From Piedraia hortae CBS 480.64 (lineage: Eukaryota), in contig MU005960.1 of NCBI GenBank assembly GCA_010093745.1, forward strand, positions 432,849 to 481,346: a stretch of DNA of 48,498 bases. The letters run 5' to 3'. The notes under the pieces were generated by a model. It worked only from the letters and a program-made list of their open reading frames with translations, ran no database searches and was not told the origin of the DNA. Numbering within the stretch: position 1 is the first letter of the stretch; the number at the start of each line of letters is the position of its first letter. This document shows positions 1-48,498 of the stretch, one piece after another. The position numbers and the translations under genes are program-made.

Positions 1-225
1 CGGATGCTGATGGTGTACGGGAGCCTATGTCAAAGTAGTCGCTATGGAAGTGAGAATACACTATTATGGATGGTTGTACACGTTGAGATGTGGTCGTACA
101 TGATGCTACCTCATCCAGATACAAGAAAATCTCTCTCTTGAGGCGGTTGATCGTTCAGTGAGTTGCTGAGTCAGCATTCCGTTGGAAACAACAGCATCTG
201 GGAAAACAAGAAAGGCGCAAAGAGA

Positions 226-1883
226 ATGGCAGAAGTAATGAATGGACAAGCGTCTCACAGTACAGCCCCAAGACCGCCCATTCCCACAGCTCAGAATGTC
301 ATCTTGATCGACAATTGTATGATGATCATATGACCAACTTTTTACCTCGAAGCTGACCTCGAGCAAGATGACAGTTTTACCTGGAACGTATACCAATACC
401 TCGTACTCGAGGGCGTGCGTTCTATCTAAACCTCAACACATCCCAATCCTAACAAACAAAACAGGCAACCGTTCAAGTTTTCAGAAACGACAAGATTTCC
501 CTAGACGAGCTCATCGCGCAGAAGCCGACTCAACTCGTGGTCTCACCCGGACCCGGACATCCCGATACGGACTCTGGAATCAGTAAAGCAGCCATCGAGC
601 ATTTTGCCGGAAAGATTCCCGTCCTCGGCGTTTGTCTAGGCGAGCAATGCATCTATTCGCTTTACGGAGGAGTTGTGTCCCAGACTGGACAAATTCTACA
701 TGGTAAGACCTCGTCTCTCAAGCATGACGGGAAGGGTATCTACGCTGGACTTCCCCAGGATCTCCCCGTTACGAGGTACCACTCCCTAGCTGGTGCTCAC
801 GCCTCTCTCCCCGAATGTCTAGAGATTAGCAGTTGGGTCGCGGCGGGGCCGGGTGGTGATGGCAAGGGCATCATAATGGGCGTCAGACACAAGGAACTGT
901 TAGTCGAGGGCGTGCAGTTCCATCCAGAGAGTATCTTAACCAAAGAAGGAAGAGTCATGCTGAGGAACTTTCTCCAAATGCAGGGCGGAACGTGGGCCGA
1001 AAACACACGTCTAACAGGTGGCAAACACCCAAATGGCACAACCAACGGCGTCGCTAAAAAACAAGACACGTCGATCCTCCAGAGAATCTACGCCTGTCGA
1101 AGAACTGCCGTTGCGGCGCAGAAGGAGACGCCTTCTCTTCGGCTTGAGGACCTCCAATCCGCATATGACCTTGGCCTCGCACCTCCTTTGATAGACTTCG
1201 CAACTCGTCTCCGACAATCACCCTACAAACTCTCGCTCATGGCAGAGATCAAACGAGCCAGTCCGTCCAAGGGGATAATTTCACTCACCGTCAACGCCCC
1301 CGCGCAGGCTCGCGCGTACGCCCTCGCGGGCGCGAGCACGATCAGTGTTTTGACCGAGCCGGACTGGTTCAAGGGCTCGATACACGATTTGAGATTCGTA
1401 AGGGAGGCTGTGGATGGGATGTCAAATCGGCCTGCGATTCTACGGAAGGAGTTTATTTTTGAGGAGTACCAGATTCTTGAAGCGAGGCTAGCGGGCGCGG
1501 ATACGGTGCTGCTGATTGTTAAGATGCTTGGAGTTGAGGATCTTACGAGGTTATATCATTATTCGAAGAGCCTGAGTATGGAGCCTCTGGTGGAGGTTAA
1601 TACAGTGGAGGAGATGGAGGTTGCGAATAAGTTGGGGGCCAAGGTGATCGGGGTGAATAACCGCAACTTGACCACGTTTGATGTGGATATGGAGACGACT
1701 ACGAGGTTGCTGGGGATGGTTGGGGAGGGTACAATTTTGTGTGCGCTGAGTGGGATTTCAGGGCCGCAGGATGTGGCTGCTTACAAGGAGAAGGGGGTTG
1801 GTGCGGTGCTGGTTGGGGAGGCGTTGATGAGAGCTGAGGAGCCTGCTCGGTTTGTTGAGAATCTCCTTGGTGAGGATTCGTGA
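226..1883 (+). CDS. TRP3: Bifunctional anthranilate synthase component II (glutamine amidotransferase) / indole-3-glycerol-phosphate synthase; TrpC lacking its C-terminal PRAI domain. Exons 226-316, 368-414, 465-1883
   Basis: Manual splicing: ATG 226 MAEVMNG...NVILIDN; intron 317-367 (GTATGA..GCTGAC..AAG); [16 protein letters not shown]; intron 415-464 (GTGCGT..CTAAC..CAG); ATVQVFRND...SPGPGHP. GATase motifs [22 protein letters not shown] motifs [45 protein letters not shown]. Ends [10 protein letters not shown]. Confidence 0.95.
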
Positions 1884-1912
1884 TTTTGTTTTTCTACAGA
1901 GTTATGGAAGAA

Positions 1913-2752
1913 TCAGATCCTCGCCCTAAGCGGCTGCAGGCCAAAGGAATTCCAAAACTCGCGCGAATCGTAGCAACGGCCCAAGGCCTCCATACTTCTC
2001 GGCAAGGCCCTTACATTGTGCTCGACCATGAGCTCAAACACCCATTTTGCTTGTTTGGTAGGTTTCTCGTCCTCTTTGACATCGGCCCAGCCAACAAGCA
2101 ACGACCACCAGTCATAGACGAATCCATCAGTGAGCATCCACCTCTGGCCCTTTCCCAGCTCCTCCCACTTGTCGCGCTGGATCAAGGCCACGATAGACCG
2201 CGCCACATCTAGGCCGTGAACCATATGAAGACTTTTCTTACCCTCTACATCTTCCTTCGTCTTGGTTACTCGGTCAATCCAGTTCCTTGGCATTCTCTCC
2301 CCGCCCCAGAGTCCGGAGAGGTTCAACACGCAGCCGCCGAGAGCCAGGAGCTCGTCCTCGGCCACAGCTCGGGAACCGGTGCGGTTGTGCGGAGAATGGC
2401 GGGTTATCCAATGATCTTTTTGCTCTACACCTTGCCAGATGCTCGAGCTGCCCAGCTGGATGAAGCGGACACTATCCGCTACATGACCAGAAAACGCAGC
2501 TTTGTAGCCGTTCACCAGCCCCTTGCTCTCCCCGCTCCCATTTAGAGGAAATGTGATAAGAACGTGCCTAGCAAGAGGCAAAGCGGTGAAATCACCGTTA
2601 TCATCGAAACTCCATTTAATAGTCTTGAACCCTTCCACATCGCGACCATCACGTGTTGTCGCCGCAAACAACAAACTCGTAGTCTTGAGCAGCGGCAGGA
2701 GAAACGTCCCAGTCCATCCCGCACCGAGTACTAGAATATCGTATTCGCGCAT
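1913..2752 (-). CDS. Uncharacterised NAD(P)-binding Rossmann-fold protein (atypical SDR/epimerase-like), ~279 aa
   Basis: First ATG at 2752 (MREYDILVLGAGWTG, a GxGxxG dinucleotide-binding loop), then ATTR, VLITFP, FIQLGSSSIW, VLNLSGLWG, LHMVHGLDVARSI, typical of extended/atypical SDRs. Ends ...LRARI*. Confidence 0.8.
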   Translation of the reverse strand: MREYDILVLGAGWTGTFLLPLLKTTSLLFAATTRDGRDVEGFKTIKWSFDDNGDFTALPLARHVLITFPLNGSGESKGLVNGYKAAFSGHVADSVRFIQLGSSSIWQGVEQKDHWITRHSPHNRTGSRAVAEDELLALGGCVLNLSGLWGGERMPRNWIDRVTKTKEDVEGKKSLHMVHGLDVARSIVALIQRDKWEELGKGQRWMLTDGFVYDWWSLLVGWADVKEDEKPTKQAKWVFELMVEHNVRALPRSMEALGRCYDSREFWNSFGLQPLRARI

Positions 2753-2812
2753 TGTTTTGCTGAATGGAATCTCCCATTGCCGTTTTACGTCCACAGGCTT
2801 ACTCAGCCCGTA

Positions 2813-3502
2813 TCAGATGGCCTTGACGGTTTCTACAAACTTCCTAATTTTGTTCAGGTCCTGCTTCCCTCCCGTTTCTAACCCACTGCTTGCATCTACA
2901 CCGATGATTTGCCCTTTTAGCTCTGGCCCCACACCTTCCACAACTTCTCTGACGTTATCTGCACGCAAGCCCCCCGCGAGTAGGATGTTTAGGTCCGGGT
3001 TGCGTGTCAGTAGGGTCTTGACTGCAGCGAGAGAGACCCTCTCGCCTGTTCCACCGGCACCTGAGTCGATCAGGGGGATTATATGTTGTTTAGTGCTAGA
3101 TACGTTGCATTCGTCTGCGCTAAAGCTTTTGATGACGGGTTTGCCGTCGAACTCCCCCGCCCAGTCGAGAGGCTCGGAGCCGTGTAGTTGGATGACGTCT
3201 ACGTTGTAGAGGGATGAGATGCGTTGTACCTCGTCGAGGGGTTGGTTTTGGAATACGCCGACGAGAAGCGCTCTTTGGGCGTTGTAGAGACCACTGATGC
3301 TCTCTGGCTGTGATGATGAGGTAGATGGCTTGGAGATGCTATGCACGATGCGAGATATACCTCGGGCATCTTCTGGGGAGACGGTGCGACTCCGTCCCGG
3401 TACGCAGATGATGCCTATCAGGTCTGCACCAGAGAGGATGGCCGTTTCAGCGGCTTCGGCTGTGCGCGTGCCGCAGACTTTAACCAGATGCTTTCTTACC
3501 AT
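2813..3502 (-). CDS. TRP1: Stand-alone N-(5'-phosphoribosyl)anthranilate isomerase (PRAI, TrpF), 229 aa
   Basis: Uninterrupted ORF with the full PRAI motif set: LVKVCGTRT (catalytic Cys), GADLIGII, LVGVFQNQ, DVIQLHGSE, LIDSGAGGTG (catalytic Asp), LLAGGLRADNV, GVDASSGLE, DLNKIRKFV. Confidence 0.95.
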   Translation of the reverse strand: MVRKHLVKVCGTRTAEAAETAILSGADLIGIICVPGRSRTVSPEDARGISRIVHSISKPSTSSSQPESISGLYNAQRALLVGVFQNQPLDEVQRISSLYNVDVIQLHGSEPLDWAGEFDGKPVIKSFSADECNVSSTKQHIIPLIDSGAGGTGERVSLAAVKTLLTRNPDLNILLAGGLRADNVREVVEGVGPELKGQIIGVDASSGLETGGKQDLNKIRKFVETVKAI

Positions 3503-3773
3503 TACAGGTGTCTGCAGGGAGCTATCTCGGATTACATATGTAACTACAGCTTTAGCTTGCGATGACCGAATCAGAAATGCGTAGTGCGTGGCGCCACAAC
3601 TTCTGTCCCGAATCAGCCTCGTCGCAGGCTGAGTGTATACCCACCCCTACTGCAACTGCCTCTATGCTTCAACCCCCTTGCGCAGTTGCCCACAGCAAGC
3701 CACATGTAAGAATCAGTAGCGGGAAAAGGCAGCGCTACAGAGACTGAGCGCCGTCAGCACACCGGCAGCCGCC

Positions 3774-6700
3774 ATGCACCACCGCTCGCGCCTGGTTGAC
3801 CTCCTCATATGGAGTCTGGTGCCGCAGCTGGCCAACGCTCTGCAGAAGCGTCTTGGAGAGGATGTGGCGGCCGGCGGCGTGTCCGGCGGGCTGTCAGTCG
3901 GCCTCCACCAGCCGCCAGACTCGCTCCAGACTACACCGAGCGGCGACAGTCCGTCGCTCGCCCACAAGCTGCCCAATGAGCGCGCCCTTGCGACCTTTGA
4001 CGCTCCGGCCTCGGCCGTCCGAGCATTCAGTTCTGCTTCCGCGGTTCCCCCCACCGCTGGCCTCGCGACGCGGTTAGCGGCGCGGACGCTGCAGGACTGG
4101 CAGGTTGAGGAGTTGATCCTCCTGGCGACTGTTGACGGCTCCATTCATGCGCGTAATCGCTCCACGGGCGCCCCGCACTGGGTTCTGGCGCTGGGCCAGC
4201 CCATGGTCGAGACGACGTACCGCCGCAATAGGAGCGGCGACGGCGTCCCGGAGGACCCCGTCTGGGTCATTGAGCCGACGCAGGACGGCGGAATCTTTTA
4301 CTACGACCCTATTGCTGGCTCCGGCCTCCAACGGCTCGGCCTCACGGTCAAGGAGCTCGCCGATCGCTCGCCCTACGCTTACGAGGGCCCGCCTGCCGTC
4401 GTCTACACTATGCAGAAGCTGAATTCCCTGTATATGATTGATGCCGCCAATGGCTCCGTTATCGGCGAGTTTGGCACCGCTGCTTCGGCCAACAACACCA
4501 CATGTCCGCCAGCCGAAGCGTTGGACGTGAACAGGTGCGAATCTGGACGCATCACCATAGGCAAGACAGAATACATCATTAATATCCAAGATATCAACAC
4601 GCGCGAAGTCATCACTCGTCTCCGCTACTTTGAATGGACGCCCAACAACCGTGATCAGGACCTCTTGGCCGAATACAAGTCCAGCATCGACGGGCAGTAT
4701 TTCTATTCCACGGCCGACGGCACTATCAATTGCATGCAGACGGTGGGCGAAAAGGTTGCGTCTAATACGGCCTTTAACTACACCCTCGACTCTCCCATAG
4801 TCAGGGCTTTTGACCTTGTAAAGCCGACTGGCGATGACGCCAAAGATTCGCCCCTCACCCTTCTCCCGCAACCGCGAGATCCTCTGCTCAAGAGCGTTCT
4901 GCACAACAATCATGGCTCCAGTGAGCGTGTGCGGGTCAACTGCACATCAGATGACAGTTGTTTTGCACTCTCTGAAGTCAACTATCCCGCCATTGCGGAG
5001 GGAATACCTGTAGCTGATTACTATGTCGAACGGGTATTTGGCTATCCCCGTGAAAGCAGTTGGAGAGGCTGGCCCCGGAAACTGTCCGGAGTACACTTTC
5101 TCGATGCACAAGGTCCGCAGCCGATCCGCCGCATCTCTGGTCCCGTCTATCCTGGCATTGAAGGCCCGCCCATAGAGACGGAGAAGCCCATGTCAGAGCT
5201 ATCACCTAAGCAGAGTCCGAGCTACATCACACGGTTTATTTTGCTGTTAACCGTCTTTACCACTCTCCTCGCCTTTTACGTGGCACACACCAAAAAGACC
5301 CCGGCTCAAACCAGGAAGCATGCCAAAGAGACAGTCGAGTCAGACTCCAAGCCTCGATTAGCCCCAGCGGTACGCGAGGCAGAACCTGCCAAAGAGACCA
5401 TCTTTGCTGGTGCAACCGCTAATGAGACGCCCCTCGAGAAGGTAGAATTTCCCGCATCAGAAGAGAAAGAGAACCAGGTGCCAGCGGCTGATGAGGTAGA
5501 GCCCGATCTAGAGCCCAAGGTAAACCATGAGCCGACTCCTGCAGGGGAAGGAGCCGTCAAGCCCAAGGCGAAACATCCGCGGGGCAGGCGAGGTGGTCGC
5601 AAGGAGAAAGAAAGGCAACGATTAGCGGCAGAACGCTGGCAGCAGCAGCAGCAGCAGCAGCAGCCGAGCACGGTTTCCATCCAAGAGTCGGAAGAAAAAT
5701 ATGCGGGTCCGCTGAAGATCAACAACCTCATAATATTCAAGGACAGTATCATTGGTGAAGGCAATGGTGGCACGTTGGTGTTTGAAGGAATGTTTGAAAA
5801 TCGAAAAGTTGCTGTCAAACGCATGCTCTCTCATCACTATCAGCTGGCCTCGCAAGAGGTAAACTTTTTGCAGCAAAGCGACGATCATCCAAATGTCGTG
5901 CGTTACTTTTGCCAGGAAAAGGATGACCACTTCTTGTACATCGCCGTCGAGCTTTGCCAGGCTAGTCTGTACGACATTTGGGAGTTTCAGAGAGCCAAAA
6001 CGGCGGAAAGGCGACAGCAGTTGGAGAACCTCAAAGACCAGATTCAGCAGGACATTCCTTCTGCCCTCTTGCAGCTCGCCAAAGGTCTTTGCCATTTGCA
6101 CGAGTTGCGCATAATCCACCGCGACATCAAGCCACACAACATTCTGGTCGCCTTCCCAAAGCCAGGGCAGACAAAAACCAGAATTGTTATTTCCGACTTC
6201 GGTCTCGGCAGGAACCTACCCGAGAACGCGTCAACCATTGTCGACCCTACTGGCAATGTTGGAACAGTGGGATGGAAGGCACCAGAGCTTATCACGCAGC
6301 ACAAAGAGGGGGACGGTAGGAGCAGCACGTCCTCGGCCACGGCTAGTGACAAGGGCTTGGGTGCGGCCTCGGGCGTTAAACGGGCTGCGGACATCTTTTC
6401 AATGGGGTGTCTGTTCTACTGGGTCATGACGGATGGTGTCCACCCGTTTGCAAACGAATCCGACTACCAGTTCCTTCGCGATCTTCATATCATCAATGAT
6501 CAGAAGAACATGGAAAAGTTGGCTTCTTGGGAAGATACTCACGAGGCCATGACGCTCATCACCTGGATGTTGGAGCACCAACCTGAACGTCGGCCCACTG
6601 CTCAGCAAGTGTTGAACCATCCCTTTTTCTGGCCGCCCAAAAAGAGACTCGCTTTTCTGTGCGATGTGTCCGATCATTTCGAAAAGGAACCACGAGGAAG

Positions 6701-7123
6701 GCACGAGGACGGATACAAGGATGACTCGCCGAACCTCTGTAAGTTTTTTTTTTTTTTTTCCCAACCCTGTTTTCAATCAATCTAACAGTCCAAGGCGTGC
6801 TCGAAGCATGTGCTACAGAGGTCATTGGTCCTAAGGGCAACTTTTTGGCTATCCTAGATAAAGCATTTGTGGATACGCTCGGAAAGCAACGCAAATACAC
6901 CGGTAATCGAATGCTGGACCTTCTCCGGGCTTTACGCAACAAGAAGAATCACTACGAGGATATGACTGACGAGATGAAGCGCAGGGTTGGGCCTCTGCCG
7001 GACGGATACCTAAACTACTGGTGTCGCAAGTTTCCGCACTTGCTCATGGCTTGCTACCAGGTCATACGCACCATTGAGTTGGAGCAGAGTAATCGTTTTA
7101 AGGAGTATTTCATGGCGCTCTGA
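3774..7123 (+). CDS. IRE1: ER-stress sensor Ser/Thr kinase-endoribonuclease Ire1. Exons 3774-6738 and 6795-7123
   Basis: N-terminal signal peptide; luminal domain (LLATVDGSIHARNRSTG, WVIEPTQDG); TM helix (FILLLTVFTTLLAFYVA); kinase (IGEGNGGT, VAVKR, HPNVVRYF, IHRDIKPHNIL, ISDFGL, GTVGWKAPE); KEN RNase domain (DLLRALRNKKNHY). Intron 6739-6794 (GTAAGT, T16 tract, CTAAC, AAG) joins the two ORFs in frame. Confidence 0.96.
5640..5663 (+). repeat. (CAG)8 microsatellite encoding poly-Gln in the Ire1 cytosolic linker
   Basis: Eight perfect CAG units, translated as W-Q8-P. Confidence 0.9.
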
Positions 7124-7939
7124 TCGTGATATTATTTAGGGTAGACTGTGAGCAATGTGACAACCTGTGTGTTGTTTATCCATGTGAAGTAGTTATCGGT
7201 GGCTGGTAGCTTCCCGCATATTACAGAGAATTTCTGCAGCATATGCCGTTTACAGGGCATGGTGATGCTTGGTGGACATCCGAACAAGATTAGGTTGTAC
7301 GCCATGCCGAAATCGGGGAAAATTTTGCTACGGTAGATGCACCTGATGACGGGTTGACAGCATGAGAGTTTGCGCCACAAACGGTCGCGAGCCCAACCTC
7401 GACCTTGCTTTCCTGCATTGCCTGGCCACGAGTGGCGCCACATTAGCGAGACTCTCCCCTGCGGTCGATCAGACAAACGTGGGCATGAAGCAAACGGTCC
7501 GGGCCCTGTAGAATCCTTGTTGGATTCTGCGACTAGCCAACATCACCCTTCGCTGAAACCACGAGAAGCTGCTCTCCCGGTAAAGAACGGCCTCCGCTCT
7601 CGGATACGGCCGAAGGTGTCCGACGTATACTGTCACCAGCTCACATGCATCGGTATGCCGGTTCTTATCCCGCCTGCTTGCAAGATTTCCAGCACGTTTC
7701 CAACGCAGGTTTGGCCTCTACCATTGGGCCGGTCAATCTGTCTGGTGGTTCAATTGCCGCCACTGACCGCCAGACGTAGTAGATCCTCCTGGGTCTACCC
7801 TCCATTCCCCTCCAGGGGCAATACGTGTTTAATCTCTTGACTGCATGTTCGAATAGACAAATCCCCCCCTCCCCCTTCCCTCTCCCCTTCCATAAGTAGA
7901 ATCTCTATCCCCAATCAGCGGTGAATTCCCAGGAAGAAT

Positions 7940-8611
7940 ATGTCCACAAATCCTCTCCCCTGCGCAGCTCTCCTCACTGACATCGGCCGAATCCGTTCTG
8001 CCGAACATCAAATCGCAATCCCCTTAGCCGTATCCATCGTCGACGGGGAACTTCCATGGCGCGGAACAGCATACATTGACACCATCGACCTTTTCCCCGC
8101 GCACGTGGCCCAGCTCTGCTCACCAGCCATCATCAACTTTGGCTGCAGCGCCAGCATCTTATCCGAAGGCTCCGACGACACCACTGTCCCCGTACAACTC
8201 GAATGGGAGACCAGCGACCTCATGCCCGCCCCCGCTGCCGCCTTCTGGGCAGCCTGCAAAACGCCCCTCGCTCCCCTCTCCGGCTTAGAACCTCAAAACC
8301 TAAACATCAACTGGCGAGAGAGAATCCCCCATCTCCCCCGATGGGGAATCACGCCAGGATGGGACACCCCCTGGGGCTACGTCGTAGGCGAAACCGACCG
8401 CATGCCGTTTGAGTGTAGACTTTATTCCGATGGGACATATGTCCTAGCTCGCACCGCTACGCTTGTAAATGTGAGGCCGACGGGGGAGGGCCGCTTCGCG
8501 GTTCAGGTTGAGATCGTCATTCATCCGGAATGGACCCTTGTGCTGGTGGGGTTTGTGCATCCAGAGTGTCATCTTGCTGTGCTGAATGTGCATGGATTGA
8601 TGCTTAGGTGA
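7940..8611 (+). CDS. Hypothetical protein, 223 aa, no recognisable family
   Basis: ATG-initiated uninterrupted ORF with a pyrimidine-rich tract upstream (7860-7890) and the same 5' C-rich / 3' G-rich pattern as bona fide genes in the window. Confidence 0.5.
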   Translation: MSTNPLPCAALLTDIGRIRSAEHQIAIPLAVSIVDGELPWRGTAYIDTIDLFPAHVAQLCSPAIINFGCSASILSEGSDDTTVPVQLEWETSDLMPAPAAAFWAACKTPLAPLSGLEPQNLNINWRERIPHLPRWGITPGWDTPWGYVVGETDRMPFECRLYSDGTYVLARTATLVNVRPTGEGRFAVQVEIVIHPEWTLVLVGFVHPECHLAVLNVHGLMLR

Positions 8612-11600
8612 GGTGGGAGGTTTACCCGAACAGGAGGGGCTTGGCGTTTGAGGTTTGTTTGGTGTCTCGAATGGAATCCCCACGTCGCGTTAGAAGGGTG
8701 GGGGTGCAGTGTTTTGTAGAGCAAGGCACAGTGTCTTTGTAGAGAAGTGTAACGCTGTTGATTACCTAGGGTATTGGAAAATTGAAAAAGATCTTCACGG
8801 GTGGGATGCTGAGAAGTGGTGTAACCGAGTAGCGGCACACGGCCGCCTTGCGCCATGATTGGCTACATAGCTGCCTCGCTTAGCCGCCTTGTTTTGTGAT
8901 TGGTTGATAATACACGTGGCGGATAGTCGCTGACTCGATTGCTTGGCCTTAACCCTTTGCCGCGAAGCCGACGAGTGACTAGCCCGAAATTTACGCCTTG
9001 CGTCATTGATGATGCGATGGGATAGCTTCTTAACTTTAGTTCATTGCAAATTCTTCCTCAATACATCATGTCCTTGGGATGGGGGCGGAGTAAAAGATCT
9101 TGCCTTTGTCCTGGCTGCGATGACTCGATGGGGAACTCGCCTCGCCATGTGCAGGTTTACCTATGAAAACCATGCCCCATTGAGAAAGGCATCGATCTGA
9201 AGACCTAAAGAGCTTTGACAGTGGGCGCAACATTCTGGGACAGCCTGTCATTCAAATCACCATGACTGTCCCATAAGATGGTCAACTGTACGCTTCGCTA
9301 TCGTGTACCAGGTCTACCACCATCCCGTACCCATTAACTTGGGATGATCCGCATGAAATCTTAGAGGCATGTTGCGGATCACTCTTTAAGTTTCCACCAG
9401 AATTCAAGATGAACATCAGCTTTCATATATGCGAGGGTTGCTGCGCGAAAGCCTATTAGGATTTCTTCGTGAAGAGGTGTCACAAAGATCATGAATACTT
9501 GGATCTAAGTGGCGATAAGCTCTGGGGTCTTGTGTGTATTATCACACAACGGCCCTGCACAGCACTTGCCGGCTCCAATCTCAACGACCCCGGACTCCGC
9601 GTGCTCATTAGTTTGAAGATAAACTGGGAGACCCCAGACGCAGTGGGGAAGTACTGCAGTGACTTTGTCCCAGGGTACCAGAAACTCAAGCTCTCGGTGG
9701 AAGCAGCATATGCTTAGGCTCGGCAACTTGATGGATTCAATTCTGACTTTGTTCTCCTCGGAAAAGTCACGGTGATCGCGCAACTCAAAATGCGAACCTA
9801 ATCAGGGACAGCTAAGCTCGGAAAGTCTACATCGACCAATGTGCCTATCGACTCCTTCACAAGTTTCATGCGGAGGATTCGCCGCCGGATCATACACTTA
9901 TGGAGAAGGGATCAGAGCTAGTGAATGCGAAAACACCCTAAAAGGCGTCTCGTAAGATGAATGCGTCTACCATCTGTAGTAGTGTCAGACGCCTGCCTAA
10001 AGTAGATAGAGCACCGGACTCTCCAGGGCTTTACCTCATGGAGGATGTTTTCCCTGGAGCGTGGCAACGTCAAAGGACGGTGTCACGACGAATGCGGTTG
10101 GGGCCGGGGAGAGAGTCTAGAGCGGTCTTGCGGTGCAAGCCTTCTCCAGACCTCAGACGGATTCCATAGTGAGGTATCACATACACTGTTGACTGTGTCA
10201 CCATTCACCGACATCGAAATGATGTGAGTAGATCCCTCCCTCCTTCCGTTGAGTAGGCACTAATGGGTGCCATGACGTGCCACGCGCCTTGTCCTGTCTT
10301 TTCCGGCTGGTGGATTGTCAAATTACTAAGCTCCGAAGCAAGGATGTCAGAGTGCGAAACGTCGAGGCGGGACGAGTAAGAAAACTGTTTTAAGAAGTGA
10401 GTTCGCCTCCAGAGCCAAACTCCGGAACGACTATATCATGAAGGCAGTTTCCGGATTGGTGTGCCCGAGTGGGACACGCAATATCGAAGCTGCCAGACAC
10501 CTGCCCTGGTGTACGAGGATCGCCCTCCTGCGGCGTGGGACTAACGGCAGTAGGCTAAACGTTACAGACCGCCACCCCCACACCTCAAAATCTCAGCAAC
10601 CACCACAACACAACAGTGCGACACCAAAGCAATTGAGCGTGCGCATGATAAAAGTCACGATAGTCAAAAATCTCACTCTGCCAACAATACATTGTATCAT
10701 GCTGTCCGTTCGATGCGTCGCAATCCTGTGTCACAATATCACAATGGCGAAAGCTGAATGTGCCGTCATGAATCGTCACTAACGCACTACGTGGCTTAAT
10801 GAGACCCATCGTAACACGATGGCTGATCACAAGACCAAGTGTGTGGCCTAAATTGTAGATGTTTTGCTCCGAATTACGCACAATGCTTACTCCAAACAGC
10901 TTGAATACTGTCCCATAACTATCTATGTAGAAAATTCACTCAATCACAAACGCTTTCAGCTGTGGATGGTCCAGCCATCACAGACTCGCTCCTAACTGGC
11001 TGCCAGTTGCGACCATCCCAAGGTTTAGTCGACTCTCCCAGTGGTGGTTGGCGTTCATCAGCCTCTTGGGCTGCGATGGCATCGCGCAGGGACACGTAGG
11101 CCTGACAATGGACTCGTGCCCCGAAATGTTGGACACACCAGGACGATGGGAAGGGAAGGTATTCGTCCATGTCGAATGAGTCCAGGTCTGTCGAGACTGG
11201 CAGCAGAAGCGCTCGGTCGATCACGCTTCGCTGCTCTAAGCCGTCATACTGCTCAGGCCAGTGGTACAGACGATACGGGGTACGGGTACTGTCGGCGAGT
11301 GTCGACACATACTGCTTGGGTACGGATACTGTGCTGCAACCCGTTATGCCGACATAGGTCCATGTGACAGCGCAACTTTTCGTGGTGGTTGACGTGAGCC
11401 GGAAGAAGCGAAGGAAGGCAAGAGCGTGTGGGGGTTATGAGGAAGAGGAGGGCTCAGGGAGCGGAGGCAAGCCACGTGAAGCGACGGCGGAGACGGAATG
11501 ATATGAAGATGACGGCCGCGCCGGACGGCTGGTGAAGGTTAAGGTGCCTTCGTGGACCAGCCGGGAATGAAGCCTCCCTCACTTTGCCTGCGCAACAACT

Positions 11601-14600
11601 AACTTCTTTCCAGAAGGTCAATTCGCGAAATCCGCCACGACTAGTGGACCCTATCGAAGACGTTTCTGACCAGAGCTCCTCGCTGGAGCAGGAGGCCGTT
11701 CAACTTCCCCAACCGACAGTGCGAGGATCCCATACAGCCAGTCGGTATCAGGCTTGGTGCAAGGAGGCTTCCGAACGAAGCGCGCCAAACGTTCCCGCCC
11801 AACACTGAAGGATCGAATGCTGCTGGGAAGCGACATGCAGTCGAGAATGATGCGGATAAAGAGCCACGGACGAGGACCAGCAAGCGCTGCCGTGGAGAGT
11901 AAGCTTGGTGTAAGCGTTGATTGCATTCTGGGTTCTGGAGTGGTGCGCACGTCTTGAGTTTCTTATAATTTTGCTTAATTTTTGAATGAGAAATGTGTTC
12001 TTGTGTAAAGGATCCTAACTCAAAGCATAGCAGTGCTTAAGCATCCTGGTATGGCAAACGTGAGGCATCGTTGATATCTACGGTGACCGGGTATAACGAG
12101 AAGATAACATAAATGCACGTCATATACTCACAGAATCGCCCTTGTATTTGCCAGACCCCGACTCGCCGCATGCAGCAAGAATTGGCAGAGTCTCTGATGC
12201 GCCAGCAGGGCATCAACTACCAAGTTATATCGCACTGTGACGCGATCGCAATTGGAGCATCTAATAGGGTTTCTTAGAGGTAGCGCATTGGACAATCCTC
12301 GCGGCGTTCGGGATTTCAGAAATGCGACATGAATTATGCACGCAATGCAGTGTATGGACGTCTCATTGCTGTGTTGTGGTGATTGTTGAGATTTTGAGGT
12401 GTGGGGTGCGGGGAAAATGGCCCTCTGGCGGACTGTAACATTTAGCCGACCGTCCTAACGTGCGGGACAGGGATGCCCAATCACCGTCTCATCCCGGCGC
12501 CTCCACCCTCCGACAATATAAAGTCAAGGCGGAATGGAAACGTGAAGTGCTTCCCTGGCGGATGTGTGTGGACTGTAAGGGGTCGTTCGTAGGCGTTTAT
12601 CGATGTAGACAGATGTATCAGTAGGAAGAAAAAGTGCCATTTCCTAGTCATTCCTGATATACATAGAACTTGCTATATCACCAGTAGACTTCAAACAAAC
12701 CATTTCATACTGGAGGGTCGTAAAGCGAGGAATGAGAGCGTTAGCTAAGCCACTGCCAATAAAAAATGAGACGGATGTATTGCTAATGATATTGTGTATA
12801 GCTCTACGGAGATATCTTCTTCTGAACAGCCAAGACCACACCAAACCACTCGGAACGTCACTCGACAAAATCCAACAATTGACCCGTAGCATTTATATGT
12901 TAGGTCGTATCCGGCACAAAAGTGGTATTGGCCGCCGTGGCATCCCCACGAGACGCAATCTAGAGCCGAAAGGCCGCCGCTCTCCCTACAGTAGAAGGCA
13001 GCACGAGCTGGCTGCTGTAGCCTCGCTTCCCGAGGTTGAATTGGCAGTATAGACGGCTTACACCTCCCGCACGGGTAGAGGCAGAGCGAGCTGCTGCCTC
13101 GCGTTGCGTTCTTCGCTAGAGGGAGCGACGTGGCTGAGTGGCGCACTGTGCATCTTCGATGCCCTGACGTGTTGCCCGCGTGGCTGGCTCGGTATTGGGC
13201 AATGTTGGTATGACCCGGCACCCACCACTTCGCCCATGACTTTTAACGGCTCAGCGTCGTCAAACACTGGCCATCATCGCCACTGCACGGAGGATTGTCA
13301 AAGTCCACCTCCTCTTGAGTTCGAGGTTGAATTGCAGTTCGTACATCTCGAAATGCCATGCCGAACAGACCAGGAAAGCTGACTGCAATGCCACTTACAG
13401 AAGGAGGTATGGCATGCGCCCAGTCACCCAACGCTAAGGTGGCCAACGAAGAGCGACGATATCGAGCGCTCGACAAACCAACACGGCGTCCTGGTCGTTT
13501 GAGTCCACTCAAACGCCTGTCGCTCGGATCCACCCAGACATCCGTCGTTTGGGTCGATCCATACGCCCGTGGCGGAAAAGTGGAAGATGGCATGCGCGTT
13601 CCCCTTGCTCTTTGTTCTTGCCGGCAAGGACCATGATCTCGGATGGTATGCATTCTTCTTGTTATTCCACCCACCGCTGCGTTGAGGTTCAAAAGAAGGC
13701 GGTCAGCTCGTCATCGTAGTAGTTGTCAACCTTGCCCCAGATAACCCTGCGCTCGGCTACCTCATCGAGAGCTTGGTCCATCTTGATGCTTTCCTCGGTG
13801 GTACCGTCCCACGATCGCAGACACAGCTCGCGATGCATCTTGAAGATAGAGGTGCTGTACCTGACGTGGTTGGGACGCATTTTGCAACGCTGCATTACAG
13901 CCAGCAGCATCGGTAGCATCCACAGGCTTCGTAGTTGCTGCCGTATTCGTTCTGGCAAGCGATATCCAGTTCGGCGAGGGCAAAAACGTCACAGTGTAAG
14001 ATCTGGTGGACGACCACGGCGACCTTGTGGTACTGTACCACCCAGTTTGAAAGGCGAGGGCGGTGATTGAATCCATCAGAGGATGCTTTGACTTGCGAAG
14101 GCACTGGACAGTGTGTGGCGGAACACTCGCGAGACAGTGTTTCGACGCCTAAAACCTTGTTGGGAACACTCAGGAAACAGTGTTCGTCAGATAGAGGCCG
14201 AGTGGTCTTGGCGGTGCCCCATATATGTAACCAGCGATAGATATACTGGCTTTGAGGGATTCAGATCATGAAAATGCAGAATATATATAACGCTGCGACG
14301 GGTTCGCGTGGCTCTCCGGTAGCCTATATCGAGTTTGTATTCATTGCGTAGTCCGTTGTCAACGTCGCTGCTGCCATGGCAGCGCTCATGTCTGTAGAGC
14401 CGCGGAAGAGGGTCGATGATATCTGCGAATATGGGCGATAGCCGACCCCAATCGAAGATGACATTCAGCTCGCACGACAGCTCCTTGACGTTGGGGTGTA
14501 TATAAGCTCAGATGGAAAAGACATGATGCGAGAGCTAACGGTGCACTACTAAGCACGTGCCTCTCCTTGACGAGTCGGTCGTCAAGCGTGCCGGTCGAGG

Positions 14601-14899
14601 CACAGCACATACTGTTGCCAGGCGCATCATGGCAGCAAAGTGCTGATAGAAGCCATGGCAACAAAAGCTATGGAAGCAACTTGTGCCGTGGACACTGTGC
14701 TGAGGGTTGAGGTTGTTGTGGAGAAGAAGTCAAATTGGCGCGGCAGAGTGGGAGTTTTAAGGGAGAAATAGTCGCACGGACCAAGAGTTGCAAAATGGTC
14801 CGTGCATCATTCCCCGACACAACACATATGATACTGAAGATGGCCCGTACCCTATCCCCTCTGAAGCCCAGGAGCTACAGATGGTTCGTGCGCCGCCTT

Positions 14900-15179
14900 T
14901 TGAGCCATTCTGTATGCGTTGCGGCGTCCATCTGCTAGACTTGACATTAGACTGTGTTATCTCGCCATGATAGAAACGTAATAGAGTGTTGAATTTGTCA
15001 AAGTCCACGGGAACAAGAAGGGTTCGTTCTCGTATCTTCATCGACGACCAGGGAATATTGAGATGGGTAGACAGGCGAGGCCGCATGATTAGGGTATGTG
15101 TGCGGGAGAAGAGGTTATGGAGAATGTAATAAACAAAAAAGTCTCGAACATCCTGCGTCGCTATGGAGTTAGCTTTCAT
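14900..15179 (-). pseudogene. Possible relic of the HMG-like repeat family
   Basis: TQDVRDFFVYYILHN...PWSSMKIRER...LLRFYHGEI resembles repeat 2 of the 15812-17119 protein (VDGRSLYYYHAHN...PWQQVPSVEK...MLVAFGQGNM). By-eye alignment only. Confidence 0.35.
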
Positions 15180-15670
15180 ACTTTAGCGTGTAAATCTTAC
15201 CTACACGAAATTGACTCAATGCACGAAAAGGATAATTGATCAGAGTAAATTGTCCCACCTGCAAAAAACCCAGTTGGCTCAAGTAAGCCTGCTTTTTTAA
15301 TGTGCCTGCTCTGGATCCATTTTTCTTTTCGATTGGAACACCGACACCGCCCTCCATTTTCCTCACACTAACCCCCAAAGGTACCGCGTCGACGCACCGA
15401 TGAAGCCGGTGCGTGGGGTACGTTGTGCGGGACTCGGTGATTGAGAATCTTTGATCACCTCCACTTACATGCTCGAATGCATTTTAATGGTAACGTGCAG
15501 TCAACAGCCTTTGTCCGCGGTGATTGTTTCCGGCGTCAACAGAGTAAAGTGCGTCGGTGGATTGTGCACTGACCATGGTAGTAAAGTATTATGGGTCATC
15601 ACTAAATTGTTGTGATTTACGACGCCTGCAATGCTACGACACCACGTCGGAGGTGCATTCTTCGACTCGA

Positions 15671-15678
15671 TATATAAA
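15671..15678 (+). promoter_or_regulatory. TATA box of the 15812-17119 gene
   Basis: TATATAAA about 140 nt upstream of ATG 15812. Confidence 0.55.
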
Positions 15679-15811
15679 ATGTTGGCCGGCACTCTTTTCT
15701 GCCCCCAAATACCATCGACGCAACCACGTTCAGACACGTCAACCATCACTGCAGACGATTTGCCTCTTCCAACGCTTAGAGCCATCACATAACATCACAT
15801 CGCGAAGCGGC

Positions 15812-17119
15812 ATGGCATTCCATCCAGAATTCAAGCTGAATGCCTGGAAGGCCATGACTGCCGCCGACCGCGCAGACGCTATCAATAAGGGAAAAATCGA
15901 TCCTACGGGCCTCACACTTTGGAAGTTTCATATGATTCCACATATCGAAGCCACGGAACCATGGTCCATAGCCGTCTACAGCGCCGGCTTGCGCTGGAAC
16001 AAACTCGCCGACGGTGGCGAACAGCAGATGTACTGGGCGCGCCATACAACTAGCCTAATGACCGGCAGCCTGGCTCCGCTAGAGCCTGAGGTCCTGCATA
16101 ACTATTTGGCGGGCAATTTCCATGTCCAATCCGACAAGATCGGTGACATCGTCAGCACGGACTCCAAGCCTGTGTTTACTGCCTCTAAACAAGACTCGCA
16201 CCAGAAAGCCTTGCTTAACGGCACATGGGATGTTTCCGCCGAAGCCATTGGGCGCCGTTCCGGCTCTGTCGACGACACGAGTGTCTCGCCCCCCAAGCAC
16301 CGTTCGAACGAGAATATCGACGGCAAAGAGAACAACTCGATCAAAGTCCTTATCCTCGACAAGAACATGTCGCATCAAGACCTCTCCGAGCTCGTCGAAT
16401 ACACGCTCACTCTGGATTCGGAAGATGAGGCCTCCCGGCTCCTGCGCCTCATTGGTAGCCGTTTTGCCGTTGACGGCAGGTCGTTATACTACTACCATGC
16501 GCATAACAATCCAGCACCCTCTTCGTTTTGTCCCTGGCAACAAGTGCCATCTGTTGAGAAAAGGTACTGGCGAACAGCTACAAATAGCATGCTCGTGGCA
16601 TTTGGTCAAGGAAATATGAGCGGACTTAAATATCTGCGCATCGGTGGCCGCTACAGCAAATACCAGAAGCGGCCTGATACCGAGCTTCACTCTAAAGTCG
16701 GCTGCCATCGTGTGTCAGCAACCCAAGACGTCATCAAGCGTGAGCTCGCACGCATCAACCAGGCCATGGAGGGGCGCGGGAGAGAAGCGCTGCTTCGCGG
16801 CCTCGGGAGCATGTTTTCGGAAGATGGTCAGACTTTGTTCGTCTTCCACGCTGAGGCGTACATTAACAAGGTTCAGGAACAGTTTCATGATGCAGTTCCA
16901 TCGTCGAATGAACTGTGGACGGCGCTCCCGATGGATGATAGGTCCTTCTGGGCGTTTTGCACCTCTAAGCTGACTTCTGCTCTGGCTCGAGGCCTTAGTA
17001 ACGGCCTCGACCATCTGATAACTGGCCCCGGTACGCGCCGTTCTCTTCAGAACGAGCACAGGATTAAGGCAATCATGCAACAGTACACAAGCAATGTTGA
17101 TGGGATTCTGAGTATGTAG
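15812..17119 (+). CDS. 435 aa protein with three divergent HMG-box-like repeats
   Basis: Intact intronless ORF from ATG 15812 (MAFHPEF) with an upstream TATA box. Three internal repeats of pattern G-x-[ST]-L-aromatic-x-aromatic-H ... W-x2-[LV]-x3/4-[ED]...W. Confidence 0.75.
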   Translation: MAFHPEFKLNAWKAMTAADRADAINKGKIDPTGLTLWKFHMIPHIEATEPWSIAVYSAGLRWNKLADGGEQQMYWARHTTSLMTGSLAPLEPEVLHNYLAGNFHVQSDKIGDIVSTDSKPVFTASKQDSHQKALLNGTWDVSAEAIGRRSGSVDDTSVSPPKHRSNENIDGKENNSIKVLILDKNMSHQDLSELVEYTLTLDSEDEASRLLRLIGSRFAVDGRSLYYYHAHNNPAPSSFCPWQQVPSVEKRYWRTATNSMLVAFGQGNMSGLKYLRIGGRYSKYQKRPDTELHSKVGCHRVSATQDVIKRELARINQAMEGRGREALLRGLGSMFSEDGQTLFVFHAEAYINKVQEQFHDAVPSSNELWTALPMDDRSFWAFCTSKLTSALARGLSNGLDHLITGPGTRRSLQNEHRIKAIMQQYTSNVDGILSM

Positions 17120-20100
17120 CAGTATTACTACTAGTCAACGGTAAGTGAAAATGATCCATCTTCCTCCTTTGAGTGCTGCTGGCTACTTAATCATTGGCGT
17201 GTTCCCAACCAGGGGGATGGTGCCTTCATTGAACTTAGCCGGGAGCCAGTCCCGGTAGAGTTAAGGGGGCCGGCATCCTTACTACTACCTCTAGAGCCTT
17301 GGAAGCAAGGCAATAACGACAACAACGTCTTTCGCGTCAACTCCAATTCCTATTGTCACCAGCTTCTTCTTGCATTCCGTCGTCCATACACGTTAGCAAC
17401 AAGATCCATGTAGCATTCAAGACGGCGTGGCTTGCGCATGGTATGATTGACGTCAATAGGCACCGCATTGGGAAGGGAGAACACCGAAAAATGGTTATGT
17501 GTGTGTATGTATATGTTGAGGCGATGTAGTGAGATGAAGTGCGGAACTTCACCTCATACTAACCCAGGTTTAGCCGCATTCACCGAGACCACGTCACCGA
17601 GCAAGCACAGAGCATGAACGGTACCGTGCCTCGTCCCAGGGGAAACTTCCTCCTATGGAGGTAAGATTCCTGAGAAGTATCGACCTCTATCTAAGCTCGC
17701 AGATGCGACCTGGCTGTACACTGCATTAGAGGGTTCACTGTCTCACAATTTTGACTGTCAAGGGGGTGGCTGTGGAGCTAGGTGATTGGAAACAGGTCGG
17801 GTGGACCAACTTGGGGTGCGCCGAGGGTATTAGTGTTGATAAAACGTTTGGTCGGGGTATGGGCTGAAGTGTTAGAATAAGTTATCGTGTTCCATCGTAG
17901 GGACGAGCAAGTCTTCGTGACTTAAACTTCGCTGGTATTCTGCGTGTTTCGGGCGAATAATATGTGCTTGATCATGGGTTGTTTGGCTTTCCAAGGCCAA
18001 TATCTTACTATTGTCGGTATTCACTAGGGCGATGCTGTTGCTTCTGCTTTCGCTCTCGTTCTCGCTGGCGCATCGGCTAACTCATTTGTTTTCCCTGACG
18101 CTGTTTGGTCTTCTGATGTGTTGGCTGCCTCGTTCGATTTGGCAGTTCCCTCCAATGAAGGAGCGTTTTTGAGGTTCAACTCCACAAATCTTTCCCGTCG
18201 CTGCACGGTAAGCTTCTTCTCCATCGACTGACCCTCCGGTGAATGCACCCAGTCCAGTAAAGCTTTTGAGGGGTGCTTCACACACCATTGCCCGACCCAT
18301 ATAATCCGACAGTATCTCATCTCCTGCATGGTGTGCGAGACCTTGCGGCCAGCCGAACGGCAGTCTGTGTTGGAGGTTGTGCCAGCTAAAAGCAGCATGC
18401 CTTTGGAAAAGATGGAGGCAATGACTACTCATAGTCTGATGTCACCGATACCGTGGCATAGTGTATGAGCATGACCAGAGTACCATGGCTGCCATCGCTC
18501 ATGGTTCTTCCGGACACCCATGAAACAATGTTCGCCGTAAAATCAAGGTATATGTATACCCGCTGAATTGAGGGGCGCAAGATCCACCGCAGGTGCTTGC
18601 GTTTATATACCTTAGAGTGTCAATGCAAGCCTCTTGAATGCTATCCCGATCGTGTCTTGAGTTCATGGTATGTTGTCGATACGGTTTAGCGCGAGTATAT
18701 GTATATATGTGGGAGTCGTCAGGCCGTGCTTGTGCGACTAGCCATAGATTCGGGATGTAAGGGGTGCCTAATGTATGGCGTGCATCTTGGATATCGCGTT
18801 TTCTTATGCACCTGAGGGAATATCGCAATTAGCGCCAGCCTTGCACGGTTTGACATGTGGAACGCCTTGCCGAGTCAGTCATGTAGACACCCAACGGCTT
18901 TTGTGTGCGCTGAATGATGCACTGGCTAGGGCGCTGCGCATTGTTGTCGCCCAAGAGTAGTGACAGGTACTGTTGCAGTAGCAGTGGTAAGCTTGACGGG
19001 ACCAAACACTCGATGCTGAAGTTCGAAGTTGTCGAGTGGAAGAAGTTCGATTCGCACAAATCATTTGCCCGTAAGATTCTACACCACCGAGACAGTTGCC
19101 CTTTTGCTCTTCATGCGTTGTTCTAATCCTTTAAACAGTACAGCGTAGCGCACACCGCATAGCTCCGTCCCTTGGGCCCTCCGGCCTCTCGGGTCTGACA
19201 CGCCGGTCAGGTTTTTGCCCACTGATCGTCTGGGAGGCTTGTTGGAGTACCACGTATAGTTTTCCTGCAACGTGGTCGTGGGACTCATTTTCGAACCATA
19301 CGCGTGGTGCGGTTGCGGTCGATGGTGATGCGTATGTTTCCTTGAAGTGCGCGACGTAAAGATATATAGCGAAAATCTTGAGTAGGCTATGAGGATGCCG
19401 AGGTAGGTGCATATGATATTCTGCAAGGGTGTGAGAGCTGGGCAGTTATCATTAGGATGGCAGATATGTTTCAGATTTGATTGTCAGGGTGTGCGAAGAA
19501 AGCAAAGACGCGATTTCCCGCTACGCAAGACCACTACTCCTGGAAATGTGTAAGGTCGGATCTGCAGATTGCAAGCGTAATACATCGTTTGTGTCATTTA
19601 GCTAAATCGAGCAAAGACGATCTTTCCCGCTATGCAAGCCCGCGGCATCGATTGCTGCGCCAATCTCAATTAAATCATGGCCTTGCTGGACGAAAGATGG
19701 CGAGATTGATCCTAGCAGTCTATTCCGCCACTTTTCTCTTCCAACTTTGTATGTGTTACGGTCACCAGACACGTCTTGGCAATTCTTGCTCTTCGCACTG
19801 ATTAGAACTTGCCAAGCTCATTGATGTCCACTCAAATCACTCCCTCAACTTCCTTTCCGCTTTTCCATATGCTTCTTCCCGATTACACTTTTTCGACTTC
19901 AGGAAGCAATGCCGCATCTTTTTTGCCACACTCTCAACCACCGACTCCCGTCCCCACTTCCAGTCCGCTAAGACGAAACACGCCGACCAGCTCATCAACA
20001 CGTTTTCCCCACCTCAATAAAATTATTACGAGGCTACTGAATCACCACCAAATCGCACTTTTCTCAACTGAGTTACTCTTATTCTTACTCAGTTACACTA

Positions 20101-20214
20101 ATTTTCACACAGTTACACTCCCCAAACCGACACATCACCTTCTAAAAACCCAGCACCTTCCGTGACGCGGCTATCATACTATATTCCCATATGGCAATTC
20201 CTCTACGCTACTCC

Positions 20215-22572
20215 TCAAATCACCCCCTCCACTCCACCCATCTGCCCCAAAACCCACCTCAAAACCTCCCCCTCCTCTTCCCTCTTCTTCGCCGCGTCAA
20301 CATACCGTTTCGTATACGCAGCCAACCCATCCCACAACTCCTTCCCCCCCTTTAGCCTAACCAGCCTCTCCGCCCCCACCTCCACAAGCACCGCATGCAG
20401 CACCCACTGCGCCACTCCACCCATCCACCCATTAGCATTCCAATCTCTCACCCTCCTCAACAAACCCACCAACAACCCATCATCCAAACCCCTAACAATC
20501 GCCCTTATCTCCCCCTCCCTCCCCCCCTCAACCAGTCTCCCAAAAATCTCCAGCAACCGCCTCGGATGATCAAGCCTTAAGGCAAGATCCGCCGCCTCCC
20601 GTAACAGCCCCTCCCTAAGCTGATTCTGCAGCTCCTGATCCTCCTCCACCCTCCGCGAGGTCGCCTCCAGAGCCTCAGTCGCAGTAGCAGACGAAGTGTC
20701 CCTCCACAACGTAAACGATGCGTCCGCGGAGCCGGAGGCGAGGATCGTAGGCTCGTCAGAGCCCTGGATGGCCAGGCCCCAGACGCGGTCAGTGTGATTA
20801 TCCAGCGTCGCGACACACTCTTGCGTCGCTGCGTTCCATATCTTCACAAGTCCGTCCGCCGCCGCGGTAGCGAGTAAAGTAGGCTGAGATGCTTCCCCCG
20901 GAGGAAGCCAAAGGGTTTTATATATCGCAGCCGCGTGCCCCTCCAGCGAAGCAACACACTCATACGTCCTCAGGTCCCACAGTTTGAGCGTAAAATCGCT
21001 ACTACTCGACGCGAGGAGGTTCGTCGCCACCGTACCACCAGGTATGGGGAGTGAAGTTCCCTTTGGCGAGAACGCAACGGACCATACACCACGCGTGTGC
21101 CCTCTTAGGAGGGCGAGGACCTCACCAGTTTCAAAATCAAAAAGTTTAATGGTTTTGTCTTTTGACGCGGAGGCGAAGCGGTGGGGCTGGATTGCGAGGG
21201 CGTTGATTTCGTCGTTGTGCGCTTTTCGGGTGTAGATTGCTTTTTGGGCAGTTAGGGACCATTTTTTTATGGTTCTGTCGCTTGATGCGGAGAGGAAGTG
21301 TTTCGGTTGGTCGGATGGGGGGATGGCTACGGCTGTGACGCTCTCGGTGTGGCCTGTGAAGGTTGCTTTGCAAGTGGAGGTTTCAACGTCCCAGAGTTTG
21401 ATGGCAGTGTCTTTTGATCCGGTAAGTAGCCATTTCCCGGATGCGTCAACTGCGAGGGAGAGGACGACGTCGATATGTCCCGCCAAAACCCCAAGGTCAT
21501 CACCCTTTTCGAGGCCCACAATTCGCACGGAACTCGAGCTCGTCGCGAGCGCGAGGCGGGAGGGGCCGACAAAAACTAAATCATAGATCGCATCAAACGA
21601 GCCCGAAACCCTCCTCACCACATCCAGCCCTAAGGTGGTTGTATCGTGAATTAAAAGAGTCTGATCGTCCCTCACGCTTACTAACCTCCCCTCCCCCTGC
21701 ACCAGCACATCGACAACTGGTTCCCCGGGGTCTTTTTCTCCCGCAACCTCCTCAGAGGTCTTAAAATCCCACAACCTTAACCTCCCCCCCTCCCCCGCAG
21801 TGTAAAACTTCCCATCACTCAAAAAATCTGCAGCCTCAATACTTTCCAGCACCGCAACCCTCTTCACCTCCTTGCCCTGAAGTGTCCAAAACGCAACCGT
21901 CCTATCCCTTGATGCAGTCAAAACCGTCCCGCCAAGGTACCCAATCGCCCTAACAACCGATGCGTGGGCCTCGAATTTCACAACCCTATTGGATGTCAGA
22001 TCGAAAATCCCGACGACACCCGAATCGGTGCCGGCAGCGAGGTTCTTGGAGTTGAGAAAGCGGAGAGTGGTGATTACGCCGCTGAGGTGGAAGGTGTGAG
22101 TTGCGAAGCCGGCAGAAAGGTTGAGGATGCGGATCTCGCCGGATGCGGAGCCTGTTGCGAGGTGGGTGCTGGATGGGTTGATTGTGAGGGAGACGGAGGG
22201 GGTGGAGTGCGGTTTGAGGGTGCGAGGGGGACCTGCAAGACTGTTGGGGAGACCTCCGGGGAGACCTCCAGGGGGAACCCCAGCCTCTACGACGCCGTCT
22301 GCAATGCTCTCTGCAATGCCCTCTGCGAGGGTGTAGATGTTTAGGCTCAGTGAGCGGGAGGCTGTGACAAGGTAGCGGGCATTGGGAGAGAGGGTTAGAC
22401 ATGTTAGAGGTTCGTCGTCGCCGGGTAAGGTTGTGATTTGCTTGTTGGTTGGGAGATGGGTTAACACCGCAGAGGAGTGGAGGGTTGAGGCGAGGAGGGG
22501 GTAAGAGAGAGAGATGGCGCCGCCGGTGTAGAAGGGTGTTAAGGTTTGGATGGGGGTAAATGTGGTTTTCAT
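20215..22572 (-). CDS. UTP13: U3 snoRNP / SSU processome WD40 protein Utp13 (TBL3), 785 aa, intronless
   Basis: N-terminus MKTTFTPIQTLTPFYTGG; many GH...WD repeats (GHIDVVLSL..TGSKDTAIKLWD, GHTRGVWSVAFS, NHTDRVWGL); C-terminal Utp13 domain (EEDQELQN, LALRLDHPRRLL, LLRRVRDWNAN, VAQWVL, LAAYTKR). Confidence 0.93.
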   Translation of the reverse strand: MKTTFTPIQTLTPFYTGGAISLSYPLLASTLHSSAVLTHLPTNKQITTLPGDDEPLTCLTLSPNARYLVTASRSLSLNIYTLAEGIAESIADGVVEAGVPPGGLPGGLPNSLAGPPRTLKPHSTPSVSLTINPSSTHLATGSASGEIRILNLSAGFATHTFHLSGVITTLRFLNSKNLAAGTDSGVVGIFDLTSNRVVKFEAHASVVRAIGYLGGTVLTASRDRTVAFWTLQGKEVKRVAVLESIEAADFLSDGKFYTAGEGGRLRLWDFKTSEEVAGEKDPGEPVVDVLVQGEGRLVSVRDDQTLLIHDTTTLGLDVVRRVSGSFDAIYDLVFVGPSRLALATSSSSVRIVGLEKGDDLGVLAGHIDVVLSLAVDASGKWLLTGSKDTAIKLWDVETSTCKATFTGHTESVTAVAIPPSDQPKHFLSASSDRTIKKWSLTAQKAIYTRKAHNDEINALAIQPHRFASASKDKTIKLFDFETGEVLALLRGHTRGVWSVAFSPKGTSLPIPGGTVATNLLASSSSDFTLKLWDLRTYECVASLEGHAAAIYKTLWLPPGEASQPTLLATAAADGLVKIWNAATQECVATLDNHTDRVWGLAIQGSDEPTILASGSADASFTLWRDTSSATATEALEATSRRVEEDQELQNQLREGLLREAADLALRLDHPRRLLEIFGRLVEGGREGEIRAIVRGLDDGLLVGLLRRVRDWNANGWMGGVAQWVLHAVLVEVGAERLVRLKGGKELWDGLAAYTKRYVDAAKKREEEGEVLRWVLGQMGGVEGVI

Positions 22573-22849
22573 GGTGATAAGATGGGGGGTATGGTCGACG
22601 GTATGCTGCGGAAATTTTTTTGACTTTTTTGTGGGAGTGTGGTGGTTACGTAAGGAATTCGCCGATGTGGGGTTGACATGTGACAGCGACCAACTCCCCC
22701 TCAGTTTGGGTACGGTAATATGGTGTTGAGTACTTCATGTGAAAAATGGTGGTGGAATGGGTCAGCTAGATGAAGTAGTTCTCGGTTATATCCATCAGGT
22801 AGATAGATATGATGTGACAACGCTCAGACCCACCACGACAGCCACCACA

Positions 22850-23803
22850 ATGACAACTCCAATCACTATCTTGACCGGCTTCGTCGGCAGCGGCAAGACG
22901 ACATTGATATTAAACCTCCTCCCGCAACTAACCCCCAAAGGATACAAACTAAGCCTCATCAAGAACGAAATCGGAGATGTAGCTGTTGACAGCGCCCTCG
23001 CCTTGGCGTCGTCGGTGGCAGCTACCAAAGAGCTCCTCGGCGACTGCATCTGCTGTACGAATGTTGGGCAGATTGAGTCTGCTTTGGAAGCGCTAGTGAA
23101 TGAAGAGAACAAGCCTGACAGAGTCGTCATCGAGACGAGCGGTTCCGCGGAGCCGTTGAAGCTGGTGCTGGAGATTAGGCGGATTATCGCTGATCACAAA
23201 GAAAACGGCGGGACGGACTATGAGTTGGACGGGGTGGTTAGTGTGATTGATGCGCAGAACTGGGGCGGATATGCGGATAAATCGTTTACTGCCCGACTAC
23301 AGGCAAAGCAGACGGATCTGATTGTGATTAACAAGTGGGAGGGACTGAATGAAAGACAGATGGATCTTTTTCTGGACAAGTTGGGGGATTTGGAGGTTGA
23401 TACGCCGAGGGTGAAGAGTGATAAAGGGAAGGTCAGTGCAGATATCCTGTTTGGGATTGATAGTAAGCTGGGGCTGGGCAGTGTAGAGAATGGGGAACAT
23501 GAGCATAACAAGGGAGAGGTGGAGTGTATTTCTGTGACGGGAGAGAAGATGGAGTGGGATAAGCTGGAGGAACTGCTCAAGACAGCAGGAAAAGACGAAG
23601 TGTATCGCATCAAAGGAATCATCAACGGCGACAACAGATGGATCCTTAACTGGGCGTTTGGACGCTGGACTTGGCAGGAGACTGAGAAGAACGACAAAGA
23701 GCCGGCTGTCCGGCTGTCCGTCTTCACCGCACCATATGAGAGCGCCAAATGGATGAAGCGCATTGCTGGTATCGGAGATTTACAGATTACAAGAGTACAA
23801 TAG
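22850..23803 (+). CDS. COG0523/CobW-family metal-binding GTPase, ~317 aa
   Basis: ATG 22850 MTTPITILTGFVGSGKTT (Walker A); KNEIGD; CICC metal-binding motif; VIETSGSAEP (Walker B); VINKWE; C-terminal VYRIKG of the CobW_C domain. Confidence 0.92.
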   Translation: MTTPITILTGFVGSGKTTLILNLLPQLTPKGYKLSLIKNEIGDVAVDSALALASSVAATKELLGDCICCTNVGQIESALEALVNEENKPDRVVIETSGSAEPLKLVLEIRRIIADHKENGGTDYELDGVVSVIDAQNWGGYADKSFTARLQAKQTDLIVINKWEGLNERQMDLFLDKLGDLEVDTPRVKSDKGKVSADILFGIDSKLGLGSVENGEHEHNKGEVECISVTGEKMEWDKLEELLKTAGKDEVYRIKGIINGDNRWILNWAFGRWTWQETEKNDKEPAVRLSVFTAPYESAKWMKRIAGIGDLQITRVQ

Positions 23804-23804
23804 A

Positions 23805-24508
23805 CTACGGCGCATACACCTGCTTGTCGTCTTCATAAGGCAGTTCCCGCACGCCGTCCTTGTCCACGACCTTGACGATGACGCCTTTGAAGTCGATGGG
23901 CAGTCGTCGCTTGAGCTCGTCCGTACACATGCGCAGTATTTCCAGCCCCCGTTCGAGGCTGATGTCGGGATGATGGTGCTTGTCCAGCGTAGAGAGACAG
24001 TAGTATTGTGCGTAGCCATGGGCGGCGTAAGGCACCGATGCGCACGACGCCAGGTAGTCAATCCAGTAGAGCTCCGGCTTTTCCTTGATAGCATCGTAGC
24101 CGCCGAGGAGCAGATTGACCGTGTACGGCCGCCGCGAACGCAGCGACTTTGCCAGTTCAGAGCGCACATAGGCCGCGACTTCTGAAGGCGACAGGTGCGA
24201 GTGGTTGCGCATTGAATACAGCTGGATGTTGGCCTGGGCGTATTCGGCGAATTTGACTACAGCCGTCAGCCTGCAATAGTCTACAATATTGGATTACCTA
24301 CCGGTATCGCCCGCCTCGCCGCTGTATGCCATCAGGGCGTGCTTGTTCAGCTCGCGCGTCTTGTCGTCGTTGACCTTAAGGATTGACGCCCCGCGCATCG
24401 CCGCCTTGGACGCTGCGACGAGGCAAAAGTCCTTGCCTGTGATTCCGAGTAGGACCTCCCTGTGGTTGTCAGCATCGTGGGCGTGGTTGGCCGTTGGCAG
24501 ACGTACAT
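23805..24508 (-). CDS. PRE1: 20S proteasome subunit beta-4. Exons 24508-24507 (AT), 24459-24302, 24256-23805; 203 aa
   Basis: Start codon split AT|G by intron 24506-24460 (GTACGT..GCTGAC..CAG); second intron 24301-24257 (GTAGGT..GCTGAC..TAG). Protein: MEVLLGITGKDF...[25 protein letters not shown]...RRPYTVNLLLGG...AHGYAQYY...KVVDKDG. Confidence 0.95.
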
Positions 24509-24568
24509 TGTTTGGCGGAGGTGCGGAGGTGCGGGCGGCAGACGTCACTTCATCACCAACACGCCCAA

Positions 24569-24973
24569 ATGGTGCGTAGACACAGAACACAGATGGCAAT
24601 CGCTGACAAGCTACAGGTCTTCATCAATGGAGTCAACTTCACCGATCCACAGCCAGTGGTGCGCGCGCTGACGTCGTTTTACGGCATCGGCTCCCACACT
24701 TGCACCCGCATCATGGCAAAGTTTTCTATCCACCAGACAGCCAAGATTGGCCAACTGAACCTGCGTCAGGTAGATGGACTTGCCAGTGAGCTGTCCAAGA
24801 TGACGCTGGAGAACGACCTCAGGCGGAAGCTGGTCGAGAACATCACCAGACTGCGAGACATGGGAAGCTACAGAGGCAGACGACACGCCATGGGCCTTCC
24901 GGTGCGGGGCCAGGGCACTAGGACCAATGCCAAGACGGCCAAGAAACTCAATCGGGTGGAACGGAGGCAGTAG
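24569..24973 (+). CDS. SWS2: Mitochondrial ribosomal protein uS13m. Exons 24569-24571 (ATG) and 24617-24973; 119 aa
   Basis: ATG followed by intron 24572-24616 (GTGCGT..GCTGAC..CAG). Protein MVFINGVNF...ALTSFYGIG...GSYRGRRHAMGLPVRGQGTRTNAKT carries the S13 signature. Confidence 0.93.
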   Translation: MVRRHRTQMAIADKLQVFINGVNFTDPQPVVRALTSFYGIGSHTCTRIMAKFSIHQTAKIGQLNLRQVDGLASELSKMTLENDLRRKLVENITRLRDMGSYRGRRHAMGLPVRGQGTRTNAKTAKKLNRVERRQ

Positions 24974-25012
24974 CCGTGCTGTAAAATAGCTGTATGATTC
25001 ACATCTGTCTAG

Positions 25013-26071
25013 TCACCGTCCCAGCCAGTCCTTCCAGTATACGCACCCGGTCGGGTTTATCGGCCCCGTATCCGAGCAAAAATCAAACACAGGACACCGA
25101 CCACACGGAGACTCTGTGAATCCGTTCCCACCCGCCACATCATCCTCCACCTCATCCTCCACCTCTCCCTCATCCACATTCTCCGTCCTAACTCCCCTAA
25201 CGGAACGATACCCACCCCCCACCTTCTCAATCTTCTCATCCAGCACCAGCACATCCACAATTTGCTGAATGTCCTTAACCTTAATTTCCCTCTGCTTCTC
25301 CTCGTGAATAATATTAAACCTGAGGATCGACTGATAAATATCCTCAGCAGACTGAAACCTCGTTCCCGCCTTATGCGCCACCTGCGCCCCCTCCCTCTCC
25401 ACCCTCCTCTTCTTCCTAACCGGCCCATCCTCAATATCGCCCACCTTCCCCTTCCCCTTCCCCTTCCCCGTCCCCAGATACCCCCACGTAACCCTCCTCA
25501 AATGGAAAACAATAAACTTCCCCAACTCCTCAATCAGATGCTCATCCAGTTCGCCATTATTATAAAACACTCCCCCGGTCATCTCCACATCCGCAGCCAG
25601 ATACCCGGCCATATACATCTTCTTCATCGGCGCCTTCACATTCGTCACAAGCCTAATCAGTCCTAAATTCTGTAACTTCGTAATCGCCCCATCGCACTGC
25701 TTCCCCACCAACTTCGTCTGAGCCTTAATCTCCTGCGCCCAAATCCCTTTCTTCTGCGCATCCTCCACAGCCTTAAAGACCTTTCTCTCCTTCTCCGTCA
25801 CCTGCCCCCCACTTAGCTTCGCAGCCATGCTCGCGGGTCGTAAACTCCAGCAGAGCGTTTTATCAATCCGCAGCTGCCGGATCATTTCGTATTCTACCAA
25901 TTCTTTTATCATCGACAGTAGTTGGGTTACGCTTGGGGCCGGGTCGCCAGCGACGGAGAGGATTTCGTGCTGCAAAAAGGGTTTGAGCCATTGCTCCTCG
26001 CCGTCGCCACACGAGAGGAGCATCGAGTTGTAGAGGTCGTCGGCGTCTTGTGAGAGAGGGATTGGAGCCAT
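25013..26071 (-). CDS. RPC34: RNA polymerase III subunit C34 (RPC6), 352 aa, intronless
   Basis: Winged-helix region (KKGIWAQEIK, VKAPMKKMYM, TGGVFYNNGELD) and C-terminal Fe-S motif PCGRCPVFDFC...INPTGCVYWKDWL. Confidence 0.92.
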   Translation of the reverse strand: MAPIPLSQDADDLYNSMLLSCGDGEEQWLKPFLQHEILSVAGDPAPSVTQLLSMIKELVEYEMIRQLRIDKTLCWSLRPASMAAKLSGGQVTEKERKVFKAVEDAQKKGIWAQEIKAQTKLVGKQCDGAITKLQNLGLIRLVTNVKAPMKKMYMAGYLAADVEMTGGVFYNNGELDEHLIEELGKFIVFHLRRVTWGYLGTGKGKGKGKVGDIEDGPVRKKRRVEREGAQVAHKAGTRFQSAEDIYQSILRFNIIHEEKQREIKVKDIQQIVDVLVLDEKIEKVGGGYRSVRGVRTENVDEGEVEDEVEDDVAGGNGFTESPCGRCPVFDFCSDTGPINPTGCVYWKDWLGR

Positions 26072-26199
26072 GCTGAGGGATAATATCTATTCGGGAACTT
26101 TTTGGTGGAGGTGTAGGGTGATGTCATGGTGGCGGGCCGGGCCGGTCCGTAACAACGGCGAATGTTAGCTTGACGTTTGTGTCTGGGTGGAACGGCAAG

Positions 26200-29100
26200 A
26201 TGGGCAGCAGAAAGCGGCACAGAGAGCCGAGTGGGGAGAAGAGGAGTGAAAAAAGGAGGAAGTCAAGTTTAGGGGAGAGGCCTTTCGCGGCTGCGGGATT
26301 TTTGGAAGACACATTGAGTTCGAGGAGGGCGTTTGGGCTGGGGAGGACGGAAGAGAGGAGAGTTTCGTTGGAGAAGGATAAGGGAAAGGGAAAGGGAGAG
26401 AATACGCTGATGGGTAAGAGTCTGCCTGAATTGAGGAAAAAGGTGGCTGCGGCAAAGGCACAGAATGTTGAGCCGCGTCTAGGGAAGGAGACTCCCGTCC
26501 TCCATCAAAAAGCTCATGTGGATAAGGCTCCCGTAAAGGAGAAATCACACTTGAAGAAAAATGCGATCAGCCAGAAAGTTGTCACTCGTCCGGTTGAGAA
26601 AACTACTTTAGCTCCAAGAGAAACTCCGCTTGATAAGGCTCCTTCAAAGGAAGTGGCTCCACACTCTGTTGAGTATCCGGGAAAGGTGCCTTCGAAGGAG
26701 AAGGTCGTCTTGGAGAAAACCACAACATCTCAGAAAGAGACCCCAGCCACAGTCGAAGACAAAAAAGCACAGCGAAAGAAGCGAAAAGAGGAAAAACGGA
26801 ACAAGAAAAAGGAGCGAAGAAGCAAGAGAGCTGCCAAGGACCTACTCAAACGCGCGGCTAGGACTAAATTACCCCTTCCAAGGGAGAGGTTCTGGGTGGA
26901 TGACCGGCCAGTTCGGAAGCAGAGCGTACCGGAACATCAGAATTTTCATCCGCAAGATCAGCCTCAAAATGTAAATTTTTCCTCTCAAGGCAGAAGAGCG
27001 TTTTTGCAATCCCAGCTTTGGGGTGAAGGCGCACTAGACTCTCCGCATGGGGATTCGTTAATTGGGGAAGAAACTCCGGTTTTGCCGAGCTTATGGGGTA
27101 ACTCTGCCTCTGAAGAGCCTCGAAAATCGCCTTTACCCAACTCAAATTCTCGTGAGAATGGGGAACAGCCCGATACTCCCCTGCCACGTTCCTCCCAGAG
27201 TGTGTTCGGTTGGGAATCAACCGGTGAGACACCACAGAGGGAATACTCTAAGAAGACAACTGAGCCGAAGCTCCACCAAACTATGCGAGATTGGGACTTT
27301 GACTCTAACCTTGACTTTACCCTAGACGCACAATCGAACAAGGCAGCTCCGCCCAACGTGAACGCCGCTCAGCCAACCTCCCCAAGTAAACTAAATCGGA
27401 CTCCAACCCGGCCCACACAGCAGAATGAGGAAGCTGACACTACTCTGACATCTTCCTCTCCATCCCTACGAAACCGCACCCCAACCCCCAATACACACAC
27501 AAAAGGCAGGCAACCTTCTCCATCCACCCATTTCATCTCCGCCTACTGGAACCCACCCCCTCTCACCAAGGGGCGAAGCACTTCCCCAATCCGGAACCCC
27601 TCATCAAGCAATCCATTCTCCCTCTCAAACAACGCCCCCCATCCAAGAAATGCAGTCCCTACCCCCAACTTCGCCGAAACAGCAAAACATACCGCTGCAC
27701 CCCCTCCCAGAAACGAAAAGTCACCCAAAGGCGAACTACCCCAAGCATCAGAGTCTCCTTCTCCGCCAAAGCTCCCAGGCGGTTTCAAACTACGATATAA
27801 ACCTAATCCAATTTCGTCAAAACCGAAGCAATGCGAGGATGTGCGGACTCGGTTTCAGAGGTTTAGTCAAATTGCGGGGAGTGATAGTCATAGTGAGAGC
27901 GAGAGCGATAGTTCACAAGAAAGGGGTTCTGGGGGAGGACTGCGCACTCAGCATGGTAGGGATTGTGACAGAGATGGCGCTGATGAGGAAACTGAAACTG
28001 AGAGGCTGACCTCCGTGCGAGAAAAGGGCACTCAGGCGGAGAGGTTGAATATTCGAGATGCTAGGGAAGCGACTGCTGCTGCCATGTTCGAGGACGATGC
28101 GGAGCTTGACTATAGAAAAGAAATTTTGGGGAACCTGACTGAGAAGGGTCCTGGTGGGAAGACTGCGGTTCAGATGTTGGGCGAAATTAAAGCGGAGAGG
28201 GCGAAGCACAAGGACCTTACTACCCCTGGGGTAGAGTCTTTCCAACGCGCTGATGGCGGGAAAAGTGCGCAGGAGTCAGTACCTGACAAGGAAAATGGTC
28301 TTGAAGGGAAGACTGCGTCTCTGCGGCTGAAGGAGAGAAGAGCTGCCAGGACTGTGAGGGCAGCTACCGAGCTGTGTGGGAATGGAGAAGACCCCGAGCC
28401 TCGTTCATCTGATGACAATACTGTGGGAGAAGTTAGACAGCTGGAAGAAAAGGCTGAGGATGAACCGCCGGAATTGACAGACGTTGTGGCATCGATGAAA
28501 CCCGTGGAGAATGCCCGCACAAGCCCCGAATCTCCTGCTTGTGTTGAGCTGTCCAAGGGAGAGAGTATGCCTACTGCTGCAATCTCTCGGCATGGCACTG
28601 CTGCCGCTCAACCAGATGAACAGACTGCCATCCGCACAGATATTCTCGGGAAAGAACTCGCCAAGAGGGGTGCTTTGCGGAGGATCTCTCAACCCCACGA
28701 CACTGAAGGATCTGCTACTGGTGCATCCGCAGAGAGAAGTGAGTATAAAATGGGGAGGCGAGTTGTGCGAAAGAGTGAGGCTGTACAGAACGAGAGTCCT
28801 TCAGATGCCAGTGGGATGACGGTCTCGAAAGTGAGAACGTTTGTAAAATCTGCCTTGCAGCCTCTGACTTCCACAGATGGAGACTCCTTGTCTGTGAAAG
28901 CAAAGCAGGAGAAACAGATTGATAGAATGAAGGGGATGGTTAACCCAGCTGATGAGCCTCCTGCAGATTCAGGCACTCAGCCCTCTGCAAAAGCAGTTGT
29001 TAATGCTGGAAGATTCCGTGCTGCTGCGGGTCGTAAGAAGCGACAGCCTGCGCGTGGTAGGATTTCCAGTAGTGAAGAGTCCGATGACGAACAAGTGCCT

Positions 29101-30645
29101 TCGTCAATCGTCACCCGGGGACTGGTGGCTCAAAAGCAGCGACCGTCGAGTGTGTCTTCTGACACCGAAGACGAAGCGGTAAGTGTTGGTTCAGGCGAAC
29201 TTCCAGGAAATCCATCCGAGTCAGAAGAGGAGTACGAAGCATCCTCCACCCCCGAGCCAGTTACAAAGACTCCAAAACTCCCCAGCTCCAGTGATGACGA
29301 GAGCGTGTACGAACGAATCAACACAACCATCAAGCAGCCCGTACGCGTAGCCGACGTCAGCAAGCCGACTGTGATTTTCCAAAAAGTCGGCGAGGAGAGT
29401 TGTAATGAGCACTACGTGACAAGAACCATTGCTCCGAAAGAGCAGCGATGGGTTTCAAAATGCATCACAGAGAAGAAAAAGACCCCGCTAAAGACATATG
29501 GCTCAAAAAAATCAAAGTATTTTGACGATACCTTTCCGCAGCCCGAGTCTTCCGACAGCAAGACCCCACGCTCATCTGCCGAAAAGCCCGCTGCAGAGCT
29601 TCCATCGCGCAGCAGCCCCGATACATCCCGGTCCTCCCGCCGGCAATCAACCGACGAATGCGTCCAAGAACAACTCCTAAGCGAAATGGAAGCCGCCCTT
29701 TCTCAAACCCAACAAAATCTGTCTCAACCTACCCCAGAAGACCTATCCAAAGAAATCGCAGAGCTCACAACCTCCATCCTCACCACCGAACTACCCCCCT
29801 CCTCAAGAAAACCCTCTCCTGCTAAAAAATCCACCCGCCTCAAATCCCCCCACTTCCACATCCCTCCCCTTTCCGCCCCTACATTCGGTCTAATCCAAGA
29901 ATCCCTCCGCTCAGAACCGTTCTGGCTCCTGGTGGCATGCTCCCTGCTGAACAAGACAAACTCCCGCTCTGCTTTACCAATCTTTCATACTTTGAAAACT
30001 ACATACCCGACACCAGAGGATATTATTTCTGCGGACGAGGAGACGATAAAGGAGATGTTAAGACCGCTGGGGCTGTTTAATAAGCGCGCGAAGACGTTGA
30101 AGGATTTAGCGGGGGAGTGGGTCGAGCATCCGCCCCAGAGGGGCAAGAGGTATAAGGTTAAGGATTATCCGGACACGGGGGATCATGTTGGGTGGAAAGG
30201 AAAAATTGGGGGGTTGGTCACTGAGCCCATATCTGCTGCGTGGGATGGAAACGTCGTGGGGGATGGTACCCTGTCGGGGAAAGGGAGGGATTTATCAGCC
30301 TTCCACCCGGATGGTAGGTCTACTCGCACGCCCAGCGGTGGTGAAGGCGGTAAGCCCGCCCACCCGCCTACTGGTGAGAATGGTAATGCCGCCCACCCGA
30401 ATGGCACCAACACCCACCCACCCAGCGAGGAAAACTGCAAAGGCGCACTAGAGATTGGCCATTTACCCGGCTGCGGCCGCTATGCATATGATGCATGGCG
30501 GATTTTCTGTCGGGATGAGTTGCGGTTTTCGGGGGGTGTTGTTATTGGTGAGCCGGAATGGAAGAGGGTCAATCCGCAGGATAAGGAATTGAGGGCGTAT
30601 GTTAAGTGGTTGTGGGCTAAGGAAGGGGTGGTGTGGGATGGGTAG
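26200..30645 (+). CDS. ~1481 aa protein: long low-complexity N-terminus plus C-terminal MBD4-like HhH-GPD DNA glycosylase domain
   Basis: First ATG at 26200. C-terminus FGLIQESL..PFWLLVACSLLNKT...PTPE...LRPLGLFNKRAKTL...HLPGCGRYAYDAWRIFC...WKRVNPQDKEL..YVKWLW matches the MBD4 catalytic domain (HhH motif, catalytic Asp in QDKEL). Confidence 0.85.
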   Translation: MGSRKRHREPSGEKRSEKRRKSSLGERPFAAAGFLEDTLSSRRAFGLGRTEERRVSLEKDKGKGKGENTLMGKSLPELRKKVAAAKAQNVEPRLGKETPVLHQKAHVDKAPVKEKSHLKKNAISQKVVTRPVEKTTLAPRETPLDKAPSKEVAPHSVEYPGKVPSKEKVVLEKTTTSQKETPATVEDKKAQRKKRKEEKRNKKKERRSKRAAKDLLKRAARTKLPLPRERFWVDDRPVRKQSVPEHQNFHPQDQPQNVNFSSQGRRAFLQSQLWGEGALDSPHGDSLIGEETPVLPSLWGNSASEEPRKSPLPNSNSRENGEQPDTPLPRSSQSVFGWESTGETPQREYSKKTTEPKLHQTMRDWDFDSNLDFTLDAQSNKAAPPNVNAAQPTSPSKLNRTPTRPTQQNEEADTTLTSSSPSLRNRTPTPNTHTKGRQPSPSTHFISAYWNPPPLTKGRSTSPIRNPSSSNPFSLSNNAPHPRNAVPTPNFAETAKHTAAPPPRNEKSPKGELPQASESPSPPKLPGGFKLRYKPNPISSKPKQCEDVRTRFQRFSQIAGSDSHSESESDSSQERGSGGGLRTQHGRDCDRDGADEETETERLTSVREKGTQAERLNIRDAREATAAAMFEDDAELDYRKEILGNLTEKGPGGKTAVQMLGEIKAERAKHKDLTTPGVESFQRADGGKSAQESVPDKENGLEGKTASLRLKERRAARTVRAATELCGNGEDPEPRSSDDNTVGEVRQLEEKAEDEPPELTDVVASMKPVENARTSPESPACVELSKGESMPTAAISRHGTAAAQPDEQTAIRTDILGKELAKRGALRRISQPHDTEGSATGASAERSEYKMGRRVVRKSEAVQNESPSDASGMTVSKVRTFVKSALQPLTSTDGDSLSVKAKQEKQIDRMKGMVNPADEPPADSGTQPSAKAVVNAGRFRAAAGRKKRQPARGRISSSEESDDEQVPSSIVTRGLVAQKQRPSSVSSDTEDEAVSVGSGELPGNPSESEEEYEASSTPEPVTKTPKLPSSSDDESVYERINTTIKQPVRVADVSKPTVIFQKVGEESCNEHYVTRTIAPKEQRWVSKCITEKKKTPLKTYGSKKSKYFDDTFPQPESSDSKTPRSSAEKPAAELPSRSSPDTSRSSRRQSTDECVQEQLLSEMEAALSQTQQNLSQPTPEDLSKEIAELTTSILTTELPPSSRKPSPAKKSTRLKSPHFHIPPLSAPTFGLIQESLRSEPFWLLVACSLLNKTNSRSALPIFHTLKTTYPTPEDIISADEETIKEMLRPLGLFNKRAKTLKDLAGEWVEHPPQRGKRYKVKDYPDTGDHVGWKGKIGGLVTEPISAAWDGNVVGDGTLSGKGRDLSAFHPDGRSTRTPSGGEGGKPAHPPTGENGNAAHPNGTNTHPPSEENCKGALEIGHLPGCGRYAYDAWRIFCRDELRFSGGVVIGEPEWKRVNPQDKELRAYVKWLWAKEGVVWDG

Positions 30646-33327
30646 GAAGGAGGGTTTAGGAGGGAGGTGTGCTGGCAGTCGACTGTGTGGTTGTTGATGG
30701 TCCATTGCAAGTCATGCTGTGCTTTGAGGGAACCGGTTTGATAAATGGGACGGGCAAAGTATGGAAATTACGTAGATGTATAATTATAATGCGGTGGAGT
30801 GGTGGGATTTCATTCGCGGAACAAAGTAAAATGAAAGAGTGGCACCTAAGAACTGGGTGTTGTTTTGATGCAGCATTCCAAAGTTTTGTCTTAAGTGTTG
30901 TTTGTTCTCTCTTTCTAGATACGTTCAACTAATCATCCACATTCGACACTGCACACTCGATCCTCCCTTTTACTTCCTATCAGTGATTCGGAGTCCCAAT
31001 ACTAACAAAAGATGAAGATGTGAAAGGGGCTGAGGACGAAGGCCTCACTCGTGTTCCCTCTGACAGTTTATGAGCCCGGCAGTGTTATTCACGCTGTCCG
31101 AGTACACTTCCGTCGATCCTCGTTAAAGGTCAAGGTGCCCAAATCATTGTTCCAAAGGCTGTGGATACCTAGCCGCCGGACAGGGTCTTACATAGCAGAA
31201 TATATTGTGAATTTCCTCCGCTATAATGAGATAGCTGATCAGATCTTCAATTTTGATTTTATTCCACTAAATCGTCCTCGCAGCTACCTGCAATAGCAGC
31301 TAGATGCGCTTTAGCCGTAACGTAGCTGAGCACCTAGTCCATGAAAGAGTCGCTGTCTCATAAAACCCGCTCAGCAGTAAAGCGGTATACAAAGGTACCT
31401 GCCATATGCCATAGCAGCTAAAAATCACAAAACCGCTGAGCGACAGCTTAGCGGCTCATAATCACAGCACCTTAATCTCCGCTTCCGCTCGTGAGGATCC
31501 CTCCGGGTGCTGAATTGGTGGCTCACAAAGTTGGGTCGGTTTTCAGTCACAAGTTGGACGGCCGTGCAAGTCACTACCGTTCCGGTCATGAGGAACCCCC
31601 TGGCCGCTTGCTTAGTTGATCGCAGGGTCGATTCAGTCCACGGAGGCAAAGTGGACAGTCACGTCCAAAAGTCCATCACCGGATCGGTCGCTCCATAGAA
31701 TACCCGGGTTGTGAAAGAACTTGACTGGTCGTTGCAGAAGTCCAGGTTGCATTCGGCTGAATTGGGTCGATAATGCTGAAAGTTAAACTGTCGGCTGGGC
31801 CGATTCGGCTAGGAGTTGCTGTCCAGCTCGATTTACCGGATCACACCAGCGAAAACTCCCACAAGATATCCATCGCTTGGCTCGTTAACGTTTGGCTTGC
31901 CCGTAAAAGCTCACCGGGTCATTCTCCAGATGCTTGAATAACCATAGCTTGTCTTCCGTAATTAGACGCTGTTTGTCGCCGGAGAGGGGAGAAAAGACGC
32001 TCGTGTGAGAGATTTGTGGTGCGATGTGCGAGAGACTAAAACTTGTGCGGTATTGAGGAAGGAGCATGCACGAAAGGTGTGAGAGAAGTGATGTCCAGGA
32101 GACGATGAGAGAGTGAGATGAGAAGGGGATAAATGCTTGGGAAACCAACTTGATTATATGTCAGAGCTACCCGCACTAATGCAAGCTAAGCAGAGGTCTG
32201 ACCCTCGCTGAATGACCCCTGCCAAGCTACCCCACCACGAATGGCCGCATCAGCTGGATATGCTTCATCCACGCTGAACAGCTGTCGACCGATATCTCTG
32301 CGATTGTGATGAGGAAAAATTCACCATTAATTTACCATGAAGATCCCGCTGCGCGTGAGACTTTTACTAGGAAATAGAGGTGGACACCTCAACGGATAAG
32401 TGTTCAAATGTTCGTGAATGTGGGAGTGGCCATACTTGGCCATGAACAGGTCTCTCGCTATCTGGTTTGGCAACGGTACAGGTCAGTTTTCACAGTTGTA
32501 AATCCATCCAGGAAGAGAGAATTTGTCATGAACAGTCATCGAGTTGGAACAGGATATAAGCAGCCATGGATCTGGGCCTTTCATGACTGTTCATTAGCCT
32601 GACGATTCGAATACCATTGGGATGGCGTGCATGGGCACCAGCCTGTAGATCAGCAGCGTTTTCCTAGTGTAAGAACACAGCTTCTCTTTGAGTTTTTTGT
32701 GGAGCATGGCGGACTCATGGAATTCACCTGCATCTCCACGCCAAGGTGCGAGACCCGATGAAGTTGTGGGATACGGAAAGCTTGAGGTCGATGAAAATGG
32801 GCCAACCTGTTTCTACGGGGCATGTCAGGTTGCAGAACGGTTAAAGATGTGCAATGGCACCGTACGTGTCTTTAGCGTTATCAGCTTGGTTGCTTCCTGA
32901 ACGTTGGTGATGGCAGGGGTTGCTACCCAAGAGATGGCCGTGGATGTGCTTATATGATGTTCTCTGTTCAGCGTCTTAGCACCTTGCCAGTCAGGAGCCT
33001 GAGTTTATAGAGTGGTTTCTTGGTGGAGGTGGGTTATACTTGTGCCTATCTGGGAGCTGGTATCAAGAACGTTTTGGTTATTGCCCAACAGATAGTTCGT
33101 AGTACGAACTAGAGACGTAAGTCATGTGGGTTGTTCACTTGCAGGACTCCTGGAAGCTTGCACGGTGCCCACTGCCCCAAAGGTTCATTCCAGTCGGCCG
33201 TCCGAAGAGGTGACAAGTAATCACGCTGTCACCTTCACGATCCGCAAGCCGTACGAGTTTGCATGCCCTTTAAGATGCCGTAAACATCGATCGTTATGTT
33301 GATCCATAAGCCCGCCCTTTGACGAGT

Positions 33328-34164
33328 TCAGCCCACAAGGTCGACAACAATACAAACAAACCCATCAGGGCACGCGAAAGCCGCCAATTCTCCCACTGGC
33401 GCCTGTAACGGCACGACCACACCATGCAGGATCGGCTTCGCGAGGAGAACGTTCCTCCGACTAGGAAAAAGCTCTGGCATGAGCCCGTTTGCCGCCTCGC
33501 CAAGCGTAACGCCCACCTTCACCGACGCCTGCACAACCCTTACGCTGGTCGCCTTCACCAAAAACCTGACAGGCACACGTGAAATTTCAGCATGCTGCAG
33601 TGCCATGGTCACTAACTTCTCATCCGCTTTACGGAATCCCTCAAGGTCGCATGCCACCACGGCTTTCCACAACCTATCGGAATCAGCAACAGACATTTTG
33701 TTCACAGCTTTGGCAGAGCCTGTGCGGACATAATCCGCTTCTTTGAGGGCATTGAAGAAGATTTCGCGGATCCGCTTCTCGCTGCCGTCGTAGGGGAGAA
33801 GGGTGTCAGTTGGGAAGTTCGTGAAGTGGACGGTTAGTCTCCAGGGCTGGGTAGAGTCTTTGGTGTCGGTTTCCGACCCGGGAGAGAAGAGATCATGGAG
33901 TAGACCAAGAGGATAGTGCCATTTTAATGCCACGTCTTCACACTCAAGCCAGGCTTGGGTTAGGGATGCTTCGTTGGAGAGTTGTCCTGCAAAGAAGCGG
34001 TGTAGGCGTGGGAGGAGGAAGCAGGTGTATCCCATTCGGGGGTACTGAATGTAGTAAGGTAGGATTGGTTGGCCGGTTGTTGGGGAGGCCGATGCTGCCG
34101 CTAGAGTGATTTCCAGAGGCAGACTGCCACCCCAAACCTTCTGGACGATGGTGGTGGATGACAT
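33328..34164 (-). CDS. ATG5: Autophagy protein Atg5, ~278 aa, intronless
   Basis: ATG 34164; VWGGSLPLEI, PRMGY..LLPRL, LKWHYPLGLLHDL, PWRLTVHF, FFNALKEADYVR (Atg12-acceptor Lys), LHGVVVPL. Confidence 0.93.
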   Translation of the reverse strand: MSSTTIVQKVWGGSLPLEITLAAASASPTTGQPILPYYIQYPRMGYTCFLLPRLHRFFAGQLSNEASLTQAWLECEDVALKWHYPLGLLHDLFSPGSETDTKDSTQPWRLTVHFTNFPTDTLLPYDGSEKRIREIFFNALKEADYVRTGSAKAVNKMSVADSDRLWKAVVACDLEGFRKADEKLVTMALQHAEISRVPVRFLVKATSVRVVQASVKVGVTLGEAANGLMPELFPSRRNVLLAKPILHGVVVPLQAPVGELAAFACPDGFVCIVVDLVG

Positions 34165-34317
34165 AAAAAGGACAGTTGACAACCCTAATGTTTGTCAAAG
34201 GGCATGCAGCTGCACGCCATGCCTAATCGCGATTAGAGTCAACAATGGACCACGCTGATTGGATGATGTCCACTTAGGCAGCCACGTGGAAAAAGCCGTA
34301 GGTTCTATACACTTATC

Positions 34318-35580
34318 CTATGCAGCAGCTAGCCGTCGCGGTTCCTCCTGCTGTTGTGATGCTGCGGCAACGATCAACTCCTCCTTTTGCTTTCTGATGA
34401 CGCTCAAGACGATGTTGAGCGAAGTCTTCCACGACTCCAGTCTGCTGGCTACTTCCCGCCATTGTCGGTCGCCGAACGTGCGTTGCGTGCATCTGTGAAT
34501 CAAAAACTCTTCTTTCAGTTGCGAAAGCTTACCCTCTACCAGACCCGAGCGGATACAGTCAATCACCCACGTCTCGACGTCGTCTATGGGAATTTGCAAT
34601 GCGTCTGCGATGCGCTTGTACGGCAGAGTGCGGGTGGCCTCGCTTTGAGCGGCGAGGGTTGTGAGGGTGAGGAGGCGCATCTTTCGGTCGAGAATGGATT
34701 CATCGAGGCCATTGTCAGCCAGGAACGAGGGGCTCGCCTCCTTGAACTCCAGTAGATCATCGTATGTCTGCGTGCTGAACAAGCCAAGCAATTCCATCAA
34801 CGTTTCGTCGGTCTTGCGCAGGGCCTGGATGCTTTGCAGCTCAAAGAGGTCCTGGAAGTCAAACTGGCGCTCGTTTTGCAGCGCGTGCTTGACGGCGCGG
34901 ATGCTGAGCTTGTGCGCTTCCTCCGAGGACGGCTCATCCTGGGCGGTTCGCAAGGCACGGAGAAGGTATGCATAGCTCTCCGCTTTCTCGCCAGCCGATG
35001 CCGCTGCTTCTGACACGCCGAGGTACAGCTGGCGCTCGTCTCCATCGTCAAGCTCCCACAACTCGACCCATTCGCCTAGATTTCTTAATTGCGGCCGCAG
35101 CGTCTCGTAGTTGCGCGACTTGGAAACCATCTCGATGATGGCCAGCAACATGTTGAACCGGATGCTATCATCGGGATCGACCGAGTTGAACAGAGTACCC
35201 ATAAGTCCCAGAGCCAGTCCCACTTCATTATGAGTCGAGGTCGTGATCCTGCGCTGGGAGAGGTATTTGCAAACGCGCTGCAGGAACATGTCGGGATCTT
35301 CGTCGGCTGCGATGAGGTGGATGACGAGGTTGTAGGCGGCTTGGAGGTCGCGCTCGGGTGCATGATTCAGGGCGGCGGCCGCAGCTACGACGACCTTGAG
35401 CGCCTCAGTCTTGTCTGTCTCTTGCGGGGCCTTGGGGTTCTCGGGATCGGCCAGGAACGGCGTGAGGTCAGCGGCGACGGTGGAGTCTTTGCCTCGCAGT
35501 CCGTCGAGGTATTGGGCAAGCTCGAGTGCGAGCTCTTCCCAAGACCCTTCGACGAGGGAGAGCTTAGGTAGGACGGACAT
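34318..35580 (-). CDS. eIF3m: Eukaryotic translation initiation factor 3 subunit M (PCI domain), 420 aa, intronless
   Basis: N-terminus VEGSWEELALELAQYLD; AAYNLVIHL; PCI region RKMRLLTL, IADALQIP..DVETWVIDCIRSGLVEGKLSQ, RTFGDRQW. Confidence 0.92.
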   Translation of the reverse strand: MSVLPKLSLVEGSWEELALELAQYLDGLRGKDSTVAADLTPFLADPENPKAPQETDKTEALKVVVAAAAALNHAPERDLQAAYNLVIHLIAADEDPDMFLQRVCKYLSQRRITTSTHNEVGLALGLMGTLFNSVDPDDSIRFNMLLAIIEMVSKSRNYETLRPQLRNLGEWVELWELDDGDERQLYLGVSEAAASAGEKAESYAYLLRALRTAQDEPSSEEAHKLSIRAVKHALQNERQFDFQDLFELQSIQALRKTDETLMELLGLFSTQTYDDLLEFKEASPSFLADNGLDESILDRKMRLLTLTTLAAQSEATRTLPYKRIADALQIPIDDVETWVIDCIRSGLVEGKLSQLKEEFLIHRCTQRTFGDRQWREVASRLESWKTSLNIVLSVIRKQKEELIVAAASQQQEEPRRLAAA

Positions 35581-35938
35581 TGTGTGCTGCGAAAGGCGTG
35601 TTCTGGGGAAGCGAATTTGGTTGTTGGTGTGTAGTCGGGGCCTCCCGCGCGGGAGCAGCCGGACGGAAGTGGCCGCAGCGAGCAGCCAATCAGTGTGACA
35701 GCCGTTCGCTTATGGAGATGCAATGGAAGCCTATGATTTGCTGGATGGTAGCCTCTGTAATGATCAGACCCTGCTACAAATGTCTCTTAAATCGTTCCAA
35801 CTGTGTGCATGCAGGGCGGTGGATATCTTGGCAGCCGTTGCGGCTAAAGCTCGGGCGCACCAACGTCATTGTCTCCAACCACAAAGGCCCGCAGAAGGGG
35901 GCCCATTATCTCCCACCACAAACAATAATGCTCTAATT

Positions 35939-37666
35939 ATGAGTCGTCGTATCGCCGGTCCGAGAGTAGACATCTTTGCGCCTCGTGTACCAGTATCGAC
36001 GTTCCCAAGATCGTATCCTGTAGTCCACACGTTCTCCCGCCCCGTAACTTCCACTTTCGCCGGCCAACTCGCCGTGCGCTTGCGGACTGCCGCTCTATGG
36101 CGGACAGCGCAGAGGAGATGCAAGAGCACAAATAGCCCGGACGAGCAAAAGTCGCTCTACAACCGCCTGCACAGGCCAAACAAGGAGGAGCTGCTGGCGG
36201 CGGCCACCGGGTTCTGGCAGAGGCTCCGGGTCAGATTCAAATGGTTCTCGATACGAAGTCTGCGGCCCTTCAATGGCGATGACATCTTTGCCTTCGTTTC
36301 GTGGATCTTCTGGGGCCACGTGGTTTGGTTCGTCATTGGCACGACGACGTTTGTCAGTCTCGCAATATGGTTCATTAACACGGTACTTGCACAGGAGACG
36401 CTGGCAGGATGGGTGGGAGAATACTTGACCAAGAGTTCGGGGCTGAAGATTGTGTTTGAGAGCGCCATCGTGCCCAAGTGGAAGGACGGCGTCATCACCT
36501 TCAACAACGTCTTCGTGTCGAGGCGGCCGGGAGGCAAGACTCGAAGGACTTTTAGCAAGGGCTCGTCGACGTCCGCCGCGGCTGCAGCTGCTGAAGTAGC
36601 CCAGTTGCATGCGGTCGATGCTGAGGATGACGGCAACTATACGCAGTTTGACGTGACAATCAAGACTGTCAACGTTACCCTGTCCTTTGCCAAGTGGTTC
36701 AACGGCAAGGGCCTGCTGCACGACGTGGAAATCGCTGGAGTCAGAGGCGTCATTGACCGCACACATGTCCAGCCAGCAGAGCCGGATGTAGATCCAAAGA
36801 GCTACCGCCATGAACACAACACTGGCGACTTCGAGATTGACAGCTTCAAGATGGAGGATGTTCTGTTAAACATTCACCAGCCAGGCGGCTTCCGTCCCTT
36901 CTCTGTCAGCATATACCACTGCGAACTCCCTCGACTTCGCAAACAGTGGCTCTTTTACGACTTCCTCTCGGCGAGTGCCATGACTGGCTCGTTTGACGAT
37001 TCGCTCTTCACACTACATCCGCAACAGGCCCACAGTATACGCAGCGACGAGAACAATGTCTGGAAGAAGCACAGCCGGCTGCGCATAGACGGGCTGAACA
37101 TCGACCATCTCAACCGCGGCGTCCAGGGCCCGTTCAGCTGGATCCACCAGGGAAACGTCGACATTGTGGCAGACGTCATGATCCCGCAGGACGGCGACGG
37201 CAGCATCGCAAAGGTCATGTCCGACTTCTACGACCGCGTGGAAGCGACGGTCACGGGCGACAGCGATGCCAACGCCGCGCCAGACGAACCTGCGGCCGAC
37301 CGCTACGTCGTCTTCGACCTCAGTGTCCACCTGAACGATGTGCGTGCGACGGTCCCGCTGTTCACTAAGGACCTCAGCTACGTGAACAATGCGCTCGTCC
37401 GGCCCATAGTGGCATATATAAACTCGCGCAGGGCCCTCATTCCCGTGCACTGCCGCGTAGTGAAGCGCCAGGCTGAGTTCGACGGCAGTTGGACGATATT
37501 CGACTCTGGCCTGATGGACGACGTCTCGCGGGAGACTTACGATGCATTTGCCAACGACATCGCAGACCAGAGGCTGCAGAGAAAGCGGATGAAGCTGGTC
37601 GGGTGGTGGACGATCCAGCTGGCCGCGCAGGCGCTGTTCCTTGGCCTTGTCGGCCAGGCTGCGTAG
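35939..37666 (+). CDS. MDM31: Mitochondrial inner-membrane protein Mdm31 family, ~575 aa
   Basis: ATG 35939 begins an Arg-rich presequence-like stretch; LLAAATGFWQRLRVRFKWFSIRS.RPFN.DDI; GTTTF; VFESAIVPKWKDG; NYTQFDV; IDGLNIDHLN; NNALVRPIVAYIN. The upstream in-frame ATG at 35723 is considered less likely. Confidence 0.92.
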   Translation: MSRRIAGPRVDIFAPRVPVSTFPRSYPVVHTFSRPVTSTFAGQLAVRLRTAALWRTAQRRCKSTNSPDEQKSLYNRLHRPNKEELLAAATGFWQRLRVRFKWFSIRSLRPFNGDDIFAFVSWIFWGHVVWFVIGTTTFVSLAIWFINTVLAQETLAGWVGEYLTKSSGLKIVFESAIVPKWKDGVITFNNVFVSRRPGGKTRRTFSKGSSTSAAAAAAEVAQLHAVDAEDDGNYTQFDVTIKTVNVTLSFAKWFNGKGLLHDVEIAGVRGVIDRTHVQPAEPDVDPKSYRHEHNTGDFEIDSFKMEDVLLNIHQPGGFRPFSVSIYHCELPRLRKQWLFYDFLSASAMTGSFDDSLFTLHPQQAHSIRSDENNVWKKHSRLRIDGLNIDHLNRGVQGPFSWIHQGNVDIVADVMIPQDGDGSIAKVMSDFYDRVEATVTGDSDANAAPDEPAADRYVVFDLSVHLNDVRATVPLFTKDLSYVNNALVRPIVAYINSRRALIPVHCRVVKRQAEFDGSWTIFDSGLMDDVSRETYDAFANDIADQRLQRKRMKLVGWWTIQLAAQALFLGLVGQAA

Positions 37667-37740
37667 AATACTGTGCTTTCCTAAATGTAGGATACCCTTA
37701 CTGTGCCGCTGGACACATTAATCGCTACACTGATACACAA

Positions 37741-38523
37741 CTAATCTCTCTTCAACGGCACAAGCCTCTCCTCCACGCCATCCTTTGTGATTATGTTAAT
37801 CTGCAGTCCATCACCCACCTCGATATGTCTCTCCACAGCCGAAGTGAACGCATCCTGCACAAGCTTCAACGCAACATCCAGCTCCAACGGCGTCGGCACG
37901 ACAGGCTTCTTCTCCAGCCCCTTCCTCACCAGGTCCGTCTGCTGCACGGGCGCAGCCTGATCAAAATCGTCCGGCACATACTGGTTCTTGTAATTGACCT
38001 GATTGTCGAGAAACGGCATGATCAAGCTCGCCGCCGAACCCGCCGCTCTACAAAACTCCCTCTCGTAACTCCCCACGGGATCGTAGCTGTACAGCGCGCC
38101 GCGTCCCTCGCCATCAACACCACCTAGAATCGCGTGGACATAGTAAGGAAAGAACCTCTTCCCGTACAACACATGGCTGAGCCTCTGCGCACACGCAGAT
38201 ATGCTCATGTTCTTGCCGTGCTGGTGCTTGTACATGCGCGCGATCGTGTCAAGGCGCTCTTGCAGCGCGCGGCCGTCGGCATCGTAGCCCACCACGGATA
38301 GAACGTGTGTCGTCTCGCCGATTCGGAAGAGCTTCGGCGAGTAGCGCGTGTTGATGTTGTAGCCGCTTACGGATCGTGTGTCGCCCGCTAGGATTGTAAA
38401 CGTTGCGCCGGAGATGCCGAGCGTTGAGCCTCCGTTGGACGTGTAGGGGTAGAACGAGTGCGTCTGCACCGGTGCTGTGTGTGGCGCCATTGGATGGCTG
38501 GTGAACGAAGAGATGGTTTCCAT
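37741..38523 (-). CDS. PRE7: 20S proteasome subunit beta-6, 260 aa, intronless
   Basis: FYPYTSNGGSTLGI, AGDTR, LYGKRFFPYYV, YSYDPVGSYERE, LIMPFLDNQV, FTSAVERHIEVGDGL, C-terminal LKRD. Confidence 0.96.
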   Translation of the reverse strand: METISSFTSHPMAPHTAPVQTHSFYPYTSNGGSTLGISGATFTILAGDTRSVSGYNINTRYSPKLFRIGETTHVLSVVGYDADGRALQERLDTIARMYKHQHGKNMSISACAQRLSHVLYGKRFFPYYVHAILGGVDGEGRGALYSYDPVGSYEREFCRAAGSAASLIMPFLDNQVNYKNQYVPDDFDQAAPVQQTDLVRKGLEKKPVVPTPLELDVALKLVQDAFTSAVERHIEVGDGLQINIITKDGVEERLVPLKRD

Positions 38524-39058
38524 TTGGTCTGCGTGCTGGAGCTGGAGGTGAGGTTCTCGGGTAAGGTGAGGTCGCAGTTGGCCGTCGGCTTAGGGTTGTG
38601 TGAGTGGTAGGGTTAGGTCGAGGTGCTGTGAGACGAGGTGGGATGAAGTTGTTTCCTTCAGCGCTATGAACCGTTTGCTACGTTCCGCTGTGAGATGTTG
38701 TTGAGTGCGTTCAATCAGCTATTTTGGATTGTCCCCTCCAACGTTTTCGCTAGAAGCAAGCCTCCCCAAATCTTTCTCCATCGACATGTCACCCGGGAGT
38801 TGAGATCCTTGTTCTAACGTTCAGTTGATTGGCTTGATCCATACCGTGAAGTCCACCCAATGGATAGAGCTAATTTAGCCACCACGCAAGATGGCATCAT
38901 GTGGCGGTTGTACGGCTTGCTGCAGTATGATACCCGCACGCATCTGTGCACCGGAAAGAAGACTTGCGAAACCAGATATGGCGGCGGGTATTGAGAACGC
39001 CTCCAAGAATATTCGGTCCAGCGGCTCCACCTATTAGCCAGCTATCGAAGAATGGAAG

Positions 39059-40210
39059 TTAATCTCGAGCTGGTGGGGCTTGGTCATGGTCCCCATGGTT
39101 CTCCTTATGCCACGCCTCACTGTCATTCTCCGGAGGGCTGGCATGCCACAAAGTGGAAGCCTTGAGGGCTTCACCTAGTGTCCTCGTCTCCGATGGCGTC
39201 GCTTCTAACATGGGCCATCTTATCTTTATCCGTGCGGTCCCATAGACAACAGGGCGGCCGCCGGATAAGCACGGCAGGCACAGCTTGCGCCTCGTTCCGA
39301 TCGGCGACCAAGTCAATCTTCCAGGCTTGGTGGGGGCTCGGCCGTGCAACCAAGATGTTTCTCGGGAACAGGTCCCTGTGGCGCGGGATGCTGCTCGAAG
39401 TTGACATGCTGGCCCTGTGCCGGAGGTCGAAGATTCCGCACTCCTTCATCTCCTTGCTGATCCCGTACATGTTGTGCAGCACGGGGTAGGGCGCCCAAAG
39501 CCCCCTCCCCTCGGTAAATCTCCCTTCAACGTGCGCCTTCAGCATTCTGGGCAGCAAGTCTGCCAAGGTCTCCGCCGTTTCACCGTCTTGGGGCGTCTGG
39601 AACGTGTATACCTCGACCCGGAACTCGGGCATGCTGGTGTCAAGAAAGCACGAGCCCCTTGACAGCCATGTCGGGCTGCCTGGACGCGGTCAGAGTGCTG
39701 GTGTGAGGAAATGAGACGTGTTCAGTAGCGAGCAGGAACTGAACCAGTCCGTTTGCGTCGTCCAGTCTTTCCGGCAGGGCCATTGAGTCGAAAACATCCT
39801 CGAGGCAGGTGGCGGGCGAGCGTTTGGTGAGGGTGTAGCGGCAGTGCAAGGGGTTTTTCCTGCCAGCGTCGAACGCGAAAAGCTTGGGCGCGGCAATCTC
39901 GCGCCTCGTCCTCAGCTGCAGCACCGCTACTTGGTCCTGAATCTCGCGCGTGAGCGCCTCCTTCAGTTTGCAATCTCCGCTTGGCTTTTCCCCGGGCCGC
40001 GGTATGCGGTAGATGCCCTCGATAGCCCGATCAAGCCTTGTCAAATGGGCAACGACCACCCGGTTGATGCCCCCTCCCCTGCAACGTTACAGCCATATGC
40101 TCTCAAAGGCTCCGACGCTCTCCGTCCGCGCCCAGACTTTGTCCTGAAACGTCTTAAAGGGCTCGTGATTCGACCTGTACCGAACTGTACTGGTAGTAGA
40201 CGATCTGCGA
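39059..40210 (-). pseudogene. Disrupted APH/choline-kinase-like phosphotransferase
   Basis: SSTTSTVRY..HEPFKTFQDKV...WL*RCRGGGINRVV (TAA at 40089-40087, just before the Gly loop); YRIPR; APKLFAFDAGRKNPL; frameshift near 39640; then HRDLFPRNILV (catalytic loop) and WKIDLVAD; further disruption near 39171. Confidence 0.75.
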
Positions 40211-43195
40211 CCTTGGGCGCCGGAGGCAGTTGATTCATCTACACCAGGCTTTGCCTGTGTGAGATACCCCTCAACTGCTTTGCGAAGTTCATGGCCATCG
40301 CTCTTCAGGATCCGTCAGAATCAATGGAGTCGAGCAATTTGAAGGCAAAACACCGCACCTTACGTTTCAAAAATTTTTGGAAGTGCCAGGGCAGCAATTT
40401 GTTGGTGTGTGCACGTGTGGATCGGTGTGTGAACTTATGTGCAGGAGTGGAGTGCAGCCTGGACGCTTCCGAGTACATGTAGTAAAAAGAGACTTGCCGA
40501 CGGGAGGGCCTAGGCAAAGCTCATGAGCTGATCAGAGTCATTCCTCTTGAGTCATATTTGTCAAGAACCGGTCATGTCAGCCTCATCACTTGAGATCTTA
40601 ACGAGTCACGTCCTCGGTCCCGATGCTTATTCCCATCTTGGGGCACAAATGTGCTCGGTATGGGTTTTCCTAGTAGAATAAACGCCACTTCATTCCGAAA
40701 GCTCTCAACTGATCGATGGGTTTTAACTACATTAGAGTCAGTAGCAATTCGTCGTCTGCGGAATTAGCGAATCGCATAACAAGGCGGCTAGCCGGATGGT
40801 CAGTAGCCAATCACGAGTCTTGTTCGAAAAAAAAGTCACAAAAGGGCCGAAAACTCTGTTGCAGAAACTGTCTAATGGCGTCCTAGCGGGTCAGGCCGAT
40901 TACTCCGGGAGGTCCCGTCTTGGCACAAATACCCTGCAGAGGCATAAAACAAACAACCTTCGCATCTCTCTTCGCATGAAAGTAGGAGCCCCCACAGGAG
41001 CAAGAGCACTTCGCATGGTGGGGCACGGGCTTCATTAACGTCCCTTTCTGCCTTGATCAGTATCTTCCTTTGCTTTTCATGGTTTTCAGTCTGGCGCAGC
41101 TCGGTGACTGGTAGTGGCAGACAGGGATGCAAAGCTGCCCCTGAGCCACAGCTGTTCATGGTTCGACAACTGACAAGCACCATCCGCCACATACGTTTCC
41201 GACACATGGGGAGATGGCCCATTCCACCGGCGTCGCTGACATAATTCGACATACTGCCATCCTCACGCTGAGAAAGGCAAGCATTCCTTAGAATTTCTAT
41301 TTGAAGCGATCGTGGGCGGACCTGTTCAACGAGGAAACGAAGCGCGATCTGCCCGTATATAAGGGGATTTACAGGAAGTTTCCGGATGAGTACGAAGGTG
41401 GGAATGTGGCAGGGTGGAGATGGAAGCTCTTTGAGTGGTCAAGTGGCTTCCTAAAGGTACCGTACCAACGCTACAAACATCAAGGTTCCACAAATACTTT
41501 TACGCACTAGGCTGGAGTGGATCGGACTGGTCAGCACATACTCAACGCTCAGCACACACTCGATTTAAGCTCCACCTTTAGTCCCAGGCAGCATGGTTGA
41601 GTTCGAACGGCAACGCAGAACTATGGATGAAGATCTTCTCACGATGGCCCAGAGCCCTCATAAGAGAGCATTGTCCGCTTCATGGCTCGACTACATCATC
41701 TCGTGTGATGGGGGTAATATACTCATGAAACTCGGGCTGGGCGAGGGCCAAACTGCCGAGCCAAGAGTACTAGAACGCAAGCACGATTTTCTGGACCTAG
41801 CCCTTGGTCAGTCTGCGTGTTGCGCGAAGAAATCGTCGAACAAGCGCTGGAAGAGCAAGCAGGGCATTTCCAGTCCCGTGCCATTAGCGAAGACGCGCGC
41901 TGAATCGTCTTCTGAGTCTGATAGTGCAAAAAGCCAAAACTGGCCGACCAAGTCTGGAATTGCCGAAAAGGCTGTCATACTGGCCACGAGCAAAGTCTTG
42001 GATCGCCTGCCATCACCAAATTCAGGTTTAAAAGACTCTATACCGTAGAATGGTATGCGTCGATGACCAGTGCGTGAGAAATGAACCTCTGTTCCTGGCA
42101 AACGGCCACCTAAACACCGGGTACTTTCTCCATCTCTGCGGCGGGAACTTCAATGGAAGTCGCCTAGCAAGCTACTGATCTCCAGAGTACGCTGTGGCGG
42201 AAAAATATCGCCGGGGTTCTGCAAAGAGGCGTGACGGCTCGCAAACCTGGATCGTGCAGATCTAACTGCCAACAGACTTCATAGAGAGGGTCTCAAGAAA
42301 GAATTTCTCTGGTTTGAAAAAGGCTCGCGCTGGGCGGAGCTCGCCTGGAACAGCCGAAGAAAGAAACGCTTGCCCGAGCATCTGGAAGACTGGGAAGGCC
42401 AAGAATTGATCGTGAGCCACATTTTCGACGATATGACAGACACCAAAGATCTTCCTAAGCCCATGAGGGCCTTAAAGATGAGCACCTCTGCGAGTTTGCG
42501 GCCTACGGAGGTAGGGGACACAATTGGATTTCCTCAATCCATCACAGCTGGAGAGTGAAATCAGCGGAAATATTCATGTCATTATTAGCAACCCACTTGA
42601 TTCGAGGGGCGAACGGAGATGAATTTTTGTCGACGTCCAGTAAAGTATGATAGAGTCCAGGGCGATTGGTGTTGTTTATGCTACTTTCCTCGCTATAATA
42701 TAAACCCATTATTGGTCGCCTGTCGATTTTTATAAGCCTCTTATGCCCTTGAAATTGCTTGATTTTGCGTCTCCTCACTATTGGCTTTATTCAACAAAGA
42801 GGCCCGGTGCTTATTCCAAAGGCAAATGTTCACTGAATGCAGTTTCAAAATTCTCATCCATTCTACTCGAACTTCCTTACCTGGAACAATCATAAGTAAA
42901 TTACCCATTTGGCCAACGTGTTAATACGACTTCCTGTTGCAAATCATCACGCATTGAACTCGAGTGCATTACTTGAAATATATGTGTTGCGTCAAGGTAT
43001 TAGGTTTGTGCGAATACTTCAGCTTCAGGAATTGCAGCTGTAAGTCTATGAAAACACCTAAAGTTACCTTGGCAGATGAGATCCACATCCACAAATCTCA
43101 AACACCTATTTCAAGCAAAACGACAGAAGTCAACCCACCAACAATCAATTACAAATTCCGCGTGGCTTCTGATGAGGAGACCAGGAAGCACAATT

Positions 43196-43620
43196 CCACG
43201 CTCCGACGAAACAGCCTGAGCAACGCTCCTTCTGCACTTCTTGGCTGTACTAGAATTCATCCTCAGACGGCTTTCCTGTCTCTTCAAAGTTCAGGCTACG
43301 AGAATACATCAATCGCCTTGAAACCTCGCTCGACCCAAAGTCCCAGACTGGACTCGGCCTATCCACTGGAGTGGCCCATGAAATGGCCGAGCTCTGGGGC
43401 AGCCTAACCGCGGAATACAAAGACGGCTTTTTGGGCCTAGCTGTTACAAAAATCTCAATTCGCTTAGAAGAATCCATGGAGAAAACGTCACCCGACGAGG
43501 TAATGGCTTCAGCTGGCGTCGCGAAAATTGTTCGAGGCGCGATTCTCGATGCAGAGTTTGCAGGTCCACAAAATTTGGTTTACTGGGTTGAGGATACACT
43601 CACAGTCAACTGTGGTACGC
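43196..43620 (+). pseudogene. Pseudogene of the HMG-like repeat family
   Basis: PRSDETA*ATLLLHFLAVLEF, then a +1 frameshift near 43259, then SSDGFPVSSKFRLREYINRLE...AELWGSLTAEYKDGF. Aligns with repeat 3 of the 15812-17119 protein (ALLRGLGSMFSEDGQTLFVFHAEAYINKVQ...NELWTALPMDDRSF). Confidence 0.55.
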
Positions 43621-44670
43621 TGCGGCCCGCCTCAAGGCTGGGGCTCGGGTATTGCAGTCTCGCAGGAAGGTTGAAGGGGGCGGACCTTCCGCACCTTCGC
43701 CAGCGGCTCCTCCTTCGGTGTCGACCAGCACACCATAGCCAACTAAGTCCAAGCTTCCCGACGGAAACGCAATGCTCACGCACCTACGCAGTCCTACCTC
43801 ACCCACCACCGCCAGAAGATGGCTACATAATCCTATATGCACCACGACATGGCACGCACCGAGGATTTAATCGCGAGATATAGCCCCCCAATGGTCTCAA
43901 CAAATTACGAGCTTTTATCCATCCGGATTTCAACGGGAGGGTTCCTGCTAAGCACTGGACACTGGAGGATGGACGCGCGGAAAAGTAAGAGCGCTACGCG
44001 GCAGAAAGATGTCACATGTCCTGATTGTTCAGATCTAACTCTCAGTCCACTTTGTGGATAGGTTGAGGAAGGAAATTTTGTGGTTCGAGGAGAGGACCAC
44101 GATGGAGAGAGTTTGTGGCATTGGGGGTTATGAACGGCTTTCGATCGTTTGGTGGGGTTGCGCACCAAAGAAGTGGTTATAGGGCGTGGCTTTAGTAGGA
44201 TTGCGAAAGAGGTAGATCTAAGCGAAGGTGCTGAGGGTATTACGTGGGGTATGGTTTTGAGGGTTGGGAGGGGAAAGACTACGCTGTGGGTGTTTAGTGA
44301 TATCAGGGATGTGGCAATCCTTGGCTTCACGGCGCGGAGTTCAGGTAAAGTGTGCTTCAAATCTTCCATAAATTGACAGACGGGTGCCATTGGGATTATT
44401 GTTCATGTGGTGGTTAGGGATCCGCCGGTATGAAGGGGTAGAGGGAATGGAGATGTAGGGATGCTGGGCTAACGTGGATTTGGGAACGGAATAGGGATAT
44501 CGTGGGCGAGTGGATGTGCCTGTGCGTCTTGTTTGTGCATTGCTGCTTTGTCTATGCGTGACATTCTATCAGTATGTTGTGCTTTGTGCACTTCCCTTTG
44601 TTTGGTTACCTGGAGGCATATAGTGCCTTCCCGCTGGTCGGGGTCGCTCAAGCGATGTTTTACTACTACA

Positions 44671-44678
44671 TATAAATA
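44671..44678 (+). promoter_or_regulatory. TATA box upstream of the F-box/LRR pseudogene
   Basis: TATAAATA about 97 nt upstream of ATG 44768. Confidence 0.45.
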
Positions 44679-44767
44679 ACATTTATCTTTGTACACTTGG
44701 CGATGTTGCGTTGGCAACCACGCGTCGTCAAGCGGAACAACACCGCGGCCGCAGTCAGACCAAAGCC

Positions 44768-46163
44768 ATGTGCTCTCCACTTGTAACTTGTGGTCTTGCA
44801 GCATCTACCCACCGAGGTCCAGCTGGCGATTTTCAAGAATTTGATCAAATACCACGCTACCTTGCTCAGCATCGCCCGCAGCTGTAGAAGCCTAGCGGCT
44901 GCCGCTATTGAGACTATGTGGAGCGAGCCACCATTTCACGCATTTCGAGGATTGCCCGCCGAGCGCAGACAGTCCTATGCTGACAGAATCCGAAAGTTAA
45001 CTCTCATATCCCACGCCATGCGTAAAAGAACCGATGGTGAGCCGTTTACGGAATGTGACATTCATAAGATCACTAAGGAGCTTCACGTTCCACGACTAGT
45101 GGATCTCGATCTGCATACGTGCGGCCATTGTAGGTGAAAAGTGAATCATTTCATTGAACAATACATGCAACCAAAGATACAGACGTTGAAAATCCTCTCA
45201 TCTGGTTATGAAGGGTACTTTGGGCCTCTGACTGCCAAATGTTCCCGAACAAGAATATTGGTTATATGTATCAGGACCAAGCATATACACTGGACATCTA
45301 TGCAGTTATGTGATACGTTAAAACCACTGAAGGACTTGGAGAGCTTTGCCTTCGAAGATCGCGTCATGTGTGAGGAGACGGACCTCGATTTCAATCTCTT
45401 GTCCCACATTTTCGGCCCAGACGCCCTTATAATATCGTTCCATGCCCCACAGGTTGAGTTGTACGATGAAGACATGAGCCTGCTTGCAGAAAAGCTGAAA
45501 CACCGACATTCAAACGTCACAGAGCTCTCGACCGTGCTGGACGGTGACAGCACTGCCTATCTCCCGCAAATCTCGCCCAATTTGCGGGTCCCTTCTCTTC
45601 GTATCACAGCCAATGACGATAAATGTTTCCAGAATATTGGCCGATTGACCAATCTTTGGGCGCTAGATCTTTCCTTCAACACGTCAATAATGGTACAGCC
45701 TAGTCATATGAAAAACCTACAAAGTCTGGTTAACCTGAAGCATTTTGATTTCGCCTTTGATGGCGGAGAAGTGTTCGCAGGTGGTGACCTAAGAGATGAT
45801 GAATTTGTGCATCTTTTCCAAGCACTGGGCAAATTGAGAGAGCTTGACACGAGCATTTGGGATTGCGACTGGCTAACAGCCACCGTGCTGGTCTCATTGG
45901 GAAAAAACTGTCGCAAACTCGAAATCGTCAAGCTCTTTATGCGTGATATGGACCTGAGCACCATGTCAGCCAATAATTCGGGAGATCTCCTATTTCCCTT
46001 TTCGAAAATTTCGCACATGTATGGCCTATACGGTAGGTCAACCATTCCGCTGTCAATTGAAGACAGCTCTAATGACGATGATGATGACGATGATGAAAAA
46101 GGTAATTTTGACGAGATACTAGCGAGCCATGGCCGCAACCTGAAGATGTCGAGGTGCGATTAG
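44768..46163 (+). pseudogene. F-box / leucine-rich-repeat protein, disrupted
   Basis: F-box-like LQHLPTEVQLAIFKNL...LLSIARSCRSL...IETMW, followed by LRR-like repeats (LKDLESFAF, LTNLWALDLSF, LVNLKHFDF, LGKLRELD, CRKLEIVKL). ATG 44768 is out of frame with the F-box by one base (~44795) and an in-frame TGA lies at 45135-45137. Confidence 0.7.
46072..46095 (+). repeat. GAY trinucleotide run encoding poly-Asp
   Basis: GAC/GAT run translated as D7 near the C-terminus of the F-box/LRR frame. Confidence 0.6.
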
Positions 46164-48498
46164 ACAAGTAGAGGCAAGGCCACCCTGTGATATAATGATG
46201 CACGGGCTATAGGATGTTTTTCTCATATATGACTCCACTAGCGTTGTTATGGGCGTATTTTCCATCGGTCATCAGCCCGGCCGCTAGATCTATGCTGATA
46301 CTCGTTATCGGTACTGGTATATATCATCAACCAACTGTGACTGCCGTGAGTTGGGCCTCCTCTGACCCTCTCTATTCTCCCATGACCAACACCCTCACTG
46401 ATTGGAAACCATCTCCCTTGTGACCATCGTCCATATGAGGGCTTCCCGAACGTGAAAGTTCCAATTCATTACTGTCATCCAAACGACCTTACGTCTTTCA
46501 GTTACTGTGCATGTGAGAATTCTTCAATTTGAATCCATCACGCTGCGGTCTGCCAGTTATTTCCGCCCCATTCAAGTCTGAAACGTCCACAGACCTGTCA
46601 GGATCATAGAAGATTCTCTACCGGAGGGAAATGAGACACAATATGAATGTCCTTTGTCCCATATTCCTCCGGTGGATGAACTTACAAGGTTGAATGATAT
46701 CCATATCAGTCTGTGTTAAGATACGTTAACCAATCTCTTTGCTTCCACTTTGTGAATCAATGGCTAACTATCCCTCGCTTCCTCACTCATGTTTGTTTCC
46801 CGCCACGGATGTATATATGCTTTTCCCGACGTGAAGGGAATCCCCGAGTCTATACCCTTCAGGGACGCTGGTAGGCTACCAGACTCTTCCTTTTTCCACA
46901 AAGTGCTGTGTAGATGATCTCACCTCAGCGATGTTCTCTACTGGTCGTCCTTTTTCCTCATTGTTACCTACAGAGCGCTACGTCACTCCAATCGCATAGC
47001 GAGCTTTAATTCGCGATCGTTCTCCTTTGTCGTGTTCAAAGTTATACTCATCAGGGTTCTTTTACATTCCGCAGTCCCATCTCATAACGAACCGCTCGCC
47101 CTTAAGAGGCTCTCTTCTCCGGGCTCAGATCTGAAAAAGACAGATAGTATGTATGAGTGAGAACGATGGATGGAAAGTAGAGATGTGTTTTTATGAGTGA
47201 ATACAAGTATGTCTTCGAGGGAGCATCAGAGAATATATTCTGGGCTGGAAGGCCCGTGCGTAGCCTCGTATGAAGAGTCATCAATTGTATGACCGTAAGC
47301 AAGTGGTTATACATGCAGTAAGACTGTCAGCATGCAGTCTTACTCCATGACTCACCTCAAACAGTAGCAGGGTGCATTCACCATGTCGCATGCGACATGA
47401 CCCTGAGGGAAACCTCTGTGAGGACAAAATCTAGGGTGCAGCTGCTGGTGTAAGAGGTGTCGCGCAGTGGCATCATACACTGATAGCAACGAGACTTCAT
47501 GCCAACAGATGATATCCAAGCGCTGATAGAAAGAAATGCTCCTAAGCTACAGGTATGGCAGTCTGATCCTCATTAACGAATAATCCAGATCGCGCTTAGT
47601 TGCAACGAAGTCCGATCCACCAACGATGCGAAGAACAAGTCGATCATCGGTCACCAGTCTGGTAGCCAATCCCAGTGCTAGCTTAAGGTAATTAGACAAT
47701 TATAAATGCAATTGAAAGAACCAAATTTCGTCCCAGAGCGACTATGTATCGTGGAGTGAATCTTCTCTGTCCTTCGCATTGCCTCCACTGTGCCAGTGTT
47801 CCATCAAATGTCCCTCCGCCAGCCAGTATGTCAACGTGGCAGTCAACCACAAACACCAGTAATCCATTTTCGCTGTGATGATCCCGCTTCTCAAACATGA
47901 AGTTCTCGCCCCTTTATCGTCCAAACAGTACCGTCTACCAACTACTACAAATTTGGCATTGAATGCTAAGGAGATCCTTCCAACGAATGCTTTGTTCCAG
48001 TCTGCCCATTCAGTTGACTTTGAAGCCTTTCCTACAGCCCAATCGCGAACAATATCACATTCTGCATCTCCGAGGATGTCATAGTAAGCCCAACTACAGA
48101 AAACGAACCCACTTCAGAGGTTGTCTTCACCCACACGAAGCGTGACGGATACTATCAGCCCCACTACATAACGCAAAATCCAGCCCCTTCGCGCTCCTCA
48201 TTCAAACGAATCTTCACTTCGCATAATTGCATGCTGTTCTGGACAAGAGGATCTGTCCACAGCGGGATCACATCAAGACATGCCGACTTCTTCCCACAAA
48301 GCGCTTGAATCACCTCACACCAGCGAAGAATCTTTCGTCCTCTTCTCATATTCTCAAAAATAGATTTAACACGGCTCTCTTATCTTCACAAAGCAGCATT
48401 CTCTTCTATTCTCTCGTTATCCGAGGAAGCCTAAACATAGTTCATTAATTTCTACAAAGCAGCATGTTGTGAATATGCGGTATATTACGCGCATTATT

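Follow-up and report, generated by a model that had tools for sequence, protein, structure and literature searches.

Piedraia hortae carries its TrpC domains in two separate genes, GATase-IGPS and PRAI, on opposite strands

Does the tryptophan locus of Piedraia hortae encode one trifunctional enzyme or two separate ones and, if two, how did the gene come apart? In filamentous fungi, trpC/trp-1 is a textbook example of a fused gene, and whether it is fused or split has served for many years as a character that tells yeasts from moulds. The fused state, with GATase (G), IGPS (C) and PRAI (F) in one polypeptide, is described for filamentous ascomycetes and a separate TRP1 for S. cerevisiae in the available text of PMC9963410. 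We assessed gene content in a 48,498-nt stretch of P. hortae CBS 480.64, hereafter the window; a second trpC or PRAI copy may lie outside it. A first-pass annotation of this DNA had proposed that TrpC is split here into two intact genes, the first ending right behind the IGPS barrel and the second, a complete PRAI ORF at 3502-2813, lying about 0.9 kb away on the opposite strand, with an SDR-like gene in between. This layout holds in every part (Table 1). Both genes are open, full length and matched by Pfam; the G-C product ends in ...LLGEDS with a stop codon at 1881-1883, and 930 bp separate the G-C stop (1883) from the PRAI stop (2813). With that stop in place and PRAI on the other strand, no single polypeptide carries G-C-F.

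Table 1. Features of the split TrpC locus, in window coordinates
Feature	Position	Strand	Remarks
GATase-IGPS (G-C) gene	226..1883	+	start ATG 238, or the in-frame ATG 226 as a possible alternative; stop TGA
G-C exons	238 (or 226)-316, 368-414, 465-1883	+	introns 317-367 and 415-464
Spacer between the convergent G-C and SDR-like stop codons	1884..1912		29 bp
SDR-like gene	1913..2755	-	280 aa; extended Rossmann, epimerase/dehydratase-like; conserved in fungi
Spacer, PRAI stop to SDR-like ATG	2756..2812		57 bp
Stand-alone PRAI (TrpF-type) gene	2813..3502	-	229 aa, intronless
Six in-frame codons SLQTPV 5' of the PRAI ATG	3503..3520	-	putative linker remainder, now 5' leader
Head-to-head region, PRAI ATG to IRE1 ATG	3503..3773		271 bp; covered by RNA contig 10 of run X2
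IRE1 (kinase + KEN/RNase)	3774..7123	+	right neighbour

On the forward strand, Pfam recovers GATase (PF00117, 124.6 bits) and a complete IGPS domain (PF00218, 305.5 bits; profile positions 1-254 of 254) at 537-1880, while the first 46 GATase profile positions are encoded by the two upstream exons. One gene thus joins GATase to a complete IGPS, as in a bifunctional protein of the TRP3 type. Spliced from ATG 238, it comprises 514 codons, and its product is 100% identical to a database protein of the same length annotated from Piedraia hortae (P0121, 514 aa). The closest matches are TrpC proteins of the Teratosphaeriaceae type (76-77% identity), and the columns that are invariant in an alignment with fused relatives are kept.

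The PRAI gene matches PF00697 (E 3.3e-45 at 2816-3502 on the reverse strand; 154.6 bits against a cut-off of 22.7) over profile positions 28-192. The N-terminal β1 motif MVRKHLVKVCGT is also present, and its VKVCG strand is seen in alignments; PRAI chains in the PDB are matched with E values from 2e-16 to 6e-7. C10 and D146 do not vary among 11 aligned PRAI sequences from fungi and bacteria, and these we take to be the catalytic cysteine of the N-terminal K-x-C-G strand and the catalytic aspartate before the GxGGxG phosphate loop of TrpF. The intactness claimed for both halves is thus borne out by their full-length ORFs and by the invariant residues at catalytic positions, and both products are predicted from their sequences to remain enzymes of tryptophan synthesis. 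From the public model of the PRAI (P0001), 19 residues aligning with a conserved stretch are missing, and the present analysis corrects that model. Among database proteins, P0024 and P0025 appear as stand-alone PRAI beginning MVKICGT. Four others that had the same appearance (P0003, P0008, P0011 and P0020) were discarded as truncated gene calls: they begin at an internal methionine of the IGPS end (MRA...).

Between the two lies an ORF spanning 1913-2794, whose real start is placed at ATG 2755 by homology. Its protein has no Pfam match at E 0.01; it contains a GAGWTG (Rossmann) motif, and its Atlas model resembles clusters of bacterial NAD-dependent epimerase/dehydratase (PF01370) with a TM of 0.72-0.75, which makes "SDR-like" a fair label. 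Lying only 57 bp from PRAI, it may be co-transcribed with it. To the right, the IRE1 gene is recognized by a Pkinase domain (2.2e-40) followed in the next exon by Ribonuc_2-5A (2.5e-35).

Is the split a property of the genome or of its draft assembly? In the DNA run X1, Logan contigs cover 1-2240 and 2212-3870 with 0 differences at the junctions. In run X2, from a separate study, one 3,909-nt contig is colinear with the genome through 1685-4200, again with 0 differences. We identified X2 as RNA because both 5' G-C introns are spliced out in its contig 4; its contigs give no strand, ends or levels. The PRAI gene is colinear in the RNA as well, and since the RNA contig follows the genome, no splice joins G-C to PRAI. 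A mis-oriented segment in the draft would be a concern to the extent that X1 may be the same data from which the assembly came. However, the X1 contigs were rebuilt independently by Logan and span both junctions (1883-1913 and 3500-3560), the RNA contig comes from another study, and the ORFs end or start at the junctions with a clean stop and a clean ATG. The mis-orientation that the first-pass annotation had wished to see checked is thereby excluded, and we give next to no credence to an assembly artefact.

The split is also confined to this lineage. Among the 120 best database matches, 118 are G-C-F proteins of 729-809 aa; of the remaining two, one is the protein encoded in the window itself, and the other, of 624 aa, comes from a contig of 2,252 bp. 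In 80 metagenome loci from relatives, F lies directly behind G-C on the same strand, complete in 63 and partial in 5; the remaining 12 are cut by a contig end, and none of the 80 is split. Fusion is therefore kept in 68/68 informative loci. As all informative relatives are fused, the split is lineage-specific, unique among the relatives examined, and not ancestral to the wider clade.

Where did the gene break? The linker between C and F is 15 residues long in 99 of 117 fused relatives, most commonly with R at -4 and K at -3. The G-C terminus LLGEDS aligns to the LLGG and linker of 19 fused relatives, and its stop comes three codons inside the former linker. At the other end, the PRAI start MVRKHLVKVCGT aligns where relatives show ..RK(P/L)LVKICGT, and the 12 in-frame residues before VKVCG, SLQTPVMVRKHL, sum with EDS to 15 residues, the modal linker length. 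These alignments indicate that the break fell inside the C-F linker, with an end of it kept on each product, and suggest that the SLQTPV codons are what remains of the linker upstream of the new start. The left rearrangement junction must lie within 1884-1912 or the last few G-C codons, and the right one lies within 3503-3773, a region that presumably serves as a shared or divergent promoter of PRAI and IRE1. A search for repeats or duplications at the junctions returned only short, chance-level matches, and a promoter and terminator scan with bacterial models, which are unsuited to a fungus, gave nothing above shuffled sequence. Upstream of the PRAI ATG, a candidate remnant of the C-terminal end of IGPS was rejected: tblastx HSPs reach 3580, but the residue matches are scattered. 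The same region has no match to the window's own G-C.

The first-pass annotation attributed the split to a single local flip of about 1.6 kb and predicted that relatives would show fused trpC, then the SDR-like gene on the same strand, then IRE1. Part of this order was found. In two loci, L005 and L050, an SDR-like gene lies downstream of trpC in the same orientation; its product is 55-58% identical to the Piedraia protein and conserved with it to the last residue of the C-terminus. In the F tree these loci group with Teratosphaeria/Meristemomyces/Oleoguttula and with Neohortaea/Vermiconidia. In Piedraia, both F and the SDR-like gene have the opposite orientation and the reverse order relative to G-C, which fits an inversion of a block running from F to the SDR-like gene. 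The rest of the prediction failed. In both loci the SDR-like gene lies 4-5.8 kb off, separated from trpC by a BRCT-domain gene and by one for NDUFB7, neither of which occurs anywhere in the window; the corresponding place in Piedraia is the 57-bp spacer. In L050 the gene that follows the SDR-like gene differs from IRE1. IRE1 has no match in any of the 80 loci, and tblastx of the sequence right of 3750 against all of them gave no HSP above 38.2 bits, so that neither breakpoint can be compared with an uninverted close relative. The SDR-like gene itself is present in only 2 of the 37 loci having at least 5 kb after F. Given the two intervening genes and the absence of IRE1 as a neighbour in relatives, a single local 1.6-kb inversion is insufficient: the history comprises several steps, with at least one extra deletion or relocation.

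We propose, with a probability of about 0.7, that a chromosomal rearrangement in the Piedraia hortae lineage broke an ancestral trifunctional trpC within its 15-residue C-F linker. The PRAI part and the downstream SDR-like gene would have formed one block, now inverted behind G-C, and the BRCT-domain and NDUFB7 genes would have been deleted or moved in a separate step. G-C would thus read three linker codons before its stop, tail-to-tail with the SDR-like gene, while PRAI would start at a Met codon of the former linker, head-to-head with IRE1 and presumably sharing its promoter region. With both products still predicted enzymes of tryptophan synthesis, the outcome would converge on the yeast arrangement of TRP3 plus TRP1. 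More tentatively, and at less than even odds, the fission itself may have been immediate, a single double-strand rearrangement in the linker giving two genes that are predicted to work at once. The F part would already have possessed a linker Met and could have borrowed the bidirectional promoter of IRE1, and neither a duplication nor a period of redundancy would be required. If true, a textbook fusion gene would here have undergone natural fission in one step, with a footprint still readable in linker pieces that sum to the ancestral length.

Could the PRAI gene instead be a newcomer, a foreign stand-alone PRAI, yeast-like or other, gained beside G-C after F was lost? The phylogeny leaves room for this. 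In quick trees, PRAI joins the fused clade of 35-45 F domains at its base or falls outside it, in either case on a long branch (0.67-0.76), and the nesting among F domains that had been predicted for it was not obtained. An AU test rejects neither a Capnodiales placement (p 0.205) nor one with yeast TRP1 (p 0.249); in the free trees the yeast TRP1 clade stands apart (93 and 98 SH-aLRT). Discrete characters, however, are one-sided: at all 7 residue columns by which 45 fused F domains can be told from 8 yeast TRP1, and at all 8 indel columns, including a 5-column insertion missing from 8/8 yeasts and 5/5 bacteria, PRAI has the fused state and never that of yeast. It is of the fused Pezizomycotina type, as the first-pass annotation had expected. 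It also keeps the RK.LVK linker end, equals G-C in GC3 (0.590 against 0.597), and shows distances proportional to those of G-C (F/G-C ratio 1.97, against 2.02 ± 0.32 in 24 relatives). Nor is a nearer donor found, as no protein among 1.84 billion representatives is more than 52% identical to it apart from its own model. The distance to G-C is 0.9 kb, and the adjacent SDR-like gene shows linkage to trpC in relatives. We consider replacement highly improbable: although the tree alone is undecided, these sequence signatures indicate that PRAI derives from the native F domain of the fungus.

Could an inverted copy of the trpC region instead have arisen, with complementary loss of F from one copy and of G-C from the other, which became the PRAI gene? 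Duplication followed by degeneration is a common route to fission and requires no viable broken-gene intermediate, and a genome as compact as that described in the main text of PMC7082219 (16.95 Mb, 7,572 genes) could have wiped out the remnants. Yet nothing upstream of the PRAI ATG convincingly resembles an IGPS end, the local alignment there owing its score to a few residues; a PRAI relic behind the G-C stop is impossible, as the SDR-like stop follows after just 29 bp; the linker parts sum to the modal length with no overlap; and the SDR-like gene is single, not double. This route seems unlikely to us. More doubtful still is decay, in which one of the halves has become dispensable or inactive and the split marks the start of a loss of tryptophan synthesis. 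It would suit a hair-dwelling species whose genome is the smallest, and whose gene count is the lowest, among 101 Dothideomycetes (PMC7082219, main text), and both halves are indeed more diverged than those of relatives (identity 0.736 against 0.812 for G-C and 0.484 against 0.628 for F). Both ORFs are nevertheless open and full length, RNA contigs cover both genes, and the columns invariant across fungi and bacteria are kept, Cys10 and Asp146 of PRAI as well as those of G-C; moreover, the divergence of F relative to that of G-C matches the proportion seen in relatives, which argues against extra relaxation.

On the preferred reading, that of a break in the linker by rearrangement, much of the structural history is still readable: the linker break, the inverted block, a new head-to-head promoter neighbour for F and a new tail-to-tail terminator neighbour for G-C. 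An independent and recent-looking fission within Pezizomycotina would mean that the fusion is not locked in and that PRAI can do without a tether to IGPS, which speaks against channelling as a strict requirement. The claim is modest: it concerns a single species and an event of a known kind, and the enzyme activity is predicted. Our search of the literature on the Piedraia hortae genome and on fungal trpC/PRAI fission found no description of the split, and the words tryptophan, inversion and mesosynteny are absent from the main text of the genome paper (PMC7082219); the split thus appears to be unreported so far.

Among known systems, the closest in content is the TrpC/Trp-1 of filamentous ascomycetes (Aspergillus trpC type), which has the same three domains. 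The Piedraia G-C is 70-77% identical to Dothideomycetes TrpC orthologues, and the F part 44-52%; its PRAI has the same insertions as the fused F, and both products keep linker ends. In Piedraia, unlike in the fused proteins, these domains are distributed over two genes that lie on opposite strands and are separated by a third. In layout the locus resembles TRP3 plus TRP1 of S. cerevisiae, a bifunctional G-C and a separate PRAI of ~220 aa, and is a rare second fungal case of the baker's-yeast-like arrangement. Yet its PRAI shares 0/7 residues and 0/8 indel states with 8 TRP1 proteins, which form a clade of their own, so that the Piedraia layout arose independently of that in yeast, and its two genes are still only 0.9 kb apart. 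Bacterial TrpC(F) (IGPS-PRAI, PDB 1pii) and monofunctional TrpF (1v5x, 1lbm, 1dl3) have the PRAI domain family in common with it; the similarity is distant (33-37% identity), and domain order and history differ. As a rearrangement, the locus recalls the mesosynteny of Dothideomycetes, reportedly described by Hane in 2011, in that a small inverted block lies inside a conserved neighbourhood. Frequent intrachromosomal inversions are a documented source of gene-order change in this class (PMC3516569, available text). In reported mesosyntenic inversions whole genes are shuffled, whereas the Piedraia breakpoint falls in a coding region, at an interdomain linker, and yields two genes; its junctions also lack the simple repeats present at many of the sites described by Ohm et al. 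(2012). The small, frequent inversions of Dothideomycetes can, it would seem, occasionally cut a multidomain gene at a spot where the cut is tolerated.

We report that the split of trpC in Piedraia hortae is a real and well-supported gene fission of a trp fusion, in which one gene encodes the GATase and IGPS domains (G-C) and another encodes PRAI (F). Of the 120 best relatives that a database search returned for G-C, 118 combine GATase, IGPS and PRAI in a single protein of 729-809 aa; their sources include Teratosphaeria, Hortaea, Zymoseptoria, Cladosporium, Aureobasidium and many others. The remaining two are the protein encoded by the window itself and one of 624 aa whose contig is 2,252 bp long. 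Among metagenome contigs we recovered 80 fungal trpC loci: 63 have a complete F behind G-C in the same orientation (25-58 bp between HSPs), five have a partial F truncated where the contig stops, and 12 break off within G-C or at most 76 bp past it. None of the 80 is split, and these two surveys bear out the first-pass annotation in that the split is not ancestral to the wider clade. Four database proteins considered as stand-alone PRAI (P0003, P0008, P0011 and P0020) were rejected: they start from a Met inside the final part of IGPS (MRA.DT...) and are truncated gene calls of fused trpC. Two "PRAI-only" proteins of metagenome gene sets, P0024 and P0025, begin MVKICGT.

The arrangement does not reflect a mis-oriented assembly, as judged from Logan contigs of two sequencing runs of the same organism: X1, a DNA run that is possibly the source of the assembly, and X2, a run from another study, shown to be RNA by a contig that lacks both G-C introns. 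X1 contigs cover 1-2240 and 2212-3870, and X2 contig 10 (3,909 nt) covers 1685-4200, all without differences or gaps; being colinear with the window, they thus bridge both junctions in two data sets.

Features of the Piedraia hortae locus (window coordinates) and of two metagenome loci carrying trpC, L005 and L050 (contig coordinates)
Feature	Position	Strand	Description
G-C ORF	537-1880	+	domains: class-I glutamine amidotransferase; indole-3-glycerol-phosphate synthase, complete (profile 1-254 of 254)
G-C gene exons	238 (or 226)-316, 368-414, 465-1883	+	introns from X2 RNA contig
Spacer, convergent G-C and middle-gene stops	within 1881-1915		29 bp
Middle ORF	2794-1913	-	between G-C and PRAI
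Middle gene (SDR-like)	2755-1913	-	280 aa; start from homologues
Spacer, PRAI stop to middle-gene ATG (same strand)	2756-2812		57 bp
PRAI ORF	3502-2816	-	phosphoribosylanthranilate isomerase, PF00697, E 3.3e-45
IRE1	from 3774	+	protein kinase ORF; next exon Ribonuc_2-5A domain
Middle-gene homologue, L005	16242-17174	same as trpC	downstream of trpC
Middle-gene homologue, L050	18094-18978	same as trpC	downstream of trpC
Region with BRCT-domain/NDUFB7 microsynteny	L005 12757-15779; L050 14392-17829		and 39 further loci

The X2 RNA contig splices 316 to 368 and 414 to 465 (GT..AG; 51 and 50 nt removed), and the G-C gene therefore has three exons. From ATG 238 it comprises 514 codons, the same as P0121 (the 514-aa "IGPS-domain-containing protein" of Piedraia hortae CBS 480.64), to which the G-C ORF is 100% identical in the database search. 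A donor-like site at 1869, GTGAGG, is a good match and unspliced in the RNA contig. The PRAI ORF equals P0001 ("N-anthranilate isomerase", 210 aa, same strain) apart from a 19-residue gap: the public model drops GISRIVHSISKPSTSSSQP (window 3305-3361, minus strand, inside PRAI) as an intron. Because this stretch aligns with a conserved part of F domains (IS..VH...KP) and is kept in the colinear X2 contig spanning 1685-4200, we prefer a PRAI of 229 aa to the 210-aa model. A Pfam search assigned no family to the middle ORF, and we start its gene at ATG 2755 because homologues in two related loci begin at matching residues. The ORF beyond PRAI is identified as IRE1 by its protein kinase exon followed by a Ribonuc_2-5A exon. 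Spacers at the locus are very short, and the PRAI and IRE1 start codons lie 271 bp apart. Within IRE1, the linker before the kinase domain contains a poly-Q run encoded by a (GCA)8.7 repeat (5639-5664), and a T16 run (6744-6759) opens the intron region that separates the kinase exon from the KEN exon.

Alignment of the Piedraia proteins with 19 fused relatives places the break in the C-F linker. The G-C protein ends in LLGEDS where fused relatives have LLGG and then the linker, and PRAI starts with MVRKHLVKVCGT where they read ..RK(P/L)LVKICGT. In 99 of 117 fused proteins, 15 residues separate LLG from VK(I/V/T)CG, and R and K are the most frequent residues at -4 and -3; EDS on the left and SLQTPVMVRKHL on the right also make exactly 15. 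In-frame DNA upstream of the PRAI ATG reads ..RDSSLQTPV, and 9 of the 117 fused relatives carry a Met within the last eight linker residues. We infer that the linker pieces fit a break placed cleanly behind the third linker codon, a Met, pre-existing or newly arisen, serving as the new start.

The origin of the PRAI gene is not settled by its phylogeny. The expected nesting with Pezizomycotina F domains was not obtained: a 63-row quick tree makes PRAI the sister of the 45 fused F domains as a whole (93 SH-aLRT), with yeast TRP1 apart (93), and a 42-row tree, in which it sits on a 0.76 branch, does not resolve its placement between the yeast and fused clades. AU tests left both groupings standing: PRAI with 18 named Capnodiales at p 0.205, and PRAI with 5 yeasts at p 0.249. 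That PRAI would be the fungus's own F domain is clearer from signatures, distances, GC3, search and position. Piedraia PRAI shows the fused state at all seven diagnostic columns (at least 80% of the 45 fused F domains differing from at least 75% of 8 yeast TRP1) and at all eight indel columns; it has the five-column insertion before the GVD.SSG strand, absent in 8/8 yeasts and 5/5 bacteria, and lacks two yeast-specific one-residue insertions. Long branches mark both G-C and F of Piedraia, with identities to 24 named relatives of 0.736 for G-C and 0.484 for F, against 0.812 and 0.628 among those relatives. The ratio of F to G-C distances is 1.97 (1.71-2.23), compared with 2.02 +/- 0.32 over 276 pairs of relatives, and F has therefore diverged as G-C predicts, without extra acceleration or foreign-looking excess. 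GC3 is 0.590 for PRAI and 0.597 for G-C. An exhaustive search of 1.84 billion representatives returned no PRAI match above 52% identity besides its own model, the next-best being fused proteins or their fragments. Finally, PRAI lies 0.9 kb from G-C and adjoins a gene that relatives link to trpC.

Of 37 loci reaching at least 5 kb past F, two, L005 and L050, contain a homologue of this middle gene (55-58% identity). The F tree joins L005 to Teratosphaeria/Meristemomyces/Oleoguttula and L050 to Neohortaea/Vermiconidia, and the genome paper assigns P. hortae to a subclade of Capnodiales that also includes Hortaea acidophila and Acidomyces (PMC7082219). The first-pass annotation proposed fission by a local inversion of ~1.6 kb, and this holds in part. 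The Piedraia order is G-C, SDR-like, F, with F and the SDR-like gene on the strand opposite to G-C and reversed relative to L005 and L050; inversion of the F..SDR block would yield exactly this order and these strands. In both loci, however, a BRCT-domain gene (+) and an NDUFB7 gene (-) separate trpC from the SDR-like gene. This microsynteny is deeply conserved: 41 of 80 loci have the BRCT-domain gene behind trpC in the same orientation, and nine have NDUFB7 (complex I B18) behind it in the opposite one. Neither gene is present in the 48.5-kb window of this single genome. Four ancestral adjacencies are broken, implying at least two events: the F..SDR block would have been inverted behind G-C, and about 4 kb with the BRCT-domain gene and NDUFB7 deleted or relocated. 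Of the anticipated order, fused trpC, SDR-like gene, IRE1, the downstream, same-strand position of the SDR-like gene stands, but not its adjacency to trpC or the place of IRE1, which is found in 0/80 loci; in L050 the gene after the SDR-like gene encodes a Ser-rich protein. The window right of 3750 matches none of the 80 loci, and a further rearrangement may have affected this right-hand neighbourhood. A duplication with complementary loss of domains could also separate F from G-C; its old footprints may have vanished, but the junctions revealed no repeat, duplication or domain relic, a mild argument against it. A history of inversion with deletion or relocation agrees with the frequent intrachromosomal inversions described as a mode of genome change in Dothideomycetes (PMC3516569), and also with the very compact P. 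hortae genome (16.95 Mb, 7,572 genes; PMC7082219).

Judging by conserved residues, both products would be functional: the G-C protein would play the role of yeast TRP3, as the amidotransferase partner of anthranilate synthase and as IGPS, and PRAI as a free TrpF/TRP1-type isomerase. PRAI keeps the alignment columns invariant from bacteria to fungi, including Cys10 and Asp146, which we take to be catalytic, and G-C likewise keeps its invariant columns. The PRAI promoter presumably lies in the head-to-head region shared with IRE1. As the convergent stops lie 29 bp apart, the G-C transcript must end within the antisense strand of the SDR-like gene, and the two 3' UTRs must overlap as antisense transcripts. 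With 57 bp upstream, in contrast to about 460 bp shared with NDUFB7 in L005, the SDR-like gene may depend on PRAI read-through; the two genes may be co-transcribed as a dicistronic mRNA, or the SDR-like promoter may lie within the PRAI coding sequence. RNA contigs cover G-C, SDR-like, PRAI and the putative promoter region, although such contigs carry no strand, transcript ends or levels, and one spanning several genes does not equate to a single transcript.

Databases already list the two Piedraia proteins as separate entries. Our literature searches turned up no description of the split, and the main text of the genome paper mentions neither tryptophan nor inversions (PMC7082219). The split bears on the evolution of multidomain enzymes and offers a readable case of a gene cut by a probable inversion breakpoint. 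A fused G-C-F is described for other ascomycetes and basidiomycetes (PMC9963410); the Piedraia outcome has the same layout as S. cerevisiae, where TRP1 is separate from TRP3.
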